DNA of 64,000 nucleotides from Armatimonadota bacterium (GTDB lineage Bacteria; Sysuimicrobiota; Sysuimicrobiia; Sysuimicrobiales; Humicultoraceae). Within the stretch, counting starts at the first letter, position 1, and each line of letters begins with the position of its first letter. The stretch lies in NCBI GenBank assembly GCA_037443365.1, contig JBBIOM010000006.1:22709-86708 (forward strand), given 5' to 3'. Made by a program: the position numbers and the translations under genes. Below are positions 1 through 64,000 of this stretch, piece by piece. The notes below the pieces were generated by a model that saw only the letters and a program-made list of their open reading frames with translations, was not told the origin of the DNA and made no database searches.

Positions 1-1
1 G

Positions 2-811
2 CGGATCATCGGCCCCGCGATAGCCGGGTTCATCATCGGCGAGCTGGGCCCGCGCAGCGGTCCTGGGTTCTGCTTCGCCATCAACACGATCACCTACATG
101 GCCGTGCTGGGCGCGCTTGCCACGATCCGCGTGAACTCCCGGCCGCCCTCTGGTCGGCGGCAGCGCGTGCTGCGCGAGGTCCGGGAGGGCGTGGCCTTCG
201 CCTGGCAGCAGCGGGCGGTGCGCCGGTTCCTGGGGCTTCTGGCTGTCACGGGCGTGTTCGGGCTGTCGTTCACGGTCCTGATGCCGGTCTTCGCGCGCGA
301 CGTGCTGCGCGTGCCCGCCCAAGGGTTCGGGATGCTGATGACCGCAAGCGGGCTGGGCGCCACGATCGGGGTGCTCGCGCTGGCCTCGTCAAGGCCCCAG
401 AGCCCGGGGAACGTCATCATGGGCACGCAGGCCGCGTTCGTCGTACTCCTGGCCGCGTTCGCGTCAAGCTCGACCTACGCCCTGTCGCTGGCGCTCATGG
501 TTGCGTTGAGCGGCGCGATGACCTCCTACCTGTCCTCCACCAACACGACGATCCAGGCAATCGTGCCGGATGCGCTGCGCGGCCGCGTGATGAGCATCTA
601 CATACTGGCGTTCTTCGGCACCGCGCCGCTGGGAGGCCTGCTCATGGGATCCCTGGCCTCGGCCGCGGGCGCGCGGGCCGCGGTGCTCATCGGCGCGTCG
701 GTGTGCGCCGCAGCAGGCCTGGCGGCCTGGCTGGCCGGCCGGAGGGACTCACCTGCCTGGGCGCAGGTGAGCGGTCCGCGCGGCGCGGATAGTCCCACGC
801 TTCCTGTTTGA
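2..811 (+). CDS. MFS transporter, 5'-truncated by the window edge
   Basis: Frame open from position 2 (RIIGPAIAGFIIG...); multiple TM segments; MFS motif 'IQAIVPDALRGRVMSIY'. Confidence 0.85.
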   Translation, partial: RIIGPAIAGFIIGELGPRSGPGFCFAINTITYMAVLGALATIRVNSRPPSGRRQRVLREVREGVAFAWQQRAVRRFLGLLAVTGVFGLSFTVLMPVFARDVLRVPAQGFGMLMTASGLGATIGVLALASSRPQSPGNVIMGTQAAFVVLLAAFASSSTYALSLALMVALSGAMTSYLSSTNTTIQAIVPDALRGRVMSIYILAFFGTAPLGGLLMGSLASAAGARAAVLIGASVCAAAGLAAWLAGRRDSPAWAQVSGPRGADSPTLPV

Positions 812-2524
812 GCCGGCTCCGTACCGGGCCAGGTCGATCCGGCCCGAGCGTGCGAACCGCACGCCCTCACGGCGCAGCCGCCGCCTCTGCGCCGCGGCGA
901 ACTGGCGGTTGGCGAGGGTCCCGTCGCCGCGCACAACGCGCCACCACGGCGCGGCTTCGCCGTCGGGCAGCGATGCCAGCGCCCAGCCAACGGTGCGCCC
1001 ACCGTTTCGCAGCCCGACCATCCGGGCGATCTCGCCGTATGTGGTGACGCTCCCCGGCGGTATGCGCCGCACCGCGGCGTAGATGCGCTCGAACAGGCCG
1101 CGTGTTCCTGATCCGGGGGGGCCAGGCAGGCCGGGTCTGGTCATGGCATCATGGTCCAGGATCTCATTCAACTGCTCGACGCCGAGCCGCCCCGACGCCA
1201 GCGCAACCTCGCGCACTGTGCGGCCGGTCCGGGCGGCTTCGCCGGCGATCCTGGCCGCGGCGTCGTATCCGATGATTGGCGCGAGAGCCGCAGCCAGCAT
1301 CGGGCCCTGCTCGACCAGCTCGGGTCCGCGACCGGTTGCCCGAAGCCCGCCCACGCACCGGCGGGCGAAGTTGCGCGATGCCGCGCCCAGCAGGGCGATC
1401 GCCCCGAGCAGGTTGTGAGCCATCACGGGCATCATCGTGTTGAGCTCGAAGTTGCCCCACTGGTTGCCCTGGGCCACCACGGCGTCACCCCCGATGGCCT
1501 GGGCGCAGGCCTGGATGACCGACTCGGCGATGACCGGGTTTGTCTTGCCCGGCATGATCGAGGACCCGGGCTGTACCGCCGGAAGCACCAGCTCGCCAAG
1601 ACCAGCGTGTGGCCCAGATCCCATCCAGCGAATGTCGTTGGCGATCTTGGCCAGCGCGGTGGCGTATGTCCGGACGGCTCCCGAGCAGAAGACCACCGCG
1701 TCCAGGCAGGCCTGCGCCTGGAAGTGCGCCGCGGTTTCACGCAGCGGGATGCCGGTTATCTCACCCAGGCGCGCGCACACCCGGGCCGCGAACTCGGGAT
1801 GCGCGTTCATGCCCGATCCCACGGCGGTACCGCCCAGCGCCACCTCGCACAGCTCGGCCTCGGCGTAGCCGATCCTGCGCCCGGCGGACGCGACCTGGTC
1901 GGCGTATCCGGCGAACTCCTGCCCCAACCGCACCGGCGTGGCGTCCATCAGGTGCGTGCGTCCTGTCTTTGTGATCGCGTGGAACTGGCGCGCCTTCTTG
2001 CGCAGCGCCGCCTCCAGCTCGTCGAGCGCCGGACGCAGGTCCTCGCGCAGCAACAGGAGCGCCGCCAGGTGCAGCGCGGTGGGGATGACGTCGTTGCTCG
2101 ACTGGCAGAGGTTCACGTGATCGTTGGGATGCACGGCCCCGCCGCCGCGCGCGGCGCCCATCAGCTCGGCGGCGCGGGCGGCTATGACCTCGTTGGCGTT
2201 CATGTTCGTGGACGTGCCCGATCCGGTCTGGAAGACGTCGAGCGGGAACTCGGCGTCGAGCGCGCCGTCGGCGACCTCCTTGGCCGCGCGGATGATGGGC
2301 CTCGCGAGCCTGCGGTCGAGCAGACCCAGGTCGGCGTTGACCTCGGCCGCGGCGCGCTTGATCAGGCCCAACGCGCGCACGAACACGCGCGGGAAGCGCA
2401 GGCCGCTGATCGGGAAGTTCACAATGGCTCGGGCGGTAGCCGCGCCGTAGTAGGCCCGGGCCGGGACCTCCACGCTCCCCATGGAATCGCGCTCGAGGCG
2501 CGTCCTTCTCTTGCTGCCCGGCAT
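749..2524 (-). CDS. fumC: Class II fumarate hydratase fused to a C-terminal alkyltransferase-like (ATL/MGMT-family) domain
   Basis: FumC motifs QTGSGTSTNMNANE, HPNDHVN, GRTHLMDA, GSSIMPGKTN; after a Pro/Gly linker, 'IPPGSVTTYGEIA...RTVGWAL...PWWRVV'; RBS AAGGAGG. Confidence 0.9.
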   Translation of the reverse strand: MPGSKRRTRLERDSMGSVEVPARAYYGAATARAIVNFPISGLRFPRVFVRALGLIKRAAAEVNADLGLLDRRLARPIIRAAKEVADGALDAEFPLDVFQTGSGTSTNMNANEVIAARAAELMGAARGGGAVHPNDHVNLCQSSNDVIPTALHLAALLLLREDLRPALDELEAALRKKARQFHAITKTGRTHLMDATPVRLGQEFAGYADQVASAGRRIGYAEAELCEVALGGTAVGSGMNAHPEFAARVCARLGEITGIPLRETAAHFQAQACLDAVVFCSGAVRTYATALAKIANDIRWMGSGPHAGLGELVLPAVQPGSSIMPGKTNPVIAESVIQACAQAIGGDAVVAQGNQWGNFELNTMMPVMAHNLLGAIALLGAASRNFARRCVGGLRATGRGPELVEQGPMLAAALAPIIGYDAAARIAGEAARTGRTVREVALASGRLGVEQLNEILDHDAMTRPGLPGPPGSGTRGLFERIYAAVRRIPPGSVTTYGEIARMVGLRNGGRTVGWALASLPDGEAAPWWRVVRGDGTLANRQFAAAQRRRLRREGVRFARSGRIDLARYGAGSNRKRGTIRAARTAHLRPGR

Positions 2525-2536
2525 GCGCGAACCTCC

Positions 2537-2806
2537 TTACTGCCGGTAGATCTCCGCCCGATGCCGGACGCGATGGAGGACGACGTCCGACCCCGCGATG
2601 TCGTACCTGACCCGGTAGGGCCACATCTCAAGCCGCCACTGACCTACCCCCTTGCCCTTGAGCTTCTTGATCCTGGGCGGAGGACCGCATGGGATGGTCT
2701 CAAGAGGCCGGACCGCTTCGATGACGCGCGCCCGTACGGCCGGGGGAAGCGCTTCGAGGTCACGCAGAAAGCTCGGGGTGAGCCGGACGACGAAGCGGGA
2801 CGGCAT
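2537..2806 (-). CDS. Type II TA toxin, RelE/ParE family
   Basis: 89 aa, basic, 'IKKLKG...WRL..WPYRVRYDI...VVLHRVRHRAEIYR'; lies 3 nt after the antitoxin. Confidence 0.85.
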   Translation of the reverse strand: MPSRFVVRLTPSFLRDLEALPPAVRARVIEAVRPLETIPCGPPPRIKKLKGKGVGQWRLEMWPYRVRYDIAGSDVVLHRVRHRAEIYRQ

Positions 2807-2809
2807 CGT

Positions 2810-3097
2810 TCAGCGACTCCGCCGTCGGGACAGCGTGCGCCGCACGTATTCCCTCAGGCTGATGGCCTCGCCGGCCTTGTGCTCGGCTGCCGCCACTCGC
2901 AGGGTCTCCTGGAACTCGGGGTCGAGCTCCTCCAGCATGTCGTCGAAGTCCGTCGTCCCGATGAGCACGGCCGTCGGGCGGCCCCTGCGGGTGATGACGT
3001 AGCGCGCCTTCCGCTCAGCCACCCGCTTGAGGAGCGCTCCGAGCTGGGTCCGGGCGAGGTAGGCCGGGATCGTGGCTGTTGGGTTTCTCTTCTGCAT
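2810..3097 (-). CDS. Type II TA antitoxin, Phd/YefM family
   Basis: 'ARTQLGALLKRV...YVITRRGRPTAVLI' Phd N-terminal motif; acidic C-terminal half. Confidence 0.85.
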   Translation of the reverse strand: MQKRNPTATIPAYLARTQLGALLKRVAERKARYVITRRGRPTAVLIGTTDFDDMLEELDPEFQETLRVAAAEHKAGEAISLREYVRRTLSRRRSR

Positions 3098-3120
3098 GTC
3101 CTCTTCCTCTTGGGACTCTT

Positions 3121-3166
3121 TTGATTAATCAATTCCCACGATACGCCGCGCACCTTGGCCAGTCAA
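3121..3166 (-). promoter_or_regulatory. Sigma70-type promoter of the TA-fumC unit with palindromic operator
   Basis: Minus strand TTGACT(3166-3161)-17 bp-TATCGT(3143-3138); perfect palindrome TTGATTAATCAA at 3121-3132 near the expected start site. Confidence 0.6.
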
Positions 3167-3254
3167 GGCCCTCGGCCAGAAAGCATTCGCGCGAGCCGCG
3201 CCATCCGTGCTACCATGCTGGCTGCCAGGAAGAGGTCAGGTCCCGGAGCGCCAC

Positions 3255-4364
3255 ATGAAACTCCACGAGTACCAGGCCAGAGAGATCTTCGCCCGATACG
3301 AGATCCCGGTGCGCCCAGGCGTTGTCATCGAGCGGCCCGAGCAGCTCGACGGGCTCGGGATCCCCTACCCGATCGTTCTCAAGGCGCAGGTCCTAGTCGG
3401 CGGCCGGGGGAAGGCGGGCGGGATCAAGATGGCCGCGACTCTCCCCGAGGCGCGCGAGAAGGCGGCCGCGATCCTGGGGATGACGATCAAGGGCGAGACC
3501 GTTCGCCGCCTGCTCGTCGTGGAGGCCGCGGAGATCACCGCCGAGTACTACCTGGCGTTCACCGTGGACCGCGCGGCTCGGCGGTTGGTGGCGATCGCCT
3601 CGGCGGCCGGGGGCATTGACATCGAGGAAGTCGCCCGGGCCTCCCCAGAGAAGATCGTCAAGCACCACGTTGATCCTTTCGGGGGGTTCTATCCCTACAA
3701 CGCGCGCGAGATGGGCCGGAAGCTGGGCCTGGAGGGCCGGTGCTTGCTGGAGTTCGCCGCGATCGCGCACGCGCTCTGGCGCCTGTGCCGTGAGATGGAC
3801 GCCGAGCTGGCCGAGATCAACCCGCTGGGGGTGGTGGGCGGCTCGCTGCTGGCCGTAGACGCCAAGCTGGTCATTGACGACAACGCCGCATTCCGCCACC
3901 CGGGGCTGCCGCGCAGCGAGGAGTTGACCGATCTGGAGGCGCTGGCGAAGAGCCAGGACCTGGCCTACGTCGAGCTCGACGGCGACGTGGCGATCATCGG
4001 CAACGGGGCCGGCCTCGTGATGTCCACGCTCGATGCGATCGCGCACTTCGGCGGCCGCCCGGCCAACTTCCTGGACGTGGGCGGCGGGGCGACCAGCGAG
4101 AACATGGCACAGGCGATGCAGATCGTGCTGCGCAAGAGCGGCGTGCGCGCGCTGTTCGTCAACATCTTCGGCGGGATCACCCGCTGCGACGACATCGCCC
4201 GCGCGATCGCCGCGGCGCCGCCTCCGGTGCCGATGGTGGTGCGACTGACCGGAACCAACGAGGAAGAAGGCCGGACGATCCTGCGGGCCGCAGGGATCCA
4301 GGCGCTCACCGATCCGGAGTCCGCCGCCCGGGAAGCCGTGCGCCTGGCCGCCGGGGCGCGGTGA
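3255..4364 (+). CDS. sucC: Succinyl-CoA ligase (ADP-forming) beta subunit
   Basis: MKLHEYQA, KAQVLVGGRGKAGG, EINPL, GNGAGLVMST, PANFLDVGGG, NIFGGITRCD. Confidence 0.95.
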   Translation: MKLHEYQAREIFARYEIPVRPGVVIERPEQLDGLGIPYPIVLKAQVLVGGRGKAGGIKMAATLPEAREKAAAILGMTIKGETVRRLLVVEAAEITAEYYLAFTVDRAARRLVAIASAAGGIDIEEVARASPEKIVKHHVDPFGGFYPYNAREMGRKLGLEGRCLLEFAAIAHALWRLCREMDAELAEINPLGVVGGSLLAVDAKLVIDDNAAFRHPGLPRSEELTDLEALAKSQDLAYVELDGDVAIIGNGAGLVMSTLDAIAHFGGRPANFLDVGGGATSENMAQAMQIVLRKSGVRALFVNIFGGITRCDDIARAIAAAPPPVPMVVRLTGTNEEEGRTILRAAGIQALTDPESAAREAVRLAAGAR

Positions 4365-4368
4365 CCGG

Positions 4369-5334
4369 GTGAGCCGCCGCGTGTTCTCGCCTTTGGGTCT
4401 TGGTGCTCCCGGACGCGCGCTGGCACGGCGCGCGCTTGCCTGCGCCGCGCTGCTGGTCGGGCTCGCCCTGGCGGCGCAGGCCGCCCTGCTCTTGTTCGGG
4501 CAGCCCCTCGCCGCGCAGATCGCACCGTCGGGCCCGCCTGCGCGTCACGTCATCCTGCTCAGCCTCGACGGCGCACGCGCCGACGCCGTCAGGGCCGCAG
4601 TACCCCTGGCCCTGGCAGGTCGCGGGGCCGTGACCTGGACCGCGCAGACCACCCTTCCGAGCTCGACCCTGCCCGCGCACGCCTCGATGCTCTCGGGAGT
4701 GGGCCCGGCAGTTCACAGGGTGACCTTCAACGACTGGCGGGCCGGTGAGCCCTACTTCGCGCGCGCCACCATCTTCACGGAGGTCACACGCGCAGGAGGC
4801 CGAGCCGCGGCCCTTGTCACGAAGCCCAAGATGATGTTCTTCGTGCCGCCGGGAGTGGTCGCCAGCGCCCAGCACCTGCTCTACCCACGTCTGCGCCAGG
4901 CCGACGTGGTGGAGAGCGCCTCACGCCTCTTCCTCGAGCAGCGGCCTGCCCTGCTCTTCGTGCACGTCACGGACCCAGACGATACCGGTCACCGGCATGG
5001 CTGGATGAGCGAGGAGTACCTGCGTGTGATCGCCGCGACTCCAGATCTGATCGAGCGCCTGCTGCGTGCCCTCGACGATGCCGGGGTGGCGGCCAGGGCC
5101 CTGCTGATCGTCACCGCGGACCACGGCGGATCGGGCATCGCGCACGGCACGAACCGACCCGAGGACATGACGATCCCCTGGATGGCGTTCGGCGGCGCGG
5201 CCCGGCGCGGGGTGGTGGTCGAGCGGCGCGTCGTGGTGTTCGACACGGCCGCGACCGTGCTGGAGGCGTTGGGCGTTCCGATACCGGGTGACTGGCAGGG
5301 CGCGCCGGTGCACGAAGCGCTGCAGAGGCCGTAG
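4369..5334 (+). CDS. Exported/membrane-anchored alkaline phosphatase superfamily protein (nucleotide pyrophosphatase/phosphodiesterase-like)
   Basis: N-terminal hydrophobic segment; SLDGAR, PSSTLPAHASMLSG (Thr nucleophile), DDTGHRHG, TADHGG. Confidence 0.85.
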   Translation: MSRRVFSPLGLGAPGRALARRALACAALLVGLALAAQAALLLFGQPLAAQIAPSGPPARHVILLSLDGARADAVRAAVPLALAGRGAVTWTAQTTLPSSTLPAHASMLSGVGPAVHRVTFNDWRAGEPYFARATIFTEVTRAGGRAAALVTKPKMMFFVPPGVVASAQHLLYPRLRQADVVESASRLFLEQRPALLFVHVTDPDDTGHRHGWMSEEYLRVIAATPDLIERLLRALDDAGVAARALLIVTADHGGSGIAHGTNRPEDMTIPWMAFGGAARRGVVVERRVVVFDTAATVLEALGVPIPGDWQGAPVHEALQRP

Positions 5335-5358
5335 TCCAGGAGGAGCACGGAGGAGCCG

Positions 5359-6225
5359 ATGGCCATTCTCATCAACGAGCACACCCGCGTCCTGGTTCAG
5401 GGCATCACCGGCTTTCAGGGCGAGTTCCACACGCGCCGGATGTTGGAGTTCGGCACCCAGGTGGTGGCCGGCTCGACCCCGGGAAAGGGCGGCCAGGTCG
5501 TGGCCGGCGTTCCGGTGTTCGACACGGTTGCCGAGGCCGTGGCCAAGACCGGCGCTGGCGCCTCGTGCATCTTCGTGCCCGCGCGCGCGGCCCTGGACGC
5601 GGCGATGGAGGCGATCGCATCCCGGCTGGATCCGGTAGTGATCATCACCGAGCACGTCCCCATCCACGACTCGATCGAGATGGTGGACGCGGCGCGCGCC
5701 GCCGGCGTGCGCATCGTCGGGCCGAACGGCCCGGGCGTGGTCTCTCCCGGGCGGTGCAAGATCGGCATCATGCCCAACCATCTGTTCGCGCCCGGGGGCG
5801 TGGGGCTGGTCTCGCGCAGCGGCACGCTCACATACGAGATCGTGGCCGGCCTGACGCGCGCCGGCCTGGGACAGAGCACCGCCCTGGGCCTGGGCGGCGA
5901 TCCGGTCGTGGGCCTGACGTTCCAGGAGGCGGTGGCGCTCTTCTCGGAAGACCCACAGACCCAGGCGATCGTCCTTGTGGGCGAGATCGGCGGGGCCGCC
6001 GAGGAAGAGGCCGCCCGCTTCATCAAGACCTCCGTGCGCAAGCCCGTCGTGGGATACGTCGCCGGCCGGACCGCGCCGCCCGGCAAGCGCATGGGCCACG
6101 CGGGCGCGGTGATCTCCGGGAGCGAGGGGGGAGCGCAGGCCAAGATCGAGGCGCTGCAGGCCGCCGGGGTCGCCATGGTAGAGCTCCCCTTCCAGGTGCC
6201 GGAGGTCCTGCGGGGGCTGCTGTAG
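5359..6225 (+). CDS. sucD: Succinyl-CoA ligase alpha subunit
   Basis: VQGITG, GPNGPG, SRSGTLTYE, GKRMGHAGA (phospho-His). Confidence 0.95.
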   Translation: MAILINEHTRVLVQGITGFQGEFHTRRMLEFGTQVVAGSTPGKGGQVVAGVPVFDTVAEAVAKTGAGASCIFVPARAALDAAMEAIASRLDPVVIITEHVPIHDSIEMVDAARAAGVRIVGPNGPGVVSPGRCKIGIMPNHLFAPGGVGLVSRSGTLTYEIVAGLTRAGLGQSTALGLGGDPVVGLTFQEAVALFSEDPQTQAIVLVGEIGGAAEEEAARFIKTSVRKPVVGYVAGRTAPPGKRMGHAGAVISGSEGGAQAKIEALQAAGVAMVELPFQVPEVLRGLL

Positions 6226-6277
6226 TAGTACACCACGGGGTGCGCCCGCCGGGACGCGGGCGGGCCGGGAGGGTCAC

Positions 6278-6619
6278 ATGCTGGGCGGGTTCCTTCTGCG
6301 CTGGGTCTTCAACGCCATCGCCATCTACGTGACGACGCGGATCGTAACCGGTATTCATCTGCCTAATGCCGAGAGCATCCTCATCGCGGCCCTGGTACTC
6401 GGGCTGGTGAACGCCTCGATCCGGTGGATTCTCCTGGTGCTGACGCTGCCGCTGAACATCCTGACGCTGGGGCTGTTCACGCTGGTGGTGAACGCGCTCA
6501 TGCTGTATCTGGTCGCCGCGGTCACGCCGATGCAGATAGACTCGTTCTGGGCCGCGTTCCTGGGGGCGCTGCTAATTGCGATCATCAGCACCTTCCTCAG
6601 CCACCTCGCCGGCCGCTAG
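6278..6619 (+). CDS. 4-TM membrane protein, YvlD / phage holin family IV
   Basis: 'LVLTLPLNILTLGLFTLVVNALML' family motif; sits upstream of rapZ. Confidence 0.85.
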   Translation: MLGGFLLRWVFNAIAIYVTTRIVTGIHLPNAESILIAALVLGLVNASIRWILLVLTLPLNILTLGLFTLVVNALMLYLVAAVTPMQIDSFWAAFLGALLIAIISTFLSHLAGR

Positions 6620-7559
6620 CCGGTCCGAGGCGCCCGCCGGCCGGCCCCGCGCCGTATCTCGCAGGCGCGGCGGCGTTCAGTTCGTCATCATTACTGGCCT
6701 CTCGGGCGCCGGGAAGTCCACGGCCATGAAGGTCTTCGAGGACCTCGGGTTCTTCTGCGTGGACAACCTCCCGCCCGCGCTGCTGCCCAAGTTCGCGGAC
6801 CTGTGCCTGCACTCCGAGGAGAGGGTCCGGCGGGTGGCGGTCGTCATCGACATCCGGGGCGGCGAGTTCTTTGACGACCTGTTCTCGGCCCTGCACCAGA
6901 TCGCCCGCCTGGGCCTGCGCGCAGACATCCTCTTCCTGGACGCCGCCGACGACGCGCTGGTGCGCCGGTTCAAGGAGACGCGCCGCAAGCACCCCCTGGC
7001 CCAGACAGGGCGCGTGCTCTCCGGCATCCGCGCCGAGCGCCGCCGCCTGGAAGCCGTGAAGGGACGGGCGCATCGGGTCATTGACACCTCCGCCCTGACA
7101 GGGAGAGAGCTGCGCGACGAGATCGCCGGCGCCTACAGGCGCGCCCGCGCCCCCCGGCGCCCCCTCGAGGTCAGCGTGGTCACCTTCGGCTACAAGTACG
7201 GCATCCCGATTGACGCCGATCTCGTCCTGGACGTGCGGTTCCTGCCCAACCCGCACTACCGGCCGGCGCTGCGTCCCCTGCCCGGAACGCACGCGCGCGT
7301 CCGCAGGTTCGTGATGTGCCAGGCGCAGACCCGCGACTTCATGGCCCGGCTGAACGAGTTCGGCGACTACCTGCTGCCGCAGTTCGTCGCCGAGGGCAAG
7401 ACCCACCTGACCATAGGCCTCGGATGCACCGGCGGCCGCCATCGCTCCGTTGTCCTGGGAGAGGAACTGGCGCGGCATCTCCGCCGCGGCGGCTACCGCG
7501 TTCGCGTCAGGCACCGCGATCTCCGCAAGGACGACCGGGGAGCCGGGGAGCAGCAGTGA
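6576..7559 (+). CDS. rapZ: RNase adapter RapZ / YvcJ P-loop protein (start codon uncertain)
   Basis: ITGLSGAGKS, CVDNLP, FGYKYG, DVRFLPNPHY, GCTGGRHRSV. Confidence 0.9.
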   Translation: MRSSAPSSATSPAASRSEAPAGRPRAVSRRRGGVQFVIITGLSGAGKSTAMKVFEDLGFFCVDNLPPALLPKFADLCLHSEERVRRVAVVIDIRGGEFFDDLFSALHQIARLGLRADILFLDAADDALVRRFKETRRKHPLAQTGRVLSGIRAERRRLEAVKGRAHRVIDTSALTGRELRDEIAGAYRRARAPRRPLEVSVVTFGYKYGIPIDADLVLDVRFLPNPHYRPALRPLPGTHARVRRFVMCQAQTRDFMARLNEFGDYLLPQFVAEGKTHLTIGLGCTGGRHRSVVLGEELARHLRRGGYRVRVRHRDLRKDDRGAGEQQ

Positions 7560-8905
7560 GCGCGCTGCCGCGCGGCCAGTGGCAGCGCTGGCGGCGCTGG
7601 CTGGCGCCGGGACTGGGCATCAAGCGGTGGGGGCTGGTCATCGGCGCAGGGATCCTGGCCTTCGGCGCGGGCATCTCGCTCGTCGTCAACATCAAGTTCC
7701 TGGCCGAGTTCGACTACGCGGTCTTCGCGCTCGCCGTCCTGCTCGATCGGGTCAGCCGCGGGAGCATCTCCCCGGCGGCGCTTGGAGCAGTCGTGGCGCT
7801 GCTGGGTGTGCTGATAACCGTGTTGGGCCTGCGCGGCACGCTGCGCTCGATTGACCGCGTCCTCTTCCCCACCGGCAGCCCCACCCTGGTCGAGGCCCTG
7901 CGCGAGCACCGCCGGCGGCGGCGCGGGCTCAATGTCGTGGCGCTGGGCGGCGGCACCGGGCTGGCCACGCTCCTGCGCGGAATCAAGCACTACACCTCCA
8001 ACATCTCCGCCGTGGTGACGGTGTTCGACGACGGTGGATCCTCGGGCCGGCTGCGCCGCGAGCTGGGCATACTGCCGCCCGGCGACATCCGCAACTGCCT
8101 GGTGGCGCTGGCCGAGGTCGAGCCGCTGATGACGCGCCTGTTCGAGTACCGGTTCCAGGGAGGAGATCTCGACGGCCACGCCTTCGGCAACCTGTTCATC
8201 GCCAGCCTCACCGGCGTGACGGGTGACCTCGAGCTGGCCGTGAAGGAGACCAGCAAGGTTCTCAAGATCCGGGGGCGCGTGCTGCCCACCACCGGACACA
8301 ACGTGGTCCTGGCCGCCTCGCTCGCCGACGGCCGCACGATCGAGGGCGAGTCCGAGATCACAGCGGCGCGCGGCCGCATCCGTCGCGTCTCCCTGCGCCC
8401 CGCCGACGTCTTCCCCCTCCCGGAGGTACTCGAGGCCGTCGCCGAGGCCGACCTCATCCTGCTCGGGCCGGGCAGCCTCTACACCAGCGTCATCCCCAAC
8501 CTGCTTGTGCGCGGGATGGTCGAGGCGCTGCTGGAGTCTCACGCGCAGCGCGTCTACATCTGCAACGTCATGACCCAGCCGGGCGAGACGGACGGGTATT
8601 CCGCCGCCGATCACGTGCGCGCGATCTTCGCCCACACCACCCCTGCCCTGTTCACCCACGTGATCGTCAACACCCAGCCCCCGCAGAACCAGGTCCTGCT
8701 CGAGCGCTACGCCGCCGAGGGCAGCGTGCCCGTGGAGCCAACCCAATACGAACTGGAGGCGATGGGCTTGATACCGGTCGGATTCCCGTTGATGAGCGAG
8801 GAGGAGTTGCTGCGCCACGATCCGCTGCGCCTTGCGAGCGCCGTCCTGCGGGTCATGGGGATGACCGGTACCCCGCCGGCTCGGCTGGTCCGCCGCCATG
8901 CCTGA
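7556..8905 (+). CDS. yvcK: Gluconeogenesis factor YvcK family protein with N-terminal TM extension
   Basis: GGGTGL, DDGGSSGRLR, PPGDIRNC, GPGSLYTS, NVMTQPGET; GTG overlaps the rapZ stop. Confidence 0.9.
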   Translation: MSALPRGQWQRWRRWLAPGLGIKRWGLVIGAGILAFGAGISLVVNIKFLAEFDYAVFALAVLLDRVSRGSISPAALGAVVALLGVLITVLGLRGTLRSIDRVLFPTGSPTLVEALREHRRRRRGLNVVALGGGTGLATLLRGIKHYTSNISAVVTVFDDGGSSGRLRRELGILPPGDIRNCLVALAEVEPLMTRLFEYRFQGGDLDGHAFGNLFIASLTGVTGDLELAVKETSKVLKIRGRVLPTTGHNVVLAASLADGRTIEGESEITAARGRIRRVSLRPADVFPLPEVLEAVAEADLILLGPGSLYTSVIPNLLVRGMVEALLESHAQRVYICNVMTQPGETDGYSAADHVRAIFAHTTPALFTHVIVNTQPPQNQVLLERYAAEGSVPVEPTQYELEAMGLIPVGFPLMSEEELLRHDPLRLASAVLRVMGMTGTPPARLVRRHA

Positions 8906-10298
8906 TATCCTCCCGCCCGCCGAGCCGTTTCGGATAAAGGCAGTGGAAGGGATCCGCCGGCTGAGCCGCGAGCAGCGCCTGCGCGCGCTGGAGGCCGCCC
9001 ACTACAACCTCTTCATGATCAGGTCAGGGGACGTCTACATAGACCTGCTCACCGACAGCGGGACCGGGGCCATGAGCGACCGGCAGTGGGCGGCCATGAT
9101 GGCCGGTGACGAGTCCTACGCCGGAAGCCGCAGCTTCGAGCACCTGGCGGGATCCGTGTCCGAGGTGATGGGGTTCCCGTACCTCGTACCCACGCACCAG
9201 GGCAGGGGAGCCGAGCATGTCTTGTTCTCCGCGCTCGTGGCCCCCGGCCAGCAGGTGATCGGCAACGTGCACTTCGACACCACGCGCGCTCACGTTGAGC
9301 ACCGGGGGGCGGAGGCGCTCGACTTCGCCGTTGAGGAGATCTACGACACCCAGGATCGGTCCCCGTTCAAGGGCAACCTGGATGTGGCGCGCGCGGACGA
9401 GCACATCAAGAGGGTCGGGCGGGACGCGGTGCCGCTCGTGCTCGTGACCGTGACCTGCAACTCGGGTGGCGGACAGCCCGTCTCCATGGCGAACCTGAGG
9501 GCGGTGCGCGCCCTGGCCGACCGCTGGGGGATGCCGTTCTTCCTGGACGCCTGCCGGTTCGCCGAGAACGCCTACTTCATCCAGCAGCGGGAGCCGGGAT
9601 ACGCCGAGCGGACCGTGGCCTCGATCGCGCGCGAGATGTGCGATCTGGCCGACGGCTGCACCTTCAGCGCCAAGAAGGATGGGCTTGCCAACATCGGCGG
9701 GTTCGTGGCGTTTCGCGACGCGGCGCTCTACGAGAAGGCGGTGCCGTGGGCGATCCTGTTTGAGGGCTTCCTGACCTACGGCGGCATGGCGGGCCGCGAC
9801 CTGGAGGCCATCGCGGTGGGCCTGCGCGAGGTGGTGGATCAGCAGTACCTGGAATGGCGCATAGGGCAGGTGGCGAGGCTGGCGGAGGGCATGCGCGCGG
9901 CCTCGGTTCCCCTGGTCGAGCCGACAGGCGGACACGCGGTGTTCCTTGACGCGCGGCGGTTCCTGCCGCACGTTCCCCCGGCGGCTTACCCGGCGCAGTC
10001 CCTGGCCTGCGAGCTCTACGCCGACGGCGGCGTGCGCGGGGTCGAGGTAGGCGGCGTCATGGCCGGCCGCGATCCGCGAACCGGACAGGAGCGCCTGCCT
10101 CGCCTGGAGATGGTCCGGCTGGCTGTACCGCGGCGCGTCTATACCGACGCGCACATGGCGGTCGTGGTCGAGACCGCCCGCCTGACACTTGCCCGCAGCG
10201 CCACGATAGGCGGCCTGCGGATCGTCCATGAGCCCCCGGTGCTTCGCCACTTCTCGGCGCGCTTCGCCCCGGTGGCGCCCGCGGATCTGCCACGGTGA
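8898..10298 (+). CDS. tnaA: Tryptophanase (PLP-dependent beta-eliminating lyase)
   Basis: IDLLTDSGT, HQGRGAE, SAKKD (PLP Lys); HFDTT and LRHF match tryptophanase rather than tyrosine phenol-lyase (YFTTT, LRFF). Confidence 0.85.
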   Translation: MPDILPPAEPFRIKAVEGIRRLSREQRLRALEAAHYNLFMIRSGDVYIDLLTDSGTGAMSDRQWAAMMAGDESYAGSRSFEHLAGSVSEVMGFPYLVPTHQGRGAEHVLFSALVAPGQQVIGNVHFDTTRAHVEHRGAEALDFAVEEIYDTQDRSPFKGNLDVARADEHIKRVGRDAVPLVLVTVTCNSGGGQPVSMANLRAVRALADRWGMPFFLDACRFAENAYFIQQREPGYAERTVASIAREMCDLADGCTFSAKKDGLANIGGFVAFRDAALYEKAVPWAILFEGFLTYGGMAGRDLEAIAVGLREVVDQQYLEWRIGQVARLAEGMRAASVPLVEPTGGHAVFLDARRFLPHVPPAAYPAQSLACELYADGGVRGVEVGGVMAGRDPRTGQERLPRLEMVRLAVPRRVYTDAHMAVVVETARLTLARSATIGGLRIVHEPPVLRHFSARFAPVAPADLPR

Positions 10299-10318
10299 AA
10301 TGTGTCGTCGCCGGATTC

Positions 10319-10347
10319 TTGACACCCCGCGGGTTAGCCGATACTCT
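10319..10347 (+). promoter_or_regulatory. Sigma70-type promoter of the nuo operon
   Basis: TTGACA-17 bp-TACTCT, 17 nt before the nuoA ATG. Confidence 0.65.
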
Positions 10348-10364
10348 AGCGTGGGCTTGATGGC

Positions 10365-10724
10365 ATGCTGCTTGTAGACTGGCTTTACGTCGCCGCCTTC
10401 GCGATCACCGGCCTATCCCTGGCCGGCCTGTCGCTGGCCCTGGTCTGGGTGCTCTCCCCCAGGGCGCCGTATCCCCAGAAGCGCACAACGTACGAGTCCG
10501 GCATCGTGCCCTTCGGCCAGGCATGGGCGCAGTTCAACATCCGCTACTACCTGTTTGGGCTGGTCTTCGTGATCTTCGCCGTAGAGGTGATCTACCTCTA
10601 CCCGTGGGCGATCGTGTTCAGGCAACTGGGCAGGTTCGCCTTCTTCGAGATGCTGATCTTCCTTGTCGTCCTTCTGGTCGCGCTGGCCTACGCCTGGCGG
10701 AAGGGTGCCCTCGAGTGGATCTGA
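10365..10724 (+). CDS. nuoA: NADH-quinone oxidoreductase subunit A
   Basis: [38 protein letters not shown]. Confidence 0.92.
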
Positions 10725-10761
10725 GACGCCCGCTCCGCCCCGCGCATCCGGGGTTCCTGTC

Positions 10762-11739
10762 GTGAACTGGTGGGTCGAGATCGCCAAGGCCTTCCTGGCC
10801 GCGGTGGGGATGTTCACGTTCCTCGCCATCGTGGCGGCGATGTTTGGCGTGCTGCTCGAGCGCAAGGTGGGCGGGTGGATACAGTCCCGTCTGGGCCCCA
10901 AGCACGTTGGACCGCAGGGCGTGCTGCAGACCCTCGCGGATACCATCAAGCTGCTGCAAAAGGAGCACATAACCCCGCGCGCCGCGGACGTGCTTGTCTT
11001 CAACACCGCCCCCCTGATCGTGACGACCGCCGGGCTGATGGGCTGGCTGGTCATTCCGTTCGGGACGCTCTGGGGCAAGGTACTGGTCGTGCGCGACCTC
11101 AACATAGGCATCCTGTTCTTCGCGGCGATGGCCTCGATGACCGTGATCGGTATCCTGGCGGGCGGGTGGGCGTCCAACAACAAGTACTCCCTGCTCGGAG
11201 CGCTGCGCAGCGCCTCGCAGATGATAAGCTACGAGCTCCCCCTGGGGATCGCGCTCGTGGCCGTGGCCATGGAGGCCGGGACGCTCTCCACCGTGGGCAT
11301 CGTCCGGGCGCAGGACGGCTGGATGGGGTCGTTCATCTTCCGGCAGTTTCCCGCGTTCGTGATCTTCCTGGTCGCGGCCACGGCCGAGGTCAACCGCATC
11401 CCGTTCGACCTGCCCGAGGCCGAGAGCGAGCTGGTCGCTGGCTACCACTCGGAGTACACGGGCATGCGCTTCTCCCTGTTCATGCTGGGCGAGTACGCCG
11501 AGATGTTCGCCATGGCCGCCATGATCACGACGCTCTTCCTGGGCGGATGGAAGGGGCCGCTGCTGCCGCCCATCCTGTGGTTCTTCCTGAAGATGTACCT
11601 GGTGGTGTTCTTCATGATGTGGGTGCGTTGGACATACCCGCGCTTCCGGCTGGACCAGCTCCTTAATCTGAGCTGGAAGATCCTGCTGCCCGCCGGTCTC
11701 ATCTGGATCCTGATCTCGGGATACAGGATCACGTTCTAG
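10762..11739 (+). CDS. nuoH: NADH-quinone oxidoreductase subunit H
   Basis: [52 protein letters not shown] start chosen by homology. Confidence 0.92.
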
Positions 11740-11742
11740 ACC

Positions 11743-12234
11743 ATGGGTACTCTGATGGCGTTCATCATCCTGTCCGCGGTCACGCTGGTGCCCGCGGTCG
11801 TTGTGGTGACCTCCAAGAACATCGTGCGCAGCGCCCTGTCTCTGGTTCCGACGTTCCTGGGTATCACGGGGCTGTACGTCCTGCTGCGGGCGGAGTTCGT
11901 CGCCGGCATCCAGGTGCTGATCTACGCCGGCGCGATCACGGTGCTGATCCTCTTCGTCATCATGCTCACCGAGGGCGGCACCGGTGTGCGCGTCCGCCAG
12001 GTCAACGAGCAGGTGCCAGTCGGCGCGCTCGTAAGCGCCGTGCTCGCGACGCTTCTGATCTGGGTGTTCCTCCGCACACCCTGGCCCCAGGGCCCCGGAA
12101 CGCTGCCCGAGCACACCGCCGGCCAGATCGGCGTGACTTTTCTCTCGAGCATGGTGCTGGTCTTCGAGGTCACGAGCCTGGTGCTGCTGATCTCGCTCGT
12201 CGGCGCCATCATAATCGCGCGGCGCGAGCGGTAG
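11743..12234 (+). CDS. nuoJ: NADH-quinone oxidoreductase subunit J
   Basis: [35 protein letters not shown]. Confidence 0.92.
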
Positions 12235-12254
12235 CGCGGGGAGGCCGAGGCGGC

Positions 12255-12566
12255 GTGGCGGTCGGACTGACGCACTTCCTTGTGGTTGGCGCCCTGCTCT
12301 TCTGTTTGGGCCTCTACGGAGTGCTGACGCGGCGGAACGCGGTGGCGATCCTGATGGGCATCGAGCTGATGCTGAACGCCGCCAACATCAACCTGATCGC
12401 GTTCAACAAGTACGTGGCGCCCGCGGCGCTTGACGGGCAGGTGTTCGCGCTGGTCGTGATCACGCTGGCGGCCTGCGAGGTCGGCGTCGGCCTGGCGCTG
12501 GTCATTACGGCCTACCGTAACCTTGAGACGGTCTACGTCGACCGGATCGATGTGCTGAAGTGGTAG
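12255..12566 (+). CDS. nuoK: NADH-quinone oxidoreductase subunit K
   Basis: [28 protein letters not shown]. Confidence 0.92.
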
Positions 12567-12568
12567 CG

Positions 12569-14530
12569 ATGCGCGATCTGGCCTGGCTCATCCCGCTGTT
12601 TCCCCTGGTCGCGTTCGGGCTGATCACCGCCCTCGGGCGGCGCCTGCCCGGGGAAGGAAGCCACGTGGCGGTCGCCGGCATCGGGCTTTCGGCGCTGCTC
12701 TCGATCGGCATCTTCGTCGAGATGGCGTTCGGCGCTCCCCCGGCGGAGATGACCGTCCGCTGGATGATGCTGGGCGGCAATCCCCTGGAGCTGGGGTTCC
12801 GCGTGGACCACCTCACCACGATCATGCTGCTCGTGGTCACGGTCGTCGGCTCGATGATCTTCATCTACTCGATCGGCTACATGCACGGCGACCCGCGCTT
12901 CCCGCGGTTCTTCGCCTATCTCTCGTTGTTCGCGGCCTCGATGCTCCTGCTGGTGCTGGCCGACAACCTGCTCTTTCTGTACGCCGGCTGGGAGCTGGTG
13001 GGGCTGTGCTCGTACCTGCTGATCGGCTTCTACTTCGAGCGGCCCTCGGCCGCACGCGCGTCGCTCAAGGCCTTCCTCACCACGCGCGTGGGCGACTTCT
13101 TCATGTTCCTGGGAATCCTGCTCGTGTTCCTGACGCTTGGGTCGTTCCGGTTCGAGGAGATCTTCGCGCGCGTGCGCGAGGGCGCGCTCGCCGGAGCGAC
13201 GATCGGCGGCCTCCCCTTGCTGACGCTGGCGGCCGTGCTGATCTTCGGCGGGGCCGTGGGCAAGTCGGCTCAGGTGCCGCTCCACACCTGGCTCCCAGAC
13301 GCGATGGAAGGCCCCACGCCGGTCTCGGCCCTGATACACGCGGCCACGATGGTCGCCGCCGGCGTGTACCTGGTGGCGCGCACGTTCACGTTGTTCCTCG
13401 ACTGGCCGGCGGCGGGAGCGCTCCACGGCGGCGCCGCGCTGCAGGCGGTGGCCTACGTGGGCGGGATCACCGCGTTGATGGCCGCCACGATCGCGGTGGT
13501 CCAGGACGACATCAAGCGCGTGCTGGCCTACTCGACCATCAGCCAGCTCGGCCTGATGATGCTGGGCCTGGGGATGCTCGGCTACACCGCCGGGATGTTC
13601 CACCTGATGACGCACGCCTTCTTCAAGGCCCTGCTGTTCCTGGGCGCCGGCAGCGTCATCCACGCCATGGGTACGAACGATATCAAGGCGATGGGCGGGC
13701 TGGCCCGCACGATGCCCTCCACGTACTGGACGTTCCTCATCGGCGCGCTGGCGCTGGCGGGCGTGCCCCCGCTTGCGGGCTTCTGGAGCAAGGACGAGAT
13801 CTTGCTGGAGGCGTTCCACCACAACACCGGCCTGTTCGTGATGGCCGCCCTGACCTCGCTATTGACCGCGTTCTACATGTTCCGCGTCATCTTCTACACG
13901 TTCACCGGAACATTGAGGAGCCACGACGCCCACCCCCACGAAAGCCCACCCGTCATGACCCTGCCCCTGTGGGTCCTGGCCGGCTTCTCCGCTGTGGTGG
14001 GGCTGGTCGGGGCACCTATGCTGGGGAACCCCATGCACAGGTTCCTGCACTTCGAGGGGGTGGCGGCCGTCCCGTTCAGCGTTGGGCTGGCGCTCCTCTC
14101 AACCGCCATAGCCGGCGCCGGCATCCTGGCGGCGGCGGTCACATACCGCTGGGGCATCGTGCCTTCCAGCGCGCTGCGCCGCGCCGCCGGCCCGCTGTAC
14201 GCGCTGGTGGTACGCAAGTACTACTTCGACGAGCTGTACGCCCTGGCGGTTGTTCGCCCCGTCCTCTGGATCGGACGGTCGCTTCGGGTCTTCGACGTCT
14301 ACGTGATTGACATGCTGGTGAACCTGATCGGGGTCGGTGTCGTCGCGCTGGCCCGCCTGTACAGGCTGTTCGACCTGTACGTGGTGGACGGTGTGGTCAA
14401 CCTTGTGGGCTGGACGGCCAAGGCGCTCGGCGGGACCCTGCGCTACGTCCAGACCGGCCGCGCGCAGAACTACCTGCTGGCGATCGCGCTCGGCGTGATC
14501 GTGATCGTGGCCGCGGGGCTGCTCCGGTAG
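12569..14530 (+). CDS. nuoL: NADH-quinone oxidoreductase subunit L
   Basis: GWELVGLCSYLLIGF, GKSAQVPLHTWLPDAMEGPTPVSALIHAATMV, HAFFKALLFL; lengthened C-terminal helix. Confidence 0.93.
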   Translation: MRDLAWLIPLFPLVAFGLITALGRRLPGEGSHVAVAGIGLSALLSIGIFVEMAFGAPPAEMTVRWMMLGGNPLELGFRVDHLTTIMLLVVTVVGSMIFIYSIGYMHGDPRFPRFFAYLSLFAASMLLLVLADNLLFLYAGWELVGLCSYLLIGFYFERPSAARASLKAFLTTRVGDFFMFLGILLVFLTLGSFRFEEIFARVREGALAGATIGGLPLLTLAAVLIFGGAVGKSAQVPLHTWLPDAMEGPTPVSALIHAATMVAAGVYLVARTFTLFLDWPAAGALHGGAALQAVAYVGGITALMAATIAVVQDDIKRVLAYSTISQLGLMMLGLGMLGYTAGMFHLMTHAFFKALLFLGAGSVIHAMGTNDIKAMGGLARTMPSTYWTFLIGALALAGVPPLAGFWSKDEILLEAFHHNTGLFVMAALTSLLTAFYMFRVIFYTFTGTLRSHDAHPHESPPVMTLPLWVLAGFSAVVGLVGAPMLGNPMHRFLHFEGVAAVPFSVGLALLSTAIAGAGILAAAVTYRWGIVPSSALRRAAGPLYALVVRKYYFDELYALAVVRPVLWIGRSLRVFDVYVIDMLVNLIGVGVVALARLYRLFDLYVVDGVVNLVGWTAKALGGTLRYVQTGRAQNYLLAIALGVIVIVAAGLLR

Positions 14531-14573
14531 CCCGGATCGGGCGACGCCGGGAGAAGAGGGGGAAGGGACACGA

Positions 14574-16082
14574 ATGGAACGCTACCTGCTGACGATCACG
14601 GTGTTCCTGCCGCTCCTTGGCGCGCTGGCGATCCTGCTCATACCGAAAGGCCGCGAAGAGCTGATGAGGTGGGTGGCCGTCGCCGCAGCCGCGCTTGCCT
14701 TCCTGGCGTCGCTATGGATCCTGGGGCCGTACGAGATCGGCAAGGCAGGCATGCAGTTGCAGGAGCGCTACCTGTGGATTCCGGGGATCGGGATCAACTA
14801 CCACCTGGGCGTGGACGGCCTCGGCCTGCCCCTGCTTCTCATGACCACCCTGCTCTCCCTGCTGTCCGTGATCTACTCCTGGCGCGTGGATCTGCGGGTG
14901 AAGGAGTACCTGTTCCTGTTCCTGCTGCTCGAGACCGGGACGCTGGGCGTGTTCGTGGCGCTGGACTTCTTCCTGTTCTTCGTTTTCTGGGAGATAACGC
15001 TGGTGCCAATGTACCTCCTGATAGGCATCTGGGGCGGCCCGCGCCGCGAGTACGCGGCGATCAAGTTCTTCCTCTACACGCTTGTGGGCTCGCTGGCGAT
15101 GCTGCTGGCGATAATGCTGCTCTACTTCAGTTCTGAACCCCGCACGTTCGGAATAATGGAGCTCATCGGGCAGCAGCCGCTCGCGAAGGCCCCCACGCTC
15201 GCCGCGCTGGCGTTCTGGGGCTTCTTCCTGTCGTTCGCGATCAAGGTGCCGATGTGGCCGTTCCACACCTGGCTTCCGGACGCGCACGTGGAGGCGCCCA
15301 CGGCCGGCAGCGTGATCCTTGCCGCGGTCCTCCTGAAGATGGGCACGTACGGCTTCGTCCGGATCAGCCTCCCCATGCTGCCGGAGACCTTCAAGCTCTT
15401 CGCCATGCCGGTTGCGATCCTGGCGCTGCTGGGGATCGTCTACGGCGCGCTCGTGGCCATGGCGCAGACCGACCTCAAGAAGCTGGTCGCCTACTCCAGC
15501 GTCAACCACATGGGGTACGTGATGCTGGGCGTGGCGGCCGCGGCCGGCGCGGTGGGCATCCCCGAGAAGGCGCACGCCGCCACGATCGCGCTCAACGGGG
15601 CCGTATTCGAGATGGTGGCCCACGGCATCATCACCGGGGCGCTGTTCCTCATCGTCGGGGTGATCTACGACTACCGGGCTCACACGCGTGGGGTGAACGA
15701 GTTCGGAGGGCTGGGCGCCCGGCTTCCGGTCTACACCGGGGTCACCATGATGGCGATGCTGGCGTCACTGGGGCTGCCTGGCCTGATGGGGTTCGTGGCC
15801 GAGTTCCTCATCTTCGTGGGATCGTTTGGGGTGTTCCCCGAGCTGACCGCCGTGGCGCTGACCGGCGTCATCTTCTCGGCCGCGATGTTCCTGTGGACGA
15901 TCCAGCGCATATTCCTGGGTCCCCCGAACCCGAGGTGGGCCCACCTGCCCGATCTTGACCGGCGCGAGGTGATCTCGCTGGCTCCCCTGGCCGCGCTCAT
16001 GCTGATCTTCGGCGTCTATCCCCGCGCGCTGCTCGACGTGATCAACGTGGCGATGACCAGCCTGGTGACCGTGCTTCGGTAG
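14574..16082 (+). CDS. nuoM: NADH-quinone oxidoreductase subunit M
   Basis: FWEITLVPMY, KVPMWPFHTWLPDAHVEAPT, LLKMGTYG, AYSSVNHMG. Confidence 0.93.
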   Translation: MERYLLTITVFLPLLGALAILLIPKGREELMRWVAVAAAALAFLASLWILGPYEIGKAGMQLQERYLWIPGIGINYHLGVDGLGLPLLLMTTLLSLLSVIYSWRVDLRVKEYLFLFLLLETGTLGVFVALDFFLFFVFWEITLVPMYLLIGIWGGPRREYAAIKFFLYTLVGSLAMLLAIMLLYFSSEPRTFGIMELIGQQPLAKAPTLAALAFWGFFLSFAIKVPMWPFHTWLPDAHVEAPTAGSVILAAVLLKMGTYGFVRISLPMLPETFKLFAMPVAILALLGIVYGALVAMAQTDLKKLVAYSSVNHMGYVMLGVAAAAGAVGIPEKAHAATIALNGAVFEMVAHGIITGALFLIVGVIYDYRAHTRGVNEFGGLGARLPVYTGVTMMAMLASLGLPGLMGFVAEFLIFVGSFGVFPELTAVALTGVIFSAAMFLWTIQRIFLGPPNPRWAHLPDLDRREVISLAPLAALMLIFGVYPRALLDVINVAMTSLVTVLR

Positions 16083-16091
16083 GGGCCGCAG

Positions 16092-17534
16092 ATGCCTGTA
16101 CCCGTTGAGGATCTCTGGTCGTTCGTCCCCGAGCTCTGGCTGGCGGCCCTCGGGGTCTTGCTGCTGCTGTTCGACCTGTTCCTTCCGGCGGATCGCAAGC
16201 GGCTCGTGGGCTGGGCGGCCGTGGTGGGGTTGCTGTTCGCCCTCGTGCCCGTCCTGGGGATGCTGGGGATCCCGGCCCGCACCATCTTCTTCGACTCCTA
16301 CGCCGCGGATGGCTTCGCGGTCTTCTTCAAGATAATCGCCCTGACCTCCACGATCCTTGTCATCCTCTCGGCCATGGACGCGCTGCGCGGGCAGACCGGG
16401 TTCGAGGGTGAGATGTACGTGCTGCTGACCTTCGCGGCGCTGGGGGCGTGCCTGATGGCGGCCAGCGCCGACCTGATCCTGCTGGCGCTGTCAATCGAGC
16501 TCGTCAGTCTCTCCTCGTACGTCATGGCCGGCTACTTCAAGTCCGACCCGCGCAGCAACGAGGCCGGGATCAAGTACTTCCTGTTCGGCGCCGCCTCCTC
16601 GGCGGTGATGATATACGGGTTCTCAATCCTCTACGGCCTGACGGGCGAGACCAACCTCTACGTCATCGCCGAGCGGGTCCGAACCGCGCCGGGCCCTGCC
16701 CTGACACTCGCGGTGGGCATGGCGCTGGCCGGATTGGGTTTCAAGGTCTCGATGGTTCCGTTCCACCAGTGGACGCCGGATGTCTACGAGGGCGCGCCCA
16801 CGCCGGTCGCGGCGTTCCTCTCCGTGGCAAGCAAGGCGGCGGGGTTCGCGGCGCTGGTCCGGTTCCTGGTGGTGGCCGTCGAACCGGGCCCGGTGGACTG
16901 GGTTGCGCCGATCGCCGTCCTCTCCGCGGTGAGCATGACGCTGGGCAACCTGCTGGCCCTTCCGCAGCGCAACATCAAGCGGATGCTGGCCTACTCGAGC
17001 ATCGCCCACGCGGGCTTCCTGCTGATGGGTGTCGCGGCCCACCGCGGTGACTTCGGCGCCCCGGGCCTGCTCATCTACCTGCTGGCGTACACGTTCACGA
17101 ACCTGGGCGCGTTCTTCGTGGCGACGGCCGTCGGGGGACGGCTGGGCTCGGACGACATGACGGGCTACGCCGGCCTGGCTCAGCGCTCGGCCGGGATGGC
17201 CGCCGTCATGGCGCTGTTCATGCTCTCGCTCGCAGGCATACCACCCACAGGCGGGTTCTTCGGCAAGTTCTACATCTTCGGCGCCGCGATCAACAACGGG
17301 CTGCTGTGGCTGGCAGTGGTGGCTGTGGCCAACAGCGTGGTGGCGCTGTACTACTACGCGAACGTGATCCGGGTCATGTACCTGCTCCCGATCCCCTCAG
17401 GGGAGCCGGTGGGCGGGCCAGGGCCCCTGCGCCTTGCCCTTGGGATCGCCGCGCTGGGCACGCTGCTTGTGGGCGTGTTTCCGCAGCCGTTCGTCGCCCT
17501 CGCCGGTGCGGCCGCGATGCTGCTGCGGATGTAG
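16092..17534 (+). CDS. nuoN: NADH-quinone oxidoreductase subunit N
   Basis: EAGIKYF, FKVSMVPFHQWTPDVYEGAPTP, KRMLAYSSIAHAG, GIPPTGGFFGKF. Confidence 0.93.
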   Translation: MPVPVEDLWSFVPELWLAALGVLLLLFDLFLPADRKRLVGWAAVVGLLFALVPVLGMLGIPARTIFFDSYAADGFAVFFKIIALTSTILVILSAMDALRGQTGFEGEMYVLLTFAALGACLMAASADLILLALSIELVSLSSYVMAGYFKSDPRSNEAGIKYFLFGAASSAVMIYGFSILYGLTGETNLYVIAERVRTAPGPALTLAVGMALAGLGFKVSMVPFHQWTPDVYEGAPTPVAAFLSVASKAAGFAALVRFLVVAVEPGPVDWVAPIAVLSAVSMTLGNLLALPQRNIKRMLAYSSIAHAGFLLMGVAAHRGDFGAPGLLIYLLAYTFTNLGAFFVATAVGGRLGSDDMTGYAGLAQRSAGMAAVMALFMLSLAGIPPTGGFFGKFYIFGAAINNGLLWLAVVAVANSVVALYYYANVIRVMYLLPIPSGEPVGGPGPLRLALGIAALGTLLVGVFPQPFVALAGAAAMLLRM

Positions 17535-17591
17535 CGCCGGCTCACCCGACAGAACGCCGAAAACCGCGCGGGAGCACGCTCCTGACCTGTC

Positions 17592-17620
17592 TTGACGGGG
17601 TATGGGGGGTTTGCTACGCT
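17592..17620 (+). promoter_or_regulatory. Sigma70-type promoter of the V/A-ATPase operon
   Basis: TTGACG-17 bp-TACGCT with TGn extended -10. Confidence 0.6.
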
Positions 17621-17696
17621 GAAGTGTGGAGTGAGCCCCCGGGGCGACGCGTCCTGGGGGTTTCTTGCTGGCGGGATGCCGGGGAGCCGGGGAACC

Positions 17697-18059
17697 ATGG
17701 GCAGGAAGAACCCATCAGGGCAGGGGGACGACCACCACGCCGGCGACGACCTCCTCAAGATAATCGCCGACCGCGAACGCGAGCTGGAGACCCAGGCGGC
17801 GTCCGCCCGCGACGAGGCCGCGGCCGCGGTCGCACAGGCGCGCGCCCAGGCCGAGCAGATCGCGCGTGACGCGCGCCTGGAGGCGGCCAGGTTGGCCGAG
17901 GAGTCGGCGAGACGCATCGCGGATGATGTCCGGCGGATCGAGCACGAGGCTCAGGCCACCGCCCTGCGCGAGATCGAGAGGCTGCGCGCGCAGGCGGCGG
18001 CCCGTCGCGAGGCGGCCGCAGCCGATGTGGTCGAGCGCGTCATAGCAGGCGGCGAATGA
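17697..18059 (+). CDS. V/A-type ATP synthase subunit G (H), peripheral stalk
   Basis: Ala/Glu/Arg-rich coiled coil; first gene of the operon; stop overlaps subunit I start. Confidence 0.75.
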   Translation: MGRKNPSGQGDDHHAGDDLLKIIADRERELETQAASARDEAAAAVAQARAQAEQIARDARLEAARLAEESARRIADDVRRIEHEAQATALREIERLRAQAAARREAAAADVVERVIAGGE

Positions 18060-20062
18060 TCGTCGAGATGCGCCGGGTGCTGGTCTTCGGCCCCAACCGG
18101 CTGTTGCGCGGGGTCGTGGAGGAGATACAGCGTCTCGGCGCGCTGCACATCGAGCCTGTCTCGGCCGAGGAGCCGGCGATAGGTGCGCTGCGGCCTGACG
18201 AGGCCGCGACCGCTGCTCAGTCGGCGATCGAGCGGGCCCGCGCACGCGCCGCCAACCTGCTCAACCTGCTCCCGGCCATCCCCTCAGCGGGAGAGGCCGG
18301 GTCTGTGCCGCCGTCCGGGCGGGGTGCGCCGCCCGGCGAGTCCCTTGTGGACACCGAGACGCTCGAGGACAGCGAGGCCCTCGATGCGCTGCTGGAGGGC
18401 ATCGAGGCCGAGGTGGGGGCCCTCACCCGGCGCCGCCTCGACGCCGAGGACGAGCTCGAGATGATTCAGACGTACGAGGGCGCGGTGCGCGCCCTCTCCC
18501 CTCTGCTCGGCGTGCTCTCGGGCAGCCGCTCCCTGGAGTCGCTCGGTTTCATCCTGCGCGGCCGGGACCTCTCGCTCGTTACCGCCGTGCGCAACCAGCT
18601 CCGCGAACTGACGGGTGGGCGCGTTGAGGTTGTGGGCCGCATAATCGAGGAGGGCAGGATCGGCGTGGTCGTGGCCTTCCTGCACCGCGACGCCGAGACG
18701 ATACGCGCGTGGCTCACCCGGGCGGGGATCAGCGAACTGCGCCTGCCCGCGCGTTACGCCGGCGGGGGGCCGGCCGAGGCCGTGCGCACGATGGAACGCC
18801 GGCGGGCCGAACTGCCGGGCGAGATGGCCGAGATCGCCTCCGGGCTGGCCGAGGCCGCGCGCCGCAGCCGGCCTCTCCTGGAGGCGGTCCTGTCGCTTGC
18901 CTCCGACCGGCTCGGGCAGTTCCGGGCGCTATCGAGCCTCGCGCAGTCGCGCTACACGTTCATCCTGCATGGTTGGGCGCCTGCCTCGCGCGTGCGCGAG
19001 ATCCGCGAGGCCCTGCGCGCGCGCTTCGGCCGCGAGGTCGTCGTGCACGACCAGCCGGCCGACCACCATCACGCCGAGGCAGTCCCTGTGCTGCTCGACA
19101 ACCCGCCGGTGATCAAGCCGTTCCAGCGGCTGCTGGGCCTGTTCCGGCCGCCGCGGTACGGCACACTGGATCCCACGGTCTACCTGGCCTTCTTCTTCCC
19201 GATCTTCGTCGGCATGGTCATCGGCGACGTCGCATACGGTGCGCTGCTCTTCGCGCTCGGATGGTGGATGCGCCAGAGGGCGCGCAGCAACAGGCCCTGG
19301 GACGTCGCCCTGGGGAGCATCAAGATGGGCATCCACGTCGCCCCCAGCGTGCTCGCGGACATATCATGGATCGTCCGTACGATGGCGGCCTGGACGATTC
19401 TCTTCGGCGTGCTCTATCTTGAGGTCTTCGGCAACCTGGTCGAGCATCACCTGGGCCTGCACCCGATCTTCAACCGCGTTCACCTGACAACCGCGTTCCT
19501 GGGGCTCGCGGTCGCGATGGGGATCGTCCAGGTGATGCTGGGCTACCTGCTCCACCTCGTGCTGGCGCTACGCCACAGGCACGCCTTCGGCGCGCTGGAG
19601 TCGCTGGCCATGATGACGGGTGTGGCCGCGCTCTTCGCGCTGCTGGGCGCCATGGGCAACGTGCTGCCCTCCAGCTTCTTCACGCCGGGCGTGTTCCTGC
19701 TGGTGGCCTTCCTGGTCGCGGTCATGGCAGGCATCGCGGTGAGCCCGCACGCCGCGATGTGGCTGCTGGAGGCGATCTCGGGCATGGGCAACGTGCTCTC
19801 CTATGCCCGGTTGTTCGGTGTGGGCCTGGCCGCCGCCGTGCTGGCCAACGTCTCCAACGAGCTGGGCGGTATGTTCGGTCCGGTCTGGATCGGGATCATC
19901 CTAGGCATCTTTGTCCAGATGATCTTCTTCGCCTTCACGCTGGCCGGGCACATCATCCAGCCCGCGCGGTTGAACTGGGTCGAGTTCCTCACCAAGATCA
20001 AGTACCACGACGAGGGCGGCAACTCGTACAGGCCGCTCCACAAGACAGGAGGTGGACTATGA
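18056..20062 (+). CDS. atpI: V/A-type ATP synthase subunit I (a)
   Basis: GMVIGDVAYG, LSYARL (essential Arg), HIIQPARLNWVEF. Confidence 0.92.
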   Translation: MIVEMRRVLVFGPNRLLRGVVEEIQRLGALHIEPVSAEEPAIGALRPDEAATAAQSAIERARARAANLLNLLPAIPSAGEAGSVPPSGRGAPPGESLVDTETLEDSEALDALLEGIEAEVGALTRRRLDAEDELEMIQTYEGAVRALSPLLGVLSGSRSLESLGFILRGRDLSLVTAVRNQLRELTGGRVEVVGRIIEEGRIGVVVAFLHRDAETIRAWLTRAGISELRLPARYAGGGPAEAVRTMERRRAELPGEMAEIASGLAEAARRSRPLLEAVLSLASDRLGQFRALSSLAQSRYTFILHGWAPASRVREIREALRARFGREVVVHDQPADHHHAEAVPVLLDNPPVIKPFQRLLGLFRPPRYGTLDPTVYLAFFFPIFVGMVIGDVAYGALLFALGWWMRQRARSNRPWDVALGSIKMGIHVAPSVLADISWIVRTMAAWTILFGVLYLEVFGNLVEHHLGLHPIFNRVHLTTAFLGLAVAMGIVQVMLGYLLHLVLALRHRHAFGALESLAMMTGVAALFALLGAMGNVLPSSFFTPGVFLLVAFLVAVMAGIAVSPHAAMWLLEAISGMGNVLSYARLFGVGLAAAVLANVSNELGGMFGPVWIGIILGIFVQMIFFAFTLAGHIIQPARLNWVEFLTKIKYHDEGGNSYRPLHKTGGGL

Positions 20063-20385
20063 CGAAGAAAGTCCTGAGGGCTGCCGTCCTGCTGACCGTG
20101 GCCCTGCTGGTGGTTGCCCCGGTCGCACTTGCCGCCGAGGCGCAGGCGGCAGTGTCCCGGCAGATCACGATGGCTCACGGGCTGTTGGGCCTGGCCGCGG
20201 CTCTGGCCGTGGCATTCGGCGCCATTGGGACCGCCTGGGCGCAGTCGCGCATCGGAGCGGCCGCGGCCGGTGCGATTGCCGAGCGCCCCGAGATCGGCGG
20301 CCTCATGCTGATCTTCCTGGTCCTGCCCGAGACGCTCATCATCTTCGGCTTCCTGGTGGCGTTCTTCATCATCGGGAAGATATAG
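20059..20385 (+). CDS. atpK: V/A-type ATP synthase proteolipid subunit K (c), single hairpin with N-terminal signal-like extension
   Basis: AQSRIGAA...AE.P...LVLPETLIIFG; RBS AGGAGG. Confidence 0.9.
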   Translation: MTKKVLRAAVLLTVALLVVAPVALAAEAQAAVSRQITMAHGLLGLAAALAVAFGAIGTAWAQSRIGAAAAGAIAERPEIGGLMLIFLVLPETLIIFGFLVAFFIIGKI

Positions 20386-20396
20386 ACCGATCCGCC

Positions 20397-20978
20397 GTGG
20401 CGACCGGTTCGGAACTGATCTCTCTGCTCGAGCGCGAGGCGGCAAGTGAGCGCGCGCGGATCCTGTCGGAGGCCCGGGCGCAGGCCGCGGCCATCCTGAC
20501 CGAGGCCCGGCGCGCGGCCGGCGAGGCCCTGACCGCGACGCGGGAGCGGCTCGAGGCCGAGGAGCGCGCGGCCCTGGTCAAGGCCAGGAGCACGGCCGCG
20601 CTTGCCGCCGCGTCGCTGGTTCTGCAGGTCAAGGAGGACGAGATCGCGCGCGCGTTCGCGCAGGCCGAAGCGGCCCTGGGGGCGCTGGCCGCCGATCCGC
20701 GGCGCTACACCGGGATCCTGCGCCGCCTCATCGAGGAGGCCCTAGCGCAGTCGGGCGGCGGCGTCGTATCCGTGGCTCCGCAGGACCTGGCGACGGCCGA
20801 GGCGCTCGTGCGCGAGCACGCGTGGGACGCGACGGTGCGCGCCGATCCCGCGGTCGGCGCAGGGGCGCGCATCGCTTCGTCCGACGGGCGTCTGGTGGTG
20901 ACCAACACCCTGGCCTCGCGCCTCGGCCGTGCCCGCCCGGCGCTGGCCCCTGCGGTGGCCAGGACGCTGTGGGGATAA
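20397..20978 (+). CDS. atpE: V/A-type ATP synthase subunit E
   Basis: Coiled-coil N-terminus, C-terminal 'DGRLVVTNTLASRL'; operon position. Confidence 0.85.
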   Translation: MATGSELISLLEREAASERARILSEARAQAAAILTEARRAAGEALTATRERLEAEERAALVKARSTAALAAASLVLQVKEDEIARAFAQAEAALGALAADPRRYTGILRRLIEEALAQSGGGVVSVAPQDLATAEALVREHAWDATVRADPAVGAGARIASSDGRLVVTNTLASRLGRARPALAPAVARTLWG

Positions 20979-20990
20979 CGGTCCGGGACG

Positions 20991-22022
20991 ATGCCTGACT
21001 TCCCGTACATCAACGCGCGGGTGCGCGCGATGCACGGCCGTTTGCTCGACGCCGCCCCGCTCGATGACCTGGTGGGAGCGCCGACCATGGGCGCGCTCCT
21101 GCAGGCGCTGTCCTCCACGCCCTACGCCGGCGACCTCGGAGAAGCCCTCGTGCGCTTCGAGGGCCTCCGGGCCGTGGACGAGGCGCTGGCCAGGAACCTC
21201 CAGCGCACCACGCGCAAGATCCTGCGATTCGCCGACGGACGGCCCCGCGCGCTGATCGAGGCGATCCTGCTGCGGTGGGACCTCGCGAACCTCCGGGTCA
21301 TCGTGCGCGGCAAGCACGGCGGCAGACCCGCCGACGAGGTGGGCTCGGCGCTCCTGCCCGCGGGCCTGCTGGGCGAGGCCGTCCTCCGAGAGATGGCCTC
21401 GGCGCAGGACCTGGCGGGCGTGGCCGGGATCCTGGAGGCGGTGGGGCATCCCTTCGCGCAGGTGCTCGCCCAGGTCGCGGCCGCCCAGGCGAAGAAGACG
21501 GACCTCCTCGGAAGCGAGCTGATGCTGGACCGCGCGTACATCGAGAGGGGGATGCGCTTCGCGCGGGGGAGCGACGCTGGCGCAGCCGCCCTCCGCCAGG
21601 TGCTCTGCGCTGAGGTGGACGCGGCCAACGCCAAGACCGCCTTCCGGATGGGCCTGGCCGGGGAACTGGACGAGGAGACGCGCCTGCGCTTCTTTGTTCC
21701 GGGCGGCGCGCTGATCCTCTCGGATCTCTTCCTGGCGCTGTCAGAACCGCGCACGCGCTCGTCGGCCTGGCAGAAACTGCGGATGAGCGGCTTCCCGGTG
21801 CGCGACCTCCCGCAGACACCGGTTGAGTTCGAGCGCGCGATGGACCTAGCCACGGCCAGGGCGATGGCCGCGCGCTTCAGGGGCGACCCGCTCGGGCTCG
21901 ACGTGGTGGTAGGGTACCTGGCGAAGAAGACCGCAGAGGTCGCCAACCTCCGCCTGGCGGCGCGGGGCGTGTTCCTGGGGCTGCCGCGCGAGGCGGTGCG
22001 CCAGGAGATGATGCGTGTATAG
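20991..22022 (+). CDS. atpC: V/A-type ATP synthase subunit C (d)
   Basis: FPYINARVRAM, WDLANL, EVANLRL.ARG. Confidence 0.88.
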   Translation: MPDFPYINARVRAMHGRLLDAAPLDDLVGAPTMGALLQALSSTPYAGDLGEALVRFEGLRAVDEALARNLQRTTRKILRFADGRPRALIEAILLRWDLANLRVIVRGKHGGRPADEVGSALLPAGLLGEAVLREMASAQDLAGVAGILEAVGHPFAQVLAQVAAAQAKKTDLLGSELMLDRAYIERGMRFARGSDAGAAALRQVLCAEVDAANAKTAFRMGLAGELDEETRLRFFVPGGALILSDLFLALSEPRTRSSAWQKLRMSGFPVRDLPQTPVEFERAMDLATARAMAARFRGDPLGLDVVVGYLAKKTAEVANLRLAARGVFLGLPREAVRQEMMRV

Positions 22023-22332
22023 GCTCGCCGTGATCACCGATCCTGAGACGGCCACGGGCTTCCGTCTGGCAGGGGCCGAGGTGCGGGAGGCCGCCACCCC
22101 AGAGGAAGCGCTGGAGCACCTGAGGCGCTTCGTGACGCTGGACTACGGGCTGATCGCCGTGAACGAGACGCTGCTGGAGGGCGTCCGGGAAGAGCGCGCG
22201 CGACTGCTGCGCGACCGCGATCTTCCGATCGTCGTGGCGTTCCCCGCGCCCCAGGCCCAGATAGAGGATGGCGAGGCCTACCTAGCCCGCCTCGTGAAGG
22301 AGCACATCGGCTTCTATGTCAAGCTGCGGTAG
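22015..22332 (+). CDS. atpF: V/A-type ATP synthase subunit F
   Basis: AVITDPETATGFRLAG. Confidence 0.9.
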   Translation: MYRLAVITDPETATGFRLAGAEVREAATPEEALEHLRRFVTLDYGLIAVNETLLEGVREERARLLRDRDLPIVVAFPAPQAQIEDGEAYLARLVKEHIGFYVKLR

Positions 22333-22362
22333 CGGGTGGCCGGAGTTCATGGAGGAGTTGCG

Positions 22363-24123
22363 ATGACGATTCAGGGCACGATCGTCAAGATCGCCGGACC
22401 GGCGGTGATCGCCCGCGGGATCACTGGCGCCCGCATGTACGACCTCGTGCACGTCGGGCGCGAGGGGCTGCTGGGCGAGATCATACGCCTCGACGGCGAC
22501 ACGGCGTTCATCCAGGTCTACGAGGACACCTCGGGGCTGCGGGTTGACGAGCCCGTCGCAACCACCGGGGCGCCGCTGGCGGTCGAGCTCGGTCCCGGGC
22601 TGCTCACCGGCATCTTCGACGGGATCCAGCGCCCGCTGGAGAGCCTGCGCGCCCAGAAGGGCGATTTCATGGCGCGCGGCGTCACGACCGACGCGCTCGA
22701 TCGCTCGAGGCGGTGGGCGTTCTCCCCGGCTGTCCGGCCCGGCGCAAAGGTGGCTCCCGGCGACGTGATCGGGACCGTGGCCGAGTTCAGCTTTGAGCAC
22801 AGGATTCTCGTCCCGCCGTCCTCGCGCGGGGGCGAGATAGCCGAGATCCGATCGGGCGGGTTCACGGTGGACGAGGTGATCGGGCGGCTTTCCGACGGCG
22901 AGGAGCTGCGCCTGATGCACCGCTGGCCGGTGCGCGCGCCCAGGCCCGTGACGAGGAAGCGCGATCCGCGCGAGCCGTTCATCTCGGGGCAGCGCATCAT
23001 AGACATCTTGTTCCCGGTGGCGATGGGGGGTGCGGCCTCGATCCCGGGCCCGTTCGGCTCCGGCAAGACGGTCATGCAGCAGACGCTGGCCAAGTGGTCC
23101 AACGCCGACGTCATCATCTACGTGGGCTGCGGCGAGCGCGGCAACGAGATGACGCACGTGCTGGACGAGTTTCCCGAGCTGGAGGACCCGCGCACCGGGC
23201 GGCCCCTGATGGAGCGCACGGTGATCATCGCCAACACCTCCAACATGCCGGTGGCGGCGCGCGAGGCGTCGGTCTACACCGGCATCACCATGGCCGAGTA
23301 CTGGCGCGACCAGGGCTACAACGTCGCCGTGATGGCGGACTCGACCAGCCGCTGGGCCGAGGCGATGCGCGAGATCTCCTCTCGCCTGGAGGAGATGCCG
23401 GCCGAGGAAGGCTACCCGCCCTACCTGTCGAGCCGGCTGGCGGCGTTCTACGAGCGGGCCGGCCGCGCGGTCTGCCTGGGGCATCCCGAGCGGGATGGGT
23501 CAGTGACGGTTGTGGGCGCGGTCTCTCCGCCGGGGGGCGACCTGTCCGAGCCGGTGACGCAGGCGACGCTGCGCATCACCGGCACGTTCTGGTCGCTCGA
23601 TGCCGGGCTTGCCAACCGCAGGCACTTCCCGGCGATCCACTGGCTGCGGTCGTACAGCCTCTACACCCCCCTCTTCCGGGAGTGGTACCGCGAGCACATG
23701 CCCGAGGGCTTCGAGACGCTGCGTGCCCGGTGCTCGGCACTGCTCCAGCGCGAGGCCGAGCTGCAGGAGATCGTGCAGCTCGTGGGCCCCGACGCGCTGC
23801 AGGACGACCAGCGGCTGGTGATCGAGGTCGGCAAGATGCTGCGCGAGGACTTCCTGCAGCAGTCGTCGTTCTCCGACGTGGACGCCCACTGCCCGATGGA
23901 CAAGGCCTGCGGCATGCTGACGGCGATCTTGGCCTTCTACGATGAGGCGACTGGAGCGCTGCGGCGCGGCATGCCGATGGACGAGATCCTCAATCTCCGG
24001 CAGGTCGAGGAGATCGCCCGCTTCAAGGAAGTGCCCAAGGAAGAGTTCGGGGCCTACATCGAGCCCTGGCTCGCGCGGTTGCCCGAGGCGTTCGGGGCCA
24101 CGGCCGCGTCAGGAGGTGCGTAG
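22363..24123 (+). CDS. atpA: V/A-type ATP synthase catalytic subunit A
   Basis: [10 protein letters not shown]-loop, [21 protein letters not shown]. Confidence 0.95.
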
Positions 24124-24127
24124 CGCC

Positions 24128-25543
24128 ATGTCGCTGGCTACCAAGCAGTACCGGTCCATCTCATACGTGTCGGGCCCGCTGCTGTTCGTTGAAGGCGCGC
24201 GCGACCTGGCCTATGGCGCCATCGTGAACATACACATGGCCGATGGCGGCATCCGCGGCGGGCAGGTGATCGAGGTATCCGAGCGGAACGCGGTGATCCA
24301 GGTCTTCGAGGAGACCGCCGGGCTGGACCTGACCCGCACGTCCGTTAGCCTGCGCGAGGACGTGGCGCGAATCGCCTGCTCGCGCGACATGATAGGCCGG
24401 CGTTTCAGCGGGCTGGGCGACCCGGTTGACGGGCTGCCGACCATCATACCGGAGAAGCGGCTCCCCATCATCGGCACGCCCATCAACCCCGTGGCCCGGC
24501 AGCGGCCGCAGGAGTTCATCCAGACCGGGATCTCATCCGTAGACGGGCTCAACACGTTGGTGCGCGGGCAGAAACTCCCGATCTTCTCGGGCGCCGGCCT
24601 GCCGCACAACGAGATCGCCGCTCAGATCGCGCGCCAGGCCAAGGTGCTCGGCGAGGCGGAGGAGTTCTCGGTTGTGTTCGCCGCCATGGGTATCACGCAG
24701 CGCGAGGCCGCCTACTTCATAGAGCAGTTCGAGGCGACCGGCGCGCTGGCCCGCAGCGTGGTCTTCCTGAACCTGGCCGATGACCCGGCGATTGAGCGGC
24801 TGATGACGCCGCGCATGGCGCTGACCACGGCCGAGTATCTTGCCTTCGATCTCGACATGCAGGTCCTGGTCATCCTGACGGACATGACCAACTACTGCGA
24901 GGCGCTGCGCGAGATCGGCGCGGCGCGCGAGGAGATCCCGGGTCGGCGCGGCTACCCCGGCTACATGTACACCGACCTGGCGACGATCTACGAGCGCGCC
25001 GGCCGCGTGCACGGCCGCAAGGGCTCGATCACGCAGCTCCCCATCCTGACCATGCCCGACGACGACATAACCCACCCCATCCCCGACCTGACCGGCTACA
25101 TCACGGAGGGGCAGATCGTGCTGAGCCGCGCGCTGCACCGCAACGGCATCCACCCGCCGATCAACCCGCTGCCCAGCCTCTCGCGGCTGATGAACGACGG
25201 CATCGGCCCGGGTCGCACGCGCGCCGATCACGCCAACGTCAAGGACCAGCTCTTCGCCTCCTACGCCAACGGCGTGGACCTGCGCCGGCTGGTGGCCATC
25301 ATCGGCGAGGAGGCGCTCACCGACCGCGACCGGCTCTACCTCAAGTTCGCCGAGGAGTTCGAGCGCCACTTCCTGGGGCAGGGCGAGACCGACCGCACAA
25401 TCGAGGAGACGCTTGCGATCGGCTGGAAGCTGTTGAGCGGCTTCCCGAGGGGCGAGCTCAAGCGCGTCAAGCATGACCACGTGGACAAGTACTACGGCGA
25501 GCAGATGGAGAAGATCTGGGAGGACAAGAGCACCCGGATCTAG
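24128..25543 (+). CDS. atpB: V/A-type ATP synthase subunit B
   Basis: [46 protein letters not shown]. Confidence 0.95.
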
Positions 25544-25567
25544 CCCCGGGTACGGAGCGCACGCGAC

Positions 25568-26209
25568 ATGGCAGAGGTGATCAGCCCGACCCGCATGAAC
25601 CTGCTGGCGCGGCGCAACCAGTTGCGCGTCGCGCAGCAGGGCGTGGACCTCCTCAAGCGCAAGCGGGACGCCCTGGTCGCCGATTTCTTCAAGATCGTGC
25701 GCGCGTCGCTGGAGGCCCGCGAATCGCTGGCGGCCGCCTGCCGCCGGTCGTATGTGGCGCTCTCGCTGGCCAAGGCCTGGGAGGGCAGGGAGGCGCTCGA
25801 GGCCGCGGCGCTCCCGGCCGGCCGCGACATCCTGATGGACATCGAGGTGCGCAGCGTCTGGGGCACCCGGATTCCCGAACTGACCCCCCCTGCCGTGCAC
25901 CGGCCGCTGCTGGAGAGGGGACAGAACCCCGCGGCCACCAGCGCCCGTGCCATCGAGAGCGCCGCCAACTTCGAGGAGATGCTCTCGGCCATCCTGGGCG
26001 TGGGCGCCACGGAGATCAGGCTCCGCAGGATCGGCGAGGAGATCAAGAAGACCACGCGCCGCGTCAACGCGCTGGAGCAGGTGGTCATCCCGCGGCTCCG
26101 CTCCGAGACGCGATACATCGCCTCGGTGCTGGAGCAGCGCGCCCGTGAGGACGTCTTCCGCCTGAAGCGCATCAAGAAGAAGCTCCAGGCCAAGGAGAGA
26201 GGTGCCTAG
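25568..26209 (+). CDS. atpD: V/A-type ATP synthase subunit D
   Basis: PTRMNL, LLKRKRDAL, EIKKTTRRVNALE, REDVFRLK. Confidence 0.93.
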   Translation: MAEVISPTRMNLLARRNQLRVAQQGVDLLKRKRDALVADFFKIVRASLEARESLAAACRRSYVALSLAKAWEGREALEAAALPAGRDILMDIEVRSVWGTRIPELTPPAVHRPLLERGQNPAATSARAIESAANFEEMLSAILGVGATEIRLRRIGEEIKKTTRRVNALEQVVIPRLRSETRYIASVLEQRAREDVFRLKRIKKKLQAKERGA

Positions 26210-26963
26210 CAACGCTCGCCCCGGAGGTGCCCCTGCGCCCTTCGCCGCGCGTGGAGCGGTAGCCCTGGGATTCGTGCTGGCGCTGGCGGGTTATCTCGTG
26301 GTCACGCAGTTCCGGACCGAGTGGCAGATCCGGCGGGCCCTGCGCATCCCTTCCACGCAGCTGGCGGAACTGGCCTTTCTCCTTCGGGATCAGGAGCGCG
26401 GTCGCGCGGCGCTGGAGTCCCAGGTCGGCGAGCTGCGCAGCCGGATGGCGGCGTACGAGAAGGCGGCGGCCGAGGGCCGGACCGCTGCCGCGAAGGTGAG
26501 CCGCGATCTCCAGGAGCTTCGGGCGCTGGTGGGCATCACCGCGCTACGGGGTCCTGGGATCACCGTCGAGTTGAACGACAGCACGCGGCCGCCCCGGGGC
26601 GGCGAGGATCCCAACAAGACCATCCTGCACTACTCGGACATCCAGGGTGTGGTCGCCGAGTTGTGGGCCGGAGGCGCCGAGGCGATGGCGATCAACGGCG
26701 AGCGGATTGTGGGCACAACCGGCATCTCCTGCGTCGGCACCACGATACTCGTCAACACCAAGCGCATGGCACCACCCTACGTGATCACGGCGCTGGGCGA
26801 GCCCAAGCAACTGGTCCGCGCCCTGCGCCACCCGGGCGGACAGCTCGAGCTTCTCGCGGCGTTCGGCTTCCCTGTCAAGGCAACACCACGCGAACTCGCG
26901 GAAGTGCCGGCATACCGCGGCACCTTCAGGCTCGAGCACGCCTCCCTTGAGGGGAAGGAGTGA
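26202..26963 (+). CDS. DUF881 family protein (YlxX/YlxW-like)
   Basis: TM + coiled coil + 'GPGITVELND...ELWAGGAEAMAINGER...PPYVITALG'. Confidence 0.85.
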   Translation: MPSNARPGGAPAPFAARGAVALGFVLALAGYLVVTQFRTEWQIRRALRIPSTQLAELAFLLRDQERGRAALESQVGELRSRMAAYEKAAAEGRTAAAKVSRDLQELRALVGITALRGPGITVELNDSTRPPRGGEDPNKTILHYSDIQGVVAELWAGGAEAMAINGERIVGTTGISCVGTTILVNTKRMAPPYVITALGEPKQLVRALRHPGGQLELLAAFGFPVKATPRELAEVPAYRGTFRLEHASLEGKE

Positions 26964-27316
26964 GGGCGATGTGGCTGCCGATTCTAGGTCTCGCAGTGGG
27001 CATTACGCTGGGATTCCTGTTCTCGGTGGAGATCCCGCTTGGATACGTCAAGTACACCGCGATCGCCATCCTTGCGGCGATTGACACCACCCTGGGCGGG
27101 CTGCGAGCGCAACTGGAGGACCGGTTCGATCTCATGATCTTCCTCTCGGGGTTCGTGGTCAACGCCTCGTTCGCCGCGCTGCTGGCGGGGATTGGCGACC
27201 TGTTGGGGCTCGACATCTACCTGGGCGCGGTCATAGCGTTCAGCATCCGCATCTTCGACAACATCGGCTTCATCCGGCGCGATCTCATCGCGCGCCACAT
27301 GAAAGGTGGGAGATAG
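26960..27316 (+). CDS. sbp: Small basic protein Sbp (DUF1290)
   Basis: YTAIAILAAIDTTLGGLRA, RIFDN..IRR; follows DUF881. Confidence 0.85.
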   Translation: MRAMWLPILGLAVGITLGFLFSVEIPLGYVKYTAIAILAAIDTTLGGLRAQLEDRFDLMIFLSGFVVNASFAALLAGIGDLLGLDIYLGAVIAFSIRIFDNIGFIRRDLIARHMKGGR

Positions 27317-27318
27317 CA

Positions 27319-28332
27319 ATGACTGTTCGCGTGGGCATCAACGGGTTCGGCCGCATCGGCCGTCTGGCGCTTAGGGCGATGCGGGAGCGGTATCCTGATA
27401 GGGTGCGGGTGGCGGCGATCAACGACATAGCCGATCTGGAGACCAACGCGCACCTTCTCAAGTACGACTCGAACTACGGCACCTACTCCGGCGCGGTCTC
27501 GTCGCGCGACGGCAGGCTGGTGGTGGACGGGGCCGAGATCGCCGTGTTCGCCGAGCGCGACCCCGGCACGATTCCCTGGTCGCAGGCCGGCGTCGAGGTC
27601 GTGCTCGAGTGCACCGGCCGCTTCACCGCCGCCGACAAGGCGCGCGGGCATCTCCAGGGCGGCGCCAAGAAGGTCCTGATAAGCGCGCCGGGCAAGGGCG
27701 ACGACATCACGATCAACATGGGCGTGAACCACGAGCAGTACGATCCCGCCAGGCACTCGATCATCAGCAACGGCTCGTGCACCACCAACGGGCTCTCGGT
27801 GACCGCCAAGGTGCTCAGCCGCCAGTTCGGGATCAAGCGGGGGTTCATGACCACGGTCCACTCGTACACCAACACCCAGCGCATCCTGGACGTGGTGAGC
27901 GACGACCTGCGCGAGGCCAGGGCCGCGGCACTGAACATCATTCCCGCGAGTACCGGCGCGGCCCGGGCGATCCACCTCGTGCTGCCCGAGCTCAAGGGGA
28001 AGCTGACGGGAATCGCGCTGCGGGTCCCGACACCCACCGTATCCGTGGTGGACCTGGTCGTGGAGCTCGAGAAGGCCGGCACCGCCGAGGCGCTCAACGC
28101 AGCGTTCCGGGCCGCCGCCGACGGTGAGATGAAGGGATACCTGGGCTACAGCGAGGTCCCGCTGGTCTCGGTGGACTTCAAGGGCGACTCGCGGTCTGGG
28201 ATCGTTGACGGCCCGCTTACGATGGTGATGGGCGACACCCTGGCCAAGGTCATGACGTGGTACGACAACGAGTGGGGGTACGCCTGCCGGATGGCCGACC
28301 TGGTCAACTACGTCGCAGAGCGGGGCCTCTGA
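27319..28332 (+). CDS. gap: Glyceraldehyde-3-phosphate dehydrogenase type I
   Basis: GINGFGRIGR, SCTTN, WYDNEWGY. Confidence 0.96.
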   Translation: MTVRVGINGFGRIGRLALRAMRERYPDRVRVAAINDIADLETNAHLLKYDSNYGTYSGAVSSRDGRLVVDGAEIAVFAERDPGTIPWSQAGVEVVLECTGRFTAADKARGHLQGGAKKVLISAPGKGDDITINMGVNHEQYDPARHSIISNGSCTTNGLSVTAKVLSRQFGIKRGFMTTVHSYTNTQRILDVVSDDLREARAAALNIIPASTGAARAIHLVLPELKGKLTGIALRVPTPTVSVVDLVVELEKAGTAEALNAAFRAAADGEMKGYLGYSEVPLVSVDFKGDSRSGIVDGPLTMVMGDTLAKVMTWYDNEWGYACRMADLVNYVAERGL

Positions 28333-29510
28333 TGAAGAAGACCGTGCGAGACGTTGACGTCTCTGGGCGGCGCGTGCTGGTGCGCTGCGACTTCAACGTG
28401 CCCATGGAAGCCGGCCGGATCACCGACGACCGCAGAATCCGCGAATCGCTCCCGACCATACGCTACCTGCTCGAGCGCGGCGCGCGCGTCGTTCTCTGCT
28501 CCCACCTGGGACGCCCCAGGGGGCGCCCGGATCCGGCCTTCACGCTGGCGCCGGTGGCCGAGCGTATGGGCGCGCTGCTCGGGCAGCCTGTGCCGTTGCT
28601 GCCCGACTGTGTCGGGCCCTCTGTCGAGGACGCGGTCGCGCACATGCGCCCTGGGGAGGCGGTCCTGCTCGAGAACCTGAGGTTCCACGCCGAGGAGGAG
28701 GCCAACGCTCCTGACTTCGCCGCAAAGCTCGCCCGGCTGGCCGACCTATTCGTGAACGACGCCTTCGGCACGGCCCATCGCGCGCACTCAAGCACCGCGG
28801 GTGTAGCCGCGCACCTACCCGCTGTGGCCGGGTTTCTGCTAGAGAAGGAGCTGGAACACCTCGGGGGGGCGCTGGACTCGCCGGTCCGGCCGTTCGTCGC
28901 GATCCTGGGCGGGAAGAAGGTCTCGGACAAGATAGGCGTGATCCGCCACCTCCTGGAGCGCGCGGACGCGCTGCTCGTGGGCGGAGGGATGGCGTACACC
29001 TTCCTGGCCGCGAAGGGCCTTGACGTCGGCACCTCGATCTGCGAGCGCGACTCCCTGGCGCTTGCCAGCGAGCTGCTGGCCGAAGCCGCCCGGCGGGGCG
29101 TGAGGTTCGAGATCCCATCAGACGTGGTGGTGGCGGCGGCTGTGGAGGCCGGCGCCGATCACCAGGTGGTGGACGCCGGTGCGATTCCCCCGGGGTGGGC
29201 CGGCGTGGACATCGGTCCCCGCACCGCCGCGCTCTTCGCCGCTGTGATCCGGACGGCGGGTACGGTGCTGTGGAACGGCCCGATGGGCGTCTTCGAGATA
29301 CCCGCCTTCTCCGGCGGCACGCGCTCCGTGGCCGAGGCCATGGCCGATTCCCCTGCGGTCACCGTGGTGGGCGGCGGGGACACCGCGGCCGCGGTTGAGG
29401 CGCTGGGCCTGGCCGACCGAATGACGCACATCTCCACTGGCGGCGGGGCGTCGCTCGAGTTCATGGAAGGCCGCGAGCTCCCGGGAATCGCTGTGCTGGA
29501 GGATAGGTGA
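28332..29510 (+). CDS. pgk: Phosphoglycerate kinase
   Basis: DFNVP, SHLGRP, NDAFGTAHRAH, WNGPMGVFE, STGGGASLE. Confidence 0.96.
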   Translation: MKKTVRDVDVSGRRVLVRCDFNVPMEAGRITDDRRIRESLPTIRYLLERGARVVLCSHLGRPRGRPDPAFTLAPVAERMGALLGQPVPLLPDCVGPSVEDAVAHMRPGEAVLLENLRFHAEEEANAPDFAAKLARLADLFVNDAFGTAHRAHSSTAGVAAHLPAVAGFLLEKELEHLGGALDSPVRPFVAILGGKKVSDKIGVIRHLLERADALLVGGGMAYTFLAAKGLDVGTSICERDSLALASELLAEAARRGVRFEIPSDVVVAAAVEAGADHQVVDAGAIPPGWAGVDIGPRTAALFAAVIRTAGTVLWNGPMGVFEIPAFSGGTRSVAEAMADSPAVTVVGGGDTAAAVEALGLADRMTHISTGGGASLEFMEGRELPGIAVLEDR

Positions 29511-29514
29511 AGCG

Positions 29515-30270
29515 ATGCGCACGCCGCTGGTTGCAGGCAACTGGAAGATGCACACCACCGTGCGCGAGGCGCGCGATCTGGCCTTTGGGGTTTCGTCGCG
29601 CCTGGCCGGTGTCGAGGGCGTGGACGTGGTCGTCTGCCCGCCGTTCACGGCGCTGGCCGAGGTGGGCAGGGCGCTGGGCGGCTCGCAGGTGGAACTGGGC
29701 GCCCAGGACCTGCACTGGGAGCCCTTGGGCGCATTCACCGGGGAGATATCTGCAGGGATGCTCTGGGACCTGGGATGCACCTACGCGATCGTGGGGCACT
29801 CCGAGCGCCGGCGGCTGCTGGGCGAGGATGACGAGGCCGCAGGACGCAAGGTCGCTGCCGCCCTAGCAGGCGAGCTCATCCCGATCCTTTGCGTCGGGGA
29901 GTCAATGGAGGAGCGCTCCTCCGGCCGAACCGAGCGGATCGTGCAGACCCAGGCGCGCATTGGCACGCTCGGGATCGCGCCTGAGCAGGCGGCCGGTCTC
30001 GTGGTGGCCTACGAGCCGGTCTGGGCCATAGGGACCGGCGTCCCAGCCACGGGTGAGGAGGCCGGGCGCATCGCGCGGCTGCTGCGGGGCTGGCTGGCCG
30101 AGTGGTTCGGCGATGCGGCCGGCCTCATCCGCATCCTCTACGGCGGCAGCGTCACGCCCGAGACCATTCGCGAGTTCACGAGCCAGCCCGATGTGGACGG
30201 CGCCCTGGTCGGGGGCGCCAGCCTCAATGCCGATGCCTTCGCGGCGATCGTGCGGGCGGTCGCGGCCTGA
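29515..30270 (+). CDS. tpiA: Triosephosphate isomerase
   Basis: AGNWKM, GHSERR, AYEPVWAIGTG, YGGSV, LVGGASL. Confidence 0.96.
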   Translation: MRTPLVAGNWKMHTTVREARDLAFGVSSRLAGVEGVDVVVCPPFTALAEVGRALGGSQVELGAQDLHWEPLGAFTGEISAGMLWDLGCTYAIVGHSERRRLLGEDDEAAGRKVAAALAGELIPILCVGESMEERSSGRTERIVQTQARIGTLGIAPEQAAGLVVAYEPVWAIGTGVPATGEEAGRIARLLRGWLAEWFGDAAGLIRILYGGSVTPETIREFTSQPDVDGALVGGASLNADAFAAIVRAVAA

Positions 30271-30312
30271 CCGCCCGCATCCGGGCTGCGGCACCGCCCT
30301 GCAACCGGCCTA

Positions 30313-30744
30313 CTACGAGGCGGCGGGGGGTACGTCCTCTACGATCACCTCGTACGTGATGCGCGCGGCATGGCGCAGCATCGCGGCCACGGAGCAGTAG
30401 CGCTCCTCGGACAGGCTGACCGCCTTCTCGACCTGGTCCCGCTGCAGGCCGGCCCCGCGGGCCCGGTAGCGCAGGTGGATCGCCGTGAACACCTTGGGAT
30501 GCTCCTGGGCGCGCTCGCCGCTCACGTCTATCGTCAACCCTTCCAGCGGGGCGCGCATCTTCCTCAGGATGGACACCACGTCCATCCCGGTGCAGCCCGC
30601 CAGGGCGGCCAGAAGCGCCTGCATCGGCGACGGGCCTGCCCCGCTCCCTCCGAACTCGCGGTTCGCGTCCATGGTGATGCCTTCAACTTCCGGCGCGACG
30701 GCGTCGAAACGCATCGCTGGGGTCCAGGTCACCGTGATGTTCAT
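30313..30744 (-). CDS. OsmC family protein (YhfA-like)
   Basis: PMQALLAALAGCTGMDV...RYCSVAAML two-Cys motif; RBS GGAGG before ATG 30744. Confidence 0.88.
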   Translation of the reverse strand: MNITVTWTPAMRFDAVAPEVEGITMDANREFGGSGAGPSPMQALLAALAGCTGMDVVSILRKMRAPLEGLTIDVSGERAQEHPKVFTAIHLRYRARGAGLQRDQVEKAVSLSEERYCSVAAMLRHAARITYEVIVEDVPPAAS

Positions 30745-30832
30745 TGTGCCTCCCTTTGCCTGCCTTGTTGTGGATCGCGAGGTGCTCTCCTGCCAGTGTA
30801 GCGCCTGAACGTCGCCCACGGTAGCCGACCCG

Positions 30833-30861
30833 TTGATTTGCCTGGGCGCGGATGCTACCAT
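30833..30861 (+). promoter_or_regulatory. Sigma70-type promoter of secG-tRNA-Leu
   Basis: TTGATT-17 bp-TACCAT with TGn extension. Confidence 0.55.
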
Positions 30862-30905
30862 GAGAATCGTTCCGGGGTCGGCGGCCCCGGGACTGCCATC
30901 TGGAG

Positions 30906-31133
30906 GTGAACGCCTTGAACGACGTCCTGATCATTGTTCACCTCATCGTTTCGCTGTCCCTGGTGGGGATCATCCTGCTCCAGGGCCCGAAGGGTGAGGG
31001 GCTGGGCGCCATCGGCGGGAGCGCGCGCCTGTTCCACGGCCCCCGGCCGCGCGAGACCCTGATGACCCGCATCACGACCGGGGCATCCTTGCTCTTCGTG
31101 TTGACGGCAAGCATTCTGTCCTTCTGGCGCTAG
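30906..31133 (+). CDS. secG: Preprotein translocase subunit SecG
   Basis: Two TMs, 'ILLQGPKGEGLGAIGG'; followed by tRNA-Leu as is common. Confidence 0.9.
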   Translation: MNALNDVLIIVHLIVSLSLVGIILLQGPKGEGLGAIGGSARLFHGPRPRETLMTRITTGASLLFVLTASILSFWR

Positions 31134-31185
31134 AAGATCGGGGCGGTCCCGCCGCCCCTGACAACAGGTTCGTGTGGCCGTCCTT

Positions 31186-31271
31186 GCCGGGATGGCGGAA
31201 CTTGGCAGACGCGCACGCTTGAGGGGCGTGTGGGGCTTCCCGTGGGGGTTCAAATCCCCCTCCCGGCACCA
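31186..31271 (+). tRNA. tRNA-Leu (GAG)
   Basis: Acceptor stem GCCGGGA/TCCCGGC, anticodon arm CACGC-TTGAGGG-GCGTG, long variable arm, GTTCAAAT T-loop, encoded CCA. Confidence 0.95.
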
Positions 31272-31781
31272 GGAAATTGTCAACAGATTGTCCTCGCCCA
31301 AGGTCCTCACCTGGAAATCAGGCACCCCATGGACTGCGGGGCTGGGTCCCGCTTCTGACAATGGGTGGGTTCTCGTCCGCGACGTTGGTGACGATGACGC
31401 GGGGGATGGGGCTCGGCCAGGACCTGAGCCCAGCCATAAGGCCCGCAGGCGGCTTCTACCTCGGCGACACCGCGGTGACCGTTGATCCGCAGCTCTATGC
31501 GCTGCCGCTCCCGGCTCTATGAGGGATACGGGAGTGGACGGTCTCGCCAAGCGCACGCTCCGACAGGGTTCTCGGCACTGCCAGCACCAGCGGCACGACC
31601 ATGATGATCAGCAGCAGCAAAGCGACCATGGCGATGTTGAGGGGCATGAGGACGACCATCATGATGATGAACCACGGTACACGCCGACGGCCGCGATGGG
31701 GAGCATCATCCGCACCGCGGCGCATCCCTCCGCCGCAGATTCACGGGAGTCCGCCGAGCGCGGCCAGGGGGACAGGGAGGG

Positions 31782-31828
31782 TTGACTTGTCCTTGCTTTG
31801 CTCAGTAAGATTAAGCAAAACAAGGACA
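31782..31828 (+). promoter_or_regulatory. abiE promoter with overlapping inverted-repeat operator
   Basis: TTGACT(31782)-18 bp-TAAGAT(31806); 17-bp arms at 31788-31804 and 31812-31828 (2 mismatches) flank the -10. Confidence 0.75.
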
Positions 31829-31844
31829 GATGCGAGGTGGACCG

Positions 31845-32471
31845 GTGCCCCGAAAAGTCGCCGATTTCCAGCGCCTATATCAGCTCGCCGCCGCGCAGGC
31901 GGGGCACTTCACTACCCACCAGGCGGCCGAGGCGGGCTACACGCGCTCCAACCTTGCGTATCACGCTGCTCAGGGCAGGTTCGAGCGCGTCGCCCAGGGC
32001 CTCTACCGGTTGCGTGACTTCCCGGCTTCTCCCCACGAGGATGTGATCGCTGCATGGGTGCGCATTGGTCCTGAGAGGGCCGTGGCGTCTCACGAGACGG
32101 CTCTGCGTCTCTTCGATCTTTCCACTGCGGAGCCCCGAAAGATCCACCTCACGGTGTACCGGCGAGACCGGCCTCGCAACCCGGTGCCACTGAAGAGCGT
32201 CCGGATCCACAGCACTTCGCGGCAGCTCCGGCCGGATGAGGTGAGGGTACATGCCGGTGTGCGCGTGACCGCACCCGCTCGGACGATCGCCGACGCCGCA
32301 GAAGCCGGGACCGATCCTTCCCACATCGTTGAGGCGGTCGCACAGGGACTCGGCACGGGGCATGTTACCGCAGGAGAGCTCCTTCGCGTTGCTTCCGACC
32401 GCCCGGGTCGCGTGAAGAGGCTCATCGAGCGCGCCATTGAGGAGGCCCGCGCCCATGCCGGAACCCGGTGA
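31845..32471 (+). CDS. abiEi: Type IV TA antitoxin, AbiEi family
   Basis: N-terminal wHTH 'QAGHFTTHQA...FERVAQGLYRL', SHETAL, VTAPARTIAD. Confidence 0.88.
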   Translation: MPRKVADFQRLYQLAAAQAGHFTTHQAAEAGYTRSNLAYHAAQGRFERVAQGLYRLRDFPASPHEDVIAAWVRIGPERAVASHETALRLFDLSTAEPRKIHLTVYRRDRPRNPVPLKSVRIHSTSRQLRPDEVRVHAGVRVTAPARTIADAAEAGTDPSHIVEAVAQGLGTGHVTAGELLRVASDRPGRVKRLIERAIEEARAHAGTR

Positions 32472-33384
32472 CGCACTCCGCTTCCGGGAGTCCATTGACC
32501 GGCGTCTGCGCAATCGCGCTCGTGCGCTGCAGATCAACGTGACTGCCGTGCGTCGGCAGGCCGCGCTGGAGCGGCTGCTCGCCCGCCTGTTGCAGGTTGC
32601 CCCGGACCGATGGGCCCTGAAGGGTGGAATGGCGCTGGACACCAGGCTGCAGCGTGCGCGCGCGTCACTCGACCTCGACGCGGATCACGCTCTCGGCGCC
32701 GAGAGCGCGCGAGCAGACATCCTGCAGGCGATCGCCCTCGACGTCGGCGATCACTTTGCGCTCTCGTTTGTGGGAAGTTCCAGGCTTCAAGAAGGCGGTA
32801 TACAGCTCGCCATCCGCTACCGACTCGACGCCTACCTCGCCGGTCGTCTGTTCGAGCACTTGCAGGTGGATGTCACGCTGCATCCGCCTGAGGTCTGGGA
32901 AACCGAGTTCAGGATGAGAGAAGGCCTAATCCCTGAGCTGGGTCCGCTCAATGTCCCGCTGATCCCGTTGGAGCGACAGGTGGCCGAGAAACTCCATGCC
33001 TACTCCAGAACGTACGCTGGTGGCCCCACGACGCGCGTCAAGGACCTCGTGGATTGCGTGTTGATCCGCTCCTTTGATTCCGCCGATGCCCAGCGGCTGC
33101 GAGCCGAGGTCGCGCGCACCTTCGCCGCACGAAACACGCACGCAGTCCCGTCACGGTTGCCGCCTCCGCCGCCGGCGTTGCAGGCTTCCTTTCGCGCGCT
33201 TGCGGCAGAAGTTGGTATTGATCCCGATCTACAGGCCGGATACCGACTGGCCGCAGCCTGGCTCGACCCGGTCCTTTCGGGCGAGGCCCAGGGAAGGTGG
33301 GATCCGGGTGTCGGAGTGTGGAGTGAGAAGGTGGGTTCTCCCGCGAGACCCCCGAGGGCCACTGGAGACCCTGGTAGGGGCTAG
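32455..33384 (+). CDS. abiEii: Type IV TA toxin, AbiEii/AbiGii nucleotidyltransferase
   Basis: LKGGMAL, RASLDLD, AEKLHA, TRVKDLVD; overlaps the antitoxin 3' end. Confidence 0.9.
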   Translation: MPEPGDALRFRESIDRRLRNRARALQINVTAVRRQAALERLLARLLQVAPDRWALKGGMALDTRLQRARASLDLDADHALGAESARADILQAIALDVGDHFALSFVGSSRLQEGGIQLAIRYRLDAYLAGRLFEHLQVDVTLHPPEVWETEFRMREGLIPELGPLNVPLIPLERQVAEKLHAYSRTYAGGPTTRVKDLVDCVLIRSFDSADAQRLRAEVARTFAARNTHAVPSRLPPPPPALQASFRALAAEVGIDPDLQAGYRLAAAWLDPVLSGEAQGRWDPGVGVWSEKVGSPARPPRATGDPGRG

Positions 33385-33437
33385 TCGGCCCAACTCAGGC
33401 TGTAGCCCTGATCCGCCGCAGCGGCGAAACAGATTCC

Positions 33438-33461
33438 GTTGAAGACCCCCTCCCGGCACCA
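33438..33461 (+). repeat. attR-like partial copy of the tRNA-Leu 3' end
   Basis: gttgaagaccccctcccggcacca vs tRNA gttcaaatccccctcccggcacca. Confidence 0.8.
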
Positions 33462-33480
33462 AGCATCTGTTCGCCATATC

Positions 33481-33737
33481 CAGCCGCGCGGGCATAGCCT
33501 GCATGCATCCAGGATCCTGTACGCTTGCTCTACTCGACCCGCAAGCCTGCCTTCCGCCTCCGGTACCGCATAGGCAGGCTGCCATGACTCTGAGCGGACT
33601 TGCTGCCTTGCTGGCCGCGCGCACGCCTGCAGCATTGCAGACGCGCCAGCAAGGTACATGAGCCTTGCGAAGTCGCATCGGGTGACTACCCTTGTGAGAG
33701 CAAACGGTTCCCCAGGCAGCTCGGGACTCGTGGTCAA
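33481..33737 (-). pseudogene. N-terminal remnant of a PflX-like radical SAM protein
   Basis: 'WQPAY...EGRLAGRVEQAYRILDACRLCPRG' resembles the PflX-family N-terminus; similarity stops just before the att repeat; no CxxxCxxC. Confidence 0.55.
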
Positions 33738-33755
33738 CGTGACCTCTCGGCGTTT

Positions 33756-33773
33756 TACGAACATATGTTCGTA
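33756..33773. promoter_or_regulatory. LexA (SOS/Cheo) box, Gram-positive type
   Basis: Perfect 18-bp palindrome TACGAACATATGTTCGTA containing CGAAC-N4-GTTCG. Confidence 0.75.
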
Positions 33774-33817
33774 GCAGTGCCAGTTGCGGCTGGTCGGCTA
33801 CACCATGTAAGATGGAG

Positions 33818-33838
33818 CTTGTCAGGTAACATGACAAG
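33818..33838. promoter_or_regulatory. Candidate GntR/FadR operator
   Basis: Inverted repeat CTTGTCA-N7-TGACAAG just upstream of the FadR-family gene. Confidence 0.5.
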
Positions 33839-33878
33839 TCAGTTCGTGGCAACGCGCACGCGGTGCGGGAGTCAAAGC

Positions 33879-34655
33879 ATGGGCCGAGGTACGAGCCGGA
33901 CTCAATCTGCCTCTCCGCAAACCGGGTCGCTGAGCGGCGCCGGGGTTGCCAGGGAGACGCTCTCGCGCCAGACCGCCCAAGCGCTCATCGCAAGCATCTT
34001 GCTCGGCCACTTCAGGCCGGGTGATCCCCTTCCTTCGTCCGGCGATCTGGCCCGCAGGTTTGAGGTAAGCAGGCCGGTGATCCGCGAGGCCTTCAGGATC
34101 GTGGCTACTCTGGGGATGATCGAAACCCACCAGGGCCGTGTCAGCCGGGTGAGCGAGCCCACCGCATGGCGCGACCTCTCGCCCGAGATCCTGGCCGCAC
34201 GGCTGGAGATCGGCGCGGACGACGGCATCCTGCGAGAGAGTCTCGAGCTGCGCAGGGTCGTCGAGACCGAGGCGGCCGCGCTGGCGGCGGAGCGCGCGAC
34301 GGATGACGACATTGCGGCGATGCGGCAGCAACTCGACGCGCTCGATGGGGCGGGCGGCGACCCGCAGGCCTACGCGGTGCAGGATGTCGCGTTCCACGAC
34401 GCGGTGCTGAGGGCCACCCACAACCGGCTCTTCCTCCAGCTCATCGACTCGATGCGCGAGCTGCTCATGTTCGTGCGCAGGGTCAGCATCACCGCGAGCG
34501 CCGACCGCATCCCGACCTCGCGTGAAGGGCATCGCGCGCTCTTTGAGGCGATCACGGCCCGATCGCCGGAGGCCGCGCGGAGAGCCATGGCCGATCATCT
34601 CGCCTGGGCCGAGCGGGTGAACGTCAGCGAGTACCGGACCGCTCGCGCTCCGTGA
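33879..34655 (+). CDS. GntR/FadR family transcriptional regulator (start uncertain)
   Basis: PGDPLPS..DLARRFEVSRPVIREA HTH; FCD domain 'ELRRVVE...DVAFH...H'. Confidence 0.9.
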   Translation: MGRGTSRTQSASPQTGSLSGAGVARETLSRQTAQALIASILLGHFRPGDPLPSSGDLARRFEVSRPVIREAFRIVATLGMIETHQGRVSRVSEPTAWRDLSPEILAARLEIGADDGILRESLELRRVVETEAAALAAERATDDDIAAMRQQLDALDGAGGDPQAYAVQDVAFHDAVLRATHNRLFLQLIDSMRELLMFVRRVSITASADRIPTSREGHRALFEAITARSPEAARRAMADHLAWAERVNVSEYRTARAP

Positions 34656-34915
34656 AGGGAGGCCTGCAGCGCTTGCGTCTGTCTTCGCAGGAAGGGGCAC
34701 GTCGTCACGCCGCGGTCAGAGAGTTCCTTACGTACTACTACGGATTGCGGGCTCTCGAGCGGATCCAGGCGGAGTGCGGATGGGATGATCGCGCGTTCAC
34801 GGAGCTGGTCTTCTCATGCGGCAAGGTCTCGCTCGGGATCCTCCGGCGCCTGATCGCGTTGTCGGCAGCCGAGCGGGACGACCTGTTGCGGCGGTTCTCT
34901 GCTGTGCGCGAGTGA
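34652..34915 (+). CDS. Hypothetical protein (87 aa)
   Basis: GTGA overlap with the regulator stop; ends 7 nt before the activase, filling the gap exactly. Confidence 0.45.
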   Translation: MKGGLQRLRLSSQEGARRHAAVREFLTYYYGLRALERIQAECGWDDRAFTELVFSCGKVSLGILRRLIALSAAERDDLLRRFSAVRE

Positions 34916-34922
34916 GGGTCCG

Positions 34923-35822
34923 ATGACCGGGATCGTCTTCAACATCATGCGGTTCGCCGTGAACGACGGGCCCGGCATCCGGACGACCGTCTTCCTCAAA
35001 GGATGCCCGCTCCACTGCCTGTGGTGCCACAATCCAGAGTCAATCTCTCGTCGGTCGGAGCTCTTCCTCCGCGCAGATCGATGCATCCGGTGCGGCGCTT
35101 GCTTGGAGGCGTGTCCGAACGCGGCCATCCGGCGCGAAGGCGGCATGTTCGTGACCGACCGCCAGTTGTGCCGGCGCTGCGGGCGCTGCGTCGAGGCCTG
35201 CTGGGCAGACGCCCGCGCGATCGTCGGCCGGGAGATGACCGCGGAGGAGGTTCTGGAGGAGGTCGGCCGCGACACCGTCTTCTATGATGAGTCCGGCGGG
35301 GGCGTTACCTTCTCAGGCGGAGAACCGCTGCTTCAGCACGAGTTCCTGTTGTCGGTCCTGCGCGGCTGCCGCTCTCGGGGCATTCACACCGTTGTTGACA
35401 CGTCGGGCTACGCGGACACCGCGGTGCTCGACGCAGTAGCCGACGCCACGGACCTGTTCCTCTACGACCTGAAGCTTCTCGACGACGAGCGCCATTGCCG
35501 GTTCACGGGCGTCTCGAACCGGTTGGTTCTGGAGAACCTCCGCGCGTTGGCCGCGAGGAGCGTGCGCATCATTGTACGGGTTCCGTTGATGCCGGGGGTG
35601 AACGACGACGATGAGAACATCCGGGCGATCGGCGGGCTAGTGGCGTCGCTCGGCATCGGAGAGATAGATCTGCTTCCATACCACGAGACAGGCCTGGCGA
35701 AGTACGAACGGCTTGGCAGGGCCTGCGCGATGCGCGAGGTTGCACGGCCCTCACCTGCGCGACTTGAGGAGGTGGCCGCGCTGCTACGCCGGCGTGTGGC
35801 CACCGTGTCGGTTGGAGGATGA
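34923..35822 (+). CDS. Glycyl radical enzyme activating enzyme (radical SAM with ferredoxin insert)
   Basis: DGPGIRTTVFLKGCPLHCLWCHNPE, two CxxCxxCxxxC motifs, SGGEP. Confidence 0.95.
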   Translation: MTGIVFNIMRFAVNDGPGIRTTVFLKGCPLHCLWCHNPESISRRSELFLRADRCIRCGACLEACPNAAIRREGGMFVTDRQLCRRCGRCVEACWADARAIVGREMTAEEVLEEVGRDTVFYDESGGGVTFSGGEPLLQHEFLLSVLRGCRSRGIHTVVDTSGYADTAVLDAVADATDLFLYDLKLLDDERHCRFTGVSNRLVLENLRALAARSVRIIVRVPLMPGVNDDDENIRAIGGLVASLGIGEIDLLPYHETGLAKYERLGRACAMREVARPSPARLEEVAALLRRRVATVSVGG

Positions 35823-35826
35823 CATC

Positions 35827-38190
35827 TTGACCGATCGTGTCAGGAGACTACGCGAGCAGAGTCTCGGCGCGCCCCCGCATCTCTCGCCAGAGCGGGCGAT
35901 CCTGGTGACGGAGTGCGCGAAGAACGCGGGGTTGTTCTCGGCTGCCATGCGTCGCGCGTTGACGTTTGGGACCATCATGGAGCGCAAGGTCATCTGCATC
36001 GGAGAAGACGAGCTGGTCGTCGGCGAACGGGGGCCTGCTCCCAAGGCCACGTACACCTACCCCGAGCTCTGCTGCCACAGCGAGCAGGACCTGGAGGTCC
36101 TCCACTCGCGGGAGAAGATCTCGTTCGGGGTCGACGACGAGATGCGGCGAGTCTATCACAACACGGTCATCCCCTTCTGGCAGGGACGGACGATCCGCGA
36201 CCGGATCTTCCAGGAGATGACCGACGAATGGAAGGCCTGCTACAGGGCGGGCGTCTTCACCGAGTTCATGGAGCAGCGGGCCCCAGGACACACGGCCCTG
36301 GACGACAAGATCTACCGCAAGGGAATGCTGGACTTCAAGGCCGACATCGTTCGGAGCCTGCAGGCCCTGGACTTCCACGACGACCCCGAGGCCTTCGCGA
36401 AGAAGGAACAACTCGAGGCCATGGCCGTCTGCGCCGACGCGATCGTGACGCTTGCAGGCAGGCATGCCGAGACGGCCCTTGTGCTCGCGTCGCGTCAGAC
36501 AGATCCTGCCCGGAGGGCTGAGCTTGAGGAGATCGCGCGCATCTGCCGCAAAGTCCCCGCCCACGCCCCCGAGACTTTCTGGGAAGCGCTCCAGGCCTAC
36601 TGGTTCGTCCATCTCGGCGTCATAACAGAGCTCAACCCATGGGACGCGTTCAACCCCGGGCGCCTCGATCAACATCTCTGGCCGTTCTATCAGAAGGGCC
36701 TGGCCGACGGCTCGCTCACCCGCGAGAAGGCCAAGGAACTCCTGGAGTGCTTCTGGATCAAGTTCAACAACCAGCTGGCGCCCCCCAAGGTCGGGGTTAC
36801 GGCCGCCGAGAGCTCGACCTACACGGACTTCGCCAACATCAATGTCGGCGGCCTGCGGCCTGACGGGAGCGACGGGGTCAACGACGTCACGTATCTTGTC
36901 CTTGAAGTCATTGATGAGATGCGTCTGACCCAGCCGAGTTCAAACGTTCAGCTCAGCCGGAAGAGCCCCGACCAGCTGCTTGGGGCCGCCTGCCGGATCA
37001 TCCGCAAGGGATGGGGGCAGCCCTCGATCTTCAATGCGGACACGATCGTCGAGGAGCTCCTCCGCCAGGGCAAGACTGCCGAGGACGCCCGCTCAGGCGG
37101 GGCGAGCGGGTGCGTCGAGACCGGGGCGTTCGGCAAGGAGAGCTACATTCTGACCGGCTACTTCAACCTCCCCAAGGTGTTGGAGATCACCCTGCACAAC
37201 GGCGTGGATCCACGGACAGGGGCGCGGATCGGCCTCGCCACAGGCGATCCCGCGGCCTTCTCCTCGTTCGCCGAGGTGATGGACGCGTTTCGACGGCAGC
37301 TCGCTCACTTCGTGGACATCAAGATACGCGGGAACAACGTCATCGAGCGGCTGTACGCGGACTACATGCCGGTGCCTTTTCTCTCGATCCTGATCGACGA
37401 CTGCATAGCCAAGGGCAAGGACTACAACAACGGCGGGGCGCGCTACAACACCAACTACATTCAGGGCGTCGGGATCGGGACGACCACTGACAGCCTGGCG
37501 GCCATTCGCTACCACGTCTTCGATAAGCAGGCCCTGACGCTGGCGGGCCTTCGTGGTGCCCTTGACGCCGACTTCGCCGGGTGGGAACGCATCCGCCAGG
37601 CTCTCCTGAACAAGACCCCGCGATACGGAAACGACGACGACTACGCCGACGGGTTGATGCGGGAGGTGTTTGAGGCCTTCTACCGCGCCGTCGACGGCCG
37701 AAGGAACACCAAGGGCGGGCAGTACCACGTCAACTTCCTTTCGACCACGTGCCACATGTACTTCGGTTCCGTGACAGGGGCCACCCCTGATGGACGCGTG
37801 TCGGGGACGCCGCTCTCCGAGGGGATTTCTCCGGTCCAGGGGGCCGATCGGAAGGGCCCTACCGCCGTCCTCCGCTCCGCCGGCAAGATAGACCACGTAC
37901 GGACCGGCGGAGCCCTGCTCAACCAGAAGTTCTCGCCGCAGCTGCTTGAGGGCGATAAGGGCATAGAGAACCTCGCCTCCCTTGTGCGGTCCTACTTCGC
38001 ACTGGGCGGCCACCACATCCAGTTCAACGTGATCTCGGCCGATACGCTACGCGATGCACAGGCGCATCCCGAGCGGTACCGCGACCTGATCGTTCGGGTT
38101 GCCGGGTACAGCGACTACTTCTGCGACCTGAACAAGGCGCTGCAGGATGAGATCATCGCGCGCACCGAGCACAAGGCGCGCGTCCGGTAG
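35827..38190 (+). CDS. hypD: Glycyl radical enzyme, trans-4-hydroxy-L-proline dehydratase
   Basis: TYPELCCH, FTEFMEQRAPGHT, WDAF, ESSTYTDFANI, SGCVE, LTGY, STTCH, RVAGYS (Gly radical); matches recalled HypD active-site segments. Confidence 0.88.
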   Translation: MTDRVRRLREQSLGAPPHLSPERAILVTECAKNAGLFSAAMRRALTFGTIMERKVICIGEDELVVGERGPAPKATYTYPELCCHSEQDLEVLHSREKISFGVDDEMRRVYHNTVIPFWQGRTIRDRIFQEMTDEWKACYRAGVFTEFMEQRAPGHTALDDKIYRKGMLDFKADIVRSLQALDFHDDPEAFAKKEQLEAMAVCADAIVTLAGRHAETALVLASRQTDPARRAELEEIARICRKVPAHAPETFWEALQAYWFVHLGVITELNPWDAFNPGRLDQHLWPFYQKGLADGSLTREKAKELLECFWIKFNNQLAPPKVGVTAAESSTYTDFANINVGGLRPDGSDGVNDVTYLVLEVIDEMRLTQPSSNVQLSRKSPDQLLGAACRIIRKGWGQPSIFNADTIVEELLRQGKTAEDARSGGASGCVETGAFGKESYILTGYFNLPKVLEITLHNGVDPRTGARIGLATGDPAAFSSFAEVMDAFRRQLAHFVDIKIRGNNVIERLYADYMPVPFLSILIDDCIAKGKDYNNGGARYNTNYIQGVGIGTTTDSLAAIRYHVFDKQALTLAGLRGALDADFAGWERIRQALLNKTPRYGNDDDYADGLMREVFEAFYRAVDGRRNTKGGQYHVNFLSTTCHMYFGSVTGATPDGRVSGTPLSEGISPVQGADRKGPTAVLRSAGKIDHVRTGGALLNQKFSPQLLEGDKGIENLASLVRSYFALGGHHIQFNVISADTLRDAQAHPERYRDLIVRVAGYSDYFCDLNKALQDEIIARTEHKARVR

Positions 38191-38235
38191 GTTCAGGCAG
38201 GAGTGAGGCACACTAGGAGGGAGGGATCAGATCGC

Positions 38236-39795
38236 ATGCGCAGATTCCTGGTTGTGTTTTCCGCGATCGCATTGACCGGGGCGCTTGGCATGTCCGTCGC
38301 GGCTGCTCCGGCCGTGACCCCCACACGCGGCGGGACGCTTATCATCGCGTCCGGCGTGGACGCGGTGGCTCTCGACTCGACCATCGCGCCCGCCGCGCCG
38401 TGCTTCGCCATACTAGAGCACATAGTCGAGGGGCTCTTCGAGCTTACGCCCGCCGGCAGCATTCAACCCGGCCTGGTCGCCTCGTACACGGCTTCCCCAG
38501 ACGGGCTCACGTGGACGCTGCGGCTCCGGCCGGGCATACGGTTTCACGACGGGACCCCGTTTGACGCCGAGGCTGTCAAGTTCAACCTCGAGCGGATGCT
38601 CGATCCCGCGACGCGGGCGCCGTTCCGGTTCCTGATCGACCGCATAACGAGCGTCACGGTGGTAGATCCCATGACCGTCAGGCTGGTCACCAATGCGCCG
38701 TTCGGACCGCTGCTGGCCCACCTGACCCACAGCGCGGTGGGGATGCAGAGCCCAACGGCCATACGCAGGCTGGGCGCCGACTACGCGCGACAGCCGGTGG
38801 GGACCGGTCCGTTCAGGTTCAAGGAATGGATCCGCGGCGACCGGGTGGTGGTCACGCGCAACGACGACTACTGGGGTGAGAAGGCATTTGTTGACGAGAT
38901 ACAGTTCCGCGTGGTCCCGGACGACGGAGCAAGGGTTGGGGCGCTCGAGGCCGGCACCGTTCACGTTGCCGTCCGTGTCCCCCCGCGCGAGATCGATCGC
39001 CTCAAGGGCCACCGCGATCTCAGTGTGCTGGTGTCAGAGAGCCTCCGCACGATATTCGTCGGGTTCAACGTCACCCGCCCGCCATTCAATGACCGGCGTC
39101 TCCGCCAGGCTCTGAACTACGCGGTCAACAAGCGCGCGATCGTCAGCAGCGTCTTGAACGGCACCGCCAGGGTTTCCGATGCGCCCATCCCTCCGAACGT
39201 CCAGGGGTACTCCAAGACCATGTCCTACGATTGGGACCTGGAGCGGGCCGAGGCGCTGCTGCGCGAGGCCGGGTATAGCCGGGCCCGGCCCTTGCGGGCC
39301 ATCTTTCATCATCCGTCCGGACGCTATGTCCGCGATGCGGAGATCGCCGCCAGCATTCAGGGTCTCGTGCGCCGGGTGGGGGTCGAACTCGAGATGAGGA
39401 CGATGGAGTGGGGCGCATATCTTGCCTTTACGGCCCGACCGCAGCCCGAGAACGAGGCCCAGATGTACATGATCGGCTGGGGCACGGTGACGGGCGACGC
39501 AGACTACGGGCTCTACGCCCTGTTCCACTCGTCGCAGTGGGCGCCCGCCTCCAACAATCGGGGCTTCTACAAGAACGAACGCGTGGATGCCCTGCTTGAT
39601 CTCGGCCGGAGGACCCCTGACCAGGGCGAGCGCAACAAGATCTACGCCGAGGCCATGAAGATCATCATGGACGATGCGCCCTGGCTCTTCCTGCACAGCG
39701 AGTCGCAGGTCACCGGCATCCGGCACGTCGCGCAGGGCCTGGTAGTGCACCCTGCCGAGCGCGTTATGGCGCACAAGGCCTGGCTGCGCCGCTAG
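38236..39795 (+). CDS. ABC transporter substrate-binding protein, family 5 (dipeptide/glutathione type)
   Basis: Signal peptide; LRPGIRFHDGTPFDAEAVKFN, PVGTGPF. Confidence 0.9.
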   Translation: MRRFLVVFSAIALTGALGMSVAAAPAVTPTRGGTLIIASGVDAVALDSTIAPAAPCFAILEHIVEGLFELTPAGSIQPGLVASYTASPDGLTWTLRLRPGIRFHDGTPFDAEAVKFNLERMLDPATRAPFRFLIDRITSVTVVDPMTVRLVTNAPFGPLLAHLTHSAVGMQSPTAIRRLGADYARQPVGTGPFRFKEWIRGDRVVVTRNDDYWGEKAFVDEIQFRVVPDDGARVGALEAGTVHVAVRVPPREIDRLKGHRDLSVLVSESLRTIFVGFNVTRPPFNDRRLRQALNYAVNKRAIVSSVLNGTARVSDAPIPPNVQGYSKTMSYDWDLERAEALLREAGYSRARPLRAIFHHPSGRYVRDAEIAASIQGLVRRVGVELEMRTMEWGAYLAFTARPQPENEAQMYMIGWGTVTGDADYGLYALFHSSQWAPASNNRGFYKNERVDALLDLGRRTPDQGERNKIYAEAMKIIMDDAPWLFLHSESQVTGIRHVAQGLVVHPAERVMAHKAWLRR

Positions 39796-39802
39796 GAGGC
39801 CG

Positions 39803-40909
39803 CTAGCAGGCCACGAACAGCGGTTCACCGAGGGCCCGGGTTTCGACTTCGACGCCGAGGCCCGGGCCCAAAGCAGGTCCGCCCCAGCCGTTCTGCGATC
39901 GCGGCTGGTATCCGGCGACGTGCTCCTGCGTCCAGTCGTTCATGAACGAGGCGGCAAAGAGCGCCTCCGGGCGCACGCTTGCCGCGAGGTGGCTGACCGC
40001 CGCCGTGACCAGGTCACCGCCCCAGGTATCCTCGATTGTCATCGACACCCCAAGCGCCTCGCAGAGATCGCGGATCAACCTGGCTTTGCCAAGCCCCCCA
40101 ACCCTGCTGATCTTGAGGTTAATCCCTCCGGCGCCGCCCTGCTGCACGGCGGCCAGCAGCGACGGCACATCCGTGACGATCTCGTCGTAGATCATCGGCA
40201 GCGTGGTCGCCGCGCGGACGGCGGCGCACTCCTCCAGCGTGGGACAGGGTTGCTCCAGGTACACGCGCGGCAGCGGCTCGAGCAGGCGTGCGGCGACTAC
40301 TGCATCCTGAATGCGCCAACCCCCGTTGGCGTCGGCGATGATGACGTCACTTTCATCGGAGACCTCGACGGCGCGCCGCACACGTTCGGCGTCCTCCAGG
40401 GGGTTGCCGCCGACCTTCAGCTGGAAGCGGTGTATGCCCTCCCCCCGGCGCTTCATGATGCAGGCGGCCATCTCCTCGGGACTTCCCAGCGGGATCGCCA
40501 CGTAGAGCGGGTACTGGCCCTGCCGCACCCCTCCCAGCAGTGTGGCCACCGGTTGCCCGCTGATCTTGCCCAGGATGTCCCAGCAGGCCACATCCACCGG
40601 GCTCTTGGCATAGGCGTGCCCGCGCAGCGCGCCGTCCATCCGCTCGTTGATCAGGGCCAGATTCCTGGGATCGACGCCGACGAGCGCCGGCGCCAATTCG
40701 CGCAGCGCAGCCCGGGCCCCTTCTGCAAAGCCTTCCAGGTAGGTCTGGCCCAGCGGACAGACCTCGCCCCAGCCGGTCGTGCCCTGGTCGGTCGTCACCT
40801 TCACCACGGTCGAGGGCAGAGCCCGCACGACGCGCCCTCCGGACATCACGTAGTCGCCGTGGACGTAGTTCAGGTCGTAGCCGTAGACTTCGACACGCGT
40901 GATCCGCAA
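39803..40909 (-). CDS. Enolase superfamily (MLE-like) enzyme, cis-3-hydroxy-L-proline dehydratase / Hyp-betaine epimerase-like
   Basis: GWGEVCPLG, FQLKVG, DAN, EQP, DE, K, EDTWGGD; adjacent to a proline-racemase-family gene. Confidence 0.75.
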   Translation of the reverse strand: MRITRVEVYGYDLNYVHGDYVMSGGRVVRALPSTVVKVTTDQGTTGWGEVCPLGQTYLEGFAEGARAALRELAPALVGVDPRNLALINERMDGALRGHAYAKSPVDVACWDILGKISGQPVATLLGGVRQGQYPLYVAIPLGSPEEMAACIMKRRGEGIHRFQLKVGGNPLEDAERVRRAVEVSDESDVIIADANGGWRIQDAVVAARLLEPLPRVYLEQPCPTLEECAAVRAATTLPMIYDEIVTDVPSLLAAVQQGGAGGINLKISRVGGLGKARLIRDLCEALGVSMTIEDTWGGDLVTAAVSHLAASVRPEALFAASFMNDWTQEHVAGYQPRSQNGWGGPALGPGLGVEVETRALGEPLFVAC

Positions 40910-40933
40910 CGATCCCACCTCCTGCCGCCGTGC

Positions 40934-41986
40934 TCACCAGATATCGCCGACCTTGAAGCCCTCCGGGAACGGATCCTCCGGATCGAGAACGTACGTGGCG
41001 AATCCTGTTATCCAGGCCTGTCCGCTGATTGTCGGTGTGACCGCCGGGTATTCACCGACCCTGGTCTCGCCGACCAGCCGGCCGGTGAAGACCGTGCCCA
41101 GGATGCCTTCGTGCCGGAAGTCCTCGTGCAGAGCCAACTGTCCCTTGGCGTGGAGTGTCGCCATCTTGGCGCACGTACCCGTGCCGCAGGGCGAGCGGTC
41201 GATCACCCCTGTCCAGGTGGAGGGATTGCTCCAGTCGAGCGTGCCGGTTGACATCGCCACGACGTTCTTGCGGTGCGCGTCCGGATGCGACGCCGGTCCC
41301 GACAATTGGGCAATCGTGACCCCCTCGAACCCGGGCTGCTCCGGATGCCGCACCGGAAGCTGCTCGCGCGCCGCCGCCTTGACCATCTCGCCGATGCGCA
41401 CGATGTCACGCCCCTCGTCGGGGGTCAGGCGCAGACCGAACTGCGAGGCGTCGGCGATGACGTAGAACATGCCGCCGTAGGCCACGTCGACCGCAACCGC
41501 GCCGATCTCGGGCACCTCTATGACCCGGTCAAGGTGCACGGCAAACGCAGGCACGTTCTGGAAGGTCACGCGGCGGACCTTGCCGCCGGCGCAGTCGGCG
41601 CGCACCCGGATGAGGCCGGCCGGGGCCTCCAGGGTGATCTCTGTCGCCGGTTCACGCATCGGCAGCACCCCGGTCTCAAGAAGCGCGGTCGTGACGCACA
41701 TCGTGTTCGTCCCCGACATGCCCGGGTACTCGGTCTGTTCCATGATGACGAATCCGGCATCGGCCGCGGGGTCGGCGGGCGGCAGCACGATGTTGCAGTT
41801 CGCCGCCGGATAGCCGCGGGGCTCCCTGAGCATGCGCAGCCGCAGGCCGTCGGCGTGTGTCTGGAGGTGCTTCATCTTCTCGAACATCGTGCGGCCGGGC
41901 ACGTCGAGGATTCCGCCCACGATCACGCGGCCGGGCTCACCGCCTGCATGGAGATCGATCGCATGGAGCATCTGGGAGATGCGCAT
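40934..41986 (-). CDS. Proline racemase family protein (Ser/Cys active-site pair)
   Basis: HAGGEP, LREPRG, MSGTN, DVAYGG, DRSPCGTGT; RBS AGGAGG before ATG 41986. Confidence 0.9.
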   Translation of the reverse strand: MRISQMLHAIDLHAGGEPGRVIVGGILDVPGRTMFEKMKHLQTHADGLRLRMLREPRGYPAANCNIVLPPADPAADAGFVIMEQTEYPGMSGTNTMCVTTALLETGVLPMREPATEITLEAPAGLIRVRADCAGGKVRRVTFQNVPAFAVHLDRVIEVPEIGAVAVDVAYGGMFYVIADASQFGLRLTPDEGRDIVRIGEMVKAAAREQLPVRHPEQPGFEGVTIAQLSGPASHPDAHRKNVVAMSTGTLDWSNPSTWTGVIDRSPCGTGTCAKMATLHAKGQLALHEDFRHEGILGTVFTGRLVGETRVGEYPAVTPTISGQAWITGFATYVLDPEDPFPEGFKVGDIW

Positions 41987-42165
41987 CGGCCCCTCCTGCG
42001 GGACATCCATCTCGGTCCCCGACTGGTCTGGAGTATACATCCCTATGACCCGGATCGGCAGCACCGGCCCCTGCTGGCACCAGGGGTTTCCCAGAAGGAA
42101 CTCGGTCTTGCGCCGACAAACCTTGCCGCGGTGCAATGAGATCGTGAGGTTCGAAAGGAGGTCAT

Positions 42166-43119
42166 ATGTTCGACTTGGTAACCCTGGGCGAAGCGATGAT
42201 CCGGCTCGCCGCCCCACACGGCGAGAGCCTGGAGTCTGCCACCAACCTTGAGATGCGCTCCGCGGGCGCCGAGGCCAACGTCGCCGTGGTGCTTGCCAGG
42301 ATGGGGTATCGGACTTCGTGGATCTCCAGGCTCCCGGACGATCCCCTGGGCCGCAGGATCGCCGGCGACCTGCGCCGCCACGGTGTGGACACGTCGGCGG
42401 TGGCCTGGGCGGCGGGCGGCAGGACCGGCCTCTACTTCCTCGAGCAGGCCCCTCCGCCTCGCGGCGTTACGGTCTACTACGACCGGGGCGGGTCGGCCTT
42501 CAGCGCGCTCGATCCTGACAGGATCGACTGGGCGCCTGTCAGGCAGTCCCGGTGGGCCCACACCACCGGGATAACGCCAGCCCTTGGTGAGGCCTGCGCG
42601 CGCGCCGCTGTCAGGTTCCTCGCCGAGGCCAGGGCGGCCGGTGTGCCAACTTCCCTCGACGTGAACCACCGCAGGAAGCTCTGGGATGCGAAGCGGGCGC
42701 GCGCCACGCTGGAGCCGCTGCTTGAAGGTATCAACGTCGTCATCGCCGCGCAGGAGGATGCACGAGAGGTCTTCGATCTGCAGGGCTCCCCTCCAGACCT
42801 GGCCGAGCGACTGCGGGAGCGCGTACGTGCCGGCGCGGCGGTTGTCACCGCCGGGAGTGAAGGCGCCTACCTGGCCGACGACGATGCGGTGTACGGCGAG
42901 CCAGCCATTCCAGGGGTCGAGGTCGATCCCATCGGCCGTGGGGACGCGTTTGCCGCAGGGCTGATATGGGGCGCGCTCGAGGGAGATCTTTGCGCAGGCC
43001 TCAGGTACGGCGTGGCCCTCGCGTCGCTGTCACAGACCTTCTGGGGAGACGTTCCCTGGGTCACCAGGCAGGAGGTTCTGGGACTGCTCACCAGCCGATC
43101 CGCCAAACCGGAACGATAG
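42166..43119 (+). CDS. PfkB family sugar kinase (2-keto-3-deoxygluconate kinase-like)
   Basis: GEAMIRL, GAEANVA, YDRGGSA, DVNHR, DPIGRGDAF. Confidence 0.85.
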   Translation: MFDLVTLGEAMIRLAAPHGESLESATNLEMRSAGAEANVAVVLARMGYRTSWISRLPDDPLGRRIAGDLRRHGVDTSAVAWAAGGRTGLYFLEQAPPPRGVTVYYDRGGSAFSALDPDRIDWAPVRQSRWAHTTGITPALGEACARAAVRFLAEARAAGVPTSLDVNHRRKLWDAKRARATLEPLLEGINVVIAAQEDAREVFDLQGSPPDLAERLRERVRAGAAVVTAGSEGAYLADDDAVYGEPAIPGVEVDPIGRGDAFAAGLIWGALEGDLCAGLRYGVALASLSQTFWGDVPWVTRQEVLGLLTSRSAKPER

Positions 43120-43148
43120 GATTCCGCTCCCATCTGGGGCTGCGGCAG

Positions 43149-43181
43149 GCTGGGAGGTCGAGCAGGAGTCGGCCTCCCAGC
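43149..43181 (+). terminator. GC-rich stem-loop after the kinase gene (possible terminator)
   Basis: GCTGGGAGGTCGA-N7-TCGGCCTCCCAGC, 13-bp stem with one G-U pair; no clean U tract. Confidence 0.4.
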
Positions 43182-43202
43182 ACCGAAGGTCTCTTGTGTC
43201 TG

Positions 43203-43221
43203 TTGGTCTGATTGTCTGACC
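43203..43221. promoter_or_regulatory. Candidate FadR-family operator upstream of the TAXI-TRAP cluster
   Basis: TTGGTCTGATTGTCTGACC, tandem GTCTGA units resembling FadR-family sites. Confidence 0.5.
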
Positions 43222-43293
43222 GCCCGCAAGGTAGGGTGTGGTTTACGCGATGCACCGGATCGAGAACCAAGATCCAACGGGGAGGGCAACCCA

Positions 43294-44307
43294 ATGACGA
43301 CCAGGCTACGCAGGAATGGGATAGTGTTCGTCGTCATCGCCCTGGTAGTGGTGGTGTTGAGCGCGTTCGGTGTGACTCCGGGCCAGGCAGGACCCGGCCT
43401 TGAGAGAGTCACCATGCTCGGCGGACCGCCGGGCGGGGTCTTCGGCATCTTCGCGACCGGCCTTGGCACTTATCTGACGCGCGCGGTGCCTGGGGTGGAT
43501 GTCTCGGTTGCAGCCACGGGCGGCTCGGTGGAGAACGTACGCCGTGTGAATGCCGGCGAGGCCGAGATGGGCATTGCTTTCGCCTCGGATCTCCACGAAG
43601 GATACACCGGCGTGGACGCGTTCCGCGGCAGCCCCCAGACGAACATCAGGGCGATCGGGATGATCTTCACGGGCGTGGCACACGTCGTCACCTTCCGCGA
43701 CAGCGGGATCCGCACGGCGGAGGATCTGGCCGGCAAGCGGGTCGCCGTGGGCACGCCAGGCTCAGGCACGTTCGCCAGCGCCGAGCGCGTGTTCAGGAAG
43801 CTGGGCGTCTGGGAACGCATGACCCGGGTGCCGCTGCTGGGCGCCGCGGCCGGCGCCGCTATGGCCGAGGGCAGGGCGGACGCCTACTTCTGGACCGGCC
43901 CCTATCCCGACCGCGTGACCATAGAGGCCGCGATGGTGAAGCCAGTGCACTTCATAGACATCTATGGGCCGCTGACGCGCACCGACTTCTTCGCGGTCTA
44001 CCCGTACTTCTCACGCTACCTGATACCGGGCGGCGCCTACGCTGGGGTCGCCGAGAACGTCTTCGCGCTGGGAATCCCCGCGATGTGGTTCTCCAACGCC
44101 AAGACCGCACCGGCGTTAATCCAGCGGCTGGTTGAAGCAGGCTACAGCCGCGACGGTCACGGCCACATGCTCAGGGTCCACAGCGCCTCCTCGGACATGA
44201 CACCCAGGAGGGCGCTGCAGGGAGTGACGATACCGCTGCACAAGGGCGCGGAGGCACACTGGCTCTCCGTGGGTCTTGAGATCCCTGAGCGGATCCGGGC
44301 GCGGTAG
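43294..44307 (+). CDS. TAXI-family TRAP transporter solute receptor
   Basis: Signal peptide; GGPPGG.F, TGGSVEN, VGTPGSGT, IPLHKGA. Confidence 0.9.
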   Translation: MTTRLRRNGIVFVVIALVVVVLSAFGVTPGQAGPGLERVTMLGGPPGGVFGIFATGLGTYLTRAVPGVDVSVAATGGSVENVRRVNAGEAEMGIAFASDLHEGYTGVDAFRGSPQTNIRAIGMIFTGVAHVVTFRDSGIRTAEDLAGKRVAVGTPGSGTFASAERVFRKLGVWERMTRVPLLGAAAGAAMAEGRADAYFWTGPYPDRVTIEAAMVKPVHFIDIYGPLTRTDFFAVYPYFSRYLIPGGAYAGVAENVFALGIPAMWFSNAKTAPALIQRLVEAGYSRDGHGHMLRVHSASSDMTPRRALQGVTIPLHKGAEAHWLSVGLEIPERIRAR

Positions 44308-44415
44308 GGCACGCGGCGTGAGTATCATCCCCCGGCCAAGCGGGGCGCGCTGCGCGAGCACGCCTGGTGGGGCCGCAAGGCAGGCATCGGTCGCACGCCA
44401 GGACAGGGGTCGCGC

Positions 44416-46296
44416 ATGAGCCGAAGCCTCAAACGCTCGTGGGACCTCATCGCACAACTACTGATGGCAGCCACCGTCCTGTACTACCTCAGGACCGCGG
44501 CCTTCGGCATGACATCGCTGCAGCACCACCGAGGGATCGCGCTGCTGTTCAGCCTGAGCGCGGCTCTCCTTCTCTACCGCGGGTGGAAGCGGTCGCCGAA
44601 GGACGCTCCTGGCCTATTCGATCTCCTGATGATCGGGGGCGCCACGGTCGGCATCGGATACTGGATCGTCCTCCACGAGGCGCTGGCCTACCGGGCAGGC
44701 GCCTACACGCGCACGGACTTCTACATGGGGCTGGTGGTGATCGCTTTGTCCCTGGAGGCCGCTCGCCGCGTGCTGGGCCGCCCCCTCACCGTCATCGCCC
44801 TGCTTGCGATCGGTTACGCGCTCTTCGGGAACTACCTCCCTCCGGTTATCGGGCACAGGGGGTTCACCTTCCGGCGCGTCATCGAGTACCTGTACCTGAC
44901 CTCGGAGGGCGTCTTCGGGGTGATGGCCGAGGTCCTGGCGACATTCATACTGCCCTTCGTGGCGTTCGGGGCCTTCATGCTGCGGGCGGGCGTGGCCAAG
45001 GTCTTCGTGGACATCTCGATGGCGCTGTTCGGCCGCATCTCCGGCGGACCGGCCCAGGTCGCCGTTGTCTCTAGCGCACTGCTGGGCTCGATCAACGGCA
45101 GCCCCATCGCCAACACCGCGACGACCGGCTCGGTCACGATACCCCTGATGAAGAAGACAGGGTTCCCACCGCACATCGCAGCCGCGGTGGAGGCCTCGGC
45201 GTCCACGGGCGGGATGATCCTCCCGCCTGTCATGGGCGCCGGCGCGTTCATCATGGCCGAGATGACCGGGATTCCCTACGTCCAGATAGTGAAGATGTCC
45301 ATCGTACCCGGGATACTCTTCTTCCTGTCGGTGGGGATCATGGTCTACCTCGAGTCGCGGAAGCTGGGGCTGCGCGGGCTCAGCCCGCAGGAGATGCCGC
45401 GTCTGGGCGAGGTGATCCGTGGCGGCTGGCACATGTTCCTGCCCATCGTCGTTCTGGTGGCCTCGCTCGTCGAGGGCTACACGCCCGCCCGCTCAGCCGT
45501 CCACGCCATAGTTGCGACAATCCTCGTGAGCTGGGTGCGCCGCGAGACCCGGATGGGTCCGTCCGAGGTGTGGCAGGCGCTCCTCGACGGCGGGAAGGCC
45601 TCGGTCTTCGTCGGCGCTGCGACGGGCGCCGTCGGCATAATCGTCGGTGTGCTCGCGCTCACGGGGATAGGGATCAGGTTCTCGACAATCATGCTGACGC
45701 TGGCAGGGCAGAGCCTTCCACTGGTGCTGCTGCTGGTGGCGATCGCATCGTTCGTCCTGGGGATGGGGATGCCCATCACGGCGGCCTACCTTGTCGTGGC
45801 CGTGGCGGCCGCGCCCGCCCTTGCCGAGATGGGCGTGCCGCTCATCGCGGCCCACCTCATCATATTCTGGCTGAGCCTCGACTCGAACATAACGCCCCCG
45901 GTCGCCCTGGGCGCCTATACAGCGGCCGCGATCGCCGACGCCGATCCCTGGCGCACCGGGTGGAACAGCTTCAGATTCGCCAAGCTGATCTACGTGATGC
46001 CGGTGCTCTTCGCCTACACGCACATCCTGTTTACCGGGACCCCTTCCGAGAACGCTTGGGCGGTGATATCGGCTATCGTGGGCACCGTGGCGTTCTCGAT
46101 AATGAGCACCGGGTTCTTCCTGGTGAGGACAGGCCTGGTGGAGTGGCTGTTGCTGGCCGCGGCCACGGTCCTCGCCTTCATTCCGGGGCTGGCCACCGAT
46201 CTCTCGGCCATCGCCATATTCATCGCGGTCTACTTCTGGCAGCGACAGAAGACCCGGGTTTCGCTTCGGGCTGCTGATCAGGCGGTCCGGCCGTAG
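44416..46296 (+). CDS. TRAP transporter fused permease (4TM/12TM)
   Basis: GGPAQVAV, EASASTGG..LPPVMGAGAFIMAE, GMGMP, ITPPVALG. Confidence 0.9.
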   Translation: MSRSLKRSWDLIAQLLMAATVLYYLRTAAFGMTSLQHHRGIALLFSLSAALLLYRGWKRSPKDAPGLFDLLMIGGATVGIGYWIVLHEALAYRAGAYTRTDFYMGLVVIALSLEAARRVLGRPLTVIALLAIGYALFGNYLPPVIGHRGFTFRRVIEYLYLTSEGVFGVMAEVLATFILPFVAFGAFMLRAGVAKVFVDISMALFGRISGGPAQVAVVSSALLGSINGSPIANTATTGSVTIPLMKKTGFPPHIAAAVEASASTGGMILPPVMGAGAFIMAEMTGIPYVQIVKMSIVPGILFFLSVGIMVYLESRKLGLRGLSPQEMPRLGEVIRGGWHMFLPIVVLVASLVEGYTPARSAVHAIVATILVSWVRRETRMGPSEVWQALLDGGKASVFVGAATGAVGIIVGVLALTGIGIRFSTIMLTLAGQSLPLVLLLVAIASFVLGMGMPITAAYLVVAVAAAPALAEMGVPLIAAHLIIFWLSLDSNITPPVALGAYTAAAIADADPWRTGWNSFRFAKLIYVMPVLFAYTHILFTGTPSENAWAVISAIVGTVAFSIMSTGFFLVRTGLVEWLLLAAATVLAFIPGLATDLSAIAIFIAVYFWQRQKTRVSLRAADQAVRP

Positions 46297-46326
46297 GTGA
46301 TCTAGGCGCTTGGAAGAGGACGCCCG

Positions 46327-47067
46327 ATGCCCGTGATGCTCAAGAAGAGCAAGTTCTACGAGCTGATCGCCGAGGATCTGTCAGTGCAGATCCGCGAGCA
46401 CCGGCTGCAGCCCGGAGAGCCCCTTCCCACAGAGCGCGACCTGGCGCAGACCTACGGTGTTGGAAGATCCTCGGTGCGCGAGGCGATGCGCATGCTCGAG
46501 TCCAGGGGGCTGATCGGGCCTGCAGGCAAGGGCTCGTTCGTCGTGGCCGGGTACGGTAATCCCCTCAGTGACTCCCTGCGCTTCCTCCTAGCCGCGAAGG
46601 AGACCGACCTCGGGGAGCTTTACGAGGCGCGCAAGATACTGGAGGCCGAGACGGCGGCGCTGGCCGCGCTGAGGCGAACCGATGCCGATCTGGCAAGGAT
46701 GCGCGGCCACATCGAGGAGATGTCCGCGGGCCTTGCCTCGCAGGAGAAGTACATCGAGGCAGACCTGCAGTTCCACCTGGCGGTGGCCGCCGCCACCCGA
46801 AACAGGGTGGTCGTTCACGTCATGGGGGCGATTAGGGACCTGCTGCACCGCGCGCTGGGCTCCATCTTCCACATACCCGGAAGCCCGCAGCAGTCGATCG
46901 CCCAGCACCGTCTCATCACGGAGGCGATAGCCGCGGGCGATCCCGATGCCGCGCGGCAGCGGATGCTGGAGCACCTGGCGAGGGTTGAGAAGGACATCCA
47001 GCACGTGCTCACCCGCAGCGCGGAAGATGGCGGGCCAGCACAGACGGTCGGACAAGAGGGTCACTGA
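46327..47067 (+). CDS. GntR/FadR family transcriptional regulator
   Basis: PGEPLPTERDLA..YGVGRSSVREA; FCD 'ADLQFH..VA.AT.N'. Confidence 0.92.
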   Translation: MPVMLKKSKFYELIAEDLSVQIREHRLQPGEPLPTERDLAQTYGVGRSSVREAMRMLESRGLIGPAGKGSFVVAGYGNPLSDSLRFLLAAKETDLGELYEARKILEAETAALAALRRTDADLARMRGHIEEMSAGLASQEKYIEADLQFHLAVAAATRNRVVVHVMGAIRDLLHRALGSIFHIPGSPQQSIAQHRLITEAIAAGDPDAARQRMLEHLARVEKDIQHVLTRSAEDGGPAQTVGQEGH

Positions 47068-47077
47068 GGAGGGACGG

Positions 47078-47962
47078 ATGCAGCGACTGGGCTACGTGGG
47101 TTTGGGCGTGATGGGTGGACGGATCGCCAAGCGTCTGCTGGACGCGGGCTATCCCGTGTTGGGCTACAACCGCACCAGGGAGAAGGCGCGGTGGCTGGAG
47201 GAGGCGGGCCTGAGGCTGGCGGACTCGCCGCGGGCGGTCGCCGAGGCCTCCGACGTCGTGTTCTCGATGGTCACGAACACGGCGGCCCTGAGAGAGGTCA
47301 CCGATGGTCCTGACGGCATACTCGCCGGCCTCCGCCCGGGGAGCGTGTACATAGACATGAGCACCGCGAGCCCCCGTGTCAGCGCTGATCTGGCGGCCCG
47401 GGTCGCGCAGCTGGGCGCGCGGATGCTCGACGCCCCGGTATCAGGGAGCGTGGCGACGCTGGAGGCAGGGCGGCTCTCGATCATGGTGGGCGGCGATCGC
47501 GAGGTCTGTGACCGCGTCCTGCCGGTCCTCGAGGCGATTGGCCCCACCGTGGACTACGTTGGCGAGAACGGCCAGGCGGTTCTCCTCAAGATCGCGAGCA
47601 ACCTGAGCCTGGCCGTTCAGATGCTGGCGTTCAGCGAGGGCGTGCTGCTTGCCGAGAAGCGCGGGATCGCGCGGGCGACCGCGGTCAAGGTGCTGCTGAA
47701 CAGCGTCATGGCCTCACCGATGCTGCGCTACCGCGGTCCCTTTGTGCTCGAGATGCCTGAGGAGGCCTGGTTCGACGTCACCATGATGCAGAAGGACCTG
47801 CAGCTCGCGCTCGAGATGGGCCGCGAGCTCGAGGTCCCGCTGCCCACAACCGGGGTGACCAACGAGATGCTCACCTCGGCCCGGGCCATGGGGCTTTCCA
47901 GGCAGGACTTCGCGGCCGTATTCAAGGTGCTGGCCCGCATGGCAGGCCTGGGAGGCTCGTAG
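47078..47962 (+). CDS. NAD(P)-dependent beta-hydroxyacid dehydrogenase (3-hydroxyisobutyrate DH / tartronate semialdehyde reductase family)
   Basis: GYVGLGVMG, DAPVSG, MVGG, K..SN, KDL. Confidence 0.88.
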   Translation: MQRLGYVGLGVMGGRIAKRLLDAGYPVLGYNRTREKARWLEEAGLRLADSPRAVAEASDVVFSMVTNTAALREVTDGPDGILAGLRPGSVYIDMSTASPRVSADLAARVAQLGARMLDAPVSGSVATLEAGRLSIMVGGDREVCDRVLPVLEAIGPTVDYVGENGQAVLLKIASNLSLAVQMLAFSEGVLLAEKRGIARATAVKVLLNSVMASPMLRYRGPFVLEMPEEAWFDVTMMQKDLQLALEMGRELEVPLPTTGVTNEMLTSARAMGLSRQDFAAVFKVLARMAGLGGS

Positions 47963-48933
47963 TGCCGGCAGTGGTGGACCTGGACCGCTGGGTCGCGGCC
48001 TACGGGCTGATGGCCACGATAAGGGCATTTGAGGAGGGCGTGAACCAGCTCTACATCACCGCCAAGATGCCTGGGCTGGCGCACCTGTACACCGGCCAGG
48101 AGGCGACCGCGGTCGGGGTGTGCATGGCTCTGGGCCCGCAGGACTACATCACGAGCACCCATAGGGGCCATGGCCACTGCCTGGCCAAGGGGGCCTCGCC
48201 TGACCGCATGTTCGCGGAGCTGCTTGGGAAGGCCGCCGGGTACTGCAAGGGCAAGGGCGGCTCGATGCACATCGCCGATCCCGACACGGGTAACCTGGGC
48301 GCCAACGCGATAGTCGGCGGGAGCGCCGGAATAGCCACTGGCGCCGCTCTCTCTGCCAAGAGGCTCGGCACCGATCGTGTGTCGGTGTGCTTCTTCGGAG
48401 AGGGCGCGCTGGGGCAGGGGGTCCTCTACGAGGTAATGAACCTGGCTTCGCTGTGGGCGTTGCCGGTGATCTATGTCTGCGAGAACAACCTCTACAGCGA
48501 GTACACCCTCTACACCGAGACGGCGGCGGGTTCCCTCAGGGCTAGGCCCGAGGCCTTCGGCATACCCGCCTGGGAGGTGGACGGACAGGATGTGCGCGCC
48601 GTCTACGCCGCCTCCGTGGAGGCGGTGGGGCGCACGAGGCGGGGGGAGGGCCCGGCCGCCCTGTTCTGCAACACCTACCGCTACTACGGACACCATGTGG
48701 GCGACATCAACCGTGCCTACTACCGGTCAAAGGATGAGGAGCAGCGGTGGAGGGCAGAGCGCGATCCACTGGCGATCCTGCGCCGCTGGCTGGTGGAGGA
48801 CGCCGGCGTGGATCCATCCGTCCTGGACGAGCTTGAGAGCCACGCCCAGGCCAAGGTGGCAGCAGGGATGGAGTTCGGGCTGGCCGCACCCTATCCCGAG
48901 CCAGAAGAGGTGGGTCGAGATGTCTACGCTTAG
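47962..48933 (+). CDS. TPP-dependent dehydrogenase E1 alpha subunit (acetoin/pyruvate dehydrogenase family)
   Basis: HLYTGQEA, THRGHGH, GKGGSMH, GEGA..QG...ENN, TYRYYGH. Confidence 0.9.
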   Translation: MPAVVDLDRWVAAYGLMATIRAFEEGVNQLYITAKMPGLAHLYTGQEATAVGVCMALGPQDYITSTHRGHGHCLAKGASPDRMFAELLGKAAGYCKGKGGSMHIADPDTGNLGANAIVGGSAGIATGAALSAKRLGTDRVSVCFFGEGALGQGVLYEVMNLASLWALPVIYVCENNLYSEYTLYTETAAGSLRARPEAFGIPAWEVDGQDVRAVYAASVEAVGRTRRGEGPAALFCNTYRYYGHHVGDINRAYYRSKDEEQRWRAERDPLAILRRWLVEDAGVDPSVLDELESHAQAKVAAGMEFGLAAPYPEPEEVGRDVYA

Positions 48934-49960
48934 GACGGCGGCGCCTCCTGACACCGAGAAGGCAATCCGAGAGATCACCTTTGCACAGGCCGTCAGGGAG
49001 GCGCTCGCGGAGGAGATGCGTCGCGATCCCAGGGTGATCATCCTCGGAGAGGACGTCGCGGAGGCCGGCACGCCGTTCAAGGTGCTCTCAGGGCTGGTCG
49101 AGGAGTTCGGCACGGACAGGGTCATTGACACCCCGATATCCGAGGCCGGCTTCACCGGGATTGCGGTCGGGGCCGCGATGACCGGGCTGAGGCCCATCGC
49201 CGACATCATGTTCGGCGATTTCCTCACGCTGGCCATGGACCAGATCGTGAACCAGGCCGCCAAGGTCCACTACATGTCGGGCGGCCGCCTCAGCGTACCC
49301 ATGGTGGTCCGCGCCACGCTGGGCGCCACCCGACGCTCCGCGGCCCAGCACAGCCAGAGCCTGCATGCCTGGTTCGGCCACGTACCGGGTTTGAAGGTGG
49401 TGTTGCCGTCCACTCCCTACGACGCGAAGGGGCTGCTGAAGACGGCTATCCGTGATGACAACCCGGTGCTGTTCTTCGAGGACAAGCTGATGTTCCAGAC
49501 CCGGGGGCCGGTGCCCGAGGAGGAATACACGATTCCCTTCGGAGTGGCAGACCTCAAGCGGGAAGGGATGGATGTGACCCTCGTGGCGACAAGCAGCATG
49601 GTGCAGGTTGCCCTCGACGCTGCGCTGCTCCTTGAGCAGGATGGCATCAGCGCCGAGGTGATCGACCCGCGCACCACCGTTCCCCTGGACGCTGGCACGA
49701 TCGTCGAGTCAGCCAAGAAGACCGGGCGAGCCATCGTGGTGGATGAGGGCCACGAGCGATACGGGGTTACTGCCGAGATCGCCTCTGTCATCGCAGAAGG
49801 TGCCTTCTACCATCTTGATGTCCCTGTCAGGCGGTTGGGGGCCATGGACGTGCCCGTGCCCTTCTCACCGGTGCTAGAGGACCTCACGGTGCCCACGCCC
49901 GAGAGGGTGGCGGCAGAGGCGAGAGCGCTCTGCGGGGCGCCGCGTCAGCGGGAGGGCTAG
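48920..49960 (+). CDS. TPP-dependent dehydrogenase E1 beta subunit
   Basis: GEDV, DTPISE, MDQIVNQAAK, AAQHSQ. Confidence 0.9.
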   Translation: MSTLRTAAPPDTEKAIREITFAQAVREALAEEMRRDPRVIILGEDVAEAGTPFKVLSGLVEEFGTDRVIDTPISEAGFTGIAVGAAMTGLRPIADIMFGDFLTLAMDQIVNQAAKVHYMSGGRLSVPMVVRATLGATRRSAAQHSQSLHAWFGHVPGLKVVLPSTPYDAKGLLKTAIRDDNPVLFFEDKLMFQTRGPVPEEEYTIPFGVADLKREGMDVTLVATSSMVQVALDAALLLEQDGISAEVIDPRTTVPLDAGTIVESAKKTGRAIVVDEGHERYGVTAEIASVIAEGAFYHLDVPVRRLGAMDVPVPFSPVLEDLTVPTPERVAAEARALCGAPRQREG

Positions 49961-49965
49961 CAGGG

Positions 49966-51186
49966 ATGCCCACGGACGTGGTAATGCCAGCGCTGGGCAT
50001 GGCCCAGGAGACCGGCCGCATCGTGCGGTGGCTCAAGGCCGAGGGGGAACCTGTCACCAAAGGGGAGCCCCTCATTGAGATAGAGACAGACAAGGTTACG
50101 GTCGAGATAGAGGCGCCTGCCACCGGAGTCCTCGCCCGCGTCACAGCAGGCGAGGGCCAGGTGGTGCCCGTGGGTGAAGTGATAGCGCTGATACTCGCTG
50201 CGGGCGAGCAGGCCCCTGCCGCGGCCGTCCCGGCCAGAACGGAGGCAATCCAGCAGGCGCCCCTGCGCGTGGGGGCGCGCACCTCCACCGCCGGTGGCCT
50301 ACCCGCAGGCGCCGATGCAGCCAAGATCCCGGCCAGCCCCCTCGCCCGACGGATCGCCGCAGAGCACGGCGTCGACCTGGCACAGGTCAAGGGCCGGGCA
50401 GGCCGGATAGACAAGGCGGATGTGCTCGCCTACATCCAGGCGCGGGACGCCGGGGCAGCGCCTGTCCAGGCCTCGGCTTCGCGTGCCGGGGCTGGCGGGC
50501 CGCCATCGGCTGCCAGAGAGGCCGAGGTCGGGACCGTCTGGCGGCTCATGGCGGAGCGGACCACGAAGAGCTGGACCACTGCCCCGCACATCTATCTCAG
50601 GCGAGATGTGGATGCCGGCCGGCTGGCCGCCTGGCGTGAGGGGGCGAGGAAGCGGTCGGGTCTCGACCTAACCTACACCGATCTGCTGGTACGGCTGGTG
50701 GCCGTTGCACTGCGTGACCATCCCGGTCTGGTGGCCACCTGGAGGGATGGTGCGATCGTGCAGTCCGGGGAGATCAACATCGGGGTAGCCGTGGCGATCG
50801 ACGAAGGCCTGATTGTTCCCGTAATCCACGGCGCGGACCGGCTGACCCTGGAGGAGATAGCCCTGAGGCGGCAGGACCTCGTGAGCAGGGCCAACGCCGG
50901 GGCGCTGCGCCCCGAGGACATCCGCGGCGGCACGTTCACCATCAGCAACCTCGGGATGTACGGGGTGGATGCCTTCGATGCCGTTATCAACCCGCCTCAG
51001 GCCGCGATCCTGGCCGTGGGGCGGATCGCACCTCGCGTGGTTGCGGTCGGAGGCGCGCCGGCTGTGCGGCCGGCGATGACGCTCTCGCTCTCGTGCGACC
51101 ACCGCGTGGTGGACGGAGCACGCGGGGCGCGCTTCCTCGGGGCGCTGGCAGGCCTCATCGAAGAGCCGCTGTCGCTTCTCGGATAG
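49966..51186 (+). CDS. Dihydrolipoamide acyltransferase E2
   Basis: Lipoyl domain IETDKV, binding domain ASPLARRIA, catalytic DHRVVDG. Confidence 0.92.
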   Translation: MPTDVVMPALGMAQETGRIVRWLKAEGEPVTKGEPLIEIETDKVTVEIEAPATGVLARVTAGEGQVVPVGEVIALILAAGEQAPAAAVPARTEAIQQAPLRVGARTSTAGGLPAGADAAKIPASPLARRIAAEHGVDLAQVKGRAGRIDKADVLAYIQARDAGAAPVQASASRAGAGGPPSAAREAEVGTVWRLMAERTTKSWTTAPHIYLRRDVDAGRLAAWREGARKRSGLDLTYTDLLVRLVAVALRDHPGLVATWRDGAIVQSGEINIGVAVAIDEGLIVPVIHGADRLTLEEIALRRQDLVSRANAGALRPEDIRGGTFTISNLGMYGVDAFDAVINPPQAAILAVGRIAPRVVAVGGAPAVRPAMTLSLSCDHRVVDGARGARFLGALAGLIEEPLSLLG

Positions 51187-51213
51187 GCGGCGCGGCCCAC
51201 TGGGGGGCGGTAC

Positions 51214-52254
51214 TTGCTGGCTCTTGTGAAGACGGCACGCGGCCCAGGATTCCTGGAGCTGCGCGAGATCCCGGTCCCGCAGATTGGGCCCGATGAGGTG
51301 CTGGTGAGGGTGAGGGCCTGCGGCGTCTGCGGCAGCGACATCAAGATACAGGACGATCAGCATCCCTATAGCCCGCCCGTGGTCATCGGCCATGAGTTCG
51401 CGGGCGAGATAGCGGCCCTGGGTGATGCGGTCGCCGGGTGGTCGGAGGGTGATCGCGTCGTCAGCGAGCAGCACGTCGGTGCCTGTGGGCGCTGCCGGCT
51501 GTGCCTGACAGGAGGCGCCTTCGCCTGCGCCTGTAAGCGGGCTCCGGGCTACGGCTCAGACGGCGCCTTCGCTGAGTTCATCAAGGTGCCCTCATGGTTG
51601 CTGCACCGCATACCCCAGGGGCTCGGCTTCATCGAGGCGGCCATGACAGAGCCCGCGGCCGTGGCTGTCCACGGCGTGCTCGAAAGGGCGCGCGTCCTCC
51701 CCGAGGATGTGGTCCTCATCCTGGGCTGCGGGCCCATCGGCCTGGCAGCGGCGATGATGGTCAGATCGGCCGGCGCATCCGAGGTGATCGTCACCGGCGT
51801 GGGTCGCGATGAACGCGTCAGGCTACCCAAGGCGCGCGAGCTCGGAATCGGCCATGTCGTGAACGTGGAACAGGACGACTTGGCCGGGCTGGTCTTGGGC
51901 CTGACCGGCGGGCGAGGCGCCGACCTGGTCGTGGAGTTGTCTGGGTCACCGGCGGCCATCGAGCAGGCCTTTCGGCTTGCCCGGCGGCTGGGAAGGGTTT
52001 GCCTCTTGGGCCAGCCGCCGTCCGACGAGGTCCTCGTTCCATACCGCGAAGCGCTCCTTCGTGCGCTTGAGGTCTGGTTCTGCTACAGCTCAAGGTACAG
52101 CAGCTGGGAGCGGGCCCTCTCGATGTTTGCCCGCGGCGTGATTCGCCCTGCCCAACTCGTGACGCACGTGCTGCCGCTTGCACAGTGGGAGCGCGGCTTC
52201 GACCTTGCCCGGAGCGGCGAGGCCGTGAAGGTCGTACTGGAGCCAGTGGCATGA
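51214..52254 (+). CDS. Zn-dependent alcohol/polyol dehydrogenase
   Basis: CGSD, GHE, CxxCxxC...C, GCGPIG; TTG start. Confidence 0.88.
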   Translation: MLALVKTARGPGFLELREIPVPQIGPDEVLVRVRACGVCGSDIKIQDDQHPYSPPVVIGHEFAGEIAALGDAVAGWSEGDRVVSEQHVGACGRCRLCLTGGAFACACKRAPGYGSDGAFAEFIKVPSWLLHRIPQGLGFIEAAMTEPAAVAVHGVLERARVLPEDVVLILGCGPIGLAAAMMVRSAGASEVIVTGVGRDERVRLPKARELGIGHVVNVEQDDLAGLVLGLTGGRGADLVVELSGSPAAIEQAFRLARRLGRVCLLGQPPSDEVLVPYREALLRALEVWFCYSSRYSSWERALSMFARGVIRPAQLVTHVLPLAQWERGFDLARSGEAVKVVLEPVA

Positions 52255-52312
52255 GAGGCACTCCTGGTGGCACAAGATCAATACCCGGCATACGTGCGGA
52301 GGAAGAGCACAG

Positions 52313-53380
52313 ATGGTGATTCCAGAGACGATGAAGGCCGCGGTGCTGTTCGACTACGGCGACCTGCGCCTGAGCGAGGTGCGGACCCCTGTGCCAGGGC
52401 CGGGCGAGGCCCTCATACGGGTGAAGGCGGTGGCGATCTGCGGCAGCGACCCAGGTATCATCGCGCGCGGGTGGCCCAACCATCCCCCGCTTGGGGAGTT
52501 CATCCCGGGCCACGAGTTCACGGGAACCGTGGTGGCCGCGGCACCTGATGTCACCGAGGTCAAGGAGGGCGATCGGGTGGCTGTGGAGCCGCACAAGGGG
52601 TGCGGCCGCTGCGTCAACTGCCTGAGGGGTCTCTACACGACGTGCCTCAACTACGGTCGGCCCGAAAAGGGCCACCGCCACTACGGCTTCTCCAGCAACG
52701 GCGCCTACGCCGAGTACGCGGCCTGCCACGTGAATACACTCCACGTGCTTCCCGAGAGCATCTCGTACGAGGAAGGCACGGTACTGACCACCGCCGGAAC
52801 CGTCCTCTACGGTTACGAGAGGATCGGTGGGGTGCGCCCGGGCGAAACCGTTGTGGTCACCGGCCCGGGCGCGATCGGACTGCTGTCCACGCGGCTCGCC
52901 AAGATACTCGGTGCCGGCCGGGTCATCCTCACGGGGACACGCGACGATCGCCTGGCGGTGGGGCGGCAGATGGGCGCGGACGTTGCGATCAACACCAGGT
53001 CCGCCTCGGCGCGGGAGGCGATAATGGACCTCACCGGCGGTATCGGCGCCGATCTTGTTGTGGAGTGCACCGGGCAGGCCGGGCCCGCGGCCGAGGCCCT
53101 CGAACTCGTGCGCAAGAGCGGCCGCATCTCCTACAACGGCATCTACCACGAGCCCGTGGCGCTGCAACTCAACAAGATCGTCCAGTGGAACCTCGAGATA
53201 ACCGGCCCGAAGGCCGAGGGGATGTGGTGCATGGAGAGGGCCGTGCCACTGATGGCCGACGGCCGTCTGGCCGTGACACCCCTGATCACGCACACCTTCC
53301 CGCTGGATGAGATCAACCGGGCCTTCGAAACGTTCACAAATCGCGTGGGAGGGGCAATCAAGGTCGTCATCAGGCCCTAG
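52313..53380 (+). CDS. Zn-dependent alcohol/polyol dehydrogenase
   Basis: CGSD, GHE, CGRCVNC...C, GPGAIG. Confidence 0.9.
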   Translation: MVIPETMKAAVLFDYGDLRLSEVRTPVPGPGEALIRVKAVAICGSDPGIIARGWPNHPPLGEFIPGHEFTGTVVAAAPDVTEVKEGDRVAVEPHKGCGRCVNCLRGLYTTCLNYGRPEKGHRHYGFSSNGAYAEYAACHVNTLHVLPESISYEEGTVLTTAGTVLYGYERIGGVRPGETVVVTGPGAIGLLSTRLAKILGAGRVILTGTRDDRLAVGRQMGADVAINTRSASAREAIMDLTGGIGADLVVECTGQAGPAAEALELVRKSGRISYNGIYHEPVALQLNKIVQWNLEITGPKAEGMWCMERAVPLMADGRLAVTPLITHTFPLDEINRAFETFTNRVGGAIKVVIRP

Positions 53381-53398
53381 CACGTGACAGGAGGAGAA

Positions 53399-54370
53399 AT
53401 GGGCAACTGGGAGATTCCGCCCGAGGGCGGCCACCTCGATGCCGCGGACGGCATCTACTTCCAGAACATGACCATGAAGGAAGTGGAGGCCCGCCTCGCG
53501 GTGAACGATCTGATGATCATTCCCGTCGGCAGCACCGAGGCCCACGGCCCCCATGCCTGCTACGGAGAGGACACCTTCTTGGTGACCAGGATGGCAGAGG
53601 CCGTAGCCAAGAGAGTCGGGTGCACCGTCTCACAGCCGGTGTGGTTCGGGAGTCATCCCTATCATCACATCGGCATGCCGGGAACGATCCCGGTGGACGA
53701 GGACACGTTCACGGCCTACCTCAGCTCAATCATTGCGGGCTTCTGGAACGCTGGCTTCCGCAAGCAGATACTCCTGAATGGGCACGGCCAGGAGTACGTC
53801 ATCCCGACCGCGATCCACCGGTTTGCGAAGCGCTACCAGGTCCCTGCGGTGCTTGTCAACCTGAACTGGTACTACGCCATCCAGCCCTACGTCAAGGACA
53901 AGGAGCACGGCGGCCCGTTTGAGACACCCTTCGTTCACGCCGACGAGTGCGAGACCTCGTTCTCCCTCGCCCTCTTCCCGGAGATGATCCGGATGGAGGA
54001 CGCGGTTGACACGCAGGTTCGCGGCTTCCTGCCGCCTGGGCACGTTGACTCGGCCGCGAACGCCTACCAGCGGGCCATCCCCTGGTATGGACACGCGGGG
54101 TTGGGGACAATTGAGGTTGTTGGGAACCCGGAGGGGGTCGTGGGCCGCGCCACGCTGGCGGCCGCGGAGAAGGCGCGTCCAGGGCTTGAGGCGCTTCTTA
54201 ACTACATGGTCCGGCTGCACGACGACATAATGGCGCGATTCCCGCCGGGTGAGCTGCCCGAGGCGATGCTGGTCACGCAGCGGCTCACACAGGAGCAGGT
54301 TGATGAGCTCGTGCGAGGCCCGCTGCGCGGCGGCAAGCACCTCTACACGATCGCCTGGCCGCCGCGCTGA
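53399..54370 (+). CDS. iolN: Creatininase-family hydrolase, 3-dehydro-scyllo-inosose hydrolase (IolN)-like
   Basis: YFQNMTMK, GSTEAHG, GEDTFLVTRMAE, HPYHHIGMPGT, NGHGQE, HADECET; closely resembles recalled Thermotoga IolN. Confidence 0.75.
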   Translation: MGNWEIPPEGGHLDAADGIYFQNMTMKEVEARLAVNDLMIIPVGSTEAHGPHACYGEDTFLVTRMAEAVAKRVGCTVSQPVWFGSHPYHHIGMPGTIPVDEDTFTAYLSSIIAGFWNAGFRKQILLNGHGQEYVIPTAIHRFAKRYQVPAVLVNLNWYYAIQPYVKDKEHGGPFETPFVHADECETSFSLALFPEMIRMEDAVDTQVRGFLPPGHVDSAANAYQRAIPWYGHAGLGTIEVVGNPEGVVGRATLAAAEKARPGLEALLNYMVRLHDDIMARFPPGELPEAMLVTQRLTQEQVDELVRGPLRGGKHLYTIAWPPR

Positions 54371-54412
54371 CGGCCGCGAAGGCGACCGGAAGGTACACGG
54401 GAGGGAGATGGC

Positions 54413-55636
54413 ATGACGCTTGGACCGATGGCCACCGACGTCGAGCAGAGGGTGGATTTCGAGGCGCTCCGGAACTACCGGCTAGAGCGTGCGCGCCGGC
54501 AAATGGAGAAGTACGATCTCGGCGCGCTGCTCTGCTTTGATCAGGACAACATCCGATACATCACCGGGACGCACCTGGCCGAGTGGGCCCGGGGCAAGTA
54601 CTTCCGCTGGTGCCTGCTCCCGCGGGGGGGCGAGCCGATCCTCTTCGAGGTCGGGACAGCAACCGTGGTCAAGCGCGAGTTGTGCCCCTGGCTGCGGCCC
54701 GAGAACATCCGGCCCGCGGTTGGCTGGAACCGCGGCGCCAATGTCGGGCCCGTGAACCTGGCCCTCTCGCGGGCTGCGGTGGGCGAGATCAAGGCGATTC
54801 TGTCAGAGCACGGCGTCGCCGACATGCCCGTCGGCGTGGACGAGATGGAGATGTATCTGTGGGACGCCCTCCAGAACGCCGGGCTCCGCGTGCGCAACGG
54901 CTACGACGCGATGTTCGACGCTCGCATAATCAAGTCGCCCGAGGAGATCAAGATCATCGAGCTCTCGGCGTCGCTCGCTGACGGGGTCTACAGCGAGGTG
55001 TTCGACTTCATCCGGCCAGGCGTCCGTGAGTGCGAGGTTGTCGGGAAGATATGTGGATGGCTGATCGAGCACGGCGCCGACCGGATCAGCGGCGTCAACT
55101 GCGTCTCGGGGCCGCGCAGCAATCCCCATCCCCATGACTACTCGGATCGAATGATCAGGCCTGGCGAGCTTGTCTACATCGACATCATGAGCCACTATCT
55201 CGGCTACGCCACCTGCTACTACAGGACGTTCGCGGTGACCCGTGCCACCGAGCGGCAGAGGAGCGTCTACAAGCGGGCGCTCGAGTGGCTCCAGGCCTCC
55301 GTGGAGGCGGTGAGGCCCGGGATCACCACCGCCGATATAGCCGCGCGCTGGCCCTCGGCCAGGGAACTGGGCTACGCCAGCGAGGCCGATGCCTACGCCC
55401 TGGCGCTTGGGCACGGCATCGGCCTCAGCCACCACGAGAAGCCGTGGATCTCGCGCGCCTACTCGCTGGAGCACCCGGTCCCGGTCGAGGAGGGTATGCA
55501 CTTCGCGCTGGAGACGTTCTACGGAGAGGGCGGCGACGGGGCCAGGATCGAGGTCCAGGTTGTTGTGACCCGGGATGGCCACAAGATCATCACCACGTGG
55601 CCGTACGAGGAGTTGATGGTCTGCAACCCGCGCTAG
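54413..55636 (+). CDS. M24 (Xaa-Pro peptidase/creatinase) family hydrolase
   Basis: ARIIKSPEEI, GYATCYYRTF, GHGIG, ALET, GARIE. Confidence 0.85.
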   Translation: MTLGPMATDVEQRVDFEALRNYRLERARRQMEKYDLGALLCFDQDNIRYITGTHLAEWARGKYFRWCLLPRGGEPILFEVGTATVVKRELCPWLRPENIRPAVGWNRGANVGPVNLALSRAAVGEIKAILSEHGVADMPVGVDEMEMYLWDALQNAGLRVRNGYDAMFDARIIKSPEEIKIIELSASLADGVYSEVFDFIRPGVRECEVVGKICGWLIEHGADRISGVNCVSGPRSNPHPHDYSDRMIRPGELVYIDIMSHYLGYATCYYRTFAVTRATERQRSVYKRALEWLQASVEAVRPGITTADIAARWPSARELGYASEADAYALALGHGIGLSHHEKPWISRAYSLEHPVPVEEGMHFALETFYGEGGDGARIEVQVVVTRDGHKIITTWPYEELMVCNPR

Positions 55637-55681
55637 GCCAGCGGCCGGCCCGGGCCGCCGTGGAGGGAGATACAGCGCGTC

Positions 55682-56620
55682 ATGCTTGTGGTTATCGCTG
55701 ACCTCACGTTCGAAGACCGGGAGTCGATCCGGCTGGAAGGCTGTACGGTGCGCACCCTTGGGCCCCTGGTGACCCCCGATGAGATAGTGGAGGCTGCCGC
55801 CGGAGCCGACGTGCTCTGCATCCGCGATCGATTCGGGAAGATCACGCGGGAGATCCTGGAGCGCCTTCCGCGGCTGCGCTGCATCGTCACGCGATCGGTC
55901 GGGTTTGACCACATCGACACCGGCGCCGCGTCAAGCCGCGGCGTCCTCGTCTGCAACGTGCCCGACTACGGCGCCAACATGATAGCGGAGCTGGCGTTCG
56001 GGCTGCTCCTTGCCGTGGCGCGGAAGATCGTGCAGGCCGACGAGCGCTACCGCTGCGAACGACGGTTCCGCGGCGACGGGCTGATGGGCGCTGAGCTGTT
56101 CGGCAAGACCGTGGGCGTGATCGGCACCGGGCGCGTAGGCCGCTGCAGCATCCGAATCGCTCACGGGTTCGGGATGAGGGTGATGGCCCACGACACGGTG
56201 GAGGATCTGGAGGCAGCGCGCCAGATGGGGTTCACCTACGCCACGCTCCGTGAGGTGCTGGCGGCGAGCGATGCCCTGACGCTGCACGTGCCTCTTCTCC
56301 CCTCGACGCATCACCTTATCGATGCCGGGCGGCTGGCGGAGATGAAGAAGGGTGCATACTTGGTGAACACCTCGCGGGGCGCGATCGTGGACACGGCGGC
56401 GTTGATCGACTCCCTCCGGCGCGGGCACCTGGGCGGGGCAGGGCTGGACGTCCTTGAGGGAGAGCCGGATGCATACCACGACTTCGCCGGCCTGAACGTC
56501 GTGGTCACTCCCCACATAGGGTGGTACACCGGGGAAGCGGCCGGCCGGATCATGAGAAGTGCCCTGGAGACGATCGCGGCCTTTGCGGAGGGGCGGATCG
56601 TGAATCGTGTGCCGATATGA
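55682..56620 (+). CDS. D-isomer-specific 2-hydroxyacid dehydrogenase
   Basis: SVGFDHID, GTGRVG, NTSRG, LDVLEGEP, TPHIG. Confidence 0.9.
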   Translation: MLVVIADLTFEDRESIRLEGCTVRTLGPLVTPDEIVEAAAGADVLCIRDRFGKITREILERLPRLRCIVTRSVGFDHIDTGAASSRGVLVCNVPDYGANMIAELAFGLLLAVARKIVQADERYRCERRFRGDGLMGAELFGKTVGVIGTGRVGRCSIRIAHGFGMRVMAHDTVEDLEAARQMGFTYATLREVLAASDALTLHVPLLPSTHHLIDAGRLAEMKKGAYLVNTSRGAIVDTAALIDSLRRGHLGGAGLDVLEGEPDAYHDFAGLNVVVTPHIGWYTGEAAGRIMRSALETIAAFAEGRIVNRVPI

Positions 56621-57507
56621 GCGGTGCGCTTTGGGCCCTGGCGTCGGGAGCGGGGTTTGGGCTCTTCCAGTCGCTGAACCGGCGCGCGGTCAAGGAGGTA
56701 GACGCCCTCCCCTCGACCTTCTCCCTGCTGGTGGGAAGCGCGCTGGTGCTCTCTGTGATAGCGCTGGCCACCGATGAGCCGTCGCGCATCTGGCGGGCGC
56801 CGCCTTCTGCGCTGTTCAGCTTCTTCCTGGCCAGCTTCTTCCACTTCCTGCTGGGGTGGACGCTGCTCAACACCAGCCAGAAGCGGATCGGCGCCGCGCG
56901 TACAAGCCCGCTATTGAGCACCACGCCGGTGTTTGCGACGGTGCTGGCCGCCCTGCTCCTGGCGGAGGTGCCGTCCGTGCCGGTGCTCCTGAGCGTGGCC
57001 GTGGTGGTGAGCGGTGTCTACGTGATCTCCGCACCAGCCCGTGATCCACGCCCCGTCCAGGGCGTTGCGACGGGGTGGCGGGCATCTATGTACGGGATCG
57101 GAGCCGCCACCTGCTGGGCGGTCAGCCCGCTCTTCATCAGGCACGGACTGGTCGGGCTCGACTCACCGCTGCTGGGAGTGACGACCGGACTCTGGGGGTG
57201 CGCGGCGCTCGCCGCCCTGATCCTCCTAGTCAGGCCCAAGAGGCTGGCCCAGCCGCCTGCTGGTGAAGAGATGGCGTTCAGGGTGGCTGCGGCTGTGCTG
57301 GTCGGGCTTGCGACCTGGGCCAGGTGGATGGCGGTCGACCTGATCCCGATCTCGGTGGCTCTGGCTTTGACACAGGTCTCGGTGCCGATCGTGCTGCTGG
57401 TTTCCCCGCTTGTGTCGGGTCGCCACCTGGAGCTGGTGTCTGCCCGCTTGTGGCTGGGGGCGGCCCTCGTAGTCGGGGGGTCTTCTGTGCTCTTGATGTA
57501 CAGGTGA
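56617..57507 (+). CDS. DMT/EamA family transporter
   Basis: About 10 TMs in two repeats, 'IGAARTSPLLSTTPVFA..LA.LLLAE'. Confidence 0.85.
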   Translation: MSGALWALASGAGFGLFQSLNRRAVKEVDALPSTFSLLVGSALVLSVIALATDEPSRIWRAPPSALFSFFLASFFHFLLGWTLLNTSQKRIGAARTSPLLSTTPVFATVLAALLLAEVPSVPVLLSVAVVVSGVYVISAPARDPRPVQGVATGWRASMYGIGAATCWAVSPLFIRHGLVGLDSPLLGVTTGLWGCAALAALILLVRPKRLAQPPAGEEMAFRVAAAVLVGLATWARWMAVDLIPISVALALTQVSVPIVLLVSPLVSGRHLELVSARLWLGAALVVGGSSVLLMYR

Positions 57508-57554
57508 GTGGGGAGAGGATCCGGCCGCGCCCGGCCGGTGCGCGAGGTGTGGGG

Positions 57555-58601
57555 ATGGTCTTCGATGCGCATGCGCACATCATCGTCCCGGAGATGTGCC
57601 GGACGAATGTTGAGAGGGAGGAGTGGCGGCCGGGTGTCCGCTGGGAGGGCGGACGCCAGATTGTTGAGCACCGGGGCCGAGTGATAGCCGCTGCCATCCG
57701 GGAGTTCGTCAACATTGACCTGATCCTGAAGGAGATGGACGCAGATGGCATCGACAGGGTGCTGCTCTGCCCGTGGGTCACGCTCCTTGGCTACGACCTC
57801 GAGTTCGACGAGGCCACCCGCGTCTGTCGGATCCAGAACGAGGCCCTGGCGGCGCTGGTCAGGGCTCATCCCGAGAGGATCAGCGCCCTGGGAACCGTTC
57901 CGCTGCAAGCCCCCGAGAAAGCCGCGCGCAATCTGGAAGAGCTGATGGCGTCAGGCCACCTGGGGGGCGTTGAGGTCGCTGCCAGCGTGCGCGGCGCCTG
58001 CCTTGGAGAGGACAGGTTCCTTCCGTTCTGGGCGGCGGCGGAGGCCACCGGCGCGGTCGTCTTCATTCACCCGACGACGCGGGGATTCGACCTTTCAGGG
58101 TTGTCCGGGTACTACATGTGGAACACGGTGGGCAACCCTCTGGAGACCACCATCACGGCCGCGCAGATGGTCATGGCAGGAGTCATGGAGGCGCATCCCG
58201 GGCTGAAGGTCGTCCTGGCCCACGGGGGCGGGGCAGTCATGTGCGTGAGGGGAAGGCTCCGATGGGCGCACACATTCCAGCCGGACGCAAGAGCCCGCCT
58301 GCAAGAGCCGCCGGATGACTCGCTTCGCCGCTTCTACTACGACACCGTCACCCATGACCAGGAGCTGCTGAGGGCACTGGTGGACTACGCCGGGGCCGAC
58401 CACGTGCTTCTGGGCTCCGACTACCCCTTTGACATGGGGGTGCAAAGGCCGGCCGATGGCGTGCGCGCGCTGGGCCTGGCACCGGAGCAGGAGGCAGGCA
58501 TACTGGGCGGTAACGTGGCGCGCCTGCTCGATCGAGGGCCATCCGGGTTCGGCCGATCCGGAGGATCAGATCATGAGGCCGGGAATGACGCTGATGCTTG
58601 A
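57555..58601 (+). CDS. Amidohydrolase_2 family protein (ACMSD/LigW-like)
   Basis: DAHAH, FIHP, AHGGG, YYDT, LGSDYPF, GGNVARLL. Confidence 0.88.
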   Translation: MVFDAHAHIIVPEMCRTNVEREEWRPGVRWEGGRQIVEHRGRVIAAAIREFVNIDLILKEMDADGIDRVLLCPWVTLLGYDLEFDEATRVCRIQNEALAALVRAHPERISALGTVPLQAPEKAARNLEELMASGHLGGVEVAASVRGACLGEDRFLPFWAAAEATGAVVFIHPTTRGFDLSGLSGYYMWNTVGNPLETTITAAQMVMAGVMEAHPGLKVVLAHGGGAVMCVRGRLRWAHTFQPDARARLQEPPDDSLRRFYYDTVTHDQELLRALVDYAGADHVLLGSDYPFDMGVQRPADGVRALGLAPEQEAGILGGNVARLLDRGPSGFGRSGGSDHEAGNDADA

Positions 58602-58731
58602 GCCAAACCCCATAACCCCGGACGGCATGCTCGGGCTGTTCTTCGGGCATACCTTCATCGTGACAGAGACCGGAAGCGAGAGGCTTGCCCCGCAGGTGGC
58701 CCTGGATCTACTGGTGGCCTCCGATGCCTGA
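58531..58731 (+). pseudogene. C-terminal remnant of an M24-family hydrolase
   Basis: 'IMRPGMTLMLEPNPITPDGMLGLFFGHTFIVTETGSERL' aligns with the C-terminus of the 59778-60983 protein (MTIVIQPNPITPDERMGL); stop overlaps the next start. Confidence 0.7.
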
Positions 58732-59788
58732 CGACAGAGTGGCAGCGGCCGTCGCACACTGGGCTCCGCGCTTCGTCGCTCAAGGCGTGGACTACAACGA
58801 CTTCATCCGAACGACGTCGCGGATCTCGAGTTGGGCGGAATGGCTCGACGCATGGTGTGCCACCGCCGACCTGCACGATGCGTTGGCCAAGGAGGCGGAA
58901 GCCCTCGGCAGGACCAGGAGCGCGGGGGAGGCATACGTCCGCGCGGCCCTGTGCTACCACTTCGCGAAGTTCGTCTGGCTGTTGGATCTCGAGAAGCACC
59001 GGTGGGCCTCTGATAGAGCCATCGCCAGCCTCTACGCCGCCCATCGGCACCTGGACCCGACCGCCGAGCGCGTCGTGATGCCTTTCGAAGGTGGCACGAT
59101 GGTGGGCAATCTGAGGCGTCCCCCTGGCGGCGGGCGGCCCCCTCTGGTGCTCCTGATCCCGGGGCTGGACTCCACCAAGGAAGAGTTCTTCTACTGGGAG
59201 GCCGTCTTTCTCGCGCGGGGGATGGCCACGTTCTCTCTCGATGGGCCCGGCCAGGGAGAGACCGGCTACACGATGAGCATCAGGCACGACTATGAGATCG
59301 CCGTTGCGGCTGCCCTCGACAGGCTGTCGGAGCGGGACGACATCGATCTCGATCGCGCGGGTGCAGCAGGAGTGAGTCTGGGGGGATACTACGCGCCCCG
59401 CGCGGCAGCGTTCGAGCCTCGGCTGAAGGCGGTGGCAGCGATTGCCGGGCCGTATTGCTTCGGGGAGACCTGGGACGACATCCCCTCGCTGAGTAGAGAG
59501 GCCTTCGCCCACCACTGCGGGGCTCGCACGGATGAGGAGGCGCGGGCCCGGGCCCTGCAGCTGGACCTGTCCGGCGTGCTGCCCAGGATTTCGCAGCCGC
59601 TGCTTGTGGTGTTCGGAAGGCTCGACCGCTTGATACCGTGGCAGCACGCGGAGAGGGTCGCTTCCGAGGCCCCAAACGCGCAGCTTGTGATGTTCCCCGA
59701 GGGCAACCACGTCTGCAACAACATACCCTACAAGTACCGGCCGCTTGTGGCCGACTGGATGAAGGAGCGGCTCAGGGATGTGGGATAG
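58724..59788 (+). CDS. Alpha/beta hydrolase, 2,6-dihydroxypseudooxynicotine hydrolase-like
   Basis: PGLDSTKEE, DGPGQGE, GVSLGGYYA nucleophile elbow, GNHVCNN. Confidence 0.85.
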   Translation: MPDDRVAAAVAHWAPRFVAQGVDYNDFIRTTSRISSWAEWLDAWCATADLHDALAKEAEALGRTRSAGEAYVRAALCYHFAKFVWLLDLEKHRWASDRAIASLYAAHRHLDPTAERVVMPFEGGTMVGNLRRPPGGGRPPLVLLIPGLDSTKEEFFYWEAVFLARGMATFSLDGPGQGETGYTMSIRHDYEIAVAAALDRLSERDDIDLDRAGAAGVSLGGYYAPRAAAFEPRLKAVAAIAGPYCFGETWDDIPSLSREAFAHHCGARTDEEARARALQLDLSGVLPRISQPLLVVFGRLDRLIPWQHAERVASEAPNAQLVMFPEGNHVCNNIPYKYRPLVADWMKERLRDVG

Positions 59789-60983
59789 GTTTTCGGGAGA
59801 GGAGATGGCACGGCGGTGGGACCTTGCGCGCCGCCTGATGGACCAGCAGGGGCTTGCCGCCCTGCTCCTGTTTGGGAACTCGGGGGTCAACCGTCACAAC
59901 CAGGCCAACGTCTTCTGGCTCACAAACCACCTGGACCTCCATCACAACTACCTCCTGGCTCCTCGTGAAGAGGCAGCCGAACCTGCCCTCTACGTGGGGC
60001 TGGTCAACCACGTGCCCAACGCCCGGCAGGTGTGCGACCTCCCGGTCATCGAGTGGGGCGGCTACGATCCGGCGCAGGCCGTGGCTGACCGGCTGAGGCG
60101 AACGGGCCTGGCCCGGGGCCGTATCGGGCTGGTGGGAGTCAATCGGAAGTTCGGGATGGGGATGCCGTACGGGCACTACCTGTCGCTGCGATCGGCGCTG
60201 CCCGATCTGGAGATGGTGGACGTCACCGCGGAGTTCGCGCGGCTGCGCGAGGTCAAGTCAGACGAGGAGATAGAGTGGCTGCGTCGCGCGGCCGACTTCA
60301 CCGACAGGTCCGTGGTGGCGCTCCAGGAGCAGGTCCGCCCGGGATTGCCCGAGTACGCGCTGTTGCATATCATCGAGGGCGCCTATCGAGGCCTGGGTGG
60401 AATGCCCCACATAGCGTTCCTGAGGTCCATGCCGATGGACGATCCCAACGGGTGCCTGCCTGCTCAGAACCCGTCGAGCCGCCCGATCCGGCAGGGCGAC
60501 GTGATAATAACCGAGATAAGCGCCTCCTACTGGGGGTACTCGGGACAGATCCACCGACCGATCTTCGTGGGCGCCGATCCCACGCCCGAATGGAGCAGGA
60601 TGTTCGACGTGGCGCGCCAGGCCTACGACCGGATGGCGGAGGTGATGAGGCCCGGGGCGACGGAGCGTGACATCATACGTGCCGCCTCGCTGATCGGGGA
60701 GGCGGGGTACGCCATCTACGACGACCTGATCCACGGGTACGGCGTGGACATAGCCCCGCCGCTCATCGACCGCTCGTGCTGCACTTACTGGCCCTGGAAC
60801 CCACAGCGGGTACCGCCCGAGGGGCGGCGTCTGGAGCGCAACATGACGATCGTGATACAGCCCAACCCGATTACGCCTGACGAGCGCATGGGATTGCAGC
60901 TCGGGGCCCTCACGGTGGTGGGCTACTCGGGGGCAGTCTCGCTGCACAGGATCCCGTTCGAGCCCGTGATCGCGCGGGCGTAG
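59778..60983 (+). CDS. M24 (creatinase-like) family hydrolase with atypical metal-ligand positions
   Basis: LREVKSDEEIEWLR, TEISASYWGYSGQIHRP, IHGYG, IQPNPIT. Confidence 0.82.
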   Translation: MWDRFSGEEMARRWDLARRLMDQQGLAALLLFGNSGVNRHNQANVFWLTNHLDLHHNYLLAPREEAAEPALYVGLVNHVPNARQVCDLPVIEWGGYDPAQAVADRLRRTGLARGRIGLVGVNRKFGMGMPYGHYLSLRSALPDLEMVDVTAEFARLREVKSDEEIEWLRRAADFTDRSVVALQEQVRPGLPEYALLHIIEGAYRGLGGMPHIAFLRSMPMDDPNGCLPAQNPSSRPIRQGDVIITEISASYWGYSGQIHRPIFVGADPTPEWSRMFDVARQAYDRMAEVMRPGATERDIIRAASLIGEAGYAIYDDLIHGYGVDIAPPLIDRSCCTYWPWNPQRVPPEGRRLERNMTIVIQPNPITPDERMGLQLGALTVVGYSGAVSLHRIPFEPVIARA

Positions 60984-61032
60984 AGGCCGACCACGCACGA
61001 GGAGGACGCCGCAGGGCACACGGAGGTGGCGC

Positions 61033-61515
61033 ATGGCGAAGCCAGCGGAAGGGCACAACGAGGGGACCGTTCCACATCACAAGCTGCACGAGACGGCGCA
61101 CGTGGTGGGTGCTGGCACTACTGGCTCCAAGGTGTTCAACATAGACGAGATCCCGGACATGTCCTCACACCACGACGGGCGAAGGAAACGGGTGCTGCTC
61201 AACACGCTGAACACCGGCTCGGCGATGCTGGTGGACATCCTGGCCTACGCGCCGGGAGGGACCTCGCCGCTGCACCGCCACAGGGGGACTGAACACTTCT
61301 TCTACGTCCTGGAAGGGCGGGGAAGCATCGTGATCAGCGATGTTCCCCATCCCCTTCGGGCAGGCTCGGTTGTCTGGATAGCCGAGGGCGAGGTGCACAA
61401 GGTCTTCGCCGACAAGGACAGCCCGCTCGTCTTCCTCGAGTACTTCTCAGCGGGCCAGCACGAGACGGATTTCATCGAGACCGCCTGCGCCTGGCAGCCG
61501 GGCTCGAAGGGCTAG
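61033..61515 (+). CDS. Cupin domain protein
   Basis: PLHRH..TEHFFYVLEGRG...GEVH. Confidence 0.88.
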   Translation: MAKPAEGHNEGTVPHHKLHETAHVVGAGTTGSKVFNIDEIPDMSSHHDGRRKRVLLNTLNTGSAMLVDILAYAPGGTSPLHRHRGTEHFFYVLEGRGSIVISDVPHPLRAGSVVWIAEGEVHKVFADKDSPLVFLEYFSAGQHETDFIETACAWQPGSKG

Positions 61516-61529
61516 TGCACCCTCGGGCG

Positions 61530-63851
61530 ATGGGGCTTCCCCAGGACAAGTGGATTGGCAGGTCGCTGCGCAGGCGCGAGGACGCGCGCCTGCTTCGGGG
61601 CGAGGGCCGCTTCGTGGGAGATGTCCGCCTTCCTGGGATGCTGCACATGGTGGTCGCGAGGAGCCCGTTCGCCCATGCCCGCCTGGTATCCATCGAGACG
61701 CGAGCGGCCGCGCAGGCCCGGGGTGTGGTGGCCGTGATCACGGCGGCCGATCTGGACGGGCTGGCGGGTCCCATGCCGATAGGGCCCGTGGAGGGGGCCT
61801 GGCTGGCGCCTGCGCCGATCCCTCTGCTGGCCTCCGACCGGGTGCGGTTCGTCGGCGAGCCGGTCGCTGCGGTCGTCGCCGATTCCCACGCGGCTGCCAC
61901 TGACGCACTGGACCTCCTGGGGGTCGAGTACGAGCCGTTGCGCGCCCTGGTGGAGCCCCAAGAGGCCCTGCGCGGCGACGCGCTGCTCCACGACACGGTG
62001 GAGGGGAACCTGCTACTCCGGTGGTCTCGGGAGAGCGGTGACGTGGCCGGGGCATTCGCCTCCGCCGCCCATGTCGTTCGGGGCGAGTTCCGCATCCCGC
62101 GGCTCATCGCCGCGCCGATCGAGCCGCGCGGAGCCGTGGCGTCATATGATGCCGGAAGCGACTACCTTTCGGTGTGGTGTTCTGCCCAGGACCCGCACCG
62201 GCCGCTGGCTCACCTCGGCAGGGTTCTGGGGAGACCGGACGACCGCACCAGGATCGTGGTGCCCGACGTGGGCGGCGCGTTTGGCAGCAAGGGTGCGCTG
62301 GCGCCGGAGGCAGCGGTGGCGGCGGCGGCCGCGATGCGGCTGGGGCATCCGGTGCGGTGGATCGAGGACCGACGCGAGAACCTGATGGCGTCCTATCAGG
62401 GCCGGGGCCTCCATATCGAAATGGAGATGGCGCTCGACCCAGACGGCCGCATGCTGGCCATCCGCGCCGATGTGGTGGCCGACCTGGGAGCATACCTGTA
62501 CCCGACCACCGCGGTGATGCCTGTCACGACCTCGATGCTGCTCACCGGTGTCTACCGGATTCCCGCGGCTTCGGTACGCCTGCGCGGCGTGGCAACGAAC
62601 AAGGTGCCCACGGGTCCCTACCGGGGCGCGGGCAGGCCCGAGGCCGCCTATGCGATCGAGCGGATGGTAGATCTGGCCGCGCGCGATCTTGGGATCGATC
62701 CGATCGAGATGAGGCGGCGGAACCTGATCGCACCGGATCGCTTTCCCCACAAGACCCCACTCGGGTTCGTCTACGACTCAGGCGACTACGCGCCGGCGCT
62801 CGAGCGGGCCTGCGACCTGATCGGCTACGACGCGTGGCAAGAGAGGAGCCGCAAGGCGGCAGAGGACGGCCGGTTCGTCGGGGTCGGGGTGGCGCTCTAT
62901 GTCGAGCGTGCTGGCACCCAGCTCTGGGAGAGCGCGTCGGTGACCGTCAATCCTGACTGTCGGGTGGTAGTGCGCACGGGCTCGTGCGCCCACGGCCAGG
63001 GGCACCAGACCTCGTTCGCCCAGGTAGCAGCGGACGCGCTGGGCGTCGATCCCGACGACGTCGTCGTTCTGCAGGGCGACTCCGCGATCGTGCCGCGTGG
63101 AGTCGGGACCTACGGAAGCCGCTCCATGGCAGCGGGCGGCTCGGCGGTGCTCGCCGCGGCAGAGGCAGTCCGCGCCAAGGCGCGTAGAGTCGCCGCGCGC
63201 CTGCTCGAGGCCGCGGAGTCCGATATCGAGTGGGCAGGTCCCAGTCTCTACGTGAGAGGGGCCCCGGAGCGCGCAGTTCTCTTCCGCGATGTCGCCGCGA
63301 CCGCCTACCAGCCGGGAGGGATGCCCGCCGGCTCGGAGATGGGGCTGGAGGCGACGGTCTTCTACCGGATGCCCAACATGGTCTTCCCGTTTGGGGCCTA
63401 CGCCGCGGCCGTTGAGGTGCTGCCCCGGACCGGGGAGGTGAAGATCCTGCAGATAGCGGCGGTCGACGACGCGGGGCGCATCGTGAACCCGCTGCTCGCC
63501 GAGGGTCAGGTCATTGGATCGATCGTGCAGGGTGTCGGGCAGGCGCTCGCCGAGGAGGCGGTCTACGACGAGGAGGCACAGCTCCTGACCTCCACGCTGG
63601 CAGATTATGCCCTGCTTCGGGCTTCCCACGTCCCGCCGATTGTAAGCGAGTTCCGCGAGACACCCTCGCCGAACACGCTGCACGGGGCCAAGGGGATAGG
63701 CGAGGCGGGCACAATCGGGGCCCCGGCCGCGATCGCCAATGCCGTGATGCACGCGCTGAGATCGCTGGGGATCAGGCACGTGGACTTCCCGTTCAAGTCG
63801 GAGAAGATGTGGAGGTTGATCTCCGAAGGTCGCACCTCCGCTCGCGGCTGA
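61530..63851 (+). CDS. Xanthine dehydrogenase family molybdopterin-binding large subunit (CoxL form II-like)
   Basis: RREDARLL.GEG, VGGAFGSK, PYRGAGRPE, HGQGHQT, GAKGIGEAG; alternative GTG start at 61515. Confidence 0.9.
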   Translation: MGLPQDKWIGRSLRRREDARLLRGEGRFVGDVRLPGMLHMVVARSPFAHARLVSIETRAAAQARGVVAVITAADLDGLAGPMPIGPVEGAWLAPAPIPLLASDRVRFVGEPVAAVVADSHAAATDALDLLGVEYEPLRALVEPQEALRGDALLHDTVEGNLLLRWSRESGDVAGAFASAAHVVRGEFRIPRLIAAPIEPRGAVASYDAGSDYLSVWCSAQDPHRPLAHLGRVLGRPDDRTRIVVPDVGGAFGSKGALAPEAAVAAAAAMRLGHPVRWIEDRRENLMASYQGRGLHIEMEMALDPDGRMLAIRADVVADLGAYLYPTTAVMPVTTSMLLTGVYRIPAASVRLRGVATNKVPTGPYRGAGRPEAAYAIERMVDLAARDLGIDPIEMRRRNLIAPDRFPHKTPLGFVYDSGDYAPALERACDLIGYDAWQERSRKAAEDGRFVGVGVALYVERAGTQLWESASVTVNPDCRVVVRTGSCAHGQGHQTSFAQVAADALGVDPDDVVVLQGDSAIVPRGVGTYGSRSMAAGGSAVLAAAEAVRAKARRVAARLLEAAESDIEWAGPSLYVRGAPERAVLFRDVAATAYQPGGMPAGSEMGLEATVFYRMPNMVFPFGAYAAAVEVLPRTGEVKILQIAAVDDAGRIVNPLLAEGQVIGSIVQGVGQALAEEAVYDEEAQLLTSTLADYALLRASHVPPIVSEFRETPSPNTLHGAKGIGEAGTIGAPAAIANAVMHALRSLGIRHVDFPFKSEKMWRLISEGRTSARG

Positions 63852-64000
63852 GCAGCCCCATCCGTCAGGTGCATCACTAGTCACGCTTGGGTAGAGCGCC
63901 GCCTTCTCTGCATGGTCACCTGGCGCAGCCGCAGTCCGTTGACACTGTGCTGCCTCAGATAGATACGAGACACCCTGACTGAGGGGTGTTGCGACTGAAG

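Follow-up and report, generated by a model that had tools for sequence, protein, structure and literature searches.

A lineage-private fusion of a class II fumarase-family lyase with an alkyltransferase-like domain in an Armatimonadota bacterium

Alkyltransferase-like (ATL) proteins carry the motif PWHRV in place of PCHR, have a conserved Arg finger and Tyr, bind O6-alkylguanine without repairing it, and interact with UvrA/UvrC, and they also occur in archaeal ATL-EndoV fusions, with a related AGTendoV fusion in Ferroplasma, as described in the available text of PMC10779285. Fumarases are linked to DNA damage by another route: the class II fumarase of B. subtilis (Fum-bc) co-localises with DNA, its action running through L-malate (PMC5711358), and in E. 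coli the alkylation-repair enzyme AlkB is inhibited by fumarate (bioRxiv 10.1101/2020.08.04.232652). In these moonlighting fumarases (B. subtilis Fum-bc and E. coli FumA/FumB), metabolites (L-malate, fumarate, and alpha-ketoglutarate) act on RecN or AlkB, and in the available text of both sources the enzymes are without a DNA-binding domain.

Here, a window of 64,000 nucleotides (contig JBBIOM010000006.1) from the metagenome-assembled genome (MAG; 69 contigs, 97.7% complete) of an uncultured subsurface bacterium is described, in which a single open reading frame joins a lyase of the fumarase superfamily to an ATL domain. The fused protein resembles the moonlighting fumarases in tying a fumarase in some way to DNA-damage handling but, unlike them, has a predicted DNA-binding domain on the enzyme itself. 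Stand-alone ATLs such as vpAtl (2kif), S. pombe Atl1 (3gva/3gx4), and E. coli ATL/YbaZ are single domains of ~100 aa of the MGMT C-terminal type and share with the fused domain the Trp for Cys replacement and the conserved Tyr and Arg-finger positions, whereas the fused domain lacks its own start, sits as a module at the C-terminus of a 591-aa enzyme, and reads PWWRV rather than PWHRV. ATL-EndoV, AGTendoV, and ATL-AlkD proteins likewise carry a domain of the ATL or AGT C-terminal type in covalent linkage with an enzyme, but there the enzyme acts in DNA repair and the fusions are recurrent, whereas the partner here belongs to central metabolism and the fusion is a single one-member cluster.

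Layout of the fused reading frame and its two parts

The frame contains no internal stops across its 591 codons, and its Pfam matches fall in the order Lyase_1, FumaraseC_C, and DNA_binding_1, the last being the MGMT C-terminal domain (Table 1). This bears out the original prediction that a fumarase reads without a stop through a Pro/Gly linker into an MGMT-fold domain. The extension beyond the lyase is 128 residues long and comprises the linker, the ATL domain, and the tail; GC3 is nearly equal in the fumarase and ATL parts (0.89 and 0.88), which share one frame, and is only 0.62 in the linker. The ATG (2524-2522) has the AAGGAGG motif 7 nt upstream, overlapping the stop codon of the upstream ParE-like gene. 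The ParE and Phd/YefM pair occupies the place of a divergent mdh in sister species, and a promoter-like site (3166-3138) lies upstream of the antitoxin gene, as a single scan match that is a match to the consensus only. At the other end, the C-terminal tail of the fused frame overlaps the 3' end of a convergent MFS gene (2..811, + strand).

Table 1. Features of the fused reading frame and its upstream neighbours (positions in the window)
Feature	Coordinates	Strand	Basis
Whole fused ORF, 591 aa and TGA stop	749..2524	-	ORF translation
Shine-Dalgarno AAGGAGG	2532..2538	-	Read from sequence
Lyase part, residues 1-463	1136..2524	-	Pfam, motifs, structure matches
Lyase_1, residues 16-345	1490-2479	-	Pfam 1.1e-92
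FumaraseC_C, residues 410-463	1136-1297	-	Pfam 1.3e-17
Pro/Gly linker MTRPGLPGPPGSGTRG, residues 461-476 (16 residues)	1097..1144	-	Sequence and relatives' junctions
C7 homopolymer inside linker (G7 on + strand)	1115..1121	-	Sequence
ATL domain, residues 477-570	815..1096	-	Pfam, alignment, predicted structure
DNA_binding_1 (PF01035), residues 478-555	860-1093	-	Pfam 2.2e-20
PWWRVV, residues 526-531	932..949	-	Sequence and structure-sequence alignment
Basic C-terminal tail, residues 571-591, poorly conserved	752..814	-	Translation, alignment
ParE toxin (2537-2806) and Phd/YefM antitoxin (2810-3097) genes, upstream in the same orientation	2537..3097	-	Gene calls

The C-terminal domain is an ATL, as had been proposed from its Trp for Cys replacement. 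PF01035 scores 72.7 bits (cut-off 27) and the only Pfam matches upstream are Lyase_1 and FumaraseC_C, leaving the ATL part without an AGT N-terminal domain. Trp527 stands at the acceptor-Cys position, where it aligns with Trp56 of S. pombe Atl1 (PWHRV), the Trp of vpAtl (PWFRV), and the Cys of Ada-C (PCHRV); PWWRV is common to close relatives, and in others the residue after PW is H, Q, F, Y, or L. The best-scoring structures are vpAtl (2kif, 2.1e-17) and Atl1 (3gva, 1.5e-14), with Tyr25, Arg39, and Trp56 aligned, such that the Y of TTYGEIA and the R of GGRTVG correspond to 3gva positions 25 and 39, presumably the base-flipping Tyr and the Arg finger of Atl1. Both are invariant columns (Y20 and R34) in an alignment of 35 ATL sequences, and all 12 of the 12 invariant columns are kept, together with the Trp. 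An AlphaFold model of the ATL part (pLDDT 89.4) has 2kif and 3gva as nearest folds (TM 0.77); the model of the whole 591 aa, made without an alignment, has a pLDDT of 40.5 and a pTM of 0.24, values from which the domain arrangement is not inferable. The same genome has a uvrA gene (contig C30, 6552-9302; 1451 bits).

The identity of the lyase half is less tightly defined. It has the full-length Lyase_1 and FumaraseC_C architecture of class II fumarases such as those of M. tuberculosis (6s43) and E. coli (FumC, 1fuo), and includes SSND, GRTHLMDATP, and the GSSIMPGKTN SS-loop, which we take to be the signature motifs (SSND, GRTH..DATP, and GSSxMPxKxN, the superfamily loop being GSxxMxxKxN). It differs from these fumarases in its extension, in its predicted rather than demonstrated activity, and in scoring below the fumC equivalog TIGR00979 (506.6 against a cut-off of 664.75); NF009089 is not reached either (449.7 against 840). 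The top NCBIfam model is instead NF008909, 'aspartate ammonia-lyase' (522.9 bits, cut-off 510), which is one reason to consider that the enzyme half is an aspartate ammonia-lyase or another superfamily member, a question that concerns that half alone. The SS-loop is also followed by NPVIAE, and this position typically reads NPV in aspartases and NPTQ in fumarases; in addition, the genome separately encodes a two-subunit class I fumarase-type enzyme. However, 10 of 14 control genomes also score above the NF008909 cut-off, and the model is probably not specific to aspartases. The aspA equivalog TIGR00839 is not reached (426.1 against 681.2) and scores below the fumC equivalog. Among solved structures the best 32 matches are all deposited as fumarases (445 to 407 bits, the top one at 445 bits over residues 7-462), and aspartases rank after them at 395 (AspB), 382, 361, 339, and 315 (E. 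coli AspA) bits. The SS-loop segment on its own has mycobacterial fumarases as its best match among named enzymes, and the orthologous gene lies between sdhC and sdhA in relatives. An aspartase or other non-fumarase identity is thus unlikely, and the half is filed as a class II fumarase/aspartase-family lyase that is probably a fumarase by sequence and structure matches, rather than a proven FumC equivalog. The original description of a 'full class II fumarase' accordingly holds as the likely identity, given the structure matches, but goes further than the missed TIGR00979 cut-off and the aspartase label of the top NCBIfam model allow.

Origin of the fusion among related genomes

Among 41 genomes sampled from the order, the fusion is present in one (G000). 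Five congeneric species hold the junction, and all have fumC, a stop, a spacer of 4-12 nt, and atl, the two genes sharing a reading frame in four of them: a single in-frame stop separates them in G006, G005, G001, and G002, and a stop plus a frame change does so in G003. Where the fused protein has its linker, the relatives have the last part of fumC, its stop codon, the 4-12 nt spacer, and the start of atl. Junction length varies by 12-18 nt and more among these relatives, and G002 has an 18-nt tandem array (x3.3) there; from these sequences the junction is Gly-codon-rich and indel-prone. In a fumC tree of 19 rows, G000 falls inside a clade with four unfused species (support 100/99). On this comparison the fusion is private to one lineage and derived, and since all five congeners have a fumC stop and a separate atl start it is read as a private loss of stop and start. 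Relatives of that kind had been named beforehand as evidence that would refute the original proposal, by pointing to either an assembly artefact or a private stop loss; this has largely come true, in five of five congeners, through the loss and not the artefact.

Other genera of the family have the arrangement sdhC-fumC-sdhA-sdhB-atl. In G020, G014, and G013, fumC-sdhA-sdhB-atl lie on one stretch, with gene identities confirmed by Pfam and atl directly adjoining the preceding gene, and in these three and G012, G017, and G010, sdhB is upstream of atl and a convergent MFS gene is present; atl is the last gene of the fumC-sdhAB cluster in at least six genera. The ancestral family arrangement was therefore sdhC-fumC-sdhA-sdhB-atl with a convergent MFS gene. 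In the genus of G000, the sdhAB pair between fumC and atl was lost, giving fumC, stop, 4-12 nt spacer, and atl, and in the G000 lineage the fumC stop and atl start were then lost in frame at the indel-prone junction, the former spacer becoming the 16-residue Pro/Gly linker. The adjacency of fumC and atl is thus attributed to the loss of sdhAB and the fusion to the loss of stop and start, steps that the comparison of genomes demonstrates.

Other ATL fusions put this event in context. Large protein-database searches found no other protein combining Lyase_1 with an ATL domain, no record combining fumarase and an ATL fusion was found in the literature searched, and residues 396-591 had no usable match in the ESM Atlas, in keeping with the earlier statement that no fusion of this kind had been described. 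The words 'fusion' and 'fused' are absent from a fumarase-moonlighting overview (PMC13655608). A candidate second fusion (P0094, 126 aa, query positions 4-105) proved to be the C-terminal piece of a fumarase, ending in a tail that is not an ATL domain. The FumC-ATL fusion forms a single cluster with one member sequence, and ATL-AlkD fusions form seven distinct clusters. Across 36 long ATL-domain proteins the partners include AlkD, carbonic anhydrase, PPIase, SelA, and methyltransferases, mostly in single-member clusters; judged from these architectures, ATL genes fuse with many unrelated partners.

Alternative readings: artefact, separate translation, and functional coupling

The fusion is real, and a homopolymer artefact is ruled out. 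The original prediction had singled out the linker and its G7 run as the stretch where sequence support mattered, and there the contigs from two samples agree, with no indel. A run X1 contig (3965 nt, depth 38, possibly from the source sample) covers 700-2213 with no differences, and a run X2 contig (567 nt, depth 7, from a second sample of the same study) spans 888-1454 without gaps and with three substitutions, of which those at 953 and 956 are synonymous and the third, 1120 G>T (C>A on the coding strand), is Pro469Thr, which interrupts the C7 run and keeps the frame. Because this second contig crosses the junction indel-free with a C7-breaking variant, the fusion is not a C7 artefact. Coverage of the stretch by runs X3 and X4 is incomplete and carries no weight either way. 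Frameshifting at C7 as a cause is also rejected, since the alternative frames are stop-free for >90 codons and the canonical atl start is absent. The broader proposal that the open frame results from faulty assembly or consensus calling, or that the ATL part is a remnant in decay or never translated, draws on the fragmented state of the MAG, on the position of the C7 run in the linker, and on the nature of the support, which consists of contigs rather than reads, all from one study, in which minority unfused alleles would be invisible and of which the run X1 contig may be the window's own source. It is nevertheless extremely improbable: the relatives differ at the junction by many substitutions and a 12-18 nt in-frame length change rather than by a single base, and the ATL part keeps all its invariant residues and a low dN/dS. 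Against three unfused relatives, the ATL part (93-94 codons) has a dN/dS of 0.13-0.14, the fumC part 0.19-0.22, and neighbouring sucC 0.17-0.26, figures that are pairwise and cover pre-fusion time too, so that they do not prove constraint after the fusion; by these values both halves are intact and under purifying selection. It is also very unlikely that the ATL part is made separately, or mainly so, from an internal non-canonical start, leaving a free ATL. The ATL domain begins at codon CTG477, which does have an AGGA, read from the sequence, 9 nt before it, and ATG461 is 16 codons upstream of that CTG, but CTG is a rare start codon, and with no stop after the fumarase part each ribosome that finishes it makes the fusion. 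In-frame ATG, GTG, and TTG codons are absent between M461 and V485, where CTG466 and CTG477 alone are present, which agrees with the earlier observation that the ATL domain lacks a start codon of its own.

A further reading treats the fusion and the family-wide placement of atl as a selected link, with fumarate/malate turnover at alkylated DNA or a nucleoid-tethered fumarase. A functional link would predict the conserved terminal position that atl has in the fumC-sdhAB cluster of at least six genera, selection on both halves is purifying, and bacterial fumarases are tied to the DNA-damage response in the available text of PMC5711358 and bioRxiv 10.1101/2020.08.04.232652. The atl neighbourhoods speak against it: in a survey of 80 loci drawn from across bacteria (each species represented by one genome, flanks of at most 4 kb, found with a 7-sequence ATL alignment as query), fumC or sdh lies within the flanks of three, all from the same family as G000, a fourth family locus being cut off by a contig end, and of none of the 76 loci outside the family. 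Because the association is confined to one family, it is explicable by shared ancestry. The fusion itself is in one of 41 related genomes and in no other protein in the database searches, and ATL domains are joined to many unrelated enzymes. Moreover, neither AlkB (PF13532) nor Ldh/Mdh (PF02866) has a match in the G000 genome; AlkB is the sole bacterial target published as connecting fumarate with alkylation repair, so that its absence counts against coupling and against a relief of AlkB inhibition by fumarate removal. Such a selected link is distinctly unlikely, and the original suggestion that the fusion physically links the TCA cycle to DNA repair is unsupported in view of a private fusion, a one-family neighbourhood, varied ATL partners, and a missing AlkB. 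There is a slim chance that atl is a functional member of an sdhC-fumC-sdhAB-atl operon whose partnership with fumarase the fusion has fixed physically, the tetramer being anchored by four ATL domains to alkylated DNA so that local fumarate/malate chemistry or nucleoid localisation of fumarase aids the alkylation response; if true, the protein would hard-wire, in a prokaryote, the moonlighting reported for the fumarases of B. subtilis, E. coli, and eukaryotes.

Implications of a private gene fusion

The locus is probably best explained as a real, lineage-private fusion of two co-transcribed neighbours whose parts work independently, with an effect that we infer to be neutral or nearly so. The encoded protein most likely assembles as a class II fumarase tetramer with four flexibly tethered ATL domains. 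Each part would keep the role of the separate protein: the lyase part would interconvert fumarate and malate, and the ATL part would bind and flip O6-alkylguanine without repair and pass the lesion to UvrA-dependent excision repair. Translational coupling would have been replaced by covalent 1:1 co-expression. A coupled function is unnecessary to explain the fusion, which has the look of a chance local event between two adjoining genes, and a guilt-by-association ('Rosetta stone') interpretation of it runs against the present evidence.

The fusion is a clean, datable example of gene-fusion birth, in which operon compaction is followed by conversion of a spacer into a linker. With it, a metabolic enzyme joins the partners to which ATL domains are fused, and the case favours the idea that small ATL genes ending an operon merge easily with whichever gene stands before them. 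If the tethering is functional, it would provide a natural handle for testing fumarase action at damaged DNA in bacteria.

The fused open reading frame and its junction

The fumarase-ATL protein P0001 (ATL, alkyltransferase-like, with Trp replacing the acceptor Cys) is encoded in one frame with two intact domains, and its linker is built from a former stop codon, a spacer, and the former atl start. The original prediction had described the linker, its homopolymer, and the PWWRVV motif correctly, and its claim that the ATL domain lacks a start codon of its own is borne out by the count of in-frame ATG, GTG, and TTG codons between M461 and V485, which is 0. At third codon positions, the lyase and ATL parts, which share one frame, have a GC of 0.89 and 0.88, respectively, and the linker has 0.62, a value that fits its having been non-coding until recently.

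Features of the fused gene and of neighboring genes in the window
Feature	Window position	Strand	Residues	Remarks
Fused ORF P0001, 591 aa	749-2524	-		One frame, 0 internal stops
Shine-Dalgarno-like AAGGAGG	7 nt before ATG at 2524	-		Read from sequence
Lyase_1		-	16-345	Pfam 1.1e-92
FumaraseC_C		-	410-463	Pfam 1.3e-17
DNA_binding_1 (C-terminal domain, O6-alkylguanine alkyltransferases)		-	478-555	Pfam 2.2e-20
Linker MTRPGLPGPPGSGTRG	1097-1144	-	461-476	
Homopolymer (C7 run, coding strand)	1115-1121			Inside linker
PWWRVV	932-949	-	526-531	
ParE/Phd toxin-antitoxin pair	2537-3097	-		
sucC	3255-4364	+		
Type I phosphodiesterase/nucleotide pyrophosphatase-family gene	4369-5334	+		321 aa; N-terminus hydrophobic, signal-like
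sucD	5359-6225	+		

The reading over the linker, including the homopolymer (G7 on the forward strand), was checked on contigs, not reads, from public runs of one subsurface-metagenome study, in which four runs, none of them RNA, contain parts of the stretch. A contig of run X1 (3965 nt, depth 38), which may be the source sample, covers 700-2213 with 0 differences, and one of run X2 (567 nt, depth 7), from another sample, covers 888-1454, junction included, with 0 gaps and three substitutions. Those at 953 and 956 are synonymous third-position changes just 5' of PWWRVV; the other (1120 G>T) turns codon 469 (CCC) into ACC, interrupting the C7 run with the frame kept, so a homopolymer-length error is ruled out as the source of the open frame. 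A frame shifted at the C7 run meets no stop close by, and the stretch retains no canonical start for atl. The junction is gap-free in both samples, and the fused frame holds.

Distribution and origin of the fusion

The fusion is private to G000, the genome holding the window, among 41 genomes of its order (G000 included), and is derived. All 41 carry the lyase gene, but the two parts share a single open frame in G000 alone; G015 and G024 (unpublished), in each of which the lyase and atl genes sit on different contigs, enter this tally only. The junction is visible in five other species of the genus, with G004 and G007 left out for incomplete assembly or a contig edge. G006, G005, G001, and G002 have fumC, a single stop (TAG or TAA), 6 to 12 nt, and then atl (ATG or GTG) in the same frame, and G003 has the fumC stop, 4 nt, and then atl in a different frame. 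The G000 junction is shorter than those of G001 (by 12 nt) and G006 (by 18 nt); where G001 has TAG it reads ACA, and several bases nearby also differ from G001. The G002 junction (locus L006, 2914-2973) carries a tandem array of an 18-nt unit (3.3 copies, 83% matches) that extends the ATL N-terminus by Gly/Gln/Val repeats. Together, the length changes and this array mark the junction as a Gly-codon-rich, slippage-prone stretch that alters by in-frame indels.

A maximum-likelihood fumC tree of 19 of the 20 fetched loci (L014, of G024, left out) places G000 within a clade (support 100/99) with the unfused G003, G006, G005, and G002, its sister within the clade being not settled. A long branch leads to G001, outside the clade. 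The nesting of G000 among unfused species identifies the fusion as derived. Purifying selection has acted on both halves, as judged from pairwise Nei-Gojobori dN/dS values that include pre-fusion time. For G000 versus G006, G002, and G003, these are 0.13-0.14 for the ATL domain (93-94 codons), 0.19-0.22 for the lyase part (448 codons), and 0.17-0.26 for the neighboring sucC, against 0.09-0.20, 0.12-0.14, and 0.12-0.17, respectively, among unfused species; sucC is also slightly higher in G000, so the mild rise is not peculiar to the fused gene.

Other genera of the family place atl after sdhC, fumC, and one or two sdhA-sdhB pairs and ahead of a convergent MFS gene, an order that G020, G014, and G013 each show on a single stretch (the G012 atl coordinate is from the 41-genome survey), with sdhA, sdhB, and atl confirmed by Pfam. 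In these three the atl start is 0 to 3 nt from the end of the preceding gene, and in G017 and G010 sdhB is 0.5-0.8 kb upstream of atl. Loci L027 (G014) and L028 (G012) have two distinct sdhA-sdhB pairs in tandem between fumC and atl, ∼40% identical to each other. The genus of G000 has no sdhAB pair in this interval, and the sole sdhAB-like genes of G000 lie on another contig (G000:C1:22700-26025), show 38-42% identity to the pair nearest atl in G020, and represent only the more distant type. The adjacency thus arose by deletion, and the fusion by a second, small deletion.

Identity of the two parts

The lyase part belongs, over its full length, to the class II fumarase/aspartase family, and NCBIfam is equivocal on which enzyme it is. 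It could be an aspartase rather than a fumarase, since it scores just over the cutoff of the NCBIfam 'aspartate ammonia-lyase' subfamily model NF008909 (522.9 versus 510) and under that of the fumC equivalog (506.6 versus 664.75), but NF008909 is also over its cutoff in 10 of 14 control genomes and is probably not specific, and the aspA equivalog is lower still (426.1). Further against an aspartase, every one of the 32 top-ranked solved relatives is deposited as a fumarase (445-407 bits, that of Mycobacterium tuberculosis first), with AspB (395 bits) and Escherichia coli AspA (315 bits) ranking lower and the SS-loop segment alone giving the same pattern, and the orthologue in other genera lies between sdhC and sdhA. 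The 'full class II fumarase' of the original prediction thus stands as to length and solved relatives, but with the fumC equivalog cutoff missed, sequence and context make this part probably, rather than certainly, a fumarase.

A two-subunit enzyme of the class I fumarase type is encoded in G000 as well. A malate/lactate dehydrogenase gene is divergent from fumC in G006, G002, and G003, and the same place in G000 holds the toxin-antitoxin pair; the 97.7%-complete G000 assembly has 0 matches to PF02866 (Ldh/Mdh) and none to G006 mdh by tblastn at E<=1e-10. The sucC and sucD genes, which are usually adjacent, are separated in the window by the phosphodiesterase-family gene.

The best solved-structure matches of the ATL part are vpAtl (2kif, 2.1e-17) and Schizosaccharomyces pombe Atl1 (3gva, 1.5e-14), followed by Ada-C (9.5e-07) and Ogt proteins. 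Trp527 aligns with Trp56 of Atl1 and the acceptor Cys of Ada, and the Tyr and Arg aligned to Atl1 positions 25 and 39 are retained, as are 12 of 12 invariant columns and the near-invariant Trp in an alignment of 35 ATL relatives; the position after the Trp is variable (W, H, Q, Y, L), and PWWRV is common to the closest relatives. A structure predicted from this alignment (pLDDT 89.4, pTM 0.81) has its closest fold matches, at TM 0.77, in 2kif and 3gva, with the DNA complex 3gx4 among them.

Architecture and meaning of the fusion

A fumarase partner for ATL is a new architecture, although the kind of event is not new, as archaeal ATL-EndoV and AGTendoV are known ATL/AGT fusion proteins (described in PMC10779285). 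The original prediction knew of no such fusion, and three protein searches and a literature search revealed no other. When 5.8 billion protein clusters were searched by a word-based method (residues 455-591, proteins of 325-1035 aa), 9 of 2182 candidates matched, and a 35-sequence ATL profile gave 36 among 8000 scored candidates of 313-2000 aa; in both, only P0001 has Lyase_1. An exhaustive HMMER scan of 1.84 billion representatives (residues 396-591) detected 6752 proteins at E<=0.001; among the 150 best (96-342 aa), none has both parts and 6 have the fumarase C-terminus only. This is a weaker negative, as the scan is blind to fused proteins behind unfused representatives and P0001 itself is absent from the list. 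P0094, considered as a second fusion, is a fumarase C-terminus fragment with an unrelated tail. No paper combining 'fumarase' with 'alkyltransferase-like' was found among those searched, and a term search of a 2026 survey of fumarase evolution gave 0 occurrences of 'fusion' or 'fused' (PMC13655608).

ATL partners in the other 35 long proteins, most of them with a single member sequence, are AlkD (5 clusters), carbonic anhydrase (4), PPIase/SurA-type domains, SelA, methyltransferases, chloramphenicol acetyltransferase, DUF429, a UvrD-like helicase, Ada, and others. ATL-AlkD (P0160-P0164) and ATL-carbonic anhydrase (PF00484; P0177-P0179, P0181) recur, with one cluster of 37 and one of 14 members, respectively, and look like better candidates than fumarase-ATL for selected ATL fusions.

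The original prediction proposed that the fusion could bring fumarate/malate turnover to DNA lesions and so link the tricarboxylic acid cycle physically to DNA repair, an idea that draws on published fumarase moonlighting (PMC5711358 and bioRxiv 10.1101/2020.08.04.232652). We consider such coupling improbable, as AlkB, the alkylation-repair enzyme that fumarate targets in published work, has no match in G000, and an association of atl with fumarate metabolism is seen nowhere outside this one family. Among 80 atl loci from across bacteria (one genome per species; Gemmatimonadales, Anaerolineales, Acidobacteriota, other Armatimonadota, and others), with flanks of up to 4 kb, some ended by contig ends, fumC, sdhA, or sdhB is near atl in three, all of the family of G000 (G003, G020, and G013); a fourth family locus is severed by a contig end, and none of the 76 loci outside the family has these genes within such flanks.

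G000 has, besides the ATL part, a canonical Ogt-like gene that matches PF01035 more strongly (117.6 bits), and uvrA; the two genes lie ∼2.5 kb apart on the same strand (G000:C30:3827-9302). The ATL is thus an addition to direct repair, not a substitute. The product would be a fumarase tetramer bearing four tethered ATL domains, each acting as the separate proteins do; those of E. coli and S. pombe are described as binding and flipping O6-alkylguanine and passing it to UvrA-dependent excision repair (PMC10779285), and the tethered domains may do likewise. The two parts are likely independent modules, with covalent fusion simply taking over from translational coupling.
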